Positions 1 through 64,000 of a DNA stretch of 64,000 nucleotides are shown one piece after another. Both the position numbers and the translations under genes were made by a program. Within the stretch, counting starts at the first letter, position 1. Every line of letters begins with the position of its first letter. The DNA comes from Candidatus Spongiisociaceae bacterium. Its GTDB lineage: Bacteria > Actinomycetota > Acidimicrobiia > Spongiisociales > Spongiisociaceae. Under the pieces are notes generated by a model. It was not told where the DNA came from, made no database searches, and saw nothing but the letters and a program-made list of their open reading frames with translations. The stretch is from positions 32,001-96,000 of the forward strand of contig CBDCOH010000002.1 of NCBI GenBank assembly GCA_965219685.1. Reading direction: 5' to 3'.

Positions 1-466
1 GGAGGAAGCAGATCGCCACAGCTTCGTAGTCCTGGGCGAGGCGGGTGCCCAACTCCCGGATCGCCCCCTCGTCGATGCCGACCAGCACGGTCCCGTCCGC
101 GGCGATGCGCTCGTCCACCTCGAAGATCGAGCGGCGGGGAACGAGCGGGGTGGGTTGGCGGTATCGAACGTTATACATGTCAGGCCGGTTGGCCCGACCC
201 AGCTCGTACACGTCACGGAACCCGCGGGTGGTGAGCAGCGCCACCCTGGCGCCCCGCCGTTCGAGGAAGGCGTTGAGCCCGGCCGTGGTCCCGTTGGTGA
301 TGGAGTCGAGTTGACGCCAGTCGATGTCGAGTTGGTCGAGCACGCCTAAGACCCCGTCATAGAGCCTCTGAGGGGTGGTCAGAGCCTTGGCGGTTCGGGT
401 GCGGCCGTCGCCGTCGATCACCACCGCGTCGGTGAACGTTCCTCCTATGTCAACGGCAACTCGCAT
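1..466 (-). CDS. Hydantoinase/oxoprolinase family subunit A (runs off the left edge)
   Basis: Manual translation MRVAVDIGGTFTD...GTTAGLNAFLERRGARVALLTTRGFRD, the typical HyuA N-terminus; AAGGAAG RBS upstream. Confidence 0.9.
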   Translation of the reverse strand, partial: MRVAVDIGGTFTDAVVIDGDGRTRTAKALTTPQRLYDGVLGVLDQLDIDWRQLDSITNGTTAGLNAFLERRGARVALLTTRGFRDVYELGRANRPDMYNVRYRQPTPLVPRRSIFEVDERIAADGTVLVGIDEGAIRELGTRLAQDYEAVAICFL

Positions 467-543
467 CGGCTTCCTTTGGACCTGATCGTTGCTGTATGCG
501 CGGCGGCGCCCACGGACCGACCGGCGTAAGGAACCTCTTTACC

Positions 544-555
544 GGAAACGTTTCC
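544..555. promoter_or_regulatory. LacI-family-like operator palindrome GGAAACGTTTCC upstream of the hydantoinase gene
   Basis: Perfect 12-bp palindrome with central CG, matching the LacI-type AAnCGnTT core. Confidence 0.5.
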
Positions 556-572
556 CGTGCGCAAGTCGGAGC

Positions 573-614
573 AGGTGCCGGGTGTTAGGTGTTAGCTGTT
601 AGTGGTGGGTGGCG
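573..614 (+). repeat. Degenerate heptamer array (AGGTGTT/AGCTGTT type)
   Basis: AGGTGCC GGGTGTT AGGTGTT AGCTGTT AGTGGTG GGTGGCG; same unit type occurs inverted at 55767-55800. Confidence 0.6.
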
Positions 615-671
615 GGCCTGAAGGATCCCCGGTGCTCTTGTCGCGGGTGTCAGGTGTCGCATACCGGACGG

Positions 672-724
672 TCACCATTCACCATTCACCATTCACCATT
701 CACCACTCACGATTCACCATTCAC
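672..724. repeat. Heptamer tandem array (TCACCAY)n, about 7.5 units
   Basis: Directly visible; contains the TGA stop of the minus-strand gene 721-1194. Confidence 0.95.
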
Positions 725-1194
725 TGCCAGTCGCTTCCCGTCTGGAACAGTTCCAGGATGAGGCCTCCCACCTCGCGGGTGTCGAAGTAGGCGAACTTCC
801 CGCCGTCTTCGAGGATCGCGGAGGAGATGACGCGAAACCCGAGCGCGGTCAGATCGGCCATATCGCGGTCCAGATCGTCGGTGTGGGCGCAGAGGTGGAT
901 CACCCCTTCGCCGCGCTCCTCCAGGAACTCGGCCTGGATGCTCTTCCCGGACACCGGCTGCAGCAACTCGAACTCGACCGATCCCATCTGGGCGATCAGG
1001 CCTCTCACCCTGGCGTCCGGATTGTCCTCACCGTATATCCTGCGCTCGAGCGCATGGGCGGATGGACCTTCCACGAACGGGCCAATGCCGAGCAGCTCGT
1101 AGAACGCCGCGGCCTTGTCGATGTCACGGACTACCACCCCGACCTGGTACGTTCTCGACCAGAGATCGGCGCGGACTGCTGCTTCGTCGGCCAT
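721..1194 (-). CDS. VOC/glyoxalase family protein (methylmalonyl-CoA epimerase-like)
   Basis: QVGVVVRD, FELLQP, EGVIHL, ILELFQ VOC motifs. Confidence 0.85.
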   Translation of the reverse strand: MADEAAVRADLWSRTYQVGVVVRDIDKAAAFYELLGIGPFVEGPSAHALERRIYGEDNPDARVRGLIAQMGSVEFELLQPVSGKSIQAEFLEERGEGVIHLCAHTDDLDRDMADLTALGFRVISSAILEDGGKFAYFDTREVGGLILELFQTGSDWQ

Positions 1195-1275
1195 CGCGCT
1201 CTCCCGAATAGCTTGCGCCGGCTGTACCGTCCCCGCTGCTGGGAAGGGGCCGGCTCCGGAGCGAGAGGCTAACAG

Positions 1276-1734
1276 ATGACATCACCCATCGACCCTGCCG
1301 ACAGGGCCGCCGTAGTCGACCTGCTGTATTCCTACGCGTGGCACTTCGACCGCAACGAACCGGAGGGAGTCGCCGCGCTGTTCACCGACGACGCCACGAT
1401 CGACTACGGACCGGAGAACCCCACCATCGTCGGTCGCGACGCCATCGTGCCGGCCATCCGGCCGGGTTTGCAGAACCTGTTCAAGACTTCCGCCCACCAC
1501 ATAACCAACCCGAGGATCGAGTCCGACGGTCCCGACCGAGCGGTGGGTGTCGCCTACGTGTACGCCTGGCACGTCTACCACTCCGACGACTCCGAGGGGG
1601 AGTTGTGGGGCCAGTACCACTGCCGGTTCCGCCGCACGGACGATGGATGGAGGATCGCCGAGCTGGTTCTCAAGGTCATGGGTGTGAAGAACTTCCACAG
1701 GGCGACGATGCACCCGATCGGTCGGCGGTCCTGA
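1276..1734 (+). CDS. NTF2-like/SnoaL-like domain protein
   Basis: YAWHFD...LFTDDA...HHITNP...DGWRI pattern. Confidence 0.85.
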   Translation: MTSPIDPADRAAVVDLLYSYAWHFDRNEPEGVAALFTDDATIDYGPENPTIVGRDAIVPAIRPGLQNLFKTSAHHITNPRIESDGPDRAVGVAYVYAWHVYHSDDSEGELWGQYHCRFRRTDDGWRIAELVLKVMGVKNFHRATMHPIGRRS

Positions 1735-1768
1735 GCCGGGCTCCGATGGATCGGGGTAGGCGCTCGCC

Positions 1769-2887
1769 GTGACCACCGTCATGCTGGTGGGGGTCGGTGA
1801 CCTCGGCGGTTGGGCCCTCGAGTTCCTGGCTCGGACCCCGGAGGTCGACCGGGTGGTAACGGTCAAGCGGAGCCCCTGGAGGGGGACGTCTCCGGTCACC
1901 CTGGCGATGCTCGGCTCGATCTTCCAGGGACACTCGAAACGTTTCGAGCACCACACCGTGGACCTGGCCGATGAGGACGCGATGGCGCGCCTGCTGGCCG
2001 GGGTGAGGCCGGATGCGATCTTGCACTCGGCCACTGTGCAGTCGCCCCGGAGGTTCATGAACGCCGAGATCGACGAGGGCCTGCGGGCGGAGATCCGATC
2101 GGCAACCTTCAGCCTCTGGCTGCCCTGGCACCTGCTGCCGGCGACCCAACTGGTCCGGGCCGTCGAGCGGGCCGGAGTCGACACCCATATCGTCAACGCG
2201 GCCTTCCCCGATGTGGTCAACCATGCCATCTGGCGGCGGTTCGGCCACGGTCCGATCGCGGGCGCCGGCAACGTCGAGGTGTGCGCGGCCACCGTGCTGC
2301 TGTACGTGATGGCCGATCGCGGGCTTCCAGCGGATGCCGTCGACGTGAGACTGGTCGGTTCGCACGCCCTGATGGCATATGGCGCGGCGGTCGTTCCCCA
2401 TCACCTTCGTATCGAGGTGGAGGGAGAGGACGTCACCGCCGGTTACGACCTCGCATCCATCCTGTCGTCGTGGCCGGAGCCCATCGAGTGGGGACGTACC
2501 GACCGTTTCTCCCTCTTCGCGGCATCGGCGGTCAAGAACGCGGTGGCCCTGGTGGGGGAGGTCCCGACCCGTACCCACATGTCGGGGCCCGTGGGGATGC
2601 CCGGCGGCTACCCGGTAACGGTGGCCGGCGGCCGGGTCGAACTCGATCTACCGGGCAGCCTGTCCCCGGAGGAGGCGACCGCCATCAACGACGCCGCTGC
2701 CCGGTTCGACGCCATCGACCACGTGGAGAGGAACGGGACCGTGGTTTACACTTCCGAGGCGCGGGCCGCCATGGAGAGCATCGGGTATGCGTGCGAGGCG
2801 ATCACGTTCGACGAACTGCCGCGGCGCTGCCGGATCCTCCAGGAGTTGTATCACCGCCTGACCACAAGGAGCGGAACACATGCCTGA
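1769..2887 (+). CDS. Rossmann-fold NAD(P)-binding protein of unknown function
   Basis: N-terminal VGVGDLGG; NAAFPD motif; overlaps next gene. Confidence 0.65.
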   Translation: MTTVMLVGVGDLGGWALEFLARTPEVDRVVTVKRSPWRGTSPVTLAMLGSIFQGHSKRFEHHTVDLADEDAMARLLAGVRPDAILHSATVQSPRRFMNAEIDEGLRAEIRSATFSLWLPWHLLPATQLVRAVERAGVDTHIVNAAFPDVVNHAIWRRFGHGPIAGAGNVEVCAATVLLYVMADRGLPADAVDVRLVGSHALMAYGAAVVPHHLRIEVEGEDVTAGYDLASILSSWPEPIEWGRTDRFSLFAASAVKNAVALVGEVPTRTHMSGPVGMPGGYPVTVAGGRVELDLPGSLSPEEATAINDAAARFDAIDHVERNGTVVYTSEARAAMESIGYACEAITFDELPRRCRILQELYHRLTTRSGTHA

Positions 2888-3824
2888 GTTCACCCGCAAG
2901 CCGCTGGAAGGCCTCTTCCCCCTGATCCCGCTCAGCCTCGACGATGCCCAGCAGATCGACATGGCCGGGGTGCGCCACAGCATCGACCTGGTGGCCGCTT
3001 CGGGAGCTCCCGGATGCATCGTCTTCGGATCGATGGGTCAGATGACCAGCGTCTCGGAACGCGAGTTCGACGCGGTGTGCGAGTTGGCGGTCGAGACCGG
3101 TCACCGCGGGGGAATCGCAGTGGTGGTGGGCAGCACCGCCTCCTTCCAGCAGGAGGCCGTCCGGCGGGCCCGCGTGGCGGAGAGGGCGGGCGCCGACGGT
3201 TCGATGCTGGCAGCACCGTACGCGCTACCGGTGACCAGCGACTGGGCGCTCCGCTTCTTCGTCGAGGTCGCGGAGTCCCTGGACGGTGACATGGCCCTCA
3301 TGCTCTACAACTACTCGCCCCTCAACGGTATGAATCTCACCGCGAAGATGTGGGAGCAGCTCCTGGACATCGCCAACATCAAAGCCATCAAGGAGTCGAA
3401 CACGGCCTTGCCCCATTTCGACGAGATCCTGCTGACCATCTGCGACCGGGTGAACGTGTTCAGCGGCAACGACCCGGCCTTCTTCCACGCATCGATGCTC
3501 GGGGCGGCCGGGGCGACCGGGATATTCAGCTGGGCGGGACTGCGGGCCGGCACCCGATTCATCGAAGAGTGCCGCAAGGGCAACCACAACGATCCCTGGG
3601 TCCGCAGCGCCTTCTCCGCGCTGCAGAGGTTCTCGGCCGCCATCCGGCGCCCCGACATGCCTTCCATGCTCAGCTACGAGCACGGGTACCTCAACGCCAT
3701 CGCCGGGCTCGGGGGCGCCCGGACCGGCGTTCCCCGCAAGCCCTACGGCCCCCTCCCGGCCCCCGCCCTGGCCACGGTCGAGGCCGAGGCGGCAGGCGTG
3801 CAGGCTCTGGAAGCCGGACTGTGA
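2880..3824 (+). CDS. Dihydrodipicolinate synthase (DapA/NAL) family aldolase
   Basis: GSMGQ in place of GxxGE, MLYN, IKES Schiff-base lysine. Confidence 0.85.
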   Translation: MPEFTRKPLEGLFPLIPLSLDDAQQIDMAGVRHSIDLVAASGAPGCIVFGSMGQMTSVSEREFDAVCELAVETGHRGGIAVVVGSTASFQQEAVRRARVAERAGADGSMLAAPYALPVTSDWALRFFVEVAESLDGDMALMLYNYSPLNGMNLTAKMWEQLLDIANIKAIKESNTALPHFDEILLTICDRVNVFSGNDPAFFHASMLGAAGATGIFSWAGLRAGTRFIEECRKGNHNDPWVRSAFSALQRFSAAIRRPDMPSMLSYEHGYLNAIAGLGGARTGVPRKPYGPLPAPALATVEAEAAGVQALEAGL

Positions 3825-4861
3825 CCCGGGACGCGCCGCGTCCGGGGGAGATACTGGTCGTGTCCAGCGAGGAGGTCGAGGAACTCCTCGACCCGGCGGT
3901 CTGCCTGGAGCGGTGCCTCGACACCTTCCGCTGGGTCGGCGAGGGTGAGGTCGAGCAGACCAATCCCGTCAACCTGTACGTCCACGACCGTCTGGGTCCC
4001 GAACCTCCCTTCGGTCACGGAGCGATCCAGGCGTTCCCCGCCATGATCCGTCCGCTGGGGAGGGCGGCTGTCAAATGGCTGGGCAGCTACCGGCTCAATC
4101 CCCGCCGTGGCCTGCCCGCCATCTCCGCCCTCGACCTGGTCAGCGACATCGACACGGGAATGCCGCTTGCCCTGGTGGACGGCACCTCGGTCACCAACAT
4201 GCGCACCGGCGGCCATGCGACGGTAGGGGCGAAATACCTCGCCCGCCCGGACTCGAGCCGGGTGGCCTTCGTCGGGTGCGGCAACGAGGCCTGGACCCAC
4301 CTCCTGGCGCTCAACGAGGTCTTCCCCCTGCAGAACGCGGCCGCCTTCGACATCAACCCGGATCAGCTGGCCCGATTCGCCCGCCGGGCGGAGGAACGGG
4401 TAGGGATCGAGGTGGCGCCGGCGCCCGACGTCGAGACGGCGGTGGCGGACGCCGACATCGTCTGCGTGGTCACCACCGCGGCCCGGCCGGTGCTGATGGA
4501 GGGATGGGTCCCGCCGGGCGCCCATGTGTGCGCGACCACCGGTTTCCGCGACGTCGACCCCGCCTGCGCAACCGCCTTCGACAAGTGGGTGGTGGGCTGG
4601 TACGGCCGGGATCTGGAGTGGATCGAGGGGGACGAGGTGGGGCGTCTGGGCGGCCTTCGGCCAGGACAGTTGACGAGAGCGGACATCCACGCCGACCTCG
4701 CCACAGAGGTCGTGCCCGGTGTCATACCGGGCCGCGAGTGCGAGAGCGAGCGCACGGTGATGACCCACATGGGCATGCCGGCCCTCGACGCAGCGGTCGC
4801 CTCGCTGGTATATGACCTGGCTCTCGAAGCCGGCGCGGGATCCTGGATCGAGGTCTTCTGA
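3821..4861 (+). CDS. Ornithine cyclodeaminase/mu-crystallin family protein
   Basis: KWLGSY..NP..GLP, TNMRTG, VGCGNEA, DIVCVVT; GTG start overlaps upstream TGA. Confidence 0.9.
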   Translation: MTRDAPRPGEILVVSSEEVEELLDPAVCLERCLDTFRWVGEGEVEQTNPVNLYVHDRLGPEPPFGHGAIQAFPAMIRPLGRAAVKWLGSYRLNPRRGLPAISALDLVSDIDTGMPLALVDGTSVTNMRTGGHATVGAKYLARPDSSRVAFVGCGNEAWTHLLALNEVFPLQNAAAFDINPDQLARFARRAEERVGIEVAPAPDVETAVADADIVCVVTTAARPVLMEGWVPPGAHVCATTGFRDVDPACATAFDKWVVGWYGRDLEWIEGDEVGRLGGLRPGQLTRADIHADLATEVVPGVIPGRECESERTVMTHMGMPALDAAVASLVYDLALEAGAGSWIEVF

Positions 4862-4863
4862 CG

Positions 4864-5160
4864 ATGGCGGCAGCCGGACGGTCCGGAACAGATGTCCCGG
4901 TTGGTGGATCGGCGGTGGACCTCGACGCTCTGCAGGAGGCGGTCGAGTTCGTGCGCCCGGCGCTTCACGCCGACGGCGGGGATCTCGTCGTGCTGGACGT
5001 GGATGAGGACGGGGTGGTCTCGGTCGAGCTCATGGGAGCGTGCGGGACCTGCCCGCTGTCGGTGGTGACGATGACCGCCGGAATCGAGGCCCTGTTCCGG
5101 CAGCGAGTCCCCGGCGTGACAGGCGTAGTGGCGAGCACGCCGACAGTCGCACCTCCGTGA
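4864..5160 (+). CDS. NifU C-terminal (Nfu) domain Fe-S scaffold protein
   Basis: VRPALHADGGD...GACGTCP. Confidence 0.9.
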   Translation: MAAAGRSGTDVPVGGSAVDLDALQEAVEFVRPALHADGGDLVVLDVDEDGVVSVELMGACGTCPLSVVTMTAGIEALFRQRVPGVTGVVASTPTVAPP

Positions 5161-5179
5161 TCGGTCGCCGGTCGGACCG

Positions 5180-5270
5180 CCACCATTCACCATTCACTAC
5201 TCACCATTCACCACTCACCATTCACCATTCACCACTCACCATTCACCACTCACCATTCACGACTCACCAA
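5180..5270. repeat. Heptamer tandem array (TCACCAY)n, about 13 units
   Basis: Directly visible between convergent genes; supplies last codons and stop of the RidA gene. Confidence 0.95.
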
Positions 5271-5652
5271 GCCCCACGACCGCGTCGATCTGTACCTTGG
5301 CGCCTTTCCACAGGAAGGCAACCCCGAAGCTCGTCCGGGCCGGATAAGGGATCGGGAAGCGTTCGCCGTAGACCCGGTTCATGGCGTCGAGGTCGTCCTC
5401 GTCGACGAACTGGACGCATGTTTGTACCACGTCGGCGAGGGTTGCTCCCACCTCGGCGAGGATGTTCTCGAGGTTGGTGATCGCCTGGTGGAACTCGTTC
5501 TCGAAACCCCCCTCTACGAAGTCCCCGGTCACCGGATCGCGTCCGATCTGGCCGGTGATCCACGCACGGTTCCCGTCGATGCGGATGTGCGGGTAGGGAC
5601 CGCGCGGTTCCGGCGCTTGATGGCTGGTCACGGCGATGTCACCAGAGGACAT
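5257..5652 (-). CDS. RidA/YjgF family protein
   Basis: GPY, TGQIG, NLENIL, MNRVY, YPAR; ATG at 5652 with GGAGGAG RBS. Confidence 0.9.
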   Translation of the reverse strand: MSSGDIAVTSHQAPEPRGPYPHIRIDGNRAWITGQIGRDPVTGDFVEGGFENEFHQAITNLENILAEVGATLADVVQTCVQFVDEDDLDAMNRVYGERFPIPYPARTSFGVAFLWKGAKVQIDAVVGLGES

Positions 5653-5698
5653 GGGCTCCTCCCAGGGGTGTAGCGGTAGCTCGTAGTGGCGGTCCAGC

Positions 5699-6574
5699 TT
5701 ACGGCGCCGATCGCCGCAGAAGATCCAGGGAGGAGCCGACCCGGCCGGGGTCGGTCCAATCCACCGACACGACCACCTCGTCGATGCCGGCCGAGACCAG
5801 GTCCCGGAGGCACTCGGCCAGGGGCTCGGTGGGTCCGGGGGTCTGCATCGCCATACGGGTGGGTGCAGGGCGTCCACCCGCGGCTGCTTCTTCCTCGATG
5901 GCCCGGATCCGCCACCGGATCTCTTCGGGATCGATCTGGTCCGCGTACTGGAAGCCTATCCAGCCGTCGCCGTGGCGCGCCACACGGCGGAGCGCGGCCT
6001 TCGACATCCCGCCTGCCAGGATGGGAACCTCGCCGGCCGGCGTCGGATAGCAGCGGACACCGGCCGGGAGGTCCCAGTGCCGGTAGCGGCGTGCGGCCGG
6101 GCGACCGGTCCAGCAGTCCCTGATTATGGCCATCCACTCGTCCAGGCGGGTTCCCCGGTCCTCGAAAGGGGCACCCAGCGCGGCAAACTCCTCGGCCAGC
6201 CATCCCACGCCCACGCCCAGGGTGATCCTGCCGCCGGTGAGGAGGTCGAGGGTGGCTACCTGCTTGGCAAGCACCACCGGGTTGCGCATCGGCGCGATGA
6301 GCACGGAGGTGCCGAGCCCGATCGTGGCTGTGACCGCACCGGCCACAGCCAGGCTGACCAGCGCATCGAACATGGGATGGTCCATGTCCCAACGCATCGC
6401 ACCGTCGGCGTCGAAGGGGTATGGGGATGCGGCGCCGTCCACCATCACCACGTGGTCGCTCATCCACACCGAGTCGAAACCCAGTTCCTCCGCCAAGCGG
6501 GCTGCGTCGGGGAGGGTCACGGGTTGGTCCGGGCCGTGGCCGGGCAGGGTTACCCCGATCTTGAAGCTGCTCAC
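5699..6574 (-). CDS. LLM-class (probably F420-dependent) oxidoreductase
   Basis: AEELGFDSVWMSDH, LGTSVLI, TLDLLTGGR, GVGVGW. Confidence 0.9.
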   Translation of the reverse strand: MSSFKIGVTLPGHGPDQPVTLPDAARLAEELGFDSVWMSDHVVMVDGAASPYPFDADGAMRWDMDHPMFDALVSLAVAGAVTATIGLGTSVLIAPMRNPVVLAKQVATLDLLTGGRITLGVGVGWLAEEFAALGAPFEDRGTRLDEWMAIIRDCWTGRPAARRYRHWDLPAGVRCYPTPAGEVPILAGGMSKAALRRVARHGDGWIGFQYADQIDPEEIRWRIRAIEEEAAAGGRPAPTRMAMQTPGPTEPLAECLRDLVSAGIDEVVVSVDWTDPGRVGSSLDLLRRSAP

Positions 6575-7341
6575 GTCAGCCAGCCGCCGTCCACCACCAT
6601 TACATGTCCGGTCACGTAGGAGGCAGCCTCCGAGGAGAGGAAGTCGACCGCGGCCGCTACGTCGGCCGGACGGCCGAGACGGCCGAGCGGGATCAAGGTC
6701 CCCGCCTGTGCCCGGGACGCCGACTCGCCGAGGACGGAGCGCACCATTTCGGTGTCGATCGTTCCGGGTGCGACCGCATTCACCCGTATGCCGAACGGGG
6801 CCAGCTCGCGGGCGGCCGCGATGGTCAGCATCCGGACCGCGCCCTTCGAGGTGTCGTAGGGAACCATCGGAGTGCTAGAGGCCGTGAACGCCGAAGTCGA
6901 AGCGGTGTTCACGATACATCCGGCGCGGCGGGGGATCATAGCCTTCGCGGCGGCCTGGATCCCGAAGAACACCGCCCTCAGGTTCACGGCCATCAACCCG
7001 TCGAAGTCCTCGGCGGTCACCTCGACCAGGGGACGCGCCCACCCGATGCCGGCGTTATTCACCACCGTGCCCAGTGGTATGTCATCGTCGATGCGTTCGA
7101 CAGCGGCGCCGATGGCGGTGACGTCGCGGACATCCAGCCTCAGCGGTCGGACGTCCAGTCCTTCGGCCTGGAGTTCGCCCGCCGTGTCCTCCTCGCCCGC
7201 GATGTCGGCGATGAAGACGGTGTCCCCACGCCTGGCCAACCGCTCGGCGATGCCCCTTCCGATTCCTCTCGCGCCCCCGGTCACCAGGGCGCCGACGGGT
7301 GATCCGCCACGAACGCGAGCTTCCGATGTTTCCTGGGTCAT
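6571..7341 (-). CDS. SDR family oxidoreductase
   Basis: TGGARGIG, NNAG, YDTSK, VNAVAPG; start placed at ATG 7341. Confidence 0.9.
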   Translation of the reverse strand: MTQETSEARVRGGSPVGALVTGGARGIGRGIAERLARRGDTVFIADIAGEEDTAGELQAEGLDVRPLRLDVRDVTAIGAAVERIDDDIPLGTVVNNAGIGWARPLVEVTAEDFDGLMAVNLRAVFFGIQAAAKAMIPRRAGCIVNTASTSAFTASSTPMVPYDTSKGAVRMLTIAAARELAPFGIRVNAVAPGTIDTEMVRSVLGESASRAQAGTLIPLGRLGRPADVAAAVDFLSSEAASYVTGHVMVVDGGWLT

Positions 7342-7755
7342 GAGCGGACAGTAGTCCGCCCGGTGGAGGCGGCTGAAAGCACTCCGACGGGGTCGATGCT
7401 CGGCAAGGCAGGCCGGCGGTTGCCCGCCGTAGGGCACAGGGGTCAAGCACGGTTGGTACCGGGCTGCCAGACGAGTAGTTCCAAGGGATCTGATCGGAAG
7501 CGACCATACTCTACAAATTGCTAAACAACTCTTTACAACACATCTGTGACTCGTATGCATCTGTTCCTGGACTCGGACCCCGGGGCTGCCACTTGGTGAA
7601 GAGCCACCCGCGGGTGTAGACGCGAGGCCCAAACAGCGTGATGGAGGATGGCATAAGATGTCATCTAACGGTAACCATCGAATCACCAACTAAAAATTAT
7701 AGACTACCGACTAGGTACTGATCATCCAGGCGACAGTCGACGGAGGGGGAGGTGA

Positions 7756-10657
<2,902 letters not shown>

Positions 10658-10661
<4 letters not shown>

Positions 10662-11902
10662 GGTCGCTCGAGGGTCCGAGCCCTCAAAGGTCGAACCCGC
10701 GCCATGGGTCGTTCGTCGATCGGCGTGTGGATGATCGCCGCGGCGATGCCCAACGCGACGGCGGTCCACCAGACCGGATCGTAAGACCCCGTACGGTCGT
10801 AGATGTAGCCACCAAGCCAGACCCCTATGAAGCTGCCGATCTGGTGCGACAGGAACACCATCCCGAAGAGGGTGGCCAGGTAGCGGACTCCGAAGATCTG
10901 CTCGACGATCCCGGTTGTCAGCGGCACCGTGGAGAGCCAGAGCACGCCCATGGCGCTGGCGAACACGTAGATGGTGAGATCCGTCTTGGGGGCGAGCAGC
11001 ATTAGCGCGATAGTGAGCGCTCTTAGCGCGTAGATCGCAGTCAGGCCACGCTTCTTGGACCAGCGCTGGCCGAAAGCGCCGCTGCTGAACGAGCCGACGA
11101 TGTTGAAAGCGCCGATCAGCGACAGGGAGATGGCGCCCACCGAGGCGGCCAGTCCGAGGTCCTGCACGAACGCAGGGAAGTGGACCACGATGAACGAAAC
11201 ATGGAATCCGCAGACGAAGAAGCCGCTCGTGAGGAGCAGATAGCCTCGATGGCCACGGGCCTCGATGAGCGCTTCACCCAGCGTCTGGTCGGTGACGGGC
11301 TCACCGCTGGCGGCGGTAGCGTTGGGAAGTACGAAAGCCAGCGGGATGATCAACAGCGTCAGCGCGGCCAGGGTGAGTAGGGCCGGGTACCAACCGAAGG
11401 CGGAGATGAAGCCTTGGCCTATCGGCGAGAACAGCACCTGGCCGAGCGAACTGGCCGCGGTGCCCAGCCCCAGCGCCAGGGAACGTCGTTCCGGTTCCAC
11501 GGTCCGGGCCATTGCGGCCAGGACGAGGGAGAAGCTGGAGAAGGCTATGCCGGTCCCCACCACCACGCCGGCGGTCAACTGCAGCACCAGTCCGCTCTCC
11601 GACGACGCCATGCCCCACGTTCCGAGCGCATAGATGACCGTTCCCGCGGTCAGTACGTAACGCGGGCCGTACCGGTCTGCAATCGCGCCCGCCACCGGCA
11701 TCCCGATTCCCCACATCAGGTTCTGGATGGCCAGTGCCAATGCGAACGTCTCGCGGGTCCAACCCTGGTCGATCGTCATCGGCGCCAGGAACAGGCCGAA
11801 CACCGAGCGTATGCCGAATCCCACCGTGGCGATGACGCAGCCGGCGACTATGACTATCACCGGCGTTCGCCATGTTCGCGAGCGTGTCTTGGAGATGGTC
11901 AC
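10658..11902 (-). CDS. MFS transporter
   Basis: About 12 hydrophobic segments; GAIADRYGPR motif A; FFVCGFH. Confidence 0.9.
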
Positions 11903-12323
11903 AGCAAGCCTCGATCTATCGAGTGGCCGGGGACTGTCCTCCTAGGATCCTGAAGGATTGGTTGTCTGGAGCGAGGTCCACCCGCAGCAGCGGTAACGCC
12001 CTCGGGTGCGGGACATGCGCTCGAAGCGCTCGAGGAGGCTCCCAGGCCGCCGAGTGATACTACTTGGCCGCGGCCGCGGGACTCGCTCCGCCGGTTAGTT
12101 TCCCCGCGGCCGTACCGAATGACGACGCTAGCGTGGTCTGCCCACAGGCAGACCACGGGTGTCCGTGGCTCAGTGGACGGAGCCGGTAGCGTGACCACGC
12201 CCTGGAGAGCTTCATACAACATCGGCCGGCGGAGAGCGCCGGCGGCTTGTTTCTTACGGCCTTCCTGCTGCCGGGTTGCCTGTCCTGGTCTACCAAGTCA
12301 AAATTGTTGATCGAGAAGAGGGA

Positions 12324-13136
12324 GTGATCCTGCCGGACACAGGACTGCAAGGCAAGACGGCGCTCGTAACGGGGGGCGCCTCCGGTATAGGACTCGGCAT
12401 CGCAAAGGCCCTGGCCGCAGAGTGCGTAGATCTGGCCATCGTGAGCCGCAACCCCGATCCCGGCGCGATCGGTCTTCTCGAGGGTCTGGGTGTGTCGGTT
12501 GCCGCGCTCCGGGCTGACCTGAGTGTGGAAGGTGACGTCTGTAGGGCCATAACCGAGGCCGAGAGGTTGCTCGGTCCCATCGACCTCCTAGTCGCCGGCG
12601 TCGCCATCACTCACAAGGAACCGGTTACCACGGTGACGACAGACGCCTGGGAGCGGACACTGGGAACGAACCTGACCGGGACGATGTGGATGTGCCGCGA
12701 GATGGCGCGCAGGATGATCAGGCGTGGAGCGGGCTCGATACTGGTGGTTGGCTCGACGGCCCAGTACCACCGTGCTCCCGGCGAGGCCGCCTACCACGCC
12801 AGCAAGGCGGGATTGGCCTCGTACGCCGAGACGCTGGCTGTCGAACTCGCTCCACACGGGATCAGGGTCAACATGCTGGTTCCCGGCAGCTTCGCCACCC
12901 GACTGAATCCGGTCGCGACCGGAGACGTTCACGAACGGCTATTGGCTGAGATCCCTCTCGGCCGGCAGGGGACTCCGTCCGAGTGCGGTCCGGCCGCGGT
13001 CTTCCTCCTGTCGGACCGGCTTGCCTCCTACGTGACCGGTGCCCAACTCGTGGTCAGCGGTGGGCTCCATCTCCGGCCGCACGTGAGGGTCGACTGGAAC
13101 GAGATCGAGCGTATGAACCTCCCCTCAGCTGAATGA
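12324..13136 (+). CDS. SDR family oxidoreductase
   Basis: TGGASGIG, YHASK, VNMLVPG; start approximate. Confidence 0.88.
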   Translation: MILPDTGLQGKTALVTGGASGIGLGIAKALAAECVDLAIVSRNPDPGAIGLLEGLGVSVAALRADLSVEGDVCRAITEAERLLGPIDLLVAGVAITHKEPVTTVTTDAWERTLGTNLTGTMWMCREMARRMIRRGAGSILVVGSTAQYHRAPGEAAYHASKAGLASYAETLAVELAPHGIRVNMLVPGSFATRLNPVATGDVHERLLAEIPLGRQGTPSECGPAAVFLLSDRLASYVTGAQLVVSGGLHLRPHVRVDWNEIERMNLPSAE

Positions 13137-13159
13137 AGGTTCGAAAGGAGAGATGATCG

Positions 13160-14293
13160 ATGGGAACAGGTCGACGGAGGCTGGGCATCGCACTGATCGG
13201 AGCGGGCTTCATGGGCGACACTCACACCTACGCGTATCGCAGGGTTGCCGCGCTCCGGGCGGGCCCACCCCTGGTCCCCGATCTCTGTGTCGTGGCCGAC
13301 ATAGACGCCTCCGCCGCCGAAGAGTTCGCACGTCGATGGAGTATCCCCGCGTGGACCACGGACTGGGAGTCGGTGCTCGAGGATGGCGCGGTTGAACTGA
13401 TAGATATCTGCACGCCGCCGGACTTCCACAGCACCATAGGTGCGGCTGCTGCAGCGGCGGGTCTCCATGTCTACTGCGAGAAACCAGTGGGTCGCGACGT
13501 GTCCGAAACCCGGATGCTTGCCGAGGCGGTTCGCCGGGCAGGCGTCTTCGGGTACGTCGGGTTCAATTATCGATGGGCGCCGGCGGTCAGGCTCGCCAGG
13601 CAACTCGTCGTCGAGGGCAGGCTCGGAGATCTGGCGGAGTTGCATGTCAGGTACCAATCCTCACGGTTCTCCGATCCGGAGATCCCTTGGTATTGGAAGT
13701 TCGACCTGTCCGTCGGAGGAGGCGGGGCCCTGTCGGACCAGGGCTCGCATGCCTTCGACATGGCGCGGTTCCTCGCCGGTGAGATCTCCAGCGTGTGCGG
13801 GTTCACCGAGACTGTGATCAAGGAGCGTCCCGACCCCGAGAAGCCGGGGCACACCAAGGGTGTGGAGAACGAGGACGTATGGGCGGCACACGTCCGGTTT
13901 GCAAGCGGGGCCTTCGGAACCCTTCATGGGAGCCGGATCGCGGCCGGAACCCAGACCGAGTTCGGCTTCGACCTGTACGGATCCCTTGGAGCGGCACGAT
14001 GGACGATCCGCCATCTCAACGAACTGGAGGTGTACGAGCGCGACAGGGATGGGCTCGACGGCTTCCGGAGTATCCGCATTGGACCCGAGCACCCGTTCCA
14101 CGGAGACTACGTTCCACGTCGAGGGCACTCGATCAGTTTCAACGACCTGAAGGCGATCGAGATCAACGGGCTCATGGAGGCGCTGGCCACCGGTCGAGAG
14201 CCCAGACCCAACATCGACGACGCGCTTGCCGTGGCCCGCGTCGTGGACGCCATACCGCAGCGGACCTGGATCAACCTCAAGGACTGGAAGTGA
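13160..14293 (+). CDS. Gfo/Idh/MocA family oxidoreductase
   Basis: IGAGFMG, CEKP, GFNYR, GALSDQGSH. Confidence 0.9.
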   Translation: MGTGRRRLGIALIGAGFMGDTHTYAYRRVAALRAGPPLVPDLCVVADIDASAAEEFARRWSIPAWTTDWESVLEDGAVELIDICTPPDFHSTIGAAAAAAGLHVYCEKPVGRDVSETRMLAEAVRRAGVFGYVGFNYRWAPAVRLARQLVVEGRLGDLAELHVRYQSSRFSDPEIPWYWKFDLSVGGGGALSDQGSHAFDMARFLAGEISSVCGFTETVIKERPDPEKPGHTKGVENEDVWAAHVRFASGAFGTLHGSRIAAGTQTEFGFDLYGSLGAARWTIRHLNELEVYERDRDGLDGFRSIRIGPEHPFHGDYVPRRGHSISFNDLKAIEINGLMEALATGREPRPNIDDALAVARVVDAIPQRTWINLKDWK

Positions 14294-14300
14294 GGTACCG

Positions 14301-14978
14301 GTGACGCCTCGAGTCGACTTCGGCCCTCGTTTCGCCACGATCGACGAGGTGATCGTGTCCCGTTTCCAGGAGGCCGGAGTGGCGACCGTGGTCGAGGCCC
14401 TGGGAGTTCCCCGAGGTTTCCAACAGACCATGGCCGAAGGGATGGTCCGCCGCACGACGGGGAGGTGCATTGCCGGCCAAGCGATCACGGCAGCCAACGG
14501 GCTGGCCGACAACCTGATGATGCATGTGGCGCTCGAGGTCGCGGAACCCGGCCAAGTCCTGGTCCTGGCCGGCTCCGGGCCATTCGGTGCGGTCTGGGGC
14601 GAGATGGTGACGGTAGGCGCGATGAGCAAGGGGCTCGCCGGAGCGGTCATCGACGGATCGACACGCGATGTCGACGCCGTCGAGCGGTTGGGATTCGCCC
14701 TATGGACAACTGCGGTTCGACCCTTCGGAGCCTCGAAACAGGCCTCGGGGTCGGTCAATCGGCCCGTGACGTGTGCGGGCGTGCAGGTCTCGCCGGGGGA
14801 CTTGATCGTGGCGGACGGGGATGGTGTGGTGGTGGTGCCTCACCAACTGGTCAACGAGGCTCTCGAAGCGACCGAACGGCGCCTGCGACGCGAAGTCCGG
14901 ATCCGGGAGGCCGCTCTCGACGGCATCATGCCGGGAACCTTCACAGGCCACATAGATGGATTGGTCAGTGGTCAGTAG
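14301..14978 (+). CDS. RraA family / HMG-CHA aldolase-like protein
   Basis: DNLMMH, VWGEM, DGSTRD, PGDLIVADGDGVVV. Confidence 0.88.
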   Translation: MTPRVDFGPRFATIDEVIVSRFQEAGVATVVEALGVPRGFQQTMAEGMVRRTTGRCIAGQAITAANGLADNLMMHVALEVAEPGQVLVLAGSGPFGAVWGEMVTVGAMSKGLAGAVIDGSTRDVDAVERLGFALWTTAVRPFGASKQASGSVNRPVTCAGVQVSPGDLIVADGDGVVVVPHQLVNEALEATERRLRREVRIREAALDGIMPGTFTGHIDGLVSGQ

Positions 14979-15018
14979 TCGTTACAACGGTCAACGGATA
15001 GACGGTCCACGGTCAACG

Positions 15019-15167
15019 CATTCACCATTCACCATTCACCATTCACCATTCACCATTCACCATTCACCATCCCCCATTCACCACTCACCACTCACCACTC
15101 ACCACTCACCACTCACCACTCACCACTCACCACTCACCACTCACCACTCACCACTCACCACTCACCA
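15019..15167. repeat. Heptamer tandem array, about 21 units: TCACCAT block, then TCACCAC block
   Basis: Directly visible; supplies the end (PGEW*) of the IclR gene. Confidence 0.95.
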
Positions 15168-15922
15168 GGATGGTAGAGGGTGTCGATGGCCCGGCATCCG
15201 AGGGATCCCGAAATCTCCTTCGCCCCCTCGAGAACCAGCTTGGCCAGCGGCTCGAGTTCGTCGTCGGGTACGCGGTCGCTGGGACCTGCTACGGCAAGCG
15301 CTCCGATGAGTTGGTGATGGAAGTCGAACACCGGGGCTGCCACGCCGACCACGCTCTTGACGTAGACCTCCCGGTCCACCGCGTAGCCCTTCCTGCGGGC
15401 CTCTGCGATCCGGCATCTGAGATCATCGTCGAGTTGCTGTTCTTCCTCCGGCTGACCGAAGGCCAGGGCAACCCAGCCCATGGCGGTCTCCTTGCGAGGC
15501 CAAACGTCCCCGAGCCGGGTCAGAACCGAGAGCCGCTTGTGGGACAGCTCACGTGCCACACAGACCGGACGGTCCTCGGAGATAGCCGCGAGGTGCACGG
15601 TCTCCTCCGATTCGTCGCGTAGCCGCAGCATGACCGGCCGGCTTGCTCGCAACAGGTCTGTTCGGTCGAGCATGCGGGCCGCCAGGCGCAGCACCTTCGA
15701 CGTGACGACGTAGCGCGGTGGGCGGGAGGTTGTCTTGGAGATGTACTGAGCGGCCCGGAGGCCATTCGCCAAGCGATGGGCCTGGGCTGCATCCATCTCG
15801 AGGTGCTGTGCAACCTCGCTGATGCCGAGCCCCTCCGGATAATCGACGAGCAACTCCAAGACTCGGACCGCGTTCACGCCGGTCGGTTGACGCGCTCCGT
15901 TCTGTTTCACGCGTTTTGACAT
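15155..15922 (-). CDS. IclR family transcriptional regulator
   Basis: N-terminal HTH, EETVHLA, GYAVD, GVAAPVFD, ALAVAGP. Confidence 0.92.
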   Translation of the reverse strand: MSKRVKQNGARQPTGVNAVRVLELLVDYPEGLGISEVAQHLEMDAAQAHRLANGLRAAQYISKTTSRPPRYVVTSKVLRLAARMLDRTDLLRASRPVMLRLRDESEETVHLAAISEDRPVCVARELSHKRLSVLTRLGDVWPRKETAMGWVALAFGQPEEEQQLDDDLRCRIAEARRKGYAVDREVYVKSVVGVAAPVFDFHHQLIGALAVAGPSDRVPDDELEPLAKLVLEGAKEISGSLGCRAIDTLYHPGEW

Positions 15923-16126
15923 CGGGCCTATCTGTGGGGGAAACCACATTGTAGGAGGGTCCCTCGAAAACTATCTAACGGGGTTGGCTACTTCGAGACC
16001 CTTCCCTGGCCGCGGTACGTAGAGGGTTGCCACGAGAACCTCGCCGGCGAGAGTGCATTCCACGGCGAGAGAACTGCTCGATCCGAGAGGTCAACCGGAG
16101 TGTTCGGCAGGAACCGGGATTAATTA

Positions 16127-16166
16127 GTCAAATCATTTGACCAGTCAAAAAAACCACCGATACACT
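16127..16166 (+). promoter_or_regulatory. Putative sigma70-type promoter TTGACC-N18-TACACT overlapped by palindromes GTCAAATCATTTGAC and TTGACCAGTCAA
   Basis: AT-rich patch directly upstream of the ABC operon. Confidence 0.55.
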
Positions 16167-16194
16167 CCCCTGAGAGCCTGAAGGAGGATCTGCC

Positions 16195-17529
16195 ATGACC
16201 AAGAGGAGGACCAGACGTCGCATACTGACGGGCATCGGGTTGCTGCTCGTGTTCAGCCTCGTGGCGGCAGCCTGCGGGGACGAAGAACCCGCCGATACGA
16301 CTCAGGCGCCGGCGACGACTCAGGCACCCGCGACGACTCAGGCGCCCGCGACGACCCAGGCGCCCGCTACAACCCAGGCGCCGCCGGCCACCGAGGCGCC
16401 GCTCACGCCGCTGACGCTCCGTCTCGGGCGTTTCCCGGCTGGAGCGGGAGCCGCCTTCCTCACCCAGTTCATGATCAACGAGGACATGGTCGAGGAAGCG
16501 GGTCTCGAGTTCGGCTACGACCTCGATGTGGAATGGCTCAACATGGCCAACGCGGTTGCAACCGCCCAGTCTCTGCTGTCCGGTGACCTGGACATCGGTC
16601 CGATGGGATCGGCGGCCTACATCGCCCTCGTCGTCGAGGAGCAGCCTGTCACCCCGATAGCAGTGGCCGAAGGCCACTTCAAGTTCCTCATCGCGGTGCG
16701 CGGAGACTCCGATATCCGCAACCCGCAGGACCTGGTCGGCAGGAAGGTGGGAACAATCTTCGGTACCGGTCTGGTGGACGCGCTGGCCGCCATGCTCGAA
16801 CCGATCTTCGGTACAGCCGATGCCGAGGAGATAGGTATCGAGTTGGTGAACGTCAGCGGGATCGCCCCGCTCGCAACCGTCGCCGAGGGGATGGACGCGT
16901 CGATCGTGACCGTGCCTTCGTGGTTGTCGGCTAGGGAGGATCTGGGCGTCACAGCCATCTACAACTCGTACGGCTACACGGAGGACCACTACGAGGGACC
17001 GCTGGGCTCGGGCGCAGGCATCCTGATCCCGGAGGCGGAGAACTCTCCCTTCTGGCCGGACGGATTCGTCAGCCACCGTGCCATCACGGTCGCCAGGGAC
17101 GGGATCATCGAGGAACATCCGGGAGCGGTGGCCGCCTACCTGCTGGCCACCCAGCGCGCCATCGAGGACCTCCAGATGCGGACTCCGGCCAACGTGGCTT
17201 CCCTCTCATCGGCCGACTGGCGCCTCCTGCCGCATGTCGCGGCTCCGATCGTGTCGGAGGAGTTGCTGCTGCTCAGGGGCTGGGCCTGGCTCACGGAGGG
17301 CGAGGCCGAGGTGATGCTGCTCCAAGGTGACATTCTGCTCGCGGCGGGATCCCTCTCCGCGCCGGTCACCTGGGATGCCATGATGGCCAGCATGGCGAAG
17401 GGTGGTGGTGTGGCCAAGATGGCCTACGACGCCGCTGGTGGAGTCCCCGGCGCGGATGTGTTCGCCGATGTCACGGTTGACCGGCGGGGACCTCCGGCAT
17501 GGGAGACGGGTAGTTGGACCGCCCCATAG
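16195..17529 (+). CDS. NitT/TauT-type ABC transporter substrate-binding lipoprotein
   Basis: Lipobox AAAC, T/A/P-rich linker, SGDLDIG, DLVGRKVG. Confidence 0.85.
   Translation: MTKRRTRRRILTGIGLLLVFSLVAAACGDEEPADTTQAPATTQAPATTQAPATTQAPATTQAPPATEAPLTPLTLRLGRFPAGAGAAFLTQFMINEDMVEEAGLEFGYDLDVEWLNMANAVATAQSLLSGDLDIGPMGSAAYIALVVEEQPVTPIAVAEGHFKFLIAVRGDSDIRNPQDLVGRKVGTIFGTGLVDALAAMLEPIFGTADAEEIGIELVNVSGIAPLATVAEGMDASIVTVPSWLSAREDLGVTAIYNSYGYTEDHYEGPLGSGAGILIPEAENSPFWPDGFVSHRAITVARDGIIEEHPGAVAAYLLATQRAIEDLQMRTPANVASLSSADWRLLPHVAAPIVSEELLLLRGWAWLTEGEAEVMLLQGDILLAAGSLSAPVTWDAMMASMAKGGGVAKMAYDAAGGVPGADVFADVTVDRRGPPAWETGSWTAP
16297..16401 (+). repeat. In-frame 18-bp repeats encoding a (TTQAPA)x5 linker
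   Basis: ACGACTCAGGCGCCGGCG and variants. Confidence 0.9.
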
Positions 17530-17629
17530 TCATAGTCTGGCGGTCTTGGCGATAGACGGCCTTGACTGATCCGGCGGGGGATGCGCTTCATCATCCCCCG
17601 CCGGGAACGTCCATGATGTAGGCCCTCGG

Positions 17630-18484
17630 GTGGCAGATCGACACGATATCTTCGCTACCGGTGACAGCGCTTCGGCGGTGCAGCCAGGCAAGGCGACCAT
17701 TCCTGCCCGCTTGCGCAGGCGGGACCGGTTCCTGTCGGGCAACATTCGAGCGACCCTCCGTTACTTCCGGTCCATCGCCGCGGTGTTGCTGGTCTGGTAC
17801 CTGCTGGCCCGCTGGATCGGCAACCATGTCCTGCTCCCGGCGCCGGACCGGGTGGCGCGCAGCATGTACCGGCTCTGGACGGGCGGTGACTTCATCGAGG
17901 ATTACCTGCTCAGCGCCCAGCGTCTCCTGACTGCCTACGGAGCGGCGGCTCTCGCCGCCATCGTGCTGGGAGTCACGATGGGACTCAACCGGATCGCCAA
18001 CGAGTTCTTCGACCCGGTCGTCGAGTTGCTACGGCCGATATCGGCTCTCGCTTGGATCCCTCTTTGGTTGGCTGTGATCGGCATATCATCGACACTTCCC
18101 TACTTCGTGATCTTCTACGTCGCGCTGTTTCCCTTCCTCCTCAACACCATCGGAGGGGTACGGGGCTCCGACCCGCTGCTGATCCGCGCAGCCAGCACCA
18201 TGGGTGTACGCGGGTCGGTGATCGTCCGCCGGGTTGTATTGCCGGATGCGCTGCCGTCCGTCCTGACCGGGGCACGCCTTGCGATGGGCGGGGCCTGGAT
18301 GGCCCTGATAGCTTCGGAATTGATCGGCGCTCCCAACGGGCTGGGTTTCTCGATTCTCTTCTTCGGTGCGACCCTCAGAACCTCTGACATGATCGCGGTG
18401 ATTGCGGTCGTGGCCTTCTCCGGCTACCTGACCGACCTGGCGCTGCGGCTCCTGCAGCGGCGGCTCACTCCATGGAAGGCCTGA
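17630..18484 (+). CDS. NitT/TauT ABC transporter permease
   Basis: LRPISALAWIP, EAA-like loop, ASELIG. Confidence 0.9.
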   Translation: MADRHDIFATGDSASAVQPGKATIPARLRRRDRFLSGNIRATLRYFRSIAAVLLVWYLLARWIGNHVLLPAPDRVARSMYRLWTGGDFIEDYLLSAQRLLTAYGAAALAAIVLGVTMGLNRIANEFFDPVVELLRPISALAWIPLWLAVIGISSTLPYFVIFYVALFPFLLNTIGGVRGSDPLLIRAASTMGVRGSVIVRRVVLPDALPSVLTGARLAMGGAWMALIASELIGAPNGLGFSILFFGATLRTSDMIAVIAVVAFSGYLTDLALRLLQRRLTPWKA

Positions 18485-18485
18485 A

Positions 18486-19298
18486 GTGACCATGCAGGGC
18501 GACCGCCTCCTAACAGCCGCACGCGCGGTCGCGCTCCCCATCCTCGCGGTGGTGGTCTGGCAACTGTGGGCTTCCAACCTCCCCGCAGACAGCAATGTCC
18601 CGGTGCCGTCGGTCGTTCTCAAAGGCGCGGTCGACTTGGTAAGGAGCGGCGATCTTGCGCTGGCGATCTGGATCAGCATCCGCCGGGTTCTTGCAGGTTT
18701 TCTCGTCGCCCTTGCGATCGGGGTTCCGCTCGGTCTCTCGATGGGTATGTCGCCGTGGTTCGAGCGCAACATGGATCCGGTGGTCCAGACGTTCCGGATG
18801 ATCGCACCAGTGGCGCTGGTGCCGCTGGCGATCGTCTGGTTCGGCCCCCGCGGTGCGGCGGCGGTGTTCATAGTCGCTTACGGGGCCCTCTTCCCCATCG
18901 TTCTCAATACGATTGCGGGGGTGAAGGAGGTTGATCGCCTGCTGGTGAAAGCGGCGCGAACCATGGGCCTCAAGGGACGGCAGCTCCTCAGAACGGTCCT
19001 GCTTCCAGGTGCGCTGCCCAGCGTGTACGTCGGGATCAGGATCGCCATGGGTCTGGCATGGGGGGCGATTGTTGCCGCCGAGTTGACGGTGGGCTTCAAG
19101 GCCCTCCCGACAGCCGAAGGGGGAGCGCGCTTCGGCGCCGGAGGCGGGATCGGCTTCATGATGTTCTACCTGTACGACAACAGCGTGAGTCCCGACTTGA
19201 TAGTCGTGGCGATCGTTTCGGTGGGGGTGGTGGCGTACCTGACAGACCGCATACTCAGATACATCGGACGGAGGACGATGCCGTGGGCCCGCCTGTGA
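18486..19298 (+). CDS. NitT/TauT ABC transporter permease
   Basis: PVALVPLAIVWFG, AARTMG, VAAEL. Confidence 0.9.
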   Translation: MTMQGDRLLTAARAVALPILAVVVWQLWASNLPADSNVPVPSVVLKGAVDLVRSGDLALAIWISIRRVLAGFLVALAIGVPLGLSMGMSPWFERNMDPVVQTFRMIAPVALVPLAIVWFGPRGAAAVFIVAYGALFPIVLNTIAGVKEVDRLLVKAARTMGLKGRQLLRTVLLPGALPSVYVGIRIAMGLAWGAIVAAELTVGFKALPTAEGGARFGAGGGIGFMMFYLYDNSVSPDLIVVAIVSVGVVAYLTDRILRYIGRRTMPWARL

Positions 19299-20110
19299 AT
19301 GCCATAGATCCCGTCCTCGTGCTCTCCGACGTGTCGAAGAGCTTCTGGGTCGAACGGTCCCGCCAGTCCGTCGAAGCTGTCGAGGAATTCACCGTCGATG
19401 TGCGCCGCGGCGAGTTCTTCACGCTGGTGGGACCCTCGGGATGTGGCAAGAGCACCGTGCTCGGCATGATCGCCGGATTCGAGGCGCCGTCGTCCGGGAC
19501 CATCGCGATGAACGGGGAAGTGATCGACACGACCAGCGCCGAGCGGGGAATGCTCTTCCAGGAGTACGCCCTGTTCCCCTGGAAGACAGTGCGCGGCAAC
19601 ATCGAGTTCGGGCTGAAGCACGGTCCGAGCCGCGAGAAGGCGGCGGAACGGGCCCGGATCGTTCAGCACCATATCGATCTGGTCGGGCTCACGGGTTCCG
19701 AGGGCAAGTACCCGCACGAGTTGTCCGGCGGGATGCGCCAACGATGCGCGCTGGCCCGGCTGCTCGCCTGCGATCCCGAGGTGCTGCTCATGGACGAGCC
19801 GCTCGCGGCTCTCGACGCCCAGACCCGGCGCATCCTCCAAGAGGAGCTGCTCCGAATCTGGGGCCAGGAACGGAGCCCCAGTGACCGAAAGACGATCATC
19901 TACGTAACGCACGCGATCGACGAGGCGGTGTTCCTGTCAGACCGGGTGGGCGTCATGAGCAGGTCTCCCGGTCGCCTGAAGGAGATCGTGGAGATCGACC
20001 TGCCGAGACCTCGCAACGAAGAAACCCGAGCGATGCCCGGCGCCGCCGAACTCGAGAACGCCATCTGGAGCTTGATTCGCGAAGACGCCTACCGGGCCAC
20101 CCTTGAGTAG
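19295..20110 (+). CDS. NitT/TauT ABC transporter ATP-binding protein
   Basis: GPSGCGKST, LSGGMRQR, LLMDEP, VTH; GTG overlaps upstream TGA. Confidence 0.93.
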   Translation: MNAIDPVLVLSDVSKSFWVERSRQSVEAVEEFTVDVRRGEFFTLVGPSGCGKSTVLGMIAGFEAPSSGTIAMNGEVIDTTSAERGMLFQEYALFPWKTVRGNIEFGLKHGPSREKAAERARIVQHHIDLVGLTGSEGKYPHELSGGMRQRCALARLLACDPEVLLMDEPLAALDAQTRRILQEELLRIWGQERSPSDRKTIIYVTHAIDEAVFLSDRVGVMSRSPGRLKEIVEIDLPRPRNEETRAMPGAAELENAIWSLIREDAYRATLE

Positions 20111-20293
20111 CGCCCGATCAGTTTCAAACAAATACCTGTGCCACACCATTCGGGCAGCGTGGAGCGGGTCCATGCCGAGTATTTAGCGGAGGTGTGACGC
20201 GTTCAATCAGTCGTTTGGTTGTCGCGAGAGGAGGGACGGGCGGTCGGCGCTCTGCGAGCACAGGACACGCGAGTGTCTACAGTTCCAATGTGG

Positions 20294-21748
20294 CTACATG
20301 AAGAGCCGGTAGGGGTAGACATCGCGGGGGAGTCCGGGTACGTGGGCGATGGTTCGGGCGAGCCGCCGCGCGTAGTTGAGGGTGACCGGTAGGGGGTTGT
20401 ACAGGGCGTCGTTGTTCCAGTCCATCTTCGACAGTGCTAGGGCTTCGGTCGCGATGAGTTCGAGGGGGCCTCGTCCAGCGTGGCGCCGGAGCAGCAAGGG
20501 TGTTGGGATGCTTTTCTCGCCTTGGTAGTAGTTGCCGTATCTGGAGCCGGAGGCGGCTGGTGCGTTGCCCGCTACCCACAGAAGGGTTTCGGTGCCGCTG
20601 AGGGGTGCCATGGTTCCTCGCGTCACGGGGAAACGGGCCGGGGTGCTCAGGCTGTTTGAGTCCTGGGGCGTTTGGAGCCAGACACCCCGCCATGCCACGT
20701 TGGATACGATCTGGACGCAGTCGACTTCGGGAACGGCGGCGAGCGCGTCCAAGGCTCCTGATGTTTCGTCGTCTCGGAACGTCGTGTTCTTGTGGATCGC
20801 GATCCGGGTGGGGACTCGGCCGCCGTTGCGGCTCTGGTACAGGCGCAGGCTCCGTGCTAGAACAGCGCGCATGTCGTTCCGGCTTAGGTAGGGGTTGCGC
20901 CTTGCTGATTCGGTGTCCTCGATGGGATCACGGGCGTCGTACGCTAGGAATTGCATTCCCCCTCCGTCGGCGTCGAACACCTGGGAGCAGCAGGTCACGT
21001 ATCGAACCTCGTCACCGTTGATCCGGAGCGAATAGGCGAGACCTATGAATGCGGAGTCAGAAGGTAACCCAGGAATAGGTGCGAGTTTCCAGGGTGTGCC
21101 ACCGGCTTTGACGTAGAGGGCGATGGCGAGCCGCCATGCGCGGGAAGCGTGGTAGCCGAACTTGAACGTGCGGTCGTTGATGACCTGGGTTGGGATGCCA
21201 GTAACGGCACAGAGGGCCTTGAGTTCGTCGTGAGCGTCGAACCCGTCGTCTCGCAAGCCCGGCTCCCAGCTGTCGGGCAGGTGAACCACTGCCACGTCAT
21301 AGAGCTCCCGAACCGAAGTGAGACGCCGGACCAGTCCGGCTATTGCTGCCCGGACCCGTAGATGAGGTTCTGAGTGGTTGCTGTCGATGTCGTAGAGGTT
21401 CGCGGGTAGGCGGACCCGTGCATCTGCTGCCGCGGGTTCGAGTTGGACACCGAACACGGTCTCGAAACCCGGATAGTCCGGGAGGTAGGCCTTCCGGTCT
21501 GTCGCGGGAAGACTCTTGAGCAGGCTGTTCATCACCGTGCTCCGGTCCTGCTCGGTCGCTTCGGGTCCCGCCATGGCTACGCGTATCCGCGGGGTGAACT
21601 TCGGAAGGGCGATCTTGTCATACGGCCCGTGCTCGAGAAGCCCACGTAGGGGATGGGGATGAACAGCGCGGGCTCCGCCCGAAAACGCCAACAGCGGCTC
21701 GTCAAGAGACGAGTACGGCGCGAGTCTCGACCGGGGCCGGGAAGCCAT
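20294..21748 (-). CDS. Short prokaryotic Argonaute (MID-PIWI, catalytically inactive)
   Basis: About 484 aa; GIPTQ, YVKAGGTPWKL, FIGLAYS (no catalytic Asp), AIHK, LSKMDWNN...LPVTL..A...YRLFM. Confidence 0.9.
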   Translation of the reverse strand: MASRPRSRLAPYSSLDEPLLAFSGGARAVHPHPLRGLLEHGPYDKIALPKFTPRIRVAMAGPEATEQDRSTVMNSLLKSLPATDRKAYLPDYPGFETVFGVQLEPAAADARVRLPANLYDIDSNHSEPHLRVRAAIAGLVRRLTSVRELYDVAVVHLPDSWEPGLRDDGFDAHDELKALCAVTGIPTQVINDRTFKFGYHASRAWRLAIALYVKAGGTPWKLAPIPGLPSDSAFIGLAYSLRINGDEVRYVTCCSQVFDADGGGMQFLAYDARDPIEDTESARRNPYLSRNDMRAVLARSLRLYQSRNGGRVPTRIAIHKNTTFRDDETSGALDALAAVPEVDCVQIVSNVAWRGVWLQTPQDSNSLSTPARFPVTRGTMAPLSGTETLLWVAGNAPAASGSRYGNYYQGEKSIPTPLLLRRHAGRGPLELIATEALALSKMDWNNDALYNPLPVTLNYARRLARTIAHVPGLPRDVYPYRLFM

Positions 21749-21750
21749 CT

Positions 21751-23610
21751 CTAGTTGAAGTCTGAGCGGGCGGGAGACGCCCACGCAGTGGTAACCGCAA
21801 GCTTGAACGAAGCGTCTACACCGGCACGACGTGCGAGTCCAACAGCACGCATCGTGGATTCTGGTTCCGCGACGAGGAGTCGGCTCCAAGCGTCGATGAT
21901 CTTGGACCATTTCGCGTTGTATCTCCGCGCCCAGCGTTCTTTGCGCCAACCACCGGTCAGGTCACCGCCACGCGGAGCGGGTGCCGAGACGCGGTTACCG
22001 GGTGCGCTGCCCCGGTTCGGCAGGTCCACCCAGGTGACCGGGTCGAACACACACCACCACCGGCCATCGTGAATCTCGAGGCGGATCCGCACCGCTTCCG
22101 CGAAGGGAAACCCCAATCGGGGGACCTTCCCAAGAAGAGCGTCGCTGTACGCCTGCTCCAGAGGGTGGAGCAACCGGCGGTCAGCCTTACGCGTAGCGGC
22201 ACCAAGGCGTGGGTTGGTCCGCGCAACGGTCACCACGTGTCCCCGCCGTCTCAACCTCGGACGAAGCGGACGCCCACGGGCGAGGGCGCGAACAAGCGCT
22301 TCATAAACTAGACCGAAAGCCCACGAATCGGTGTGGGGATCGAGCGGTTTCTCCCCATTGAGTTCGGCACCCCACTGCTTGAATGCCTTCAACAAGTCCT
22401 CATCCGCGCCGAACGCGGCTATCTCTTGTCCGCGTGCGGCGACAATCCCGCGGAACCTTCCTGCCTTGAGAGCTTTGCGAGCCTCCCCGCTTGTTACCGG
22501 TCGGCGGACCACTAGCCGACGTGCTGTGTGGGGTAGTTCCAATACAGGAAGTGCTGAGCAGCGAAGCACGGGGAAAGTGGTTGTCTCTACCCGTTGTGAC
22601 AGGTCAACAGGTTGGAGGACCGGCTCCGGGCGGGATTGCAGCACATGGTCCGCCAGCAGCGGGGGAAGAGAGATCTGGTCACAAATGTCAGCTGCCAACT
22701 CGTCGAACGTCTCCGCCTCGACGAGGCGGGCATCTATCCCTCTGCTGCGGGCGCCGTCTAGGAACTCGTGGACGGAGTCGAGCGGGTCGCGGCCAGACCG
22801 GACAACCCACCTAACCCCGCTCGGGAACGGAGACTGCCCTTCCAAAGCGTTGGTCAGGGCGCTCATCACCGAGTCGTCCCGGCCGCTGTATCCAACCACC
22901 ACCAGACCGAACCTGTTCGCTGCCCCGGTCAGAACCCGCCGCAGCTGCTGATCCTGGTCCCGCAGTTCCTCTCTGGTGTTCTTAAGCCGGGTCGACTGAT
23001 AGTCACCATGCAGCTTCACCAGCAGCGGCCAGTCAGAATCACGTAGACAGCGATGACCGATTCCAACCGAGTCAAGAGTCGCAACCGCCAAGTCGGAACG
23101 CGTTCCGACAGGCGCACACTCCGCCGCGACGGGCACCGCCTGCTCAATCAACTGATCGAAGTTCGTTGTGAACAGAGACGGCAACTGGCCGGAGACGACC
23201 ATCGCGGCCAGCAAGCGATGCCCGAACGTCGGTTTGCCACGGCGAACACAGTCTGCGATGTAGGCACGCCGATCATTAACATCGGGAAACACCGCCTCGA
23301 ACGCCGCTGCGTATTCTGCCGGATCCCCTTTAGGGGGAAGCCCATGGGAATTGTCGAAGTGGGCCGTGATCCGCTCCTCCCAAACAGGATCCGACGGATC
23401 GATTTGATGCCGAGGTATGCCCACTTCCGAGCAGAACAGCCGACTCCTGAAATCTGAGATCATGTCATAGCCTGTGGGGACACCGCCCGCGGCGGACGCG
23501 CCCGCACCGACCAACCACATATACGCGGGTGCTCTCACAGCGAATGAACGAGCGAACTCCACCGAGGTCAACCGACCGACCCACACCACCTGCTGCTTCT
23601 CCTCACCCAC
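21751..23610 (-). CDS. SIR2-domain NADase with probable C-terminal APAZ domain (SPARSA effector)
   Basis: VGAGAS, FTTNFD, KLHGD, VVGYSGRD; ends 2 bp before the pAgo start; APAZ inferred from size and context. Confidence 0.88.
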   Translation of the reverse strand: MGEEKQQVVWVGRLTSVEFARSFAVRAPAYMWLVGAGASAAGGVPTGYDMISDFRSRLFCSEVGIPRHQIDPSDPVWEERITAHFDNSHGLPPKGDPAEYAAAFEAVFPDVNDRRAYIADCVRRGKPTFGHRLLAAMVVSGQLPSLFTTNFDQLIEQAVPVAAECAPVGTRSDLAVATLDSVGIGHRCLRDSDWPLLVKLHGDYQSTRLKNTREELRDQDQQLRRVLTGAANRFGLVVVGYSGRDDSVMSALTNALEGQSPFPSGVRWVVRSGRDPLDSVHEFLDGARSRGIDARLVEAETFDELAADICDQISLPPLLADHVLQSRPEPVLQPVDLSQRVETTTFPVLRCSALPVLELPHTARRLVVRRPVTSGEARKALKAGRFRGIVAARGQEIAAFGADEDLLKAFKQWGAELNGEKPLDPHTDSWAFGLVYEALVRALARGRPLRPRLRRRGHVVTVARTNPRLGAATRKADRRLLHPLEQAYSDALLGKVPRLGFPFAEAVRIRLEIHDGRWWCVFDPVTWVDLPNRGSAPGNRVSAPAPRGGDLTGGWRKERWARRYNAKWSKIIDAWSRLLVAEPESTMRAVGLARRAGVDASFKLAVTTAWASPARSDFN

Positions 23611-23977
23611 CCGCCTCAGCGGGACACTGCTTCAACGACCGCCGAATATAACCGCAGTCTGTGACTGAACCGATCCTTTCTGTTCTTCACCACCGGATTC
23701 ATGACCGCCGCCGAGGTCACGAAGCTTGCCGTCACCGCCAATACCACAACACCCAACCGCGTCTTCTTCGAACCCAGAGGGCGTGGGCTCTTCGGCAGAT
23801 CTCTCGCCGAGAAGCCAACATGTCCCTGTCAGCAACGGAATCTCGCCGTCCATCGGACGGCAATCGAAGGTTCGGTGTTCGCTCGACTCTCAGGCCAATG
23901 ACACTGCCACCTACCCAGAAGAGTTCCCGCCGGCGCGGCGGCCGGTGTCACACACCGTGGTTGGCGGTTTCCCCGGC

Positions 23978-24274
23978 ATGATCCGGTTCTGGAATCCTCA
24001 GGGATCTGCCTCATGCATATGCGGCGTCTCCGGCTGGCTAGCCGCTACGAATTGGTTCAGCGGGCACAACTGGAGATTGTTGCTGGTGTCGTTCGTTGTT
24101 TTCGCACTGGGAGCAGTACTTGCCAAGAGGGGGATTGCCCGCGGTTACCGCGGAGTCGACCGAATCCTGCCAGTCGCGGGGGCGGTGCTCAACCTGGCAG
24201 GGAGCCTTGCAATCCTACTTCCCGCGATCATTTGGTCCACCGTCTTTGGCGTGAACAGGAGACGTCGGCGGTGA
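23978..24274 (+). CDS. Small hypothetical membrane protein
   Basis: 98 aa with 2-3 hydrophobic segments and a basic tail; no family recognised. Confidence 0.35.
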   Translation: MIRFWNPQGSASCICGVSGWLAATNWFSGHNWRLLLVSFVVFALGAVLAKRGIARGYRGVDRILPVAGAVLNLAGSLAILLPAIIWSTVFGVNRRRRR

Positions 24275-24706
24275 TGGAGTCGGTTCCGGGGACCGACGAC
24301 AGGAAGGAACCCACTGTGGACCGACCTGTCGAACCCTGCCCAGCAATCAGGCTCCGACGCGAGCCGACCGACTCCTCTGATCCTTACCACCGGGATCGCC
24401 CAGATCCGCGGGGTCTGCTCGGGATGACCGGCTCGACGGGCGTTCGCATACCCCCGGCGGCACGAGGGTATGGGTCGACGCCGCCATCGATTCGTTTCAT
24501 GGCTCCGTGACGCCGGAGGTGCCCCGGAACGCACCGCCGAGCACCGCTCGACGTCGTCCGGCCTGAGCGAGTGCCACCACCACGAGATCGATGCCTTGAT
24601 CTTTTGAGGGATCGGGACGAGCGGACGGTAGCGCTCCTGGCTGAGCCAGTGCTGCCTCCACTCCCGTCTGGAGATCTAGTCAATCACCGATGTCTAAGGT
24701 TGTAGG

Positions 24707-25393
24707 ATGACATCTCGGCCTCACTACTACGGGCACCGCGAACGGCTCCGGGTACGATTCCTCAGGAGCGGGCTCTCGGGTTTCGCCGAGCATGAAGTCA
24801 TAGAGTTACTCCTGACCCTCGCTATACCTCGGTCCGACGTGAAGATGCCTGCGAAGGCGCTGCTCGCGCGCTTCGGCAGCTTTCGAGGGGTACTCGACGC
24901 GCCGGTTGCCGAGTTGCAATCGGTGAAGGGTATCGGCAGGGTGAGCGCTATCACCCTTCATATCATCCGGGAGTCGGCAACGCTCTACTTGCAGGAAGCC
25001 TCCGAAGGCGCGGAAGTCCTTCGAGGGGCGAGTCGGCTGAGCGACTTTTGGCGCATGCGGATTGGAGGGCTCAAACACGAAGTGTTCGCAGTGGCTTACC
25101 TGGATTCCGCATATCGGCTGCTTCGAAACGGCGTCGAAACGCTCCAGGAGGGAACCATCGATCGCGCCGCGGTGTATCCCCGACGTGTCGTGGAGGCTGC
25201 GCTCAAGCGCCAGGCGGCGGCCTTGGTGCTCGCCCACAACCACCCCAACGGCGTCGTCGAGCCGACCGAGCACGACAAGATCGTCACCCGGGCCATCGTG
25301 CTGGCGGCCGATACCATCAGCCTCAGAGTGGTCGACCACCTGATCGTGTCGCCGCGCGAGGCATTCAGCTTTCGGGAGGCCGGACTCCTGTGA
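24707..25393 (+). CDS. radC: RadC-family JAB/MPN domain protein (full length, with HhH)
   Basis: GHRERLR, GIG HhH, HEVF, GTID, AHNHPNG, VVDHLIV. Confidence 0.93.
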   Translation: MTSRPHYYGHRERLRVRFLRSGLSGFAEHEVIELLLTLAIPRSDVKMPAKALLARFGSFRGVLDAPVAELQSVKGIGRVSAITLHIIRESATLYLQEASEGAEVLRGASRLSDFWRMRIGGLKHEVFAVAYLDSAYRLLRNGVETLQEGTIDRAAVYPRRVVEAALKRQAAALVLAHNHPNGVVEPTEHDKIVTRAIVLAADTISLRVVDHLIVSPREAFSFREAGLL

Positions 25394-28254
25394 ACATCGC
25401 TCCGGCCATCCTCGAGCACTACCCGGAGCTCAACGATGCCCAACGGCGGATCATCGGTCACCTGGACGGCCCCCTGCTGGTGATCGCCGGGCCCGGCTCC
25501 GGCAAGACCTACAGCATCGTCCTGCGGACCATGAACCTTCTGTTGCTGGAGCGGGCCGAGCCCAAGGAGGTGGTGCTGTGCACCTTCACCGAGAAGGCCG
25601 CGCTCGAGATGCGCCACCGGGTGGGGATGGCCGCCCATAAGGTCGGATACCAATCCGACCTTTCCGAGTTGACGATCTCGACGATTCACGGTTTCTGTAA
25701 CCAACTCCTGATGCGCCACCGGCACCGGACACCGCTCGGACACAACTACGAGACCCTCGACGAACTCACGCAGCTTCTCTTCATCTTCGAACACTTTGAT
25801 GAGATTGTCGGCTTGCGCGAGGGCGAACTGTTCCTTACTCGGTGGAGGACACGATGGACGGCAATCGAAGGGGCCCGCGGATACTTCAACAAGATAACGG
25901 AAGAAATGGTCGACCCCTGCCTGCTCGCGACTTCCGACGATCCCTTCCTGAGGGCGATCGGCAGTGCCTACCGGAGCTACGCAAAGTGCCTTCTCGCCAC
26001 CAATCGGGTCGACTTCGCCCATCTGCAGAGGCTCGCCTACGACATGCTCGATGATCCGGCGACCGCCGATGCGGTGTCCCCCGGCCTCCGCTATGTGATG
26101 GTGGACGAGTACCAGGACACCAACTACATCCAGGAACAACTTCTCATGCGAATCACGAGGGCGGACAGCAACCTCTGCGTGGTCGGGGACGAAGATCAGA
26201 GCCTCTACCGCTTCCGGGGCGCCACTGTCAGAAACATCCTGGAGTTCCACCAGCGGGTGCCGGACTGCGCCACCATCAACCTGACCACCAACTACCGATC
26301 GCATCAGGAGGTCGTAGAACGATACGACCGGTGGATGGCCTCAGCTGACTGGTCCAACCCGGAGGGTGACTCCTACCGGCACGACAAGAAAATCGTCGCC
26401 GACTCGGAGACGGAGCATCCCGACTACCCGTCCGTAGTCAGCATCTGGGGAACCACCGACCGGGATGAGGCCGAGCGGTTCGCCGATGTGGTGGAGTTCC
26501 TCAAAGAGAACGGCGTCATCGAGGACTACAGCAATGTGGCGCTGCTGCTGCACAGCGTGCGGGATGCCCATAGCGGTCGGTACCTGAAGGCCCTACAGGC
26601 CAAGGGCATTCCGGCGTTCTGCCCTCGGGCGCGCGCCTTCTTTGACATCCCTGAGATCAGCAGGCTGGTCGGCTGCTACGCGGTGTTGTTCGGATGGCAT
26701 GGCGGTGGACGTGGCGACGTCGGCGGGGCCGTGTGGCGCTTGGCAAAATATGTGGACCGGGCGCTCGTCGATCTCGGTAAGAACTTCGGCTCCACCCATC
26801 CGCTCGCCCAGGGGCTCAAGAAGTGGAGGGCCGAGATCGACGCGCTCCAGGAGGGCGAGACCCTCGATCTCCGGCCCGTCGACTACTTCTACCGCCTGCT
26901 CGCGCTGACGCCGTTCAAAGAGGCTGTCGGAGACGAGAACACCGCTGGCAACCTGGCGATCTTCTCTCAACTCCTCCATGCCTTCCAGAACTATTACCAC
27001 TACCCGGTTATTACACATCGAAACCGTACGTACCTCCGCCTACATTTCTTCAACAGCTTCTTACGCCTCTTGTACACGGGCGGCATCAACGAGTATGAGG
27101 ATCCAGACCAGCCCTTCCCCAAGGGGCATGTGCAGGTGATGACGATCCACCAAGCCAAGGGGCTGGAGTTCCCCGTAGTGGTGGTCGGCTCGCTTGCTAC
27201 ACAGACCCGGAGTGCCAAGCAGATCGACCGGGATCTCAACCCGTTCTATCACCGGTCGCCTTTCGAGCCCGAGGATCGCATCACCCTATTCGACCGGATG
27301 AGGTTGCACTATGTGGCATTCTCCAGACCGGAGAAGCTGCTGGTGCTCACGTCCCCCGAGCAGCCGAAGGGCCACTTCGCCTCCATCTGGCAGGGGCTTC
27401 CCCAGTGGCCGTACGTGCGCAGGGATCTCCTCGCGGCGCAGCGATTCTCGGGCAGCGAACGCCTCCCGGTCAAGAAGACGTACAGCTTCACCGGAGACCT
27501 CAAGATCTACGAGACCTGCCCTCGCCAGTATCAGTTCTTCAGGGAATACGACTTCACCCCTTCCCGTTCGGCGGTGATCTTCTTCGGCCTGTTGGTGCAC
27601 CAGTCCATCGAGGAGATACATCGCTTCGCCCTCGACGGACAGTTGCACACGCTGGACGAAACAGCCATTCGCGACCTGTTCGATCGGACCTTCCACTTCT
27701 TGCGCCTAACCCAGACCCGTCCCATCGGGGTCCGGGCCAGGGAGGCGGCCTTCCGCCAGGTGATGAACTACTTCCATCAGAACCAGGACCAGATGCATCG
27801 GATCATCGAGACCGAGGTGGACGTCTCGTTGGAGAAGGACGACTACATCCTCACCGGGAAGGTCGATCTGCTCCTCGGCGGGGACGGCAAACTCGAGCTA
27901 CTGGACTTCAAGACCTCGCCCCGCCCCCAGGATAGCCCAGAACTGATAGCCGGCTACGAGCGCCAACTGTGCACCTACGCGCACATCGTGGAACAGCGCC
28001 ACGGTCGGCGCGTTGACCGGCTACTGCTCTACTGGACCTCGGAGGAGCGCCGCGAGGACGCCCTCATGGTCCTCCCGTACCGCCCCGATCGGGTGAAGGA
28101 GGCCGGGCGCCACTTTGACGAAACCGTTCGCCTCATCAGAGCCGGAGAGTTCTCCGTCGTGACGCCGCCCGAAGCGGCGATCTGTGGGGAGTGTGACCTG
28201 CGTATGCTTTGTCACGCCGAGGGTATCATCGGTGGATCGACTCTCCCGGCATGA
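25390..28254 (+). CDS. UvrD/Rep-type SF1 helicase fused to a C-terminal PD-(D/E)XK nuclease with probable Fe-S cluster
   Basis: AGPGSGKT, VDEYQD, VGDEDQS, NYRS, MTIHQAKGLEF, YVAFSR; CPRQY...GKVDL...DFKT...QLCTY...CGECDLRMLC. Confidence 0.92.
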   Translation: MNIAPAILEHYPELNDAQRRIIGHLDGPLLVIAGPGSGKTYSIVLRTMNLLLLERAEPKEVVLCTFTEKAALEMRHRVGMAAHKVGYQSDLSELTISTIHGFCNQLLMRHRHRTPLGHNYETLDELTQLLFIFEHFDEIVGLREGELFLTRWRTRWTAIEGARGYFNKITEEMVDPCLLATSDDPFLRAIGSAYRSYAKCLLATNRVDFAHLQRLAYDMLDDPATADAVSPGLRYVMVDEYQDTNYIQEQLLMRITRADSNLCVVGDEDQSLYRFRGATVRNILEFHQRVPDCATINLTTNYRSHQEVVERYDRWMASADWSNPEGDSYRHDKKIVADSETEHPDYPSVVSIWGTTDRDEAERFADVVEFLKENGVIEDYSNVALLLHSVRDAHSGRYLKALQAKGIPAFCPRARAFFDIPEISRLVGCYAVLFGWHGGGRGDVGGAVWRLAKYVDRALVDLGKNFGSTHPLAQGLKKWRAEIDALQEGETLDLRPVDYFYRLLALTPFKEAVGDENTAGNLAIFSQLLHAFQNYYHYPVITHRNRTYLRLHFFNSFLRLLYTGGINEYEDPDQPFPKGHVQVMTIHQAKGLEFPVVVVGSLATQTRSAKQIDRDLNPFYHRSPFEPEDRITLFDRMRLHYVAFSRPEKLLVLTSPEQPKGHFASIWQGLPQWPYVRRDLLAAQRFSGSERLPVKKTYSFTGDLKIYETCPRQYQFFREYDFTPSRSAVIFFGLLVHQSIEEIHRFALDGQLHTLDETAIRDLFDRTFHFLRLTQTRPIGVRAREAAFRQVMNYFHQNQDQMHRIIETEVDVSLEKDDYILTGKVDLLLGGDGKLELLDFKTSPRPQDSPELIAGYERQLCTYAHIVEQRHGRRVDRLLLYWTSEERREDALMVLPYRPDRVKEAGRHFDETVRLIRAGEFSVVTPPEAAICGECDLRMLCHAEGIIGGSTLPA

Positions 28255-28292
28255 CAAGGATCACCTTCTGAGGTAGGACAACGAGGTTGATA

Positions 28293-30167
28293 ATGGCCAA
28301 GATCGACATCACCAAGACCGAGCTGGTCTGGCCCGGCAAGTACAACGAGGACGGCACCCTCAACGAGGCGCCGCGGGTCAGTCTGCCCTTCCAGGTAATC
28401 GAGACCGTCAACGAGAGCCGGGCAACTCGCGAAGTACGGAAGCCGAAGACGATGACGCTTTTCGATATATACGAGCCTCAGGAGGGCGACACGTTCGAGG
28501 AGGGTTGGAGGAACAAACTAATCTGGGGTGACAACCTAGTCGTGATGAACTCCCTTCTCGAAACCTTCGCCGGGAAGATCAAGCTGATCTATATTGATCC
28601 ACCATTCGCCACTGGACTCGACTTTTCTTTTGAAGCACCAGTTGGAGAGAAGAACCAGAAGGTAGCGAAGGAACAATCGATAATTGAAGAGAAGGCTTAC
28701 CGTGACACTTGGGGATTGGGTGTTCAGTCATACATAGAGATGTTATATCGGCGGCTCCAACTCATGCGGGAGTTGCTTACACCCGATGGCAGCATCTACG
28801 TCCACTGTGACTGGCATGTCAACGCCTATATACGCCTCATGTTGGACGAGCTCTTTGGGCAAAGTAACTTCCGGAATAGTATAGTCTGGCACTATTACAA
28901 TAAGTATTCGGCAGCTTCACACTGTTTACCGCGTGCTCATGACGACATTTTCTTTTATTCTCGTAGTGAGAACGTTTCACTCAATGAAATTCGAGAAAAG
29001 AGGGATAAGCCAGTAAGACAACTTGTTCGAGAGAATGTCGGTGGAGTACTGAAGAATGCTAGAGATGCAGACGGAAACCTACTTTACCGTATGTCTTACG
29101 ACAAAAAAATTGATGATGTATGGAGGATCCCACAGCTACAACCAGCATCAAAGGAGTGGACTGGCTATTCAACACAAAAGCATCACGATCTTCTAGACCG
29201 TATTATTCGATCTTCATCAAAGAGGGGCGACTTGGTGGCCGATTTCTTTTGCGGATCTGGAACTACAATCGCCGTTGCAGAGAAGCTAGGTCGTCGTTGG
29301 ATCGGTTGTGATCTTGGGCGTTGGGGCGTCCATGTCACCCGCAAGCGGCTTCTTGATATCGAGGATTGCAGACCGTTCGAGTTGCTGAATCTTGGCAAGT
29401 ACGAGCGGCAATACTGGCAGCGATTAACTTTTGGTACAAGAGGCGGATCGACTTCGGAGCGTACACTCTACGAGTACTTGATATTCATTCTCAAGCTATA
29501 CGGTGCAGAGCCTATTGCCGGGACGGCCTATGTTCATGGTAAGAAAGGTGCGGCCATGGTCCACATTGGTGCAGTGGACGCTCCGGTAACAATTGACGAA
29601 ATCAATAACGCTATTGATGAATGCGTCAAGCTTAGGCAAGACGTGTTGCATGTGCTGGGATGGGAATGGGAGATGGGCCTAGCTGGACCGAACGCAAATG
29701 TAGGCAGGGGTGGACTGATGCACGACCTCGCCCGACAGAAAGGGGTAAAGCTCCTTCTCTTCCAGATTCCTCGTGAGGTGATGGAACAGCATGAGGCTGA
29801 TATCAGTAGCGTGCGCTTTTTCGAGTTGGCTCATCTCAGGGCAACAATGGAGCATTCAGAGGGACTCACCGTGCAGGCGAGGCTTGAGGACTTTGTCATC
29901 CCAAACACCGAGCTAATACCAGATGATGTGAGGAAAAAGATTGACAAGTGGTCTGACTATATCGACTATTGGGCGGTCGACTGGGACTTCCAGAACGATA
30001 CCTTTATGCAGGGATGGGTAACGTACCGCACACGCCGGGATCGAACGCTCTCCCTCACCTCCGACTCGCACACTTATCCGCAGACTGGCAGGTACAGGGT
30101 TCTAATCAAAGTAATCGACATCTTCGGCAACGACACTTCCCAGGCCTTCGACATCGAGGTGGGTTGA
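28293..30167 (+). CDS. mod: Type III restriction-modification methyltransferase (Mod-like, beta class)
   Basis: LIWGDNL, IYIDPPF, then TQK and DFFCGSGTT; AT-richer central TRD; C-terminal KVIDIFGND. Confidence 0.9.
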   Translation: MAKIDITKTELVWPGKYNEDGTLNEAPRVSLPFQVIETVNESRATREVRKPKTMTLFDIYEPQEGDTFEEGWRNKLIWGDNLVVMNSLLETFAGKIKLIYIDPPFATGLDFSFEAPVGEKNQKVAKEQSIIEEKAYRDTWGLGVQSYIEMLYRRLQLMRELLTPDGSIYVHCDWHVNAYIRLMLDELFGQSNFRNSIVWHYYNKYSAASHCLPRAHDDIFFYSRSENVSLNEIREKRDKPVRQLVRENVGGVLKNARDADGNLLYRMSYDKKIDDVWRIPQLQPASKEWTGYSTQKHHDLLDRIIRSSSKRGDLVADFFCGSGTTIAVAEKLGRRWIGCDLGRWGVHVTRKRLLDIEDCRPFELLNLGKYERQYWQRLTFGTRGGSTSERTLYEYLIFILKLYGAEPIAGTAYVHGKKGAAMVHIGAVDAPVTIDEINNAIDECVKLRQDVLHVLGWEWEMGLAGPNANVGRGGLMHDLARQKGVKLLLFQIPREVMEQHEADISSVRFFELAHLRATMEHSEGLTVQARLEDFVIPNTELIPDDVRKKIDKWSDYIDYWAVDWDFQNDTFMQGWVTYRTRRDRTLSLTSDSHTYPQTGRYRVLIKVIDIFGNDTSQAFDIEVG

Positions 30168-30169
30168 TC

Positions 30170-33019
30170 GTGTCCGAGGCGGTAATCGCCTACGACAAGG
30201 ATCTCCCGGAGGTTCCGGGCCGCGTCCCGTGGGAACCGCCGACTTCATACCTGGTTAAGGACGAGGGCGCGCCGAGCGGGTGGCGTGTCGACAACTCCGG
30301 GCGGCGTCCGAGCCAACTCTTGGTGGTCCCGAAGATCCGAGAAGCTGTGGATATTTGGCGGGCCAGTGAGTACGAAGGCGGTTCCGAGGTCACCCGCCGC
30401 CTTTTCCGGTACTGGTTCCACGAGGATCACGAGGTTGCCGGATTCGATGCGCCGTTCCGGTACTGGTTCTGTCAACGTGAGGCTATCGAGACGTTGGCGT
30501 GGCTAATCGAGGTCGACGGTCGGCTGGACACCAAGGAGTTGATCGAGGCCCACGTCGCGATCTTCCAGCGTGACCTGATCTCGAAGAACGTGGAGTTCCA
30601 GACCACCATGGATGGTCGAAGGCAGATCCGCCGTTACGTGCCAGAGTCGGACTCGGAAGGTGTACAGGATCTGCCGCCTGAGAACCTGCCCCGCTTCGCC
30701 TTCAAGATGGCTACCGGCTCAGGAAAGACCTGGGTGATGGCGATGGCCCTGGTGTGGTGTTACTTCCACAAGCAACGAGTACCTGACTCGAACCTTTCCA
30801 CGAACTTCCTTATCGTGGCCCCGAACGTGATCGTGTACCAACGGCTCGAGAAGGATTTCGCGAACAATCGGATATTCCACAAGCTGCCGTTGATTCCGCC
30901 AGAGTGGAGAGGCGGCTTCTCGCAGAGGGTGATCCTGCGCGGGGAGGCCATCGAGCCCGACCCGTCAGGAAACCTGTTCCTCACCAACATCCAACAACTC
31001 TACGAATCTCGGGAACCAGAATGGACCCCTACCAACGCCGTGGACGCCCTACTTGGGAGGAAGCCCGCCCAGAACCTGGCTGTGTCCGGTCAGCGTTCCA
31101 TGCTGGAGAGAGTCAAGTCACTGCCCGATCTCGTGGTGCTGAACGACGAGGCCCACCACGTCCATGACGAAGACCTAGCCTGGACTAGGTCGCTGCTCAC
31201 CGTCCATCAGGAACTCCCGAGGGGTATCAGCACTTGGCTGGATTTTTCGGCCACACCCAGGGACCAGAACGGCATGTACTTTCCCTGGACGGTCTGTGAT
31301 TACCCACTCGCCCAGGCTGTCGAGGACCGGATCGTCAAAGCGCCCCTGATCGTCACCAATGCGGACGACCCGACACAGCCTGCCGATGATCCGAGGCAAG
31401 TCACGAGAGTCAACGCTGTAGAGAAATACGGTTACTGGCTCCGGGCCGCGGTGGCGCGCTGGAAGGAGCACGAGAAGGTCTATAAGGCGCTCTCGGTCAA
31501 GCCGGTCCTCTTCATAATGACAGAGAAGACGCTCTGGGCTAACACTATCGGGGAGTACTTGTATACAACCGAGGAGTTCGGTTTCAAAAAGTCCGAAGTG
31601 CTCATCATCCACACGAACAGCGAGGGCGTAGTCCAAAAGAAAGCCCTTGACCGGGCCCGCAAGGAGGCACGCGATATCGACGAGGCCAAAAGTAGGATTA
31701 AGGTCATCGTTAGCGTGCTGATGCTACGGGAGGGGTGGGATGTACGAAACGTGACGGTCGTGCTCGGATTGCGTCCGTTCACAGCCCGACGGGAAATCCT
31801 CCCCGAGCAGGTGATCGGTCGCGGACTGCGTTTGATGTCACAAGTGAGCCCAGATCGCACCCAGACCCTGGAAGTGCTCGGTACACGAAATCTTCTCGAC
31901 TTCCTGCGCGACAAACTCGAAGCGGAAGGGGTCGGAGTCGTCAGTACAAAGAAGACGCCTCCACTACCGATCACGATCGAACCGGTACTAGAGCGGTTGG
32001 CGTACGACATAGCTATTCCCATTCCCAAGCTGAGTCTGACACACAATGTCCGTAGGCTGTCAGGCTTGGACGTGGACTCGCTTGATGCGATTTTCGACCG
32101 AGAAGACATAGACGAGCGGTACCGAATGCGACTGCGTATGGCGTTTGCTCCCACGGAGACCCACGTCCATCAGGCTGACATAGCCATCGACGATCTTCCA
32201 CCTACCGGAACCATCCTGGCTGGCATAACCAACAAGGTCATAAGTCAGGCCCGACTGACGAATAGTTTCGCCGAGCTGTTTCCGACAGTACATGCTTATG
32301 TTCGCGATCGTTGTTTCGGACGCGAAGTCGATCCAGACGATGAATCCCTGCGCTCCCATCTGAATCGTCTGGAGTTACAGGAGGGGATCGCAGGATACCT
32401 AGCAGCCGAGATCGGTAATCTCACTGTCGAGCGACGCCCCATCGAGTTCGAGAAGGCCGATTTCCGGCTGTCCCAGACGAGGCCTTTCACCTGGCGACGA
32501 GACCTCCCACCGCTGGAGGCGCAGAAGACAGTCTTCAACTATGTGGCCACCTACAATTCCTTCGAGCGTCAATTCGCCGGATTCCTGGATCGCTCTGATG
32601 ACGTGTTGCGGTTTGCAGCGTTGGGTACGACAGAGCAGGGATCTTCAGGGACTGCCTTCCGTGTCGACTACCTGAAGCCAACCGGCGCCATTGGTTTCTA
32701 CTACCCGGACTGGGTGGCCGTTCAGCAGACGGAAGAGGGGGAGGTGAACTGGATCATCGAGACGAAAGGGCGCGTCTGGTACGGCACCGAGGCAAAAGAC
32801 GCCGCCATGAAGAACTGGTGCGAGTCAGTGAGTCGGACGAGCCTCGTGCCGTGGCGGTACCTCCGAGTCAATCAATCCGACTTCCGGCCGGAGGCGGAAT
32901 CGCTCAGGGAGCTCGTTGTCGGGCTCATCGGCGAGGCAATGTTCGCTGAGCGTGACCAACGAGAAACAACCATGTCCCGAGCGGAGATCCGTCAAGCACG
33001 CGACGAAGGCCGTGCATGA
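30170..33019 (+). CDS. res: Type III restriction endonuclease (Res) with extra antitoxin-like C-terminal tail
   Basis: KMATGSGKT, NDEAHH, LREGWD, EQVIGRGLR, YPDWV...IIETKG; ends ...MSRAEIRQARDEGRA. Confidence 0.88.
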   Translation: MSEAVIAYDKDLPEVPGRVPWEPPTSYLVKDEGAPSGWRVDNSGRRPSQLLVVPKIREAVDIWRASEYEGGSEVTRRLFRYWFHEDHEVAGFDAPFRYWFCQREAIETLAWLIEVDGRLDTKELIEAHVAIFQRDLISKNVEFQTTMDGRRQIRRYVPESDSEGVQDLPPENLPRFAFKMATGSGKTWVMAMALVWCYFHKQRVPDSNLSTNFLIVAPNVIVYQRLEKDFANNRIFHKLPLIPPEWRGGFSQRVILRGEAIEPDPSGNLFLTNIQQLYESREPEWTPTNAVDALLGRKPAQNLAVSGQRSMLERVKSLPDLVVLNDEAHHVHDEDLAWTRSLLTVHQELPRGISTWLDFSATPRDQNGMYFPWTVCDYPLAQAVEDRIVKAPLIVTNADDPTQPADDPRQVTRVNAVEKYGYWLRAAVARWKEHEKVYKALSVKPVLFIMTEKTLWANTIGEYLYTTEEFGFKKSEVLIIHTNSEGVVQKKALDRARKEARDIDEAKSRIKVIVSVLMLREGWDVRNVTVVLGLRPFTARREILPEQVIGRGLRLMSQVSPDRTQTLEVLGTRNLLDFLRDKLEAEGVGVVSTKKTPPLPITIEPVLERLAYDIAIPIPKLSLTHNVRRLSGLDVDSLDAIFDREDIDERYRMRLRMAFAPTETHVHQADIAIDDLPPTGTILAGITNKVISQARLTNSFAELFPTVHAYVRDRCFGREVDPDDESLRSHLNRLELQEGIAGYLAAEIGNLTVERRPIEFEKADFRLSQTRPFTWRRDLPPLEAQKTVFNYVATYNSFERQFAGFLDRSDDVLRFAALGTTEQGSSGTAFRVDYLKPTGAIGFYYPDWVAVQQTEEGEVNWIIETKGRVWYGTEAKDAAMKNWCESVSRTSLVPWRYLRVNQSDFRPEAESLRELVVGLIGEAMFAERDQRETTMSRAEIRQARDEGRA

Positions 33020-33411
33020 TGGCCGTTGTTATTGACGCTTCAACGGCGGCCGCGTGGTGCTTTCGTGACGAGGAGGGTACTGGAGAAGCCGACGCTGCTA
33101 TTGCGCGGTTGTCAGTTGAGACCGGGATTGTCCCGGGACTCTTCTGGCACGAGATGCGTAACGTCTTGGTAGTAGCCGAGCGGAGCGGACGGATCACATC
33201 TACAGACGTCGAACGCAACCTGTATCACCTCCGGACGCTACCTCTCCTCACAGACGATGACCAGAGCGACATCGATACGGTGGTTCTAGCGCGACGTCAT
33301 GGTCTGAGCGGCTACGACGCCGCCTACCTCGAGACCGCGAAACGGCACGGTGCAGATTTGGCGACTCTCGACAGGAAGCTCGCAACCGCTTCTGCTCGGG
33401 AAGGTTTGTGA
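33016..33411 (+). CDS. vapC: VapC-family PIN domain ribonuclease toxin
   Basis: VIDAS..AAWCF.DE, WHEMRNVL, LSGYDAAYL, LATLDRKL; ATGA overlap with res stop. Confidence 0.92.
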   Translation: MMAVVIDASTAAAWCFRDEEGTGEADAAIARLSVETGIVPGLFWHEMRNVLVVAERSGRITSTDVERNLYHLRTLPLLTDDDQSDIDTVVLARRHGLSGYDAAYLETAKRHGADLATLDRKLATASAREGL

Positions 33412-33442
33412 TGGACCCAACTCCAACACGTAGGGGCCCGTC

Positions 33443-34747
33443 CTAGCGCTTCCCGCTAACCCTCGCCGCCCAACCGTTCCTGGTCGCATCTGTAGTGACC
33501 GGCAGTGATGCCAGCGATCTGTGGTTGATCGACGCGACCCGGTCGGGCGGGCGACTATCCGCAAGGCGGGCTTCGGGGAACCCTGCCAGGAAGCCCTCGA
33601 CGGCGATCGTCGTCTCGAGGCGGGCGAGGGCGGCGCCTAGGCAGAAGTGGCGGCCGCGTCCGAACGAAAGGTGCGGCACCGAGGAAAAGGTCCGATCGGC
33701 CAGGTAGTGGTGTGGATCGGCGAAGCGGGTCGGGTCGCGATTGGCGGCAGAGATGACCGCGCTCACGGGATCTCCCGCCTTGATGACCGCGTCGCCGAGT
33801 TCAGTGTCCTCGACCGTGAGTCTGCGGAGCCTCGTGATTGATGGCTCGGAACGGAGCGTCTCCTCGATTGCGCCGGGCAGCAAGTCCGGCGAGGTTCGCA
33901 CCTTGTCGAGTTGGTCGGGATGGGTGAGCAGGCAGTGGATGGTGTTCGCTATCAGAGCCGTCGTCGTCTCGTGGCCGGCGATCAGCAGATGGATCGCCGT
34001 GAACAGCGCTTCCTCGAGAGTCATCCGCTCGGAACCCACCAGGGCGGCCAGTTCTGTGAGGAAGTCGTGCTCCGGCTGTTCCGATCGGGCGTCCAGCAGC
34101 CCGAGAATGAGCGATCGCCACTCGACCAGGGACCGGTCGAGGGCGCGGGCGTAGACGGGAACCGGGGCGGGGGTGCCGAAGAACCGGATCACCTCCGCTG
34201 ACCAGATGGGGAACCTACGGCGATCCGGTTCGGGAACCCCGAGCAACTCCGCGATCACGGTGACCGGGACCTGCTTGGCCAGACCGGCTACCACGTCGAA
34301 CTGTTCGTTCCGCAGGCGGGCCTCGTTGATCAGGACGGCGACACGCTCCGAGATGGTGGTACCGAGGTGAGACACGGCCTTGGGTGAGAAGGAAGGGCCC
34401 AGGATGCGTCTCAATCGGGTGTGCTCGGGAGGATCGGTCTGGATCAGGCCCTGCTGGTTGTAGTGATGGCGGAGCGTGCCGACTTCGCGATGGACGGCGG
34501 CGGGCAGCCGACCGATGAACGTCTTGTTGAAACCGAAGTTGGAGAACTCGCCGGGTGAGAGCAGGACCTTCTCGACCAGGTCGTAGGACGTGACGAGCCA
34601 CTGCTCGAGGTAGGGACTCCAGTAGACAGGTGTGGTCTCCTGAAGCCGTTCGTACCAGGTATGGGGGTGGCGCGCGAACGCTCCCGAGGCCAGGGCCTCC
34701 TCGATCCGATCGATGGGTTCAGGCTTCGTCGCCAATGGTGGCCCCAC
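33443..34747 (-). CDS. Cytochrome P450
   Basis: DPPEHTRLR, AGHETT, EETLR, FGRGRHFCLG heme ligand; start uncertain (34735-34747). Confidence 0.95.
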   Translation of the reverse strand: MGPPLATKPEPIDRIEEALASGAFARHPHTWYERLQETTPVYWSPYLEQWLVTSYDLVEKVLLSPGEFSNFGFNKTFIGRLPAAVHREVGTLRHHYNQQGLIQTDPPEHTRLRRILGPSFSPKAVSHLGTTISERVAVLINEARLRNEQFDVVAGLAKQVPVTVIAELLGVPEPDRRRFPIWSAEVIRFFGTPAPVPVYARALDRSLVEWRSLILGLLDARSEQPEHDFLTELAALVGSERMTLEEALFTAIHLLIAGHETTTALIANTIHCLLTHPDQLDKVRTSPDLLPGAIEETLRSEPSITRLRRLTVEDTELGDAVIKAGDPVSAVISAANRDPTRFADPHHYLADRTFSSVPHLSFGRGRHFCLGAALARLETTIAVEGFLAGFPEARLADSRPPDRVASINHRSLASLPVTTDATRNGWAARVSGKR

Positions 34748-35588
34748 CGAGCAGCCGGCGTGGATTGACCTCGCTGATAGTCCGCCAGGAACTGCTGGTG
34801 AGGTTGGAGGCTCTGAGAGCAGCCACGTACTGCTCGATGTTGACAGCCGGGTACGAGGTGGCGAAGAGCATCCGATCGCGCAGGTACCCGTTGGCCGCGG
34901 CGGTGTAGTCCGCCTGGCCGGGCATATTGGCCCAGTAGAGATCCGGCATCACCCACACATTCGGCCGCCGCCATGCCACTCCGAGCATTTCGGTCACCCA
35001 TGGCCAGCCGCCGTGGACAGCCACGACGTCTAACCGGGGGAAGTCCCGGGTCATCCGGTCGAGGACCAGCGGCGATGCATAGGAGATATCGGGGTTGGCG
35101 TCGCCCCCCGTGATGAAGACGGGCAGTCCCATCGAAGCGACGCGCTCGTAGATCGGGTAGAGGCTCGGGTCATCGGCATGGAGAGGGGGATCGTGGAGCC
35201 CGGGTTCCACGGCGATACCGGCAAAGCCCAACTTCTCGCACGCGGCAAGGTCGGTGGCCGCGTCGGTGGGCGTCATCCGTACGCAACCGACTCCAAGGAA
35301 GCGATCGCCATGTGCACTGACGAAGCGCGCAACCGACTCGTTGGATGTGCCGCCCACCGTGTCGTTGTGGATACGGGCGAACACCACCGCCTGGCCGATA
35401 CCCGCGGCCGTCATCTCCTCGTTGAAGGCGGCCATGGAACGGAGTCTGATGGAGGCGGGAAGGTCGTAGCCGCGTCTCCGAAGCACCGCGGAAGCCCAGT
35501 CGGGTGACGCGAACATGCGCTGTGACAGGAATTCGTCCGCGGGCGGGCGGGCTCTCATATCTATGGCGCGGGGCGGCATGCTATCCAC
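34719..35588 (-). CDS. Amidohydrolase_2 family protein
   Basis: LYPIYE, VHGGWPW, MLFATSYP. Confidence 0.85.
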   Translation of the reverse strand: MDSMPPRAIDMRARPPADEFLSQRMFASPDWASAVLRRRGYDLPASIRLRSMAAFNEEMTAAGIGQAVVFARIHNDTVGGTSNESVARFVSAHGDRFLGVGCVRMTPTDAATDLAACEKLGFAGIAVEPGLHDPPLHADDPSLYPIYERVASMGLPVFITGGDANPDISYASPLVLDRMTRDFPRLDVVAVHGGWPWVTEMLGVAWRRPNVWVMPDLYWANMPGQADYTAAANGYLRDRMLFATSYPAVNIEQYVAALRASNLTSSSWRTISEVNPRRLLGGATIGDEA

Positions 35589-35688
35589 CTAGCGGTCTGT
35601 GGGCAACATCAAGACACAGTGTGCGCCGACGCGACGGGCATCGAAGGCAGGCCCGAGCAGGCTGAGTTGTTATTGGGCAGACCGCTAG
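35589..35688. mobile_element. 100-bp MITE-like element bounded by inverted repeats CTAGCGGTCTG...CAGACCGCTAG
   Basis: Perfect 11-bp inverted repeat with CTAG at both ends; no ORF. Confidence 0.5.
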
Positions 35689-36236
35689 CCCCATTTGGCT
35701 GCGGGAGGGGAATCACCGCTGGGGAGTGGGACGACATCCCACGGGTGGTACGACTCGAAGATGCGGGAGTGGAGTTCGGCCTCTGCGATCGCCCAGAGGA
35801 TGCTCCACTGCCGCCGGGCATCGGCTTCAGTCGTGACCTGGAAGGGCCAGTCACCGGCATCCGAGCCGGCTAGATGGCCGTGGGTCCAGCCGTCGTGGAA
35901 GTGCGCGCGGATAGTGATCGGGCGTACCGCCTTACCAGCCTCGATCCTGTGCGTAGCCGCTCGCTGTTGTGGCCACGAGAGTTCCCACCGAGCCTCGAGG
36001 TTCTGTCCGGAATCGACGATGGGACCTTCGATCCTGCCGGCGCCGGAGAGCATCACCTCGTTGAACCGCTGCAGAACCTCCGCCACGACCCGGCTGAGCA
36101 GGTGTACCGCCTGGTGGAATACGTCCTCGCGTTCCGAACGGTCCCGAGCGCCCTCGTAGGTGTCGGTGCGAAGGTCCATCAGGTGGCGCTGGTAGTCCTG
36201 GGCTCGCAGATCCTGCAAGTCGGTCGGCGGGTTCAA
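35685..36236 (-). CDS. Hypothetical protein
   Basis: 183 aa ORF with GGAGG RBS; HGHL..S..GDWPFQV motif; no family recognised. Confidence 0.7.
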   Translation of the reverse strand: MNPPTDLQDLRAQDYQRHLMDLRTDTYEGARDRSEREDVFHQAVHLLSRVVAEVLQRFNEVMLSGAGRIEGPIVDSGQNLEARWELSWPQQRAATHRIEAGKAVRPITIRAHFHDGWTHGHLAGSDAGDWPFQVTTEADARRQWSILWAIAEAELHSRIFESYHPWDVVPLPSGDSPPAAKWG

Positions 36237-36286
36237 TCCTCAATCCCTCCTGGCCCCCAGGGCGTCTCCTCGACCCGCCTATAATA

Positions 36287-36303
36287 GATCAAAATCTTTG
36301 ATC
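36287..36303. promoter_or_regulatory. Palindromic operator candidate GATCAAA-ATC-TTTGATC between divergent genes
   Basis: 7-bp arms, AT-rich, next to TATAAT. Confidence 0.45.
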
Positions 36304-36407
36304 GATCACGAATCCTGGGTGACGATTGGTGGCTCATGAAGAAGGCTATACGATGAATGTGGTGTGTTGGAGCGTGGGGTGCGCGGTCGGCAGGGAACGG
36401 ATCGTCC

Positions 36408-36830
36408 ATGATTGAATTGGATCCGCAGCGTCGAACGATCGACGTTGCGATCACATGCCACGACTTCGAGGCCTCGCTGGAGTTCTACAGGGACACGCTC
36501 GGATTCGAGGTGGTGGTCGACACGCAGATCTCCGAGGAAGTGGCGACCGGGATCGGACTTGCATCGAGCGGCTTCCACCAGGTAAGGCTCCAGGCCGGTG
36601 GCACGCTGATCAAGCTGATGGATATAGAGCCGCCGCCTCCCGCAGCCTCGCACGAGTTCGCGGCGGGTGTCCGCTGGCTGACCATCTACGTGAAGGACAT
36701 CCGGGCCGTGATATCAGATCTGTCGGAAAAGGGCGTGGAGTTCCTGGCCGAACCGCTTACGGGGAAGCACGCCACCGCGGTAGCCGCGACCGGCCCTGAT
36801 GGGCTGCTGATCGAGTTCGCCCAGGTCTGA
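36408..36830 (+). CDS. VOC/glyoxalase family protein
   Basis: FYRDTLGF, GPDGLLIEF. Confidence 0.85.
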   Translation: MIELDPQRRTIDVAITCHDFEASLEFYRDTLGFEVVVDTQISEEVATGIGLASSGFHQVRLQAGGTLIKLMDIEPPPPAASHEFAAGVRWLTIYVKDIRAVISDLSEKGVEFLAEPLTGKHATAVAATGPDGLLIEFAQV

Positions 36831-37006
36831 GCGCCTCAATCCCCTGCTCGTCTCCGGCGTGCAGGATCGTGACCGGCGAGAGTTCCGCTGTCAAAGCGCG
36901 GCCGGTACCTGCGTGGTGCTCGGGCGGCCGTCCCGAATCGCGCTACGGTACGATTCTGGCCTGCGGGGCTAGTCCCTGTGGTTTGGTGTCATAAGGAGGT
37001 TGTGAA

Positions 37007-37792
37007 ATGGGCCGGCTCGACGACAAGGTGGCGGTGGTAACCGGATCGTCTCGCGGTCTCGGGGAAGGGATCGCCCGGCACCTGGCCGCCGAAGGTGCGG
37101 CCGTGGTGTGTGCCGATGTGCTTGACGCCTCCGAAGTGGCCGCATCATTGCCCGCCGCACCCTCGGGCGCTCGCGCCGCGGCCGTCCACCTCGATGTCAC
37201 CGACAGTGGCCGGGTTGAGGAGGTCATGCGCGACGTCGCCGCCGAGTACGGGAGTCTCGACATCCTCGCCAACAACGCCGGGGTTGCGCAGCCGATCGCC
37301 GAGGTGATCGACACGTCCGACGAGGTGATCGACCAGGTTTTCGCGGTGAACGTGCGGGGGGTGATCAACTGCTCCCGGTCTGCGGCGCACATCATGAAGG
37401 AGAACATGTGGGGCCGGATCATCAACACCGCCTCGCAGACGGGGAAGGTGGCCTGGCCGGGTTGGGGCATCTATTCGGTCTCCAAGTTCGCGGTGGTCGG
37501 ACTCACCCAGGTGATGGCTCTCGAGCTCGCGGCCTACAACATCACCGTCAACGCCATCTGTCCCGGCACGATGTTCACCAATATGACCAGGACCGGTTTC
37601 GGCATGGCTGCGCAGATGGCGGGCAGGGAACGCGAGGACCTGCTCGCCGAGCACATCGCCACCATCCCGATGCAGCGTCTGGGAACCGCGGACGACATCG
37701 GGGCGATGGCGGCCTTCCTGGCTTCCGACGACGCCAAGTTCACGACGGGCGCCAGCCTCAACCTGACGGGCGGCGAGCAGGTCTTTTTCTAG
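37007..37792 (+). CDS. SDR family oxidoreductase
   Basis: TGSSRGLG, NNAG, YSVSK, VNAICPG; AAGGAGG RBS. Confidence 0.92.
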   Translation: MGRLDDKVAVVTGSSRGLGEGIARHLAAEGAAVVCADVLDASEVAASLPAAPSGARAAAVHLDVTDSGRVEEVMRDVAAEYGSLDILANNAGVAQPIAEVIDTSDEVIDQVFAVNVRGVINCSRSAAHIMKENMWGRIINTASQTGKVAWPGWGIYSVSKFAVVGLTQVMALELAAYNITVNAICPGTMFTNMTRTGFGMAAQMAGREREDLLAEHIATIPMQRLGTADDIGAMAAFLASDDAKFTTGASLNLTGGEQVFF

Positions 37793-37831
37793 GACTCCCG
37801 GCATCCGGCGACCGGCCCTGAACGTGATGCC

Positions 37832-38944
37832 ATGAGCGGGATGCGTGCCGCCGTCTACCACGGCGCCCGCGACATCAGGATCGAGGAGATCGGTGTTCCC
37901 GAGCCTGGACCCGGAGAGTTGCTCCTCGAGGTGCACGCAGCCGGAATCTGCGGCACGGACGCATCCGAGTGGGATCACGGACCGATGATGTTCCCCGTGT
38001 CCGAGCGCAACCAGTGGTCCGGTCATGCAGGTCCGATGGTTCCCGGTCACGAGTTCGGCGGGCGGGTGGTCGACCGCGGCCCCGGCGTGGAGGGTTTCCC
38101 GGACGGCACGCTGGTGGCGAGCGGCGCCGGAGTGTCGTGCGGATCGTGCGGTCCGTGCCGGGCGGTCATCACCAACTTCTGCGAGCGATACTTCACGGTG
38201 GGCCTGCAGAGGAACGGAGCCCTGGCCCAGTACGTGGCGGTTCCGGCGGGCGTCTGCCTGGATGTGGGTGAGTTGGGCCTCGACGACGACGGGGCCGCCT
38301 TGGTCCAGCCCATGTCGATCGCCCTCCACTCTCTCCGCCGGGGCGAACCGGATCGCGGGGACTCCGTGGTCGTGATCGGGATCGGTGGGGTTGGCGCCTT
38401 CCTGGTCTACGCGGCCGCCCGGTCCGGCCTGCGGGTGTTGGCCGCCGATCTCGATCCGGAACGCCTGCGGATCGCCGCTGCACTCGGCGCTTCTCTCACC
38501 CTCCAGGTCGACCCGGATGAACCCCTGGCCGGCCAGCTGGCAAGCGCTCTCGGAGGACGGGCTGCCGCTGCCTACGAGGTGACGGGAGTCCCTTCGGTGC
38601 TGAACGCGGCGCTCGATGTGGTAGCGCCGCGGGGGCGGGTGGTGGCGATCGGGCTCGGCGCGGCGCCCGTGCCGGTCGATGTGCGGTCCCTCACGCTGCG
38701 GGAGCTGTGCCTGGTGGGCACCAACGCCCACGTCTTCGCGGCCGACTTCGCTGATGCCGCCCGGCTGGTGGCGAGCCGCGCCGCGGGTTGGTCCGACGTG
38801 GCGCCGGTCGCCCTGCCCCTCGACCGCGTGGTGGCCGACGGGCTCCGTCCGATGGTGGACCGGAAGCCCGAGCGGATCAAGACCCTCGTCGACCCCTGGA
38901 CGACCACCATCCGACCGGCGGCAGGAATAGTGAATAGTGAATAG
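37832..38944 (+). CDS. Zinc-dependent alcohol dehydrogenase (butanediol/threonine dehydrogenase-like)
   Basis: ICGTD, GHEFGG, CGSCGPC...C, GIGGVG. Confidence 0.92.
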   Translation: MSGMRAAVYHGARDIRIEEIGVPEPGPGELLLEVHAAGICGTDASEWDHGPMMFPVSERNQWSGHAGPMVPGHEFGGRVVDRGPGVEGFPDGTLVASGAGVSCGSCGPCRAVITNFCERYFTVGLQRNGALAQYVAVPAGVCLDVGELGLDDDGAALVQPMSIALHSLRRGEPDRGDSVVVIGIGGVGAFLVYAAARSGLRVLAADLDPERLRIAAALGASLTLQVDPDEPLAGQLASALGGRAAAAYEVTGVPSVLNAALDVVAPRGRVVAIGLGAAPVPVDVRSLTLRELCLVGTNAHVFAADFADAARLVASRAAGWSDVAPVALPLDRVVADGLRPMVDRKPERIKTLVDPWTTTIRPAAGIVNSE

Positions 38945-38989
38945 TGAATAGTGAATAGTGAATAGTGAATAGTGAATAGTGAATAGTGA
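38925..38989. repeat. Heptamer tandem array (GAATAGT)x9
   Basis: Perfect units; supplies last codons and TAG of the ADH gene. Confidence 0.95.
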
Positions 38990-39029
38990 GAAGCTATATA
39001 CGTTAGCAGTGATTAAGTAGATGTGGTAG

Positions 39030-39078
39030 CCACCACTCACGACTCACCACTCACGACTCACCACTCACGACTCACCAG
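39030..39078. repeat. Heptamer array alternating TCACGAC/TCACCAC, opposite orientation to 38925-38989
   Basis: Directly visible; 14-bp higher-order period. Confidence 0.9.
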
Positions 39079-39132
39079 CCACCACCACCAGCTAGCTAAA
39101 ATCGACCGCGGCCCGACTGAAAGGTGGTTCCC

Positions 39133-40401
39133 ATGAATATGACCGAGCGTTCGCCCGAATTTCCGGTCGCCACCACGCCTGCTCCGGGTGTCATGGGAGT
39201 GGACTGGGAGCAACGGGTCGACTTCGACCGGCTGCGCAGTTACCGGCTGGCGCGGGCACGACAGGCCCTGGAAGAGTCGGATCTCGGTGCGCTGCTGGTG
39301 TTCGACACCGCCAACATCCGGTACCTGACCGCCACCCACATCGGGTACTGGGCCTTCAACAAGATGGAACGGTGGGCTCTGCTGACCAGGACCGGGGAGC
39401 CGTGGATATGGGACTTCGGGTCTGCCGCACGCGTCCACAAGATGCAGGCGCCCTGGCTCGTGCCCGAGCAGTCGGTGGGGGGCAACACCGGCCTGGCCGG
39501 ATCTATCGGCCCCGAGACCGGTCTGGTGACCAGGGCGGTCCGCGAGATCAGGGACGTCCTGCACGACGAGGGGGTGGCCGGGATGCCCGTCGGCGTCGAC
39601 ATGGCCGAGGCCGAGATGTTCCTCGAGCTGGCCCGGGCCGGGATCGAGGTGCGCAACGGGCAGCAGACCATGCTTGCGGCTCGCGAGATCAAGAGCCAGG
39701 ACGAGATCGTCCTCCTGACCCAGGCATCGGCGATGGTGGACGGCGTCTACCAGGACATCTTCGAGGCCCTCAAGCCGGGCGTGAGGGAGTCCGACATCGT
39801 GGCTCTCGCCAACAAGAAGCTGTACGAGATGGGCTCGGAGCACGTGGAGGCCATCAACTCGATCGCGGGGGAGCGGTGCAGCCCTCACCCGCATGTCTTC
39901 TCGGACCGCCTCATCCGTCCCGGCGACACCGCCTACTTCGACATCATCCAGGCGCACAACGGCTACCGGACCTGCTATTACCGGACGTTCGTGGTGGGCA
40001 GGGCCACCCAGGCGCAGCGCGACGCCTACAAGAGAGCCCGCGAGTGGATCGACGCCGCCATCGCCCTGGTAAAGCCCGGAACGACCACCGACGAGATCGC
40101 CCGGGTGTGGCCGGAGGCCGAGCAGTTCGGCTTCCCCGACGAGATGGAGGCCTTCGGTCTCCAGTTCGGTCACGGGGTCGGTCTGGCGGTCCACGAGAGG
40201 CCGGTGATCAGCCGGCTCAACTCCATCGACACCCCGATCGAGCTGAAGGAGGGCATGTTCTTCGCCCTGGAGACCTTCTGCCCGGCGGATGACGGCCGTT
40301 CCGCCGCCCGGATCGAGGAACAGGTGGTCTGCTCGGCGGAGGGTCCCAAGGTCGTGACCCTCTTCCCGGCCGAGGAGCTGATGGTCGCCAATGAGTACTG
40401 A
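39133..40401 (+). CDS. M24 (Xaa-Pro peptidase/creatinase) family protein
   Basis: NIRYLT, REIKSQDEI, GHGVG..HERP, FALET, ARIEE. Confidence 0.9.
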   Translation: MNMTERSPEFPVATTPAPGVMGVDWEQRVDFDRLRSYRLARARQALEESDLGALLVFDTANIRYLTATHIGYWAFNKMERWALLTRTGEPWIWDFGSAARVHKMQAPWLVPEQSVGGNTGLAGSIGPETGLVTRAVREIRDVLHDEGVAGMPVGVDMAEAEMFLELARAGIEVRNGQQTMLAAREIKSQDEIVLLTQASAMVDGVYQDIFEALKPGVRESDIVALANKKLYEMGSEHVEAINSIAGERCSPHPHVFSDRLIRPGDTAYFDIIQAHNGYRTCYYRTFVVGRATQAQRDAYKRAREWIDAAIALVKPGTTTDEIARVWPEAEQFGFPDEMEAFGLQFGHGVGLAVHERPVISRLNSIDTPIELKEGMFFALETFCPADDGRSAARIEEQVVCSAEGPKVVTLFPAEELMVANEY

Positions 40402-41404
40402 GATGCTGACCGCTGCCGATGCGGTGGCCGCCATGGACGATCGGCTCCGCGTGTACCGGCTGATGCTGGAGGCCCGCCTATTCGAGGAGTACGCCTACCA
40501 GATGTTCCTGGAGGGTCTGGTCAAGGGCACTTCCCACCTGGCGACCGGGCAGGAGGCGATCGCAGCCGGTTTCGCGGCCGCCATGCGCCCGTCCGACCTC
40601 ACCTTCTGCACCTACCGGGGTCACATCCACACCCTGCTGAGGGGAACGCCGCCCGGTCCTCTCATGGCGGAGTTGCTCGGCCGCGCCACGGGAGTTTGCG
40701 GCGGCAAGGGGGGTTCCATGCACCTCACCTGGGCGCCGGCCGGGGCCATGGGCTCCTACGCCATCGTCGGAGCCCACCTCCCGATCGCCGCAGGTGCTGC
40801 CTGGGCAGCGATGGAGCGGGGCACCGGGCAGGTCTCGGTCTGCTTCTTCGGTGACGGCGCCACCAACATCGGCGCCTTCCACGAGGCGCTGAACATGGCG
40901 GTGGTCTGGAATCTTCCGGTGGTGTTCGTCTGCGAGAACAACCAGTACATGGAGTACACCCCGATCGGGTCGGTCACCGCGGTACCGCGCCCCGCCGCGG
41001 ACAGGGCGTCGGCCTACGGGCTCGACGCGATCGTCGTGGACGGCAACGATCCCGACGAGATGCTCGGCATCGCCCGCAGTTCTCTCGGAAAGGCCCGCGG
41101 CGGGGGAGGCCCCAGCCTTATCGAGGCCCTCACCTACCGGCACGGCGGCCACTCCCGCGCCGATCCCGGCACGTACCGCCCGGACGAAGAGGTCGAGAGG
41201 TGGAAGGCGAGGGATCCGATCCCGACCTACAGGGAGAGGCTGGCGGATGCCGGAGTGTCCGAGCAGCAGTTGTCCGGTGTAGAGGATTCCGTCGGGGCGG
41301 CCATGCGCGTCGCGATCGAGGAGGCGAAGGCGGCGCCCGCGCCCTCCCTGGATTCGATATCCACCGACGTTTGGGCGGACGGAGGTTCGCAGTGGCGCAA
41401 CTGA
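40391..41404 (+). CDS. TPP-dependent dehydrogenase E1 alpha subunit (acetoin/pyruvate DH-like)
   Basis: GQEA, GKGGSMH, FGDGA...ENN, TYRHGGHS..D. Confidence 0.93.
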   Translation: MSTEMLTAADAVAAMDDRLRVYRLMLEARLFEEYAYQMFLEGLVKGTSHLATGQEAIAAGFAAAMRPSDLTFCTYRGHIHTLLRGTPPGPLMAELLGRATGVCGGKGGSMHLTWAPAGAMGSYAIVGAHLPIAAGAAWAAMERGTGQVSVCFFGDGATNIGAFHEALNMAVVWNLPVVFVCENNQYMEYTPIGSVTAVPRPAADRASAYGLDAIVVDGNDPDEMLGIARSSLGKARGGGGPSLIEALTYRHGGHSRADPGTYRPDEEVERWKARDPIPTYRERLADAGVSEQQLSGVEDSVGAAMRVAIEEAKAAPAPSLDSISTDVWADGGSQWRN

Positions 41405-42369
41405 TGACCTATCGCGAGGCGGTGGCATACGGGCTCGCCCAGGAGATGGAGCGGGACGAGACGGTCTACCTGATCGGTGAGGACGTGGCTGCGGCCGGTG
41501 GGGTCTTCAAGACCACGCCAGGTCTGCTGGAACGGTTCGGCCCCCGCCGGGTCCGTGACACACCCATCTCCGAGGAGGCCATAGTGGGGGCGACGATGGG
41601 AGCGGCCATGAACGGCCTGCGCCCTGTGGCCGAGATCATGTTTTCCGATTTCCTGGCCACCTGCTGGGACCTGGTGGCCAACCAGATCGCCAAGACCCGC
41701 TACATGACCGACGGCCAGGTGGCGCTGCCGCTGGTGATCAGGACCGCCAACGGAGGCGGGGTGCGCTTCGGTGCCCAGCATTCCCAGAGCCTCGAGAACT
41801 GGGCCATGTCGGTCCCGGGCCTCAAAGTGGTAGCTCCTTCAACCCCGCGCGATGTCGTGGCTCTGATGGCGGCCTCGATCCGCGATCCCGACCCGGTGGT
41901 CTTCTTCGAGCACAAGGCCCTGTTCGCGAACAAGGGCCCGGTCCCGGACGGGGAGGTGGTCGGGCAACTCGGCAAGGCCGTGGTGGTCCGCTCGGGATCC
42001 GACGCCACCATCCTGGCCCTCGCCGCCATGGTGCCCCAAGCCTTGGCCGCTGCCGACGAGTTGTCGAGCCGCGGAATCGAGGCGACGGTGGTGGATGTCC
42101 GCTGCCTGGTGCCACTCGATACCCGGACGATCCTGGAAGCGGTGGCGGGCACAGGGCGTGTGTACACAGTCGAGGAGAACCCGCGCCTGTGTGGCTGGGG
42201 CGCGGAGGTCGTCTCCATCATCGCCGAGGAGGCCTTCTACGACCTGGATGCTCCCATGGTCAGGATCACCACCGACCACATCCCGCTTCCGTCGGCCGAC
42301 ATCCTCGAGGACGCCACCATTCCGTCAGCCGCCCGGATCGTGGAGACGGTCGAGAGGACCATCGACTGA
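41404..42369 (+). CDS. TPP-dependent dehydrogenase E1 beta subunit
   Basis: GEDV, DTPISE, GAQHSQ, FFEHK, VEE. Confidence 0.93.
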   Translation: MTYREAVAYGLAQEMERDETVYLIGEDVAAAGGVFKTTPGLLERFGPRRVRDTPISEEAIVGATMGAAMNGLRPVAEIMFSDFLATCWDLVANQIAKTRYMTDGQVALPLVIRTANGGGVRFGAQHSQSLENWAMSVPGLKVVAPSTPRDVVALMAASIRDPDPVVFFEHKALFANKGPVPDGEVVGQLGKAVVVRSGSDATILALAAMVPQALAAADELSSRGIEATVVDVRCLVPLDTRTILEAVAGTGRVYTVEENPRLCGWGAEVVSIIAEEAFYDLDAPMVRITTDHIPLPSADILEDATIPSAARIVETVERTID

Positions 42370-42476
42370 TGCGGGCCGTCGACGACACCTCCTCCGATTC
42401 CCTCTAGCGGTGTCGCCGGGCTCCCGGGAATGGTGGCGGTGAATCGCCAGGGCCACCCGGGTAAAGGCAAGGATTC

Positions 42477-43196
42477 CTAAAGGTCTAGGCCTCTATCACC
42501 TGTTGCACCGCGACCTCTACGTGCCCTTCGGGCTGCGCGTTGGCGGCGGAGCGCGGCCACATCGGCGCGGTCCTGGTCGCGTCCGGCCGCCAACTTGTTG
42601 CGCTCCAGATCTGCATAGCCGATGAAGGGGACCGACAGATCATCCAACCGGCCGACAACTCGCCTCTCCCAGCATGATTCGAACGCGACCCCCGATAGGC
42701 GGGTCAGTATGTCGATCCGGTTCGGGGGATGACCCAACTGGACGATGTCACCCTCAGTAGCAAAGTCCGCTTGTGTGAGCCCTACGGATCCGAAGCCGAA
42801 TTCGTCTAGGACCCGAACCATCCGGGCTGCATTCTCGGGATCGATCCAGATCCATACATCCAGGTCTTTTGTCAAGCGGGGATGGCCGTGGGCGCCGACC
42901 GCGTGTCCTCCGACCACCAGGAAACGCAGTTCGTGACGAACACACAGCGAAAGGAAGTCATACAAGTCCGTGCCCAACGACATCTCACCGTCTCCGGAAG
43001 CGGGTGGCGCGCCGAAGTAGGCCCGTTGTAACTCCCAGATGTGAGCGATTCGCTCGCTTAGCTTCCTTGATAACCAGAAGCCGTCATCGGGATCCGGCTC
43101 TCCCATCCGGAGAATCCTGGCTACCGGCTCGATCCGGCCCCAGCCGACCAGGGTGGTCGCTGGCACCGTGGGCCGACGCGCGGGCCTTTCGGTCAT
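42477..43196 (-). CDS. Minimal nucleotidyltransferase (DUF6036-like) with in-frame N-terminal small-partner-like domain
   Basis: VVGGHAV..HGHPRLTKDLD, RIDIL, NKLAAGRDQDRAD; NTase domain starts at ATG 42983. Confidence 0.8.
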   Translation of the reverse strand: MTERPARRPTVPATTLVGWGRIEPVARILRMGEPDPDDGFWLSRKLSERIAHIWELQRAYFGAPPASGDGEMSLGTDLYDFLSLCVRHELRFLVVGGHAVGAHGHPRLTKDLDVWIWIDPENAARMVRVLDEFGFGSVGLTQADFATEGDIVQLGHPPNRIDILTRLSGVAFESCWERRVVGRLDDLSVPFIGYADLERNKLAAGRDQDRADVAALRRQRAARRARRGRGATGDRGLDL

Positions 43197-43394
43197 GGGG
43201 AACACGGTAGCAAGTGGGCGGAGATAGGCTGGCCGATCGCCGCCTCCTCTCGCTTCGGAACGACCCGCGGCGCTCCTCCATGCGCCACGGGAGGCCGGAC
43301 GCTGGGCTCCAACGGCCTACAATCGACTTGAGAACCGGGGCTGAGGCCGGAAACGAAGCAGCTAGCAGGAAGGGCAGCAGGTGAGCACGATCCG

Positions 43395-44297
43395 ATGAGC
43401 GATACAGGCGACATGCGGGTTGGCTTCATCGGCCTGGGCAGGATGGGATATCCCATGGCGTCCAACATCGCGGCGGCCGGGTTCCCCTTGACGGTATGGA
43501 ACCGGACGGTGGCCAAGGCGGCGGCTCTGGCTACCGAGACGGGCGCGACGGTGGCATTGTCGCCGGCGGATCTGGCACGCGGGGTGGACGTCGTGATCAC
43601 CATGGTGGCCGACGGCGAGGTCCTGGCCGACCTCTACATGGGATCCGGTGCGATGTGCGGGTCGCTCGCCGCCGGGACGCTCTGCGTGGATATGAGCACG
43701 GTGAGCCCCGCGGAGTCGCGCCAGGTGGCCGGGGCCGTCGAGGCTGCGGGCGGGAGGTTCGTGGATGCGCCGGTCTCGGGCAGCACCGCCATAGCCACCG
43801 CAGGGACCCTCACCATCATGGCGGGGGGCCGGCCCGGTGACGTGGAGGCCCTGGCCCCGGTATTCGAGGCGATGGGTTCCCGGGTTTACCACATGGGTCC
43901 GGTGGGTTCCGGCGCCACGATCAAGCTGGCGGTCAACTCGATCGTCTACGGCCTCGGGCAGGCGGTCGCCGAGGCGCTGGTGCTGGCCGAGGCGTCCGGC
44001 ATCGGGCGCGAGACCGCGTACGAGGTGTTCGCCAACAGCGCCATCGCCGCTCCCTTCGTCCACTACCGCCGGGAGGCCTTCCTGAAGCCGGGCGAGGTTC
44101 CCGTGGCCTTCCGGATGGTGCTCGCCAGAAAGGATCTCGACCTGGCGCTCGATCTGGCGGAGTCGGCGGGCGCCTCCATGCCCCAGGCGGTCCTCAACCG
44201 TTCCGAGTTGGACGATGCCATCGGCGCCGGGTTCGGCGACCATGACATGTCGGCGGTGGCGGAGCACCTGCGGTCCGCCCTCGCCGAATCCGGCTAG
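43395..44297 (+). CDS. NAD(P)-dependent oxidoreductase, 3-hydroxyisobutyrate dehydrogenase family
   Basis: GLGRMG, DMST, DAPVSG, IKLAVN, KDL. Confidence 0.92.
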   Translation: MSDTGDMRVGFIGLGRMGYPMASNIAAAGFPLTVWNRTVAKAAALATETGATVALSPADLARGVDVVITMVADGEVLADLYMGSGAMCGSLAAGTLCVDMSTVSPAESRQVAGAVEAAGGRFVDAPVSGSTAIATAGTLTIMAGGRPGDVEALAPVFEAMGSRVYHMGPVGSGATIKLAVNSIVYGLGQAVAEALVLAEASGIGRETAYEVFANSAIAAPFVHYRREAFLKPGEVPVAFRMVLARKDLDLALDLAESAGASMPQAVLNRSELDDAIGAGFGDHDMSAVAEHLRSALAESG

Positions 44298-44431
44298 AAC
44301 GGCGCCGGGCTGACGTGCACCACCTGTTCACGTTAGGATTCCCCAAGCTATCCGCACGATCGCGGCGTCCGGAGCAGGGATGCTGCGTGGTCGGATAGCG
44401 GAGCGGTAGCCGACCGAAGGGAACGGAGAAC

Positions 44432-45484
44432 ATGAGACGTAAGCAGAAGTGGGCCGTACTCGTCGCCCTGATGGCGCTGGCCCTCGTAGCATCGAGTTGC
44501 GCCAGCGAGGATGACGGAAGCACCGAAGGTGGCACGATCGTTGCCTTCATCCCGACCACGACCAACACATACATCGCCGAGTGGGGCCGCGGCGCCCAGG
44601 AGGCGGCGGCCGAACTGGGTTACAACCTGATCATCATCGAGAACAACTTCGACCAGGCCGAACAGGACACCCAGGTACAGCAGCAGCTTGGCGCCGGCGA
44701 CGACGACGTGGTCGCGTACGCCTGGTGGCCGTCGGACAACGAGGCCGGGGTGGCATCCCTGCGGGCCCTGTCGGACACCGGAATCCCGGTCATCCAGACC
44801 AACCAGTTGCCCTTCTCCGGGTCGGAGAACTTTGTGGTCGGCTACGCGGGCGTGAACGACAAGCTCAACGGCGAGGTGGCGGCCAACCTGCTGATCGAAG
44901 CCAGGGACTACATGGTGGCCAACGGCATGGAGCTCCACGGCGCCGGCGGGCATGCAATCGTGATCGGGTTCGTCGCCGGTTACCAGGCCGGCATCGACCG
45001 CTCGGGCGCCGCTCTCCCGATCCTGGCCCGCGCCAGCATCGCCGTGCTCGGCGAGGTGGACGTCGGCTTCGGGCCGGCCGAGGGGTACGACGGCACCAAG
45101 CAGTTGATCGCTGCCCACCGCAACACCGGGATCGACTTGGTCTACGCCCACAACTCGGCCCTGGCCGAAGGCGTCATCCAGGCTCTCGAGGAGGAGGGCT
45201 ACCACCCGGGCGAGGACGTCATGGTGGTGGGCGGGACCTGCCACGGGAACCTCGACCACCTCCTCGACGGCACGGAGTTCGCGACCGGCCTGCAGGCGGC
45301 CCGGCTCGAAGGGGTGTTCAGCATCAACACGCTCCACGAGTACCTGACCAACGGCAGCCTGGAGTTATTCAACAACTTCATCCCCAACCCGCCGGTGCGT
45401 AGCCCGGTCTACACGCCCGGCTCGAACGAGATCGAGAGCGTGATGATCGAGGGTCTCGGGGTCGCCGACCTCTGCGTCTACTAG
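44432..45484 (+). CDS. Sugar ABC transporter substrate-binding lipoprotein (RbsB-like)
   Basis: Lipobox ASSC, periplasmic-binding-protein pattern, operon context. Confidence 0.85.
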   Translation: MRRKQKWAVLVALMALALVASSCASEDDGSTEGGTIVAFIPTTTNTYIAEWGRGAQEAAAELGYNLIIIENNFDQAEQDTQVQQQLGAGDDDVVAYAWWPSDNEAGVASLRALSDTGIPVIQTNQLPFSGSENFVVGYAGVNDKLNGEVAANLLIEARDYMVANGMELHGAGGHAIVIGFVAGYQAGIDRSGAALPILARASIAVLGEVDVGFGPAEGYDGTKQLIAAHRNTGIDLVYAHNSALAEGVIQALEEEGYHPGEDVMVVGGTCHGNLDHLLDGTEFATGLQAARLEGVFSINTLHEYLTNGSLELFNNFIPNPPVRSPVYTPGSNEIESVMIEGLGVADLCVY

Positions 45485-45646
45485 CGGTCTGTCTGTGAAA
45501 CGACGGCGTGACATGCGCCGGCAGCGGCGTTCCCCGTTGGGTCCGCCGACGGAGACGTACCCGCAGCGGTACGTCGAGGAGGCGGAACGCAGCGAGGGGC
45601 GTCGCCGGCAAGCCGAGCACGCCAAGTCGTTCTACATACAGACAAC
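45481..45646. repeat. About 165-bp nested inverted-repeat (MITE/REP-like) element
   Basis: Imperfect arms 45487-45510 and 45618-45643; central hairpin GACGTACC-N6-GGTACGTC; left end CTAGCGGTCTGT identical to 35589. Confidence 0.55.
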
Positions 45647-45783
45647 CTTCCCCAAAGGATGGGACGGCGGCTCACCCGCCGCCGTCCCACCAGCCACGGC
45701 ATCGGGACACCGGTCGGCGGCGACCACCCGTCCGTGTCACCGGACGAGAAAGGCGGGAGTGACGGCATGATCGGCAGCAGGGC

Positions 45784-46254
45784 ATGACAGCCACCAACCT
45801 GTTCCATATAGGCGTGCTGGTATCCGACATGGACGAGGCCACAGCCCGGTTCTCGGAGGTGCTGGGCCTCACCTTCAAGGACCCGGCAGTCGCGCATGTG
45901 GACCGGTTCGAGCAGAAGTCGCGGGTGGAGACCCTCGACCTTCGCATCACCTGGTCCGTGGAGGGTCCGCCCTACCTGGAGTTGCTGGAGTCTCAGGACA
46001 ACGACGGGCTCTACGGCCGCGCCCAGGAGGGCCTGCACCACATCGGACTGTGGGAGCCCGACCCCGAAGCCCTCGTCGAGCGACTCGTGGGGCTGGGACT
46101 CAGGAACGAGGCGACGCAGTACATGCCCGACGACCGGATCCTGGCGACCTACACGGCGCCCGACGAGCTCTACGGTACGCGGCTTGAGTTCATCGAAGCG
46201 GGCCGCCGGCCCGGCATGGAGGCCTGGCTCGCCGGGAAGGAGTGGCTGGACTGA
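45784..46254 (+). CDS. VOC/glyoxalase family protein
   Basis: FHIGVLV, YLELLE, GLHHIG, RLEFIE. Confidence 0.88.
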   Translation: MTATNLFHIGVLVSDMDEATARFSEVLGLTFKDPAVAHVDRFEQKSRVETLDLRITWSVEGPPYLELLESQDNDGLYGRAQEGLHHIGLWEPDPEALVERLVGLGLRNEATQYMPDDRILATYTAPDELYGTRLEFIEAGRRPGMEAWLAGKEWLD

Positions 46255-46339
46255 GTCCCGCGGCCGGTACGGCGGGTCTCCACCCGTCCGCCGAGGGTCC
46301 GGGCAACACCCGGCCGGCCGCCTGAGCAGGAGACGAGAC

Positions 46340-47242
46340 ATGAACACCAGTTCTGAACCGGTTCCCCGATACGATCTGGCGGCCGGCCACTTCACGATCG
46401 CCGGGTCGCCGGTCGGGGCCGGGTACGGAACCCGGTCGCCCTGGTCGTTCGATACCAGGGTGGGGGCGGCCGCCGCGGCGGGATACAGCTCGATCGGGCT
46501 GGGCGAGGCGGACTACTCCGGCATGCGGGCCGCCGGCGTCACCGACGACGAGTTGCTCGAGGTGCTCGACCGCCATGGGATCTGGGTGTCGGAGATCGAG
46601 TTCCTGTTCGACTGGATGCACGACGACGACGACTCCCGGATACCGGCGGCCATCGCCGAGAACCTCTACCACATGGCGGGGGTTTTCCGCCCCGACCACG
46701 TGAACATGGGAGATGTGCGTTTTCCGCCGGGGCGACCGATGGAGGTGCTGGTGGACCGGTACGGCGCCGTGTGCGACCGGTTGGCGCCTTTCGGGGTCAA
46801 GGCGGCGATAGAGTTCATGCCCTGGACCTCGATCCCGGATCTGGACACGGCATGCGAGATAATCGAACGGGCCGGGCGTGAGAACGCCGGGATCGACCTT
46901 GACACCTGGCACTACTTCCGGGGGCCGTCCGACGCCGAACAGTTGGCCCGGGTCGATCCCGCCCTCATCCTGGCTGTGGCTCTGAACGACGCCGGCCCCC
47001 CACTCGATGACGTGGTGCTGGACACATCCAGGCATCGCCTGCTCCCGGGTGAGGGCATCTTCGATCTGGACGGATTTCTCGGGGCGCTCGCCGAGACCGG
47101 CGCCACCCCGATGATGGGGGTGGAGGTGCTGTCAGACCGCCAGACCGCGATGCACCCCTCCGAAGCGGCGCGGGTCTCGTTCGACGCGGCGAGCGCGGTC
47201 CTGGCCCGGGCGGGTTGGCCGGCAGATTCCGCCCGACCATGA
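46340..47242 (+). CDS. Sugar phosphate isomerase/epimerase (xylose-isomerase-like TIM barrel)
   Basis: IEFMPW, DTWHY, ND, RLLPGEG, VEV. Confidence 0.88.
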   Translation: MNTSSEPVPRYDLAAGHFTIAGSPVGAGYGTRSPWSFDTRVGAAAAAGYSSIGLGEADYSGMRAAGVTDDELLEVLDRHGIWVSEIEFLFDWMHDDDDSRIPAAIAENLYHMAGVFRPDHVNMGDVRFPPGRPMEVLVDRYGAVCDRLAPFGVKAAIEFMPWTSIPDLDTACEIIERAGRENAGIDLDTWHYFRGPSDAEQLARVDPALILAVALNDAGPPLDDVVLDTSRHRLLPGEGIFDLDGFLGALAETGATPMMGVEVLSDRQTAMHPSEAARVSFDAASAVLARAGWPADSARP

Positions 47243-48747
47243 CCGACGGCGCCCCTCTCCTCCATTTGCACGCGGTCTCGAAGTCCTTCGGGTCGATCCG
47301 GGCGCTGGACCGGGTCGACTTCGAGGTGCGCTCCGGGGAGGTCATGGCGCTGGTGGGCGAGAATGGGGCCGGCAAGAGCACACTGGTGAAGATCCTGGCG
47401 GGCATGTACACCCCTGACGAGGGGAGGATCACCCTGGCGGGCGAGTTCGTGGAGTTCAGCGGGGCGACCCGCTCCGAGCAGGCGGGGATCGCGGTTGTCC
47501 AGCAGGAACTCTCGCTGGTGCCGACCCTTTCGATCGCCGACAACGTCTTCCTCGGTGACACCCGGCGCGGGTGGAGGGCCGCCCCGCGGGCTCAGGCCCG
47601 GGCCGCGGCGCCGTTCCTGGACCAGGTGGGTCTGGGGGATCTGGACCCGCTCAGCCGGGTCGAGCGGCTGACCGTCGCCGAGCGTCAACTCATCGAAGTG
47701 GCCCGCCTCCTGGCTCGCGATGCGAGGGTCCTCATCTTCGACGAGCCGACCGCAGCCCTTGCCGATCGCGAGATTGAGCGGGTGAAGGCCGTGGTGCGCG
47801 CCCTCCAGTATCAGGGCCGCTCGGTCATCTACGTCACGCACCGGCTGGACGAGGTCTTCGATCTGGCCGACCGGGTCACGGTGTTCCGGGACGGGCGCTC
47901 CAACACTCCTGTGGCCACCGCCGACATCACGCTGGACGACTTGATCTCGATGATGCTGGGGGGAAGCCTGGCCGCGCTGTTCCCGGACCGGGGGGAGTCC
48001 CCTCCCGGGGAGGTGGTTCTCGAGGTGAGGGACCTCCTCACCGACCGGCTCGCCGCCCCGGTGGACCTCGATGTGCGGGCGGGCGAGATCGTGGGGCTGG
48101 CCGGCCAGCTGGGCAGCGGGGCCAGCGACACGCTCAGGGCGATCGCGGGCCACGAGCCGCGGGTGTCCGGGGCCGTGACCGTGGCCGGACGGCCCGTGCC
48201 GTCGGACTCTCCGGCCGCCGCCATCCGCAGCGGGGTCGGCTACAGCTCCTCGGACCGCAAGCGCGACGGGATCTTCCTCCAGAGGCCCGTGGTGGAGAAC
48301 CTGACCTCGCCCAGCCTCGGCCGCGTGTCCACCGCCGGCTGGCTGAGCAGGCGCGCCGAGCGGGCGATGAGCGATCGCATCGCCGAGACCTTCACGATCG
48401 ACCGGGCCCGGCTCGGGTCCCTGGCCGGCGCCCTGAGCGGGGGCAACCAGCAGAAGGTGGCGGTCGGCAAGTGGACCGGGTCGAGGCCACGGGTGCTCCT
48501 GGTCGACGAGCCGACCAGGGGGGTGGACGTCGGCGCCCGGGCGGAGATCTACAGCCACCTGCGGGCCATCGCCTCCGACGGCATGGGCATCGTGTTCGCC
48601 TCGTCGGACACCCAGGAAGTGCTGGGCATTGCCGACACCGTGGTCACCTACTTCCGGGGCGCCCAGGTCAGCGTGCGGGACCGGAAGGACACCGACTCGA
48701 GGTTGCTGACCCGTGAGATCACCCATCCTCAGGAGGCCGCCACATGA
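47239..48747 (+). CDS. Sugar ABC transporter ATP-binding protein (RbsA-like, two ABC domains)
   Basis: GENGAGKST, FDEPT, LSGGNQQK, DEPTRGVDVGA. Confidence 0.93.
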   Translation: MTDGAPLLHLHAVSKSFGSIRALDRVDFEVRSGEVMALVGENGAGKSTLVKILAGMYTPDEGRITLAGEFVEFSGATRSEQAGIAVVQQELSLVPTLSIADNVFLGDTRRGWRAAPRAQARAAAPFLDQVGLGDLDPLSRVERLTVAERQLIEVARLLARDARVLIFDEPTAALADREIERVKAVVRALQYQGRSVIYVTHRLDEVFDLADRVTVFRDGRSNTPVATADITLDDLISMMLGGSLAALFPDRGESPPGEVVLEVRDLLTDRLAAPVDLDVRAGEIVGLAGQLGSGASDTLRAIAGHEPRVSGAVTVAGRPVPSDSPAAAIRSGVGYSSSDRKRDGIFLQRPVVENLTSPSLGRVSTAGWLSRRAERAMSDRIAETFTIDRARLGSLAGALSGGNQQKVAVGKWTGSRPRVLLVDEPTRGVDVGARAEIYSHLRAIASDGMGIVFASSDTQEVLGIADTVVTYFRGAQVSVRDRKDTDSRLLTREITHPQEAAT

Positions 48748-49721
48748 GCGGGCGCGAGGCCCGAATGCGCGGCGCCGAGGCCCCGGCCCGCTCCGTGATC
48801 GTCCCGCTGGCCGTGGTGGGCGCGCTGCTGGTTCTCGGCGTGGTCGGCTGGCTGACCACCCCCGAGTTCGTCACCTACCGGAACTTCCAGAGCATCGTCC
48901 GGGCGGCCGCCCTCATCGGGATCGTGGCGGTGGCCATGACGCTCATCACGATCGCGGGCAGCTTCTTCTCCCTCTCCGTCTCGCAGACCGCGGCCATGTC
49001 GGCCATCTCCTTCGCGGCCTTCCTGAGCTGGGGGTTCCCGGTATGGGCCGCGCTCCTCGCCGTGATCCTGCTGGCTTCCGCGGTCGGCTTCGTGCAGGGC
49101 GGGGCGGTTGCCCTGGGCGGCAACCCCATCGTCGTGACCCTGGCCGTCGGGGCGGTCATTTTCGGGATGGTGGCCTGGCTCACCGACAACAAGACGGTCC
49201 GGACCGGAACCGACGCCGCCGAGTGGATCGGAACGTCACGGCCGCTGGAGATACCCACCCAGACCTGGGCCTTCATCGTCATCACCGTCGCTACCGGGAT
49301 CGTGCTGACCAGGACGAAGTTCGGGCGGGAGGTGACCCTCGTCGGCGCCAATCGCTCGGCCGCGACCACGGCCGGACTACGGCCGGGGCGGATCGCCGTC
49401 TACGTCTTCCTCGTGTCGTCGCTCGGAGCGGCCCTGGCCGGGATATTCACGGCGGCCCAGTTCAGCCAGGGCCGGCTCGACCACTTCGACGGGGTGGACA
49501 TCGACGCCATCGCGGCCATCCTGGTGGGAGGAGCGGCCATCCAGGGCGGGGAGGGTTCGGCGGTCCGCACCGCGATCGGGGCGGTGTTCATCGCCGCGCT
49601 GCAGAACCTGATGGTCCTGCGGGGGTTCAGCTTCGGGGTCAGGGTGTTCTTCGTGGGTCTGGCCATACTCGTCAGCGTGAGCGCCTTCACCCTCATCCGC
49701 AACCGGAGGCGGCTGGCGTGA
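48744..49721 (+). CDS. Sugar ABC transporter permease
   Basis: RbsC-like; TKFGR, DAIAAILVGG. Confidence 0.9.
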   Translation: MSGREARMRGAEAPARSVIVPLAVVGALLVLGVVGWLTTPEFVTYRNFQSIVRAAALIGIVAVAMTLITIAGSFFSLSVSQTAAMSAISFAAFLSWGFPVWAALLAVILLASAVGFVQGGAVALGGNPIVVTLAVGAVIFGMVAWLTDNKTVRTGTDAAEWIGTSRPLEIPTQTWAFIVITVATGIVLTRTKFGREVTLVGANRSAATTAGLRPGRIAVYVFLVSSLGAALAGIFTAAQFSQGRLDHFDGVDIDAIAAILVGGAAIQGGEGSAVRTAIGAVFIAALQNLMVLRGFSFGVRVFFVGLAILVSVSAFTLIRNRRRLA

Positions 49722-50719
49722 GGAGGCTCGCAGCCCGGGTGGAGACCATCGCGTGGGCACGGTTGGCCGTGTTCGTGGGGGTGTTCGCCGTCTTTGCCAT
49801 CGCAGACCGGCGCTTCGCGACACCCAACAACATCTTTACGATCTTCGAGGGTTTCGCCTGGCTGGGCCTCGCCGCCCTCGCGGTCGGATTGACCATCATC
49901 GCCGGCGAGCTCGATCTCTCGGTCGGCTCGGTTGCGGCCGTGGCGGGAATCGTCGCCGTCTCCATCGTCGAGGACATCGGTCTCGTCCCGGCGGTGGTGG
50001 TGACGGCCCTGCTCGGCATGGCCTACGGGGCCGTCCAGGGATACCTCATCCACCGGTTGAAGATCCACTCCCTCGTCTTCACCCTGGGAACCTTGATCGG
50101 ACTTCGGGGCCTGGCCTTCATGATCTCCGGGGAGAACACGGTGGTCATGAAGAATCTCGACATCGCCGACGCGGTGCGCAACCAGTTGTGGATATTCTCC
50201 CCGTTCAGCCTGGTGACAATCGTCGTATTCACCCTCGTGGGCCTGTTCCTCGTGTACACCCGCTACGGCCGCGAGATATTCGCGGTCGGTGGTGGGCGCC
50301 AGGAGGCGGCCGCGGCCGGCGTCCCGCTGGTGCGTCCCCTGGTGCTGACGTTCGCCCTGTCCGGTTCCATGGCGGCGCTCGCCGGGGCGCTCACGTCCAT
50401 CAAGTCGGGAAGCGCCGGTCCGGCCGCCTTCGAGCAGTTGCTGCTTCCGGCGGCCACCGCCGCGCTGATCGGCGGGGTGAGCCTGCTAGGCGGCAAGGGT
50501 TCGGTGATCGGGGTCGCGATCGGGACGTTGACGCTGCGGTTCATCACCAGCGGGCTGAGCCTGGGAGGGGCGCCCTTCTACGTGCTGACCCTGGCCACCG
50601 GGGCGGTCCTGATAGTGGTGGTGGTACTGGAGTTGGTGGTGGAGCGCCCCGTGGTGAGAGCCGCCCTGAGACGGAGGCGAGCCCGCCGCCGCGTCCGGCC
50701 CGGCGCGCAGGCGGGATGA
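49718..50719 (+). CDS. Sugar ABC transporter permease
   Basis: GELDLSVGS, TRYGR, AALIGGVSL.GGKGS. Confidence 0.9.
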   Translation: MRRLAARVETIAWARLAVFVGVFAVFAIADRRFATPNNIFTIFEGFAWLGLAALAVGLTIIAGELDLSVGSVAAVAGIVAVSIVEDIGLVPAVVVTALLGMAYGAVQGYLIHRLKIHSLVFTLGTLIGLRGLAFMISGENTVVMKNLDIADAVRNQLWIFSPFSLVTIVVFTLVGLFLVYTRYGREIFAVGGGRQEAAAAGVPLVRPLVLTFALSGSMAALAGALTSIKSGSAGPAAFEQLLLPAATAALIGGVSLLGGKGSVIGVAIGTLTLRFITSGLSLGGAPFYVLTLATGAVLIVVVVLELVVERPVVRAALRRRRARRRVRPGAQAG

Positions 50720-51480
50720 TCCACGACCTCGGGATCGCATCGGTCACCGGCCCGGTGCCGGACCGGGTGGTGGTGGACCCACAGGCCTTCGACGATCCCA
50801 GGGTGTCCATCTCGGTCGGCGTCCTGGGAGCGGGTGAGTCGACGGGTACGAGGACTTCGGGTCCGGGAAGGGAAGAGGTCTGGATCGTCCTGGATCCGGC
50901 GGTCGAGGCACTGGGAACCGGCCAGGCGGTGGTCGGCACCGGGCCCGGCGTGCTGGCCGGTTTCTCCGGGTCGGTCCACGGACTCGTCAACCGGGGCGAC
51001 GGCCCGGCACGGTACATCCGGATAGCCATGGGCGACGACCTGGATGGGGAGGCCCGTGAACCCGCCCGGGCGCAAGCCGAGTGGTCCCGCCTCGACCGCA
51101 CGCGGCTGGACGCCACCAATGCCCACGACGGTATGGGCCAGATCCGCTTCCGGCGGGTCTGGGACCAGGACCGGTTCGTCACGGGCTGGGGATTCGTGGA
51201 CCACGCTCTAGTGGGCCCCGGCACTTCCGTCGGCTACCACCGCCACGACACCGTCCAGGAGTGCTACCTGATCCTGGAGGGAACCGGCATCATGAAGGTG
51301 GACGGCGCCGTGTTCGAGGTGGGACCCGGCGCGTGCGTACCCAACCGCCTCGGCGGTTCGCACGGCCTCGTTGCCCATCTCGAAGCTGTCGAGTTCATCA
51401 ACGTAGCCCTGTACACGGAAGGCCGGTTCGACGTCACCGACCTCGGGGATGACCTCTCGGACTGCCTTGGTGAGTGGTGA
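50716..51480 (+). CDS. Cupin domain protein (bicupin-like)
   Basis: GYHRHDTVQECYLILEG, SHGL; ATGA overlap. Confidence 0.82.
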   Translation: MIHDLGIASVTGPVPDRVVVDPQAFDDPRVSISVGVLGAGESTGTRTSGPGREEVWIVLDPAVEALGTGQAVVGTGPGVLAGFSGSVHGLVNRGDGPARYIRIAMGDDLDGEAREPARAQAEWSRLDRTRLDATNAHDGMGQIRFRRVWDQDRFVTGWGFVDHALVGPGTSVGYHRHDTVQECYLILEGTGIMKVDGAVFEVGPGACVPNRLGGSHGLVAHLEAVEFINVALYTEGRFDVTDLGDDLSDCLGEW

Positions 51481-51554
51481 GTGGTGAGTGGTGAGTGGTG
51501 AATGGTGAGTGGTGAATGGTGAATGGTGAATGGTGAGTGGTGAATGGTGAATGG
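51468..51554. repeat. Heptamer tandem array (GGTGART)x12
   Basis: Directly visible; supplies GEW* end of the cupin gene. Confidence 0.95.
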
Positions 51555-51600
51555 CATTACAGTGGATCAGTTGGCATCTCTTTAGTGCTAACCGAGTTCC

Positions 51601-51633
51601 ACAGCCCACCGGGGGCCCCGTCGGGTGGGCTGT
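51601..51633. terminator. GC-rich hairpin, possible terminator of the sugar ABC operon
   Basis: ACAGCCCACC/GGTGGGCTGT perfect 10-bp arms; no U-tract. Confidence 0.4.
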
Positions 51634-51804
51634 TCACGTCGGGTGGGATGTTCACCCGGCCGCGGGGGTCGACGCCTGATCCTCTACGCTCCGGGGCCCG
51701 CTAGCCTCGACATAGGAGAGGTCGAACTGCAACCGTCCGACATCCAGAGTCGCCCACCGCGCTTCGGCGCCCGTGGGGAGCTAACACGGGATCCGGCCGC
51801 TCGC

Positions 51805-52471
51805 ATGGCCGGACGCCTCCTTCTGTTGACCGCACTGGCCACGGGCGTCATGGCGGTCGGACGCGTGGCCGCGGAAACGGATGTATCCAGCCTCGTGGAG
51901 TCTCTGGCGGTCATCGCGTCCGACCCGGGCCCTTACACGCTCAGCGGCGCGAGCCGCCTCGTCTCCGGGATCACCCTGTTCGGTGCGGCCTGGTACCTCT
52001 CCAGGGCGTTGATGACGAAGGGGAGCGTCCCCTGCACGGTCGGTGTCCATCGCCTTCGCCCTCTCGGGCGCGTTCACCGCCGCATCGGGAGCACTGGCCA
52101 TCGCCCTGGGAACGATGGCCTCAGACGTTGCACCGCTCGGCGTCGGGTCCCCGATGTACAGGCTGGCGGATACCATCTCCGATCTTCGGGGGATAAGCGG
52201 AGTCATCGGTTTTGCGCTGGCCGGTCTCGCCGTGGTCCTCGCCGTTCCTCTCGCCCGGCGGGCGGGCGGAAGGGTCCGACTCGCCGCTCTCTTCACCGGG
52301 GGCATCGGGGTCGCCATGCAGTTCATCTGGATCGACTCGGCAACCGTGGTCCACCGGGTGGTCGGGGCTGCATTCCTGGTCTGGCTGGTGGCGGTGGGCA
52401 CGTTGCTCGCCACCGGTCGCCTTGGCGAAGTGCTGCCCCGGTCCGGCGACGACGAGCGGATCCTGCCGTGA
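51805..52471 (+). pseudogene. Membrane protein gene interrupted by a frameshift near 52025-52045
   Basis: Hydrophobic helices continue from the 51805 frame into the 52043 frame (+1). Confidence 0.55.
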
Positions 52472-52499
52472 TCGAGAATACGGGCATCGGAGTGGCTGG

Positions 52500-52859
52500 A
52501 TGAGGGTGGTGGGCATCTACAACGCCGACGGCGGGCTGTCGGGTGAGCTCCGGTATGCCTTCGACAAGGTCACGGGGCGGAGCGACTGCGGTCTATGTGA
52601 CCTGACCCACGGGTGGAACGCCTTCGGCAAGCGGTCGTGGCGCGAAGCCTGCCGGGCGAGTCCTGTCCCCATCGAGTTGATCCACCGGGACGAAGCCACC
52701 GAGTCGCAACTCACCGCAGCCGGGAACCTACCCGCCGTGCTGGTGGGGGAGGAGGGAGACTGGCGACTGGCTGCCGACAGGGTCCTGATCAGTTCCCTAC
52801 GCAAGGATCCGGCCGCCCTCCTGGACCATCTCGAGGAACGGATCAAGATCGACGGCTAG
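52500..52859 (+). CDS. Hypothetical protein with CxxC motif
   Basis: GIYNADGG..GEL...CGLCDLTHG...HRDE. Confidence 0.75.
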   Translation: MRVVGIYNADGGLSGELRYAFDKVTGRSDCGLCDLTHGWNAFGKRSWREACRASPVPIELIHRDEATESQLTAAGNLPAVLVGEEGDWRLAADRVLISSLRKDPAALLDHLEERIKIDG

Positions 52860-52961
52860 CAAGCGGCCGCATCCCGAACCGAGCGACCGGCGCCGGCGCG
52901 CGGTCGATCACAGGTCCGCCTCGGGCCCCCAGGAGTTTTATACGCCGGATCCGATCCGGCT

Positions 52962-53627
52962 TCAAGCCCCCTGTGCCGGGTCTCCGGATGTCCACTCTCG
53001 GGCCTGTTCGAGCAGTTCGATCACCTCCTGGTCGGGTGTCGGCCGGAAATCGGCGTAGAACAATCCGATGGCGGCGAAACGGCGCGGGGTGGAGGCGGCT
53101 ACGAACTTGTCGGCTGCGTCAGCGAAGAGACCGGGAGCGTCACGGGGCGCCACGGGGGCGGCCATCACGATCCGGGCGGCGCCGAGGCGGCGGGCGATCG
53201 GGCAGGCGGCCAGGGCGGTGGATCCGGTGGCGATCCCGTCATCGACGATCACGGCGGTCCGGCCGTCGAGATCGGCAGCCGGGCGCCCTCGGCGGAACAA
53301 CTCGGCTTGGCGGGCCATCTCCTCGCGTTCCGCGCGCTCGACGCGCTCGACTTGGGCGGCGCTTACCCCCAGGCGCCGTACCCGGCCGGTGTCGAGGATC
53401 CTCACGCCGCCCTCACCGATGGCGCCCATCGCCAGTTCAGGCTGGAACGGTACTCCGAGCTTGCGGACCAGGAGCACCTCCAGCGGCGCGCCCAGGGCCC
53501 TGGCGACTTCGAAGCCCACCGGGACCCCACCCCTCGGGAGGCCCAGCACGACGCAGGACTCGTTCCGGAGGTGGCCGAGCAGCCGGGCCAGCTTGCGCCC
53601 GGCGTGGGACCGGTTCACGAATCGCAT
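52962..53627 (-). CDS. Phosphoribosyltransferase family protein
   Basis: LGLPRGGVPVG, VRKLG, IVDDGIATGST. Confidence 0.92.
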   Translation of the reverse strand: MRFVNRSHAGRKLARLLGHLRNESCVVLGLPRGGVPVGFEVARALGAPLEVLLVRKLGVPFQPELAMGAIGEGGVRILDTGRVRRLGVSAAQVERVERAEREEMARQAELFRRGRPAADLDGRTAVIVDDGIATGSTALAACPIARRLGAARIVMAAPVAPRDAPGLFADAADKFVAASTPRRFAAIGLFYADFRPTPDQEVIELLEQAREWTSGDPAQGA

Positions 53628-53740
53628 CGCCTGCCCTCCCTTCCGGGCCGATTGTGCCAGGTGTCGCAGCCTCCGGGGTGCCACGCGGCGCTCCGTCCGG
53701 CCACATTGAATTGAAGGTGACGAGTGGTTACGGTGGCCGG

Positions 53741-54763
53741 ATGCCTCACCTTCTCATCGCACAAGCACTGGCCGACGCGTGCGGCGCCGACTCCGGAGCC
53801 GTCTGCAGCCTCATCTTCGACCTGACCGGGAGCCCCAACGCAGCCCGTATCGCCGAGTTCGCGGCCCGCCCGATCAAAGCGCTGATAATCCTGGTCGTGG
53901 CGTGGGTCGTCAACCGGATGGTCCGCCGGTGGGTCGATCACATGGTGGAGGGCTGGCTGGAGCGACGCTCCGAGGCGGAGGAGGAAGCGCGCCAGAAGTC
54001 GGAGGAGGCGTCGGACCGGCTGGACGACCTGCGTGAAGCAGCCCTGCGCAGGGCACGGCTCCTCGTCGACCAGCAGGAGAGGAGCGGCCAGCGCACCAGG
54101 ACCCTCGGAGCCGTCCTGCGGTCGATAGCTTCATTCGCTATCTACGGCATTGCGGTCATGATGGCCCTCGCCGAGTTCGACGTGAACCTCGGACCCCTGA
54201 TCGCGGGTGCCGGCATCGTCGGGGTTGCGATCGGCTTCGGTTCCCAGAGCCTGGTCAAGGACTTCCTGTCGGGGGTGTTCATGCTCATCGAGGATCAGTA
54301 CGGGGTCGGCGATGTAGTGGATGTCGGCGACACGGTGGGCGTGGTCGAGGAGGTCAAGCTCCGCAGTACCCAGATCCGGGACATCAACGGGACCCTATGG
54401 CACATACCCAACGGGTCGATCCGGCGCGTTGCCAACATGTCCCAGGATTGGGGTCGCGTGGTGCTGGATGTCGAGGTTGCGTACGACACGGACATCAGCG
54501 CCGCAACAGCCGTTATCAAGAGTGTGGCCGATGGGGTGTGGGAGGAACAGATGCCCAGCGCCACCATCATCGAGGAACCGACGATCCTCGGCGTGCAGAA
54601 CTTCGGGGAGAGTTCCGTTTCCATCAGGCTGATGGCGAAGACGGAACCGGCCGAGCATTGGGCGACCGCGCGGGAACTGCGCGCCCGGCTCAAGGTGGCG
54701 CTCGACGAGGCCGGGATCGACATACCTTTCCCGCAGCGCACCGTGTGGCTCAAATCGAAGTAG
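53741..54763 (+). CDS. Small-conductance mechanosensitive channel (MscS family)
   Basis: AGAGIVGVAIGFGSQSLVKDFLSG, EDQYGVGD, IPNG, IPFPQR; TTGAAT-N17-TACGGT just upstream. Confidence 0.93.
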   Translation: MPHLLIAQALADACGADSGAVCSLIFDLTGSPNAARIAEFAARPIKALIILVVAWVVNRMVRRWVDHMVEGWLERRSEAEEEARQKSEEASDRLDDLREAALRRARLLVDQQERSGQRTRTLGAVLRSIASFAIYGIAVMMALAEFDVNLGPLIAGAGIVGVAIGFGSQSLVKDFLSGVFMLIEDQYGVGDVVDVGDTVGVVEEVKLRSTQIRDINGTLWHIPNGSIRRVANMSQDWGRVVLDVEVAYDTDISAATAVIKSVADGVWEEQMPSATIIEEPTILGVQNFGESSVSIRLMAKTEPAEHWATARELRARLKVALDEAGIDIPFPQRTVWLKSK

Positions 54764-54860
54764 CCCAGCCGCGAGTGGCATTCCGGAACGGCAGATGGCG
54801 GCGGATCGGGGTAAGGTTCCGTTTCGTAGGGGCCGGGTCCCGGCATCGTAGAGGGGTGGA

Positions 54861-55715
54861 ATGAAACGAGTTCTGGCGGCGGTCGACCTGGGTCCGCTGT
54901 CACGGCGTGTCGCTGATCGGGCGCGGCTACTGGCGGAGGATCACGGGGCCGAGCTACGCCTCGTGCACGTCTGGGAACCGCCCGAGGTGCAGCTTCCCGA
55001 GGAGATGCTCGAGCGCGTCTACCTCTACCACCAGAGCCAGGCTGAAGACCTGCTGACCTGGATCAATGCCCGTGCCCGTTGCCCGGTGGAACTGGACATA
55101 CGTACCGGCAACATGGCCTACGACCTCACCAGGATGTCCCACGGTGCCGACCTGGTCGTGACCGGGACCTCGTCGGTCGACCAGACCCGGATCGGCCCCC
55201 GGACCACCAGGTTGGCCCGCAAGGTTCACTCATCGGTCTTGAGCGTGCGGAGAAGGTTGTGCACCCCCTACCGGCGGGCATTGGCGGCCGTCGATCTGTC
55301 CGATGCCAGCGCATCGGCGGTCGATCTGGCTCTGACCTTGACCAACGAGGCTGAGCCCGTGACCGCGGTCGCTTCCCTGCCCTCCCATGATGAGATGATC
55401 CTCTCGGATGCCGGCGTCCAGCCGGAGCAACTCGACGGGGTGAGGCGGCAGCGGCTCTCGATGCTCGAGGAGCGACTGGAGAAGTTCGTCGCGGGATGGG
55501 GAGGCCTGGTCACGTCACGGGTGCTCGACGGACCGCCGGCCGAGACCGTGGCCGAGTTCGCCCGCCGCCGGAATGCCGACCTGGTCGTGGTAGCCAGCCG
55601 CGGCGCCGGCAATTCCAACATGGTCCTGCTCGGGAGCATCGCCGAAGCCACGATGTCCACCGTTCCCTGCGACGTGGCGGTAGCCCGGGTACCGGGCCGC
55701 TTCCGCCGACCGTGA
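54861..55715 (+). CDS. Universal stress protein (two USP domains)
   Basis: VLAAVD, DLVVVASRG....LLGSIAE...PCDV. Confidence 0.9.
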   Translation: MKRVLAAVDLGPLSRRVADRARLLAEDHGAELRLVHVWEPPEVQLPEEMLERVYLYHQSQAEDLLTWINARARCPVELDIRTGNMAYDLTRMSHGADLVVTGTSSVDQTRIGPRTTRLARKVHSSVLSVRRRLCTPYRRALAAVDLSDASASAVDLALTLTNEAEPVTAVASLPSHDEMILSDAGVQPEQLDGVRRQRLSMLEERLEKFVAGWGGLVTSRVLDGPPAETVAEFARRRNADLVVVASRGAGNSNMVLLGSIAEATMSTVPCDVAVARVPGRFRRP

Positions 55716-55755
55716 ATGGTGAGTGGTGAGTGGTGAGTGGTGAGTGGTGAATGGT
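55712..55755. repeat. Heptamer array (GGTGART)x6
   Basis: Begins at the TGA of the USP gene. Confidence 0.92.
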
Positions 55756-55766
55756 GGTAGATAATC

Positions 55767-55800
55767 ACGCCTAACGCCTAACGCCTAACAGCTAACACCT
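55767..55800. repeat. Heptamer array (ACGCCTA)x3 ACAGCTA ACACCT
   Basis: On the minus strand it encodes VLAVRR* of the methyltransferase. Confidence 0.85.
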
Positions 55801-56593
55801 CGCCGTGGAGGAAGGCCCAAAAGGCGTCCGGCTGGTCGGTCCAGCGCCGGAAAGCGGCCGAAATCTCTGCTAGTTCGGCCCGCGTAGCAAGTCCGTTCCT
55901 GGTCGCATGGTCGGCGAAGTCACTGTCGACGACTCTCACTTCCCACAGGCCTCCCCAGGCCACGCGTTCCTCGACCGTGGCATAGGTCGTGGTCCTCGTG
56001 GTCACTATCGGATCCTTGAATCCCGCCCTGAGCACCCATGAGAGCACAAAGCGCCCCGCATCGGCTTCGCCCCCGTTGGCAGCGGTGACCTTGTGGTAGA
56101 GGTTTAACCAGTGATTGAGGATCGGATCGGTGGGAGCGTGCACCATCGTGCCGTAGTCGGCGTCCCGGACCGCAAGAAGTCCTCCGGACTTGAGCACCCG
56201 GCGGGCTTCCCGCAAGGCCCGGACCGGGTTGGCCAGGTGCTGGAGCAACTGGTGGGCGTAGACCACGTCGAAGTAGCCGTCACTCCAGGGAAGGTCGTAA
56301 GCAGAGCCCAGCACGAATGCCGCATTGTCGATCCCCTGATCCTTCACCAGGCGACGGCTTCGCTCGACCATCTTCTCCGAGGCGTCCAAGCCGATCACCC
56401 GCCCCACCCGGCGGGCCAGGCCGGCAGTGATCGTCCCGGGCCCCGATCCCATGTCGAGCACTACTGCGTCGGAGGGCAGGTGGGGGAGCAGGAAGGCTGC
56501 GCACTCCTCGGCCGTGCGCAGGGCATAGCTGCCGACTATGGCCTGGTGGTACCCGTGCGTGTAGCGCTCGCCCTCCGGCCGCTCGGTAGTCAT
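55778..56593 (-). CDS. Class I SAM-dependent methyltransferase
   Basis: LDMGSGPG, FDVVYAHQLLQH, RVLKSGG. Confidence 0.92.
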   Translation of the reverse strand: MTTERPEGERYTHGYHQAIVGSYALRTAEECAAFLLPHLPSDAVVLDMGSGPGTITAGLARRVGRVIGLDASEKMVERSRRLVKDQGIDNAAFVLGSAYDLPWSDGYFDVVYAHQLLQHLANPVRALREARRVLKSGGLLAVRDADYGTMVHAPTDPILNHWLNLYHKVTAANGGEADAGRFVLSWVLRAGFKDPIVTTRTTTYATVEERVAWGGLWEVRVVDSDFADHATRNGLATRAELAEISAAFRRWTDQPDAFWAFLHGEVLAVRR

Positions 56594-57159
56594 CGCCCGT
56601 GCCTACCCGCGCCGTCCGGCTGTTCCCCGCCGCCAGGACGGTGACCCAGCCGTTTCAGGCGAGCCACGTCGGCGAATAACTTGGGCAGGAGCACCCGCGG
56701 GACGCGGTGTCCATGGACGATCACCGCTGCCGCGATCCCGGCGAGCATGATCATGAGTCCCACCTCGGTCTCGTAGGCCAGTGTTCTCAGGAACCAGCCG
56801 TATGCGATTCCTTGCAGGAGCATTCCCGATGCAGCACTCCGGGCGAAGAGGAGCAACCCGGCGAACGCGAACTCGGCCACGAGCCAGGCCGCCGGCGTGT
56901 AGCCACCCGCAACGAGACCTACGATCAGGCCGAGCCCGACCATGGCGTCGATCGGGGCGTCCCAGGTTCCCAAGCGGGTCATTCCCGGTGCGCGGCGGGC
57001 GAGAATGCCGTCGAAGGTGTCCGTGGCCCACCCGAACACCAGCATGGCCGCCGCCAGCCCCAGCCGGCCGGCGGCCAGGACAAAGATCAGTGACACAGCT
57101 ACCGCTAGCCGCACCAGTGTCAGCGTGTCCGCGGCGCGAGCAACTGCGAGCATCGCCAT
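56590..57159 (-). CDS. CDP-alcohol phosphatidyltransferase family protein
   Basis: TDTFDGILARR...G..WDAPID. Confidence 0.85.
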   Translation of the reverse strand: MAMLAVARAADTLTLVRLAVAVSLIFVLAAGRLGLAAAMLVFGWATDTFDGILARRAPGMTRLGTWDAPIDAMVGLGLIVGLVAGGYTPAAWLVAEFAFAGLLLFARSAASGMLLQGIAYGWFLRTLAYETEVGLMIMLAGIAAAVIVHGHRVPRVLLPKLFADVARLKRLGHRPGGGEQPDGAGRHGR

Positions 57160-57238
57160 CCTCCGCCTCCGGATACCGTCTCGCTTACCGTGGATTCAAT
57201 TATCCTATAGATCCACCCGCCGGCATAACCGCCGGTAC

Positions 57239-57312
57239 GGGCCCGTAGCTCAAGTGGTCAGAGCAGCGGACTCATAATCCGTTGGTTGCAGGTTCGAGTC
57301 CTGCCGGGCCCA
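57239..57312 (+). tRNA. tRNA-Ile2 (anticodon CAU, lysidine type; may be auto-called Met)
   Basis: GGGCCCG/CGGGCCC acceptor stem, GCGGA-CTCATAA-TCCGT anticodon arm, GGTTCGAGTCC T arm; GACTCATAATC context typical of Ile2; ends A-CAA, no encoded CCA. Confidence 0.93.
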
Positions 57313-57375
57313 CAACGTTTCTGTTGGTTGCGTGCTGTTTCGGAACCAAGCGCAGGGCTGGGTGCGGGCGGATCT

Positions 57376-57866
57376 GTGTACGAAACAGCGGCACGGGCCA
57401 ACGAGATCCTGGCTCTTAACGTCGAGGACCTCGACCTTGCAGCGCGTGGGGCTGTGGTCAGGGGAAAGGGCGGCGATCGCCAAGAAGTGGTGTGGGCGTC
57501 GGGAACCGCCCGCCTCCTACCCCGCTATCTGGGCGGCCGCGGTCGGGGGCCGGTGTTTGTCACCCTCCGCCGACCCAACATCGCACCCGCCCTGGCCGAC
57601 TTGTGTCCGGACACGGGCCGGGGGCGGCTGTCGTATCAGCAGGCTTGGAAACTGTTCAACCGGTCCTCAGGCTGGACTTTGCACCAGTTGCGCCACTCAG
57701 CCCTCACGCACCTCGGCGAGGCGGGGGTGGGGCACCCCTGTTGAAAGCGAAGAGTCGGCATCGGAGCCTGCGCAGCCTGGACCGGTACGTGAGGCCGGGA
57801 GTGGAGGCGGTAGGAGCCCTGACCGCCGGACACGACCCTGGGCGGCGCTACTCGGAGCAGGGTTGA
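57376..57866 (+). pseudogene. Tyrosine recombinase C-terminal fragment (5'-truncated, frameshifted)
   Basis: YETAARANEILALNVEDLD, GKG, LHQLRHS; continues in another frame as PLLKAKSRH...LDRY. Confidence 0.85.
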
Positions 57867-58072
57867 GAGCAGGCGGGTTGCTTACCACGAGGGTTAGCCG
57901 CCGGTTCGGCTAGGTGGCAGCCGGATGCAGACGACGGACCGCCGTGTTGGAACCCTAGAGCACGCCGACGTTCCTATTCTTCCGGCACGAAGGAGCGCTG
58001 TGAATCTAACCCGCTGTACTGTGTGAAGTCTGTTCACTTGGATCCTGAACTGGATGTTGGTAGGTAAACGCC

Positions 58073-58642
58073 ATGACACGAAGTCACAGAACCCAGAAGA
58101 TAGATATTCACACACGGAAGGTTCGGGGTCCTTTCCGCCGTTTGTACGGCGTGCCCGAGCGACGAATCCCCCGGGAGAAGCATGTTCCGGCTGGCCGGTC
58201 ACTCCACTTAGTCGACATCGAGAACCTGATGGGCGGACCGCGGGCCGGGCCGGCGGCGCTGCTGAGGGCGGTGTCCGATTACAAGGAGGCCGCGCCGGTG
58301 GCTGTCGGTGACCATGTCGTCGTAGGAACGAACCCCAAGCTTGGTGTCCTTGCTCACGCTTCCTGGCCGTCAGCGCGGCTGGTCGTCAGGGGTGGCCCCA
58401 ACGGCGCCGACATCGCGCTTCTCGCAGAGGTGAAGAACGAGCACTGGATCGCTGCCCGGTACGACCGGATCGTTGTCGGCTCAGGTGACGGCGTTTTCGC
58501 GGCGGTAGCCACGACGTTCAGGCGCCATGGTCTGGCTGTAGGCGTGGTCTCCCGTGAGCAGAGCCTGTCGTATGTGCTCAGCCGGGCCGCCACGTTTGTC
58601 CGGATCCTTCCTGATCATGCCCCAACAAAGGAGGCCGCATGA
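58073..58642 (+). CDS. NYN (PIN-like, LabA/DUF88) domain protein
   Basis: LVDIENL, GADIALL, GSGDGVF acidic motifs; start uncertain. Confidence 0.8.
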   Translation: MTRSHRTQKIDIHTRKVRGPFRRLYGVPERRIPREKHVPAGRSLHLVDIENLMGGPRAGPAALLRAVSDYKEAAPVAVGDHVVVGTNPKLGVLAHASWPSARLVVRGGPNGADIALLAEVKNEHWIAARYDRIVVGSGDGVFAAVATTFRRHGLAVGVVSREQSLSYVLSRAATFVRILPDHAPTKEAA

Positions 58643-60840
58643 TGGCCCAAGACCCGACTGTGTCAACTCGGATCCTGGTTACCGTCGGCGAGATCGCCAA
58701 CATTGCCGGGGTCAGACCGTCCGCGGTGTCGAACTGGAAGCGTCGCCACGCAAACTTCCCCGTGGAGATCGAGGAAGGCCTCTACGACCGATCTGAAGTG
58801 GTCGCTTGGCTTGAGAGGGCTGGGAAGAACGTAAACCTCCCGGACCAAGACCCGGTCAAATCGTTGCTCCGGGAGGCAACGGACGCGGTACGCGGTGTCT
58901 TGCGCGTCGACGAGATACCCGAAGTACTACTTCAGTTGTTCTCAGTACGCGCAGCCGCATCGGGCGGGTTCGAGCGCCTTCTTCCGCTAGCGGGCGCATG
59001 GGAGAGACTTGAGAGCGCAGCCGCAGACGATCCCGGCTCGGTATATCGGTCCATCGTTGAGTCTCTCGATGTTTCGGATCCGGAACTCGCTAAGGCGCTG
59101 CGGCCCTCCCCCGTCGTTGACCGCTTCGAGCCCTCCCACTGGGCACGACTGGTCCGCGCTCTGGGCCAACGTGACCCGCATTCGACTAACTGGGCTCACG
59201 CCTCGACCGGTCTTGTAGAGAGGTTCGTCGAACGGGCTAGCGCGAGGGGCGGTCACCACTCGAGCGGGTCGAGCCTTGTCGACATCATGGCAGCCTTGCT
59301 CGAACCCATCGAGGGAACCGTTTACGACCCGGCATGCGGAACAGCAGTGTTCCTCGCGTCGGTATGGAAGGACCACTCCGACACGATCACCCACCTGTAC
59401 GGTCAGGAGATCAACCAACAGAGTTGGAGGCTCGGGTTCCTCCACCTTCTGCTCCAAGACGCACCCTTTGAGATCCTGACCGGTGACACCATGGTGGATG
59501 ACCGGTTCTGGCAGCTCCGATCCGACCGCGTCGCGGTAGAACCACCGTTCGGTCACCGTCTCCGCTCAATCGAGCAGATGGAGGGCGACCCTAGATGGTC
59601 TCTGGGTCTCCCCCCGAAGCCCCGCGCGGACCTAGCGTGGGTCCAACACGTTGCCTATCACTTGTCCGACTCCGGTGTAGGTGTAGTCATCGTCCCACCC
59701 GGCGCGCTGCTCCGTACCGGCCGATCCGAAGTCACAATCAGAAAAGGACTCGTCGAAGCCGACCACCTGGACGCGGTTCTGTACCTGCCGCCCGGTATGC
59801 TGGCAGCCACCTCGGTTCCGGCTGCGGTCCTCGTGCTCCAAAAACACCGGAAGAACCGGACGGGGCGTGTCCTCTTCCTAGACGCTCGCCAACTCGGCAA
59901 ACCCGAACGAGGGGGAGTCCGTAGATTCGAACCCGCCGAAATCGGCCGGATCGGCCAGACCCTCCAGCGGTGGCGTGACGGATCGTTGGAACCGGAAACC
60001 CGGTTCACCGCCGAAGCCACCACCGGCCAGATACTCGCCAACAACAGTGTGCTCACCCCCAATCTCTATATCTCATACGCGGAGACAGTCAAAGAAATAG
60101 ACGGCGAACCGATCCCCTCCCGGCACGAGCGCCTCACCCACACGGTCAAGGACCGGCTAGCGGCCCTCCCCAGGATCGAAGCCGCTACTCAACGGCAACT
60201 CTCGTCGATATACACCTTCAAGGACCCAGGTTTCGCGTACCGGCGTCTAGGAGAACTACTCGACGCTGAGCCGTTGCCCGGGACCAGGCAGCGGCAAGAC
60301 GGCGAAGGTGACCCCACCCCATACGTCACGACTGGAATGGTCACCCACAACGGGCCCGTACTCCGCGATCTCCCCACGGACCGAACGTTTGGTGAAGTCA
60401 GCGACCGGGTTGCCCGAAACGGCGACGTGCTCCTGATGACACGTGGTATAGAGCGATACACATCGGTGCCGTGTGCCACCGTCAAATTCGATGTACCTGC
60501 CGCGTTCTCCAACTCGCTCATCCGGCTCCGAGTCGACCAAAGCCGCCTGGACCCCGACTATCTGCGCATGTACCTGACATCAAGACGCGGGAGCGCAGCT
60601 CTCATCGCGGCCGCAACCGGCAGTGTCATCAGCAACCTACGACGAGACGCCCTCCAAGAAGTGGAAATCCACCTGCCAGACATCGCAACACAAAAGGCCG
60701 TAGCCGCCGGAATAGCAGCCATCGAAACCCACATGGCCAAAGTAGAAGACGCACTCACAGCCCTGAGCGACCTCCACGACACGACACGCGAAGGCCTCAT
60801 AGCCGGCATCCTCGGAATAGGAAACCGCCATGCACCGTAG
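58639..60840 (+). CDS. N-6 DNA methylase: HTH + HsdM-like catalytic domain + HsdS-like TRD fusion
   Basis: EIANIAGVRPSAVSNWKRRH, VYDPACGTA, YGQEIN, EPPF, LFLDA, C-terminal GDVLL...LPDIATQ. Confidence 0.87.
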   Translation: MMAQDPTVSTRILVTVGEIANIAGVRPSAVSNWKRRHANFPVEIEEGLYDRSEVVAWLERAGKNVNLPDQDPVKSLLREATDAVRGVLRVDEIPEVLLQLFSVRAAASGGFERLLPLAGAWERLESAAADDPGSVYRSIVESLDVSDPELAKALRPSPVVDRFEPSHWARLVRALGQRDPHSTNWAHASTGLVERFVERASARGGHHSSGSSLVDIMAALLEPIEGTVYDPACGTAVFLASVWKDHSDTITHLYGQEINQQSWRLGFLHLLLQDAPFEILTGDTMVDDRFWQLRSDRVAVEPPFGHRLRSIEQMEGDPRWSLGLPPKPRADLAWVQHVAYHLSDSGVGVVIVPPGALLRTGRSEVTIRKGLVEADHLDAVLYLPPGMLAATSVPAAVLVLQKHRKNRTGRVLFLDARQLGKPERGGVRRFEPAEIGRIGQTLQRWRDGSLEPETRFTAEATTGQILANNSVLTPNLYISYAETVKEIDGEPIPSRHERLTHTVKDRLAALPRIEAATQRQLSSIYTFKDPGFAYRRLGELLDAEPLPGTRQRQDGEGDPTPYVTTGMVTHNGPVLRDLPTDRTFGEVSDRVARNGDVLLMTRGIERYTSVPCATVKFDVPAAFSNSLIRLRVDQSRLDPDYLRMYLTSRRGSAALIAAATGSVISNLRRDALQEVEIHLPDIATQKAVAAGIAAIETHMAKVEDALTALSDLHDTTREGLIAGILGIGNRHAP

Positions 60841-60963
60841 AACACCGGGCCTACCCCCGACGGCCAGGCCACCCCAAGCCGGCTCCGTCAGCGCCCACAG
60901 GATTCACCTACCACCCCCGCTACACCCCCCAAGGTGTTTCCTACACGGATTGGGCCACCAGCG

Positions 60964-61608
60964 ATGACAACTGAGTTGATCGCGTTCCTCGACGAATCCC
61001 GCAAGCCGACACGAAACCCCGCAACCGGACGAGTGGATAGCCGCGGACTCAGACACTACGTTGTTGCCGCGGCGGCGGTCATCGATGGAGACATCCCCGA
61101 CATTCGTCGCCAACTCCGCCGGATCGAGGACAGGCTCGGCTACCCGCTGCACTATCGGAACCTGAGCACAGCTCGCCGGGTACAGACCCTCGAAGCGATA
61201 GACCACATCGACGGATGGGACGGCTACCTGTACGAGACGGCCCGAGCTCTACCCGACGCCAACTACAACGAACACCATGTCCGGGCCAAACTAGTTGCCG
61301 AAGCCCTGACCCACCTGAGTTCCCAAGGCGTCGTGGAAGCAGTACTCGAGACGCGAGCAGGTACCAACTGGCGGTTTCTCCCTCTTGACGACAAGGATCA
61401 CGATGTGGTGCGCCGCCTTCAGCAGCAGGAAACCATCCCCGACAGTTTCCGGATCCACCATGGCGACAAAACCGAGGCCATCCTGCAGATAGCGGACCTA
61501 CTCGCCGGGGCACGCTCCGACTGGCTCTGTGGCGTCAACCGAGAAAACTATGCCCGGATCGGCCACCGCGTCCACACGACACGCGCCGTCTTCGACAAAC
61601 GGCCCTAA
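60964..61608 (+). CDS. DUF3800-like RNase H-fold protein
   Basis: N-terminal AFLDES, YVVAA, LHY, C-terminal LQIADLLAGA. Confidence 0.7.
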   Translation: MTTELIAFLDESRKPTRNPATGRVDSRGLRHYVVAAAAVIDGDIPDIRRQLRRIEDRLGYPLHYRNLSTARRVQTLEAIDHIDGWDGYLYETARALPDANYNEHHVRAKLVAEALTHLSSQGVVEAVLETRAGTNWRFLPLDDKDHDVVRRLQQQETIPDSFRIHHGDKTEAILQIADLLAGARSDWLCGVNRENYARIGHRVHTTRAVFDKRP

Positions 61609-61720
61609 ACGCGCAGAGGCCCCGGGACTGCGATCCGCAGCCGCTTCCGGGGCGTACTTCCAGTGAGGGCCCCGAAGCTGCATCAGCGGGTTCAGGGATA
61701 AGTCACCGGCCGCTTCCATC
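61609..61720 (+). ncRNA. Candidate structured RNA directly 3' of the DUF3800-like gene
   Basis: Stem GCCCCGGGA/TTCCGGGGC enclosing CTGCG-ATC-CGCAG; GTACTT linker; second domain CCAGTGA/TCACCGG with inner hairpins. Confidence 0.5.
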
Positions 61721-62262
61721 ATCGCAGATCGGACAGAAAACGCAAACGATACGGCATGCTTGACAGTCCTTACCTCCAGAACCCGCCCATGGAGCCCTCT
61801 TCAGGCCAAAACGGTCAGGACCTCGCCCCCTCCCGACTCGTCAAAGAGAAGAACCGCCTCGAACCACCCGCAACGGCCGTCGACCTCCCGATTCGGAGCC
61901 CTGGCAGTTGTTGGCCTGCCTGAGCGCGGGCAGTATCCTGGCGGATCATCGGCGACAGAACGGACGGGCTCACACCGGCGGCGGCCACCCCGCTGGGTGG
62001 TGTGACCTTGCAGGAAGAGCGTCGGAGATCGCCGCATACCGCCAACAGCGGACATGGCGGAGTTCGGCGGTGAGGGTTCCGCAGATCCTTCGAGGGCCGG
62101 TTCGGCGGGCATAGCCCGACCCTAGCCAGCCCAAGCTAACTCCCATAGCAGCTCGCTGAAGGGACATCGGGCGCGCTCGCCGACAATGTGGGACGTACAG
62201 AGGGACACCGACACGCAGCTGACGCCCGACATAGCCGATTACCTCGCTGTTCACCACCTCGG

Positions 62263-62315
62263 GCAGCGGACTACCGCTCCGTTGGTTGCAGGTTCGAGTC
62301 CTGCCGGGCCCACCA
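62263..62315 (+). repeat. attR: duplicated 3' part of tRNA-Ile2 ending in ACCA
   Basis: Matches 57263-57313 except 5 nt of the anticodon loop. Confidence 0.88.
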
Positions 62316-62443
62316 CGGGGTCTTCGCGGGTTAGGTCTGTTCGGGTTCGCGGGTTAGGGCTTGCAGGGGCGGCAGGTGAACTGGTGGTGTACCACGCCCG
62401 GCGGTTGTAAGGGCATCAGCGGTTGTCGGTCGGAAACCGGCTT

Positions 62444-62698
62444 CTAGAGAGCTGTGATCTTTGCCATTCGGCCTGTAGGCACACCGTTGGATATCGCCGG
62501 GATCCAGAAATGGTCGGGCAGGGTCGGGTCGGTGCGAACGATGCGGCCGCCTTCGAATGCGTAACCGTCGGGTAGCTGGCTGATCAGGTAGTCGCGGCCC
62601 CTCGCGAAGACATGGTCGTATGCGCCTGCGTCCGCTGCGTCGGACTCGCGGATCAGCCGAGCGTCGCGCTCTTCGCGGGTCTCAGTGCGGGTTACCAT
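62444..62698 (-). CDS. Small hypothetical protein (84 aa), probably leaderless
   Basis: MVTRTETREERDARL...; divergent paralog next door; TTGACG-N17-CAATGT-N7-ATG. Confidence 0.6.
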   Translation of the reverse strand: MVTRTETREERDARLIRESDAADAGAYDHVFARGRDYLISQLPDGYAFEGGRIVRTDPTLPDHFWIPAISNGVPTGRMAKITAL

Positions 62699-62705
62699 CC
62701 TGCTC

Positions 62706-62773
62706 ACATTGCCACCGTCAGGATCGGTCGTCAAAAACGGCACCTTGACATCTGCATGTAGCGGCGGCACGGT
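62706..62773. promoter_or_regulatory. Back-to-back leaderless sigma70-type promoters
   Basis: Plus: TTGACA(62745)-N17-CACGGT-N7-ATG(62781). Minus: TTGACG(62734)-N17-CAATGT-N7-ATG(62698). Confidence 0.55.
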
Positions 62774-62780
62774 GGGGCCG

Positions 62781-63048
62781 ATGGCAACACTAGACACAGC
62801 CGAAGAGACCTAGGAGGAGATAGAAGCGCGGCTGGCCGAGGACGCCGTGGCCGCAGAAGCGGGCGCCCACGACCACATCTTCGAACCAATGTATGGCGAA
62901 CTGTTCCGCGAGATGCCGGACGGTTACATAATCGTGGAAGGCAGCTTCTTCCGCACCGACCCTTCCCGACCATTTCTATCTCATGGGAGCAACCGGCCAG
63001 CAGCTGAACGCTGTAGCGGCCTATCCACCCCCACCCGCCTTCCGGTAG
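62781..63048 (+). pseudogene. Degraded paralog of 62444-62698
   Basis: In-frame TAG at 62811 and an apparent 5-nt deletion near 62960; aligns residue by residue with its neighbour. Confidence 0.65.
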
Positions 63049-63199
63049 CGCTGTCGCATAGGCCCCGACGGGTCCGTCCCGCATCGGCCAGACCCACGCA
63101 CGACCATGCAGCAGGTAGCTACCGCGCACTTCTCGGCCGGTGAGAGGAGGAGACAGATTCCGGCTGCGGAGGAGACAGACCCGCGGAACCCCTACCATC

Positions 63200-63711
63200 A
63201 CCCCTGGTCGCGGGTGGTTGAGGGGTGGGGTTGATGCGGCTGGTGGGGTGGTGTCGGAGGGTGGTGGACCGTCTGTGGTGGGGTTCCGGTTCTTGCGTCG
63301 GCGGGTTCGTCGGGTCTGTTTGAGGTTGTGGATGACGGCTGCCACGAGAACCGCGAGAGTGTGCACGGCGAGTCCGATTCCGAACATATGGCAGGATCCT
63401 GGGTCGAGGCTGCCGTCGTCTTTGATCATGCCGTTGACGCCTTCGACGGGGTTGCGGCCTGCGTAGTGCGTTGGACCTTGCCGTTGGGTTTCAGAACGAT
63501 GCCGGGGGGTATGTCGCCGGCGTCGATGTCGGTCTGATGTTCGTATTGGAGCGTGCGCGCCCAGGTTTCGTAGCCGGTCGGGCCGATGGTGATCTCGGTG
63601 ACGCTGCGGGCGACCCAGTTGGGGATCGAGGGTGCCAGGAGACGGTCGACCATTCCATTGGACGCCGAAGCGCTGGGTGTTCGAGACCCGCAAGACCCTG
63701 GCCATGCTCAC
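63200..63711 (-). pseudogene. Internally deleted DDE transposase relic (IS4/IS5 superfamily-like)
   Basis: YAGRNPVEGVNGMIK fits Y-2-R-3-E-6-K at 63421-63465, followed by ...AAVIHNL; upstream segment is in another frame. Confidence 0.55.
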
Positions 63712-63738
63712 CCGCTAGCCTTCTAAACTCTCCCCGAC

Positions 63739-64000
63739 ATGCGATTCCGCCACCGGCTACCCCGGAATTCCCTAGCAGTCCTCGCGGTCGTCGCCGTTCT
63801 GGCTGTGGGATCGGTGGCGTGTGGTTCCGACGAGGAAACGTCCTCCGGTATCACCCAGACCGGAGTCACCACAGCCACGGATCCCTCCACCGACACAACG
63901 GCCGGGCCCCGACCCGACCCGGTCGAAGACACCACTACCACGACCGGCGCGGCCGATCCGACCGCGCAGGACCGGCCGGCCTACGTCAACCATGTGGAAG
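63739..64000 (+). CDS. Lipoprotein (runs off the right edge)
   Basis: MRFRHRLPRNSLAVLAVVAVLAVGSVAC lipobox followed by a T/D/P-rich linker. Confidence 0.7.
   Translation, partial: MRFRHRLPRNSLAVLAVVAVLAVGSVACGSDEETSSGITQTGVTTATDPSTDTTAGPRPDPVEDTTTTTGAADPTAQDRPAYVNHVE

Follow-up and report, generated by a model that had tools for sequence, protein, structure and literature searches.

We show here that the restriction subunit Res of a type III restriction-modification (RM) system in a Candidatus Spongiisociaceae bacterium ends in a tail related in sequence to the toxin-binding C-terminal peptide of Phd/YefM-type VapB antitoxins, and that a gene of the VapC family follows directly. The architecture is recurrent, and the tail occurs in well over 100 proteins from many phyla; a literature search found no description of an antitoxin-tailed Res with an adjacent vapC. 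We consider it likely that the toxin-binding peptide of a VapB was grafted onto Res, and that Mod, Res and VapC form a unit in which the RNase is kept latent on Res. Such a graft was the core of the original prediction, and five independent kinds of evidence support it: the co-occurrence of tail and vapC, the likeness to Phd/YefM antitoxins, the gene junction, a predicted tail-VapC complex and the position of Res as sole carrier of such a tail in its genome. Because an antitoxin-type tail ends Res and the matching toxin gene adjoins it, the toxin is probably held in check by the cell's own restriction enzyme.

Results

The window, the whole stretch of 64,000 nucleotides that was analysed, contains the mod-res-vapC locus summarized in Table 1. 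Mod matches the Pfam family N6_N4_Mtase (E 1.4e-45) and the PADLOC family MTase_III (PDLC03633, E 1.8e-123, residues 8-619). Its gene has a G+C content of 50%, compared to 65% for the genome, and is co-oriented with res, with 3 nt between the mod stop and the GTG start of res (30170). On the 3' side of vapC a convergent gene ends at 33443, 31 nt downstream. The PIN protein had been described as lacking a separate antitoxin gene on either side, and the reading frames of the locus bear this out: the gene upstream is res itself, neither the res/vapC boundary nor the sequence 3' of vapC holds an antitoxin-like ORF, and no small ORF flanks vapC.

Table 1. Features of the mod-res-vapC locus, with positions in the window.
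Feature	Position	Strand	Description
mod	28287..30167	+	type III DNA methyltransferase; opens the mod-res-vapC unit
res	30170..33019	+	949-aa restriction subunit of type III; SF2 helicase, putative C-terminal PD-(D/E)XK nuclease and antitoxin-like tail
Res nuclease domain	32525..32884	+	putative domain, approximately residues 786-905; final strand WRYLRVNQ
Res antitoxin-like tail	32921..33016	+	approximately residues 918-949, GLIGEAMFAERDQRETTMSRAEIRQARDEGRA; not in tail-less Res homologues
res/vapC junction	33005..33021	+	likely Shine-Dalgarno GAAGG, Res TGA, overlapping ATGs
vapC	33016..33411	+	predicted PIN-domain toxin, 130 or 131 aa; acidic quartet D7, E46, D101, D119

Type III Res subunits cleave ATP-dependently between two inversely oriented unmodified sites. 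The Res protein studied here has 1399 homologues at E<=0.001. It contains a ResIII helicase domain (Pfam PF04851, E 3.8e-17, residues 161-364) and a weak match to RE_endonuc (Pfam, E 5.7e-4, residues 786-868) that reaches 20.1 bits against a cut-off of 23.4, and it matches PADLOC REase_III with E 2.6e-16. Residues D847, E864 and K866 show no variation among homologues, whether tailed or tail-less (alignments of 20 and of 60). In the AlphaFold2 model the last strand of the nuclease domain spans residues 895-901, and the tail is modelled as a helix (912-931), a loop and a second helix (937-945), with pLDDT dropping from 87 to 50. The frame stops at the TGA at 33017-33019 and the protein ends in ...GEAMFAERDQRETTMSRAEIRQARDEGRA, identical to the C-terminal sequence quoted earlier. 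Tail-less homologues end about 25-30 aa sooner; the extra part of Res is therefore about 32 aa long (Table 1), close to the roughly 35 aa (32915-33019) proposed initially.

Of the 120 best-scoring Res homologues, 106 carry the tail, 13 end about 25-30 aa sooner and one is odd. The tail motif is conserved. For a census of gene neighbourhoods, 80 Res loci on genome contigs from at least seven phyla were used (Acidimicrobiia, Acidobacteriota, Chloroflexota, Gamma- and Alphaproteobacteria, Gemmatimonadota, Latescibacterota and others), the tail being called at HMM E<=1e-3. It was found in 24 loci. A VapC-family gene lies directly 3' of res in 21 of these (20 intact, one frameshifted, L021), and in none of the 56 tail-less loci, 48 of which are assessable, with sequence that continues for 400 bp or more 3' of res. 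Relatives of the window genome (L002-L004) carry the same pair of tailed Res and VapC, and Res identity across the tailed pairs goes down to about 53-60%. The expectation that the tail occurs only where vapC follows thus holds for most loci but not for three (L017, L027, L028), from which vapC has visibly been lost. Tail decay was observed solely where vapC is gone (L017). Since these three tailed loci are without vapC, the tail may outlive the toxin for some time. This spread among homologues and loci shows that the tail is not a one-off.

Free antitoxins encoded 5' of related VapCs are Phd/YefM proteins (PF02604, residues 1-60) that end in ...M(T/S)xEEILAARHEGHR, ...EILSARDEGRR or ...EEIIAWKNEGRK. 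The EIxxxxxEGRx end motif given with the original prediction is correct for the C-termini of free antitoxins that precede sister VapCs. Among 80 metagenome Phd loci, 63 have a VapC-family match at E<=1e-15; in the remaining 17, unrelated C-termini are found on eight Phd proteins. A profile comparison of the Res C-terminus with antitoxins, suggested with the original prediction, aligned the tail to the Phd antitoxin alignment C-terminus to C-terminus over 17 columns (hhalign P 7.5e-6, probability 84%). When 63,544 ORFs were searched with a 20-aa HMM derived exclusively from Res tails, the matches at E<=0.01 were limited to Res itself and 11 Phd loci. The reverse search, with an HMM of the whole antitoxin against single Res sequences, gave weak matches (best E 0.0011, set of 120), and the Phd/YefM domain PF02604 has no match in Res or in its last 50 aa. 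Among the 60,331 ORFs of the genome the tail HMM and, at E<=0.01, the 20-aa HMM matched nothing except Res, so that these searches returned no other cognate-type antitoxin; other Phd-like ORFs of the genome match the N-terminal domain only, and a Phd query gave no match in the genome at E<=1e-5.

VapC belongs to the PIN family (Pfam PF01850, E 1.6e-12), has 720 homologues at E<=0.001 and matches no PADLOC family. The nearest solved chain by sequence is the PIN protein PAE0151 (2fe1, solved alone; profile E 7.4e-10). All four acidic positions claimed for the protein are present (131-aa numbering in Table 1). Across an alignment of 64 homologues E46, D101 and D119 never vary, and at least 90% retain D7. 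With its catalytic positions near-invariant, VapC appears to be under selection, and it is predicted to be a toxic RNase.

Co-folding of the tail with VapC, likewise suggested at the outset, gave a complex that passes its controls, with a score of 0.73 against 0.03 for the best of three controls. Of 80 solved complexes 58 attained this mark, as did 2 of 110 mismatched pairs; the calibration is only rough because our own alignments were used and the predictor may draw on memory of the general VapB-VapC fold. Contacts agree between runs to at least 91%, with a partner pLDDT of at least 79. The predicted contacts involve Res residues 910-946 and, on VapC, positions including 8-9, 46, 100 and 118-119. 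These adjoin the acidic quartet, which suggests occlusion of the active site. The model thus points to binding of the tail to VapC, and the tail may well inhibit it.

The overlap of the Res TGA with the ATG of the PIN gene can be read directly. Two ATGs open the PIN frame that ends at 33411, one at 33016 (ATGA overlap) and one at 33019 (TGATG overlap); the latter is more likely the start because homologues have 130 aa and begin with MA(V/I)VIDAS, with the former as a possible alternative. A likely Shine-Dalgarno sequence, GAAGG, lies at 33005-33009 within the Res D-E-G codons. At 25 junctions, including that of the window, the stop runs into an ATG in 19 (TGATG/TAATG), the others having a GTG or TTG start at the stop or a few nt 3' of it, and a GA(R)GG stretch precedes the vapC starts by about 6-10 nt. 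Stop/start overlap and Shine-Dalgarno sequence together make a typical antitoxin-toxin operon junction. A second role of the D-E-G-R codons, as ribosome-binding site of vapC, could account for some of their conservation. A single sample, which may be the source, yielded contigs in two runs that cross the junction unchanged, and a 353-nt contig of another study bridges 32978-33318 with 9 differences. Contigs of other studies either bridge the junction or continue past the end of Res into what resembles the start of a VapC. Because these contigs bridge it, the junction is no assembly artefact.

In the VapC tree, 24 Res-linked VapCs fall on one side of a branch (SH-aLRT 96) and 62 Phd-linked VapCs on the other. 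Judged from this tree, the Res-linked VapCs form one clade that is sister to the Phd-linked ones. Distances of the Res core and of VapC are correlated (Mantel r 0.667, a value that none of 5000 permutations reached), suggesting that both proteins are co-inherited. Mapping the tail on the Res tree requires five changes, at least two of them forced (FastTree only), and gain or loss of the tail, or exchange of the 3' end, thus appears to be frequent. A search of a protein library with the tail profile returned 21 short proteins, read as remnants, every match being C-terminal. Five are chimeras that join a Mod, RadC or other N-terminus to the tail, and about ten consist of a nuclease domain of about 160 aa plus the tail, with the catalytic Lys replaced in seven. 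In P0370, P0380, P0384 and P0385 the tail is better preserved than the nuclease domain.

Discussion

We propose that the last approximately 32 residues of Res would correspond to the toxin-binding C-terminal peptide of a VapB that lost its own DNA-binding domain. VapC would be translated via termination-reinitiation at the res stop, and its amounts should therefore not exceed those of Res. The tail would wrap over the PIN active site and keep the RNase latent, tethered to the Mod-Res complex; VapC would become free when the tail is lost or occupied. The proposed arrangement resembles Phd/YefM-type VapBC systems in the VapC family (as a sister clade), the C-terminal toxin-binding motif, the common stop/start overlap with a ribosome-binding site within the last antitoxin codons, and the predicted binding of a peptide over the active site. 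However, VapBC systems have a separate antitoxin gene, while here none is present and the peptide ends a 949-aa restriction subunit. VapBC antitoxins also possess a Phd/YefM DNA-binding and dimerisation domain, and antitoxins usually autoregulate through such an operator-binding domain. Neither Res nor its tail matches PF02604, and hence the domain for autoregulation is missing.

It seems quite improbable that the tail is a tether and not an inhibitor, recruiting VapC as an accessory nuclease that is active when bound or upon encounter of unmodified DNA and would add RNA cleavage or dormancy to restriction. Co-occurrence, co-inheritance and the binding model fit this too, and other effectors follow other Res homologues, namely DruA (L051, L084) and an OLD-like ATPase-TOPRIM protein (L090). 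A coupling of immunity and dormancy in RM loci has indeed been proposed (Makarova et al., 2012; PMC3506569). However, the tail is the peptide used by free antitoxins with sister VapCs, and antitoxins inhibit. The predicted contacts adjoin all four catalytic acids, as expected for occlusion, and the tail persists in short remnants whose restriction domains are missing or inactive, which is hard to square with a tail that serves restriction only.

Inhibition by the fused tail is also to be weighed against a free mini-antitoxin of 26 or 15 residues, made from an internal start at ATG 32939 or 32972, in which case the fusion to Res would be incidental. Both ATGs are present, at least 90% of 60 tailed homologues have a Met at position 924, and a GAGG lies just 5' of ATG 32939. 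This GAGG ends 2 nt before the ATG, a spacing too short for an ordinary ribosome-binding site. Met is absent from position 924 in the W-type tails (L028, L032, L036, L052, L071, L087), the residue at position 935 may be M, L, V, T or I depending on the locus, and a Met at the equivalent of 935 also lies inside free antitoxins, where a start is impossible. In the remnants the tail always continues the reading frame of a longer N-terminal portion that has a start of its own, an observation with an ascertainment bias since only in-frame forms can appear in a protein library. Taken together, an internal start is very improbable.

Barely credible, too, is a frozen accident in which insertion of a restriction cassette truncated vapBC and the fusion spread by descent, the tail being functionless now and VapC inert or neutralised elsewhere. 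With one Res-linked VapC clade a single origin event could suffice, and 3 of 24 tailed loci have lost vapC. Against this stand the presence of the pair in at least seven phyla at the low Res identities given above, 20 intact vapC genes out of 21 with invariant catalytic residues, the retained tail motif, tail decay only without vapC (L017) and the lack of another cognate-type antitoxin in the genome. A one-off deletion or misassembly that joined res to a broken vapB in this assembly alone has practically no probability left and is refuted by the tail in 106 of 120 homologues and in 24 loci of other genomes and by the contigs that bridge the junction.

Under the preferred reading, a grafted antitoxin peptide, our working hypothesis is that loss, proteolysis or phage inhibition of Res might release the RNase. 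If the tail neutralises VapC, a tentative first candidate for the trigger is loss or decay of the restriction genes, so that the toxin would stabilise the cassette (addiction). Remnants that keep the tail lean towards such an addiction-like constraint, vapC being assumed to lie downstream of the remnant genes, and remnants with the tail alone hint that the toxin constrains the routes by which restriction genes decay. A classical addiction module requires a labile antitoxin, however, and the large Res is presumably stable, which counts against it. Rather doubtful as a trigger is phage counter-defence that destroys or inhibits Res (guard, abortive infection), and engagement of unmodified DNA by Res, coupling restriction to dormancy, is distinctly unlikely; another trigger or none takes up the rest. 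It is likewise possible, though on balance unlikely, that VapC acts as sentinel of Res, the tail releasing it to shut down the cell once a phage counter-defence has degraded, blocked or unfolded Res, or once Res has fired on foreign DNA. If so, the locus would be a type III analogue of PrrC-EcoprrI via a grafted toxin-antitoxin interface.

PrrC is activated when the phage T4 protein Stp inhibits EcoprrI, according to a 2025 review (PMC12707154). Going by that account, both loci would share a latent RNase gene in an RM locus and a presumed physical masking by the restriction enzyme. However, PrrC is an ABC-ATPase-type anticodon nuclease without similarity to VapC, which is a PIN protein; homology to PrrC or RloC was not found in the PADLOC comparison, in which no family matched. 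EcoprrI is of type Ic and mod-res-vapC of type III, and PrrC is masked without a grafted antitoxin peptide such as Res carries. Matelska et al. (2017; PMC5499597) described PIN-like genes within operons of type I RM systems. According to that study these contexts are poorly conserved between close species, and no direct interaction between toxin-antitoxin and RM systems had been demonstrated to date (PMC5499597). An antitoxin peptide on the restriction subunit is not described in its passages on the type I contexts, while here a type III Res carries one. Modular antitoxins present one toxin-binding peptide on various DNA-binding domains, and the EQILEALDEGRR-type ending occurs on Phd/YefM domains. 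A EQILEALDEGRR-type ending was also seen on the L225 antitoxin, which is ribbon-helix-helix-like by eye only. Modular antitoxins use a small repressor domain, and in contrast the carrier here is an enzyme of another defence system.

RM and toxin-antitoxin systems are usually seen as neighbours in defence islands. A direct link between RM and toxin at the protein level is, to our knowledge, documented mainly for PrrC-EcoprrI. Here the link is specified by sequence, as a known toxin-binding peptide terminates the restriction subunit. This offers a testable model in which a toxin would be linked to whether an immune enzyme stays intact, as guard, addiction or coupled dormancy, and it accounts for VapC genes annotated as 'orphan' beside res genes. 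It also indicates that antitoxin peptides can transfer to carriers that are not antitoxins, and short C-terminal extensions of defence proteins merit screening for such tethers. A second graft of this kind, with another PIN family, may exist (L076). If true, antitoxin peptides would be portable tethers and a general means of wiring toxins to immune proteins.

Results

In the type III restriction-modification locus studied here the res gene runs directly into vapC, a gene for a PIN-domain toxin. The original prediction held that the neutralising peptide of an antitoxin had been grafted onto Res, coupled to a VapC that has no antitoxin gene of its own. Its description of the locus is borne out in every particular by the reading frames: the Res frame ends with ...GEAMFAERDQRETTMSRAEIRQARDEGRA, its stop overlaps the start of the PIN gene, and no separate small antitoxin ORF flanks the locus on either side. 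The ATG at 33019, which forms a TGATG overlap, is the likelier vapC start over that at 33016, because homologous VapCs are 130 aa long and have the N-terminus MA(V/I)VIDAS. A GAAGG stretch (33005-33009) lies within the Asp-Glu-Gly codons of the Res tail (the last 32 or so of its 949 residues) and is spaced from the vapC start as a ribosome-binding site would be. The Res stop passes directly into an ATG (TGATG or TAATG) in 19 of 25 loci read, the window counted in; the remaining ones have a GTG or TTG vapC start at the stop, or an ATG or GTG a few bases past it. Upstream of the vapC start in these loci lies a GA(R)GG stretch, provided by the (D/E)-E-G codons. The layout of this junction is that of an antitoxin-toxin operon. 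It seems that vapC was captured as one piece with the 3'-terminal part of a phd-type gene, the fusion point lying within the antitoxin gene. The junction predicts translational coupling, in which the amount of VapC would not exceed that of Res. A terminator scan also returned a short GGCC...GGCC hairpin (33008-33024, plus strand) around the res stop and vapC start; we give it no weight as an element, because it is largely dictated by the Gly-Arg-Ala and Met-Ala codons.

Features of the res-vapC locus and its surroundings
Feature	Position	Strand	Matches and remarks
RadC-like gene, upstream of mod	24707-25393	+	Pfam RadC E 4.2e-32
UvrD-type helicase with C-terminal PD-(D/E)XK/Cas4-like nuclease, ~920 aa, directly upstream of mod	~25.4-28.25 kb	+	UvrD-helicase E 1e-55; PDDEXK_1 E 8.9e-24; PADLOC GajB-like E 1.2e-43
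mod, type III methyltransferase	28287-30167	+	Pfam N6_N4_Mtase E 1.4e-45; PADLOC MTase_III E 1.8e-123
res	GTG 30170 to TGA 33017-33019	+	ResIII helicase region E 3.8e-17; RE_endonuc, weak match
vapC, PIN gene	overlapping ATGs 33016 / 33019, end 33411	+	Pfam PIN E 1.6e-12
Convergent gene past vapC	33443-34747	-	contains FGRGRHFCLGAALAR
ORF starting with the YSLFTIH peptide three times	37145-39040	-	repeats at ~38900-39040

The mod stop and the res start are separated by 3 bases. The co-oriented gene run lies below the G+C content of the genome: mod, the most A+T-rich gene of the mod-res-vapC unit, has 50% and res and vapC 59% each, versus 65% for the genome, and the RadC-like and UvrD-type genes (24707-28254) have 60-63%. 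The convergent gene ends 31 bases past vapC, and its return to 65% G+C marks the right edge of the island; its FGRGRHFCLGAALAR is presumably a cytochrome P450 haem-binding signature. The triple YSLFTIH of the minus-strand ORF points to a short tandem repeat in the DNA, and the C-terminus of Mod (residues 563-623) has a weak, below cut-off match to a PKD domain (E 0.0032).

The source of the tail becomes apparent from relatives of the toxin. Within the same bacterial family, VapCs 44-49% identical to that of the window have an 85-aa protein encoded upstream (L014, L005), with a Phd/YefM domain at residues 1-60 (PF02604, E 1.2e-10) and the C-terminus ...GVKMTKEEILAARHEGHRF; this protein has 208 homologues, and the ending ...M(T/S)xEEILAARHEGHR is kept in 40 aligned ones. 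A same-strand VapC-family gene (E<=1e-15) is present in 63 of 80 metagenome loci fetched with this antitoxin, and the antitoxins at these loci end in variants like ...EILSARDEGRR and ...EEIIAWKNEGRK. These endings mirror those of the two main types of Res tail, ...EVRQARDEGRA and ...EEIRAWKEEGRR. The other 17 loci comprise six contigs that end at or within the antitoxin, eight Phd proteins with unrelated C-termini, and three loci (L168, L173, L181) with an altered antitoxin and a VapC match that is weak at best. An HMM of the whole antitoxin matched most of the tailed proteins among 120 Res sequences at their C-terminus, and since these matches are individually weak (best E 0.0011, in a small set), profile-profile and short-HMM tests were adopted. 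Compared profile to profile, 103 Res tails and 120 antitoxins align over 17 columns, C-terminus to C-terminus (P 7.5e-6, probability 84%). We also searched 63,544 ORFs, of which 60,331 came from the six-frame translation of the genome and the rest from the Phd loci, with a 20-residue HMM built from Res tails only. At E<=0.01 this search recovered Res and the antitoxins of 11 Phd loci, the strongest match of each locus being C-terminal, and no genome ORF besides Res. Pfam assigned no family at E<=1 to the last 50 aa of Res. On this evidence we regard the tail as the toxin-binding end of an antitoxin.

Within the genome, the tail HMM matches Res only, other Phd-like ORFs match in the N-terminal domain only, and a Phd query returned nothing at E<=1e-5; therefore Res is the only visible source of a neutralising peptide of the cognate type. 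In 300 genomes of the phylum the same query reached 10 genomes at E<=1e-5, all of them distant. A VapC search found 8 other genomes among 400 of the phylum, five of which also have a Phd match (E<=1e-5, 300-genome search). Outside the window the genome has a second, distant VapC-like gene (4108279-4108976 of contig C2; VapC HMM E 6e-7) with a small upstream ORF of its own, the end of which reaches only E 1.6 with the tail HMM; this looks like an ordinary separate toxin-antitoxin pair. In genome G331, a small free antitoxin that by eye is ribbon-helix-helix-like precedes a PIN gene (L225:1085-1827, minus strand) and ends with ...ITREQILEALDEGRRE and a few further residues. Thus the toxin-binding motif would occur on a second kind of DNA-binding domain, and the peptide would be a portable module of which Res is one more carrier.

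If the tail serves VapC, the two should occur together, and the original prediction had expected the tail only where vapC follows. The tail is present in 106 of the 120 best Res homologues of the protein library (1399 at E<=0.001); 13 end some 25-30 residues sooner, just past the short helix that follows the last nuclease strand; one more is odd. Scanning species-representative genomes gave 436 Res relatives, of which 80 loci were kept, 24 of them tailed by the tail HMM (E<=1e-3). Immediately downstream, 21 of the 24 tailed loci have a VapC-family gene (20 intact, one, L021, frameshifted), versus none of the 56 tail-less ones (48 with at least 400 bp of downstream sequence). Because the loci are kin to one another, these counts do not amount to independent trials; even so, the pattern is clean. 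The tailed loci carry the labels Acidimicrobiia, Acidobacteriota (Vicinamibacterales, Bryobacterales), Chloroflexota, Gamma- and Alphaproteobacteria, Gemmatimonadota and Latescibacterota, and three genomes of the window's own family (L002-L004) also have the res-vapC pair. Three loci have a tail but lack vapC: L017 has a decayed motif (ARCQDRT), L028 has A+T-rich sequence past the Res stop, at the expected vapC start, and L027 plainly has no such gene. In 400 genomes of the class the tail profile found three others, namely G017 (the L017 locus), G331 (the small free antitoxin) and G009 (a known case), and no remnant forms of the tail. Tail-less Res genes (L051, L084, L090, L030, L067, L096) often have other defence-type genes 0-100 bp downstream, encoding DruA (E 1e-116 to 1e-119), an OLD-like AAA_15/TOPRIM ATPase, a nucleotidyltransferase or DUF5647, and the region just 3' of res in this family resembles a docking site for accessory genes.

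Tails also persist where Res is largely gone. A 45-position tail profile run against 1.84 billion representative proteins gave 25 matches at E<=0.001: two Res-sized, two unrelated repeat proteins and 21 short proteins (70-361 aa), all of the latter matched at their very C-terminus. Five of these are chimeras by comparison with the window's own proteins: P0363 joins Mod 6-60 to Res 899-949, P0368 RadC 17-114 to Res 900-949, P0374 RadC 21-106 to the Res end, P0375 another N-terminus to Res 925-949, and P0371 the Mod N-terminus to two Res pieces. Since P0368 and P0374 carry a RadC N-terminus, radC lies upstream of res in relatives too. About ten further short proteins, of ~160 aa, start with a Met where the nuclease domain begins and end in the tail; seven of them have another residue in place of the catalytic Lys of E-x-K. 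Of these ~160-aa forms, P0370, P0380, P0384 and P0385 have tails with 58-69% identity to the best full-length tail, versus 41-56% for the nuclease domain. The library shows in-frame remnants only, and the simplest reading of them is that decay or deletion of the restriction genes is tolerated, while a translated tail is retained as long as vapC, presumed to lie downstream, is active.

Co-folding had been proposed as a check. VapC and Res 905-949, with alignments of 64 and 60 sequences respectively, are indeed predicted to form a complex, with a score of 0.73 versus 0.03 for the best of three controls. Of 80 solved complexes 58 attained the mark, as did 2 of 110 mismatched pairs; with own alignments as input, such calibration is only approximate. 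Such a pass may reflect memory of solved relatives; the solved chains nearest to VapC by sequence are PIN proteins solved alone (PAE0151, 2fe1, E 7.4e-10). At least 91% of the contacts are common to three runs and the partner pLDDT is at least 79. Confident contacts are predicted between tail residues 910-946 and VapC 8-9, 46, 100 and 118-119, neighbours of the four catalytic acids, and also 12-34 and 49-76. In an AlphaFold2 model of the whole Res (mean pLDDT 69.5) the tail forms a helix (912-931), a loop and a second helix (937-945), with confidence dropping from 87 to 50 toward the C-terminus, which would fit a segment that orders on binding.

A misassembled or one-off junction, named beforehand as a possible refutation, is ruled out by contigs that span or read through it. 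Two runs of one sample (possibly the source) yielded contigs that cover 32400-33500 without change, a contig of another study extends across 32978-33318 and shows 9 differences, and a 5.7-kb contig of a third study, ~89% identical, passes from the Res end into a VapC-like start. The catalytic positions of VapC are invariant or nearly so. In a tree of 86 VapCs, the 24 Res-linked proteins lie on one side of a branch (SH-aLRT 96) versus 62 Phd-linked ones, so that linkage requires one change, as few as in none of 500 label shuffles; the tree was made by a quick method without the frameshifted L021 and matches of fewer than 100 profile positions, and its two sets were drawn from different collections. 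In a set of 20 loci, Res-core distances correlate with VapC distances (Mantel r 0.667; none of 5000 permutations as high). On a FastTree of 79 Res cores, from which L086 (failed anchor motif), L001-L004 (loci too short) and the window itself are absent, the tail requires five changes, at least two of them forced; therefore loss of the tail, or exchange of the 3' end with vapC, is common. The tail does not form one clade there, and we do not claim a single gain on the Res side.

Discussion

The fusion of Res to an antitoxin end, followed by vapC, is robustly real. Its parts, a type III restriction-modification system, a VapC and the peptide of a Phd-type VapB, are known, and their wiring is not a known one. 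The locus shares with a VapBC module the toxin-binding peptide, the junction and, in silico, the binding, whereas the two defining features of a separate antitoxin gene and a DNA-binding domain are absent. The restriction guardian PrrC-EcoprrI is alike in logic and unlike in its proteins. PIN genes in type I restriction operons, sometimes without an antitoxin, are reported by Matelska et al. (2017, PMC5499597), who state that a direct interaction of toxin-antitoxin and restriction systems was not shown. Makarova et al. (2012, PMC3506569) list toxin-like domains (HEPN, Sir2, ParB, REase) from loci of types I and III, Payne et al. (2024, preprint) describe a PIN protein whose partner is an unrelated ATPase, and a 2025 review of restriction-modification (PMC12707154) does not mention VapC. 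We found no description of a Res-antitoxin fusion in full-text searches of the main texts of openly available papers.

One further locus deserves mention. In a MAG labelled Deltaproteobacteria, a Res homologue (L076:5245-5794; also L188) has a different, proline-rich extension of 45 aa, and 3 bp past it lies a PIN gene from a different family (Pfam E 5e-12); a canonical Phd-like antitoxin and a paralogous PIN adjoin, convergently. The extension shares nine identical residues with the antitoxin that accompanies the closest PIN homologue found (L189), a match that is not significant by BLASTP with background (E 0.055; chance matches score higher), and an HMM from six such antitoxin ends did not match it. 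L076 may be a second, independent graft, and we treat it as a lead and not as evidence.

The likeliest mechanism can be outlined. Mod and Res would form a type III enzyme; EcoP15I is Mod2Res1 (PMC4490356). VapC would be translated by reinitiation at the res stop, and the Res tail would bind it over the active site, keeping it latent on the complex. Any removal of the tail, be it by gene loss and dilution, by proteolysis of Res or by a phage factor attacking Res, would then free the RNase and arrest growth; alternatively, a conformational change might release VapC when Res fires. VapCs usually target loops of tRNA or rRNA. The remnant proteins favour at least an addiction-like constraint, and a guard role like that of PrrC-EcoprrI would be equally compatible with the anatomy of the locus. 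The Res subunits of EcoP1I and EcoP15I are unstable without Mod. If this holds here, VapC would be a reporter of the whole complex.
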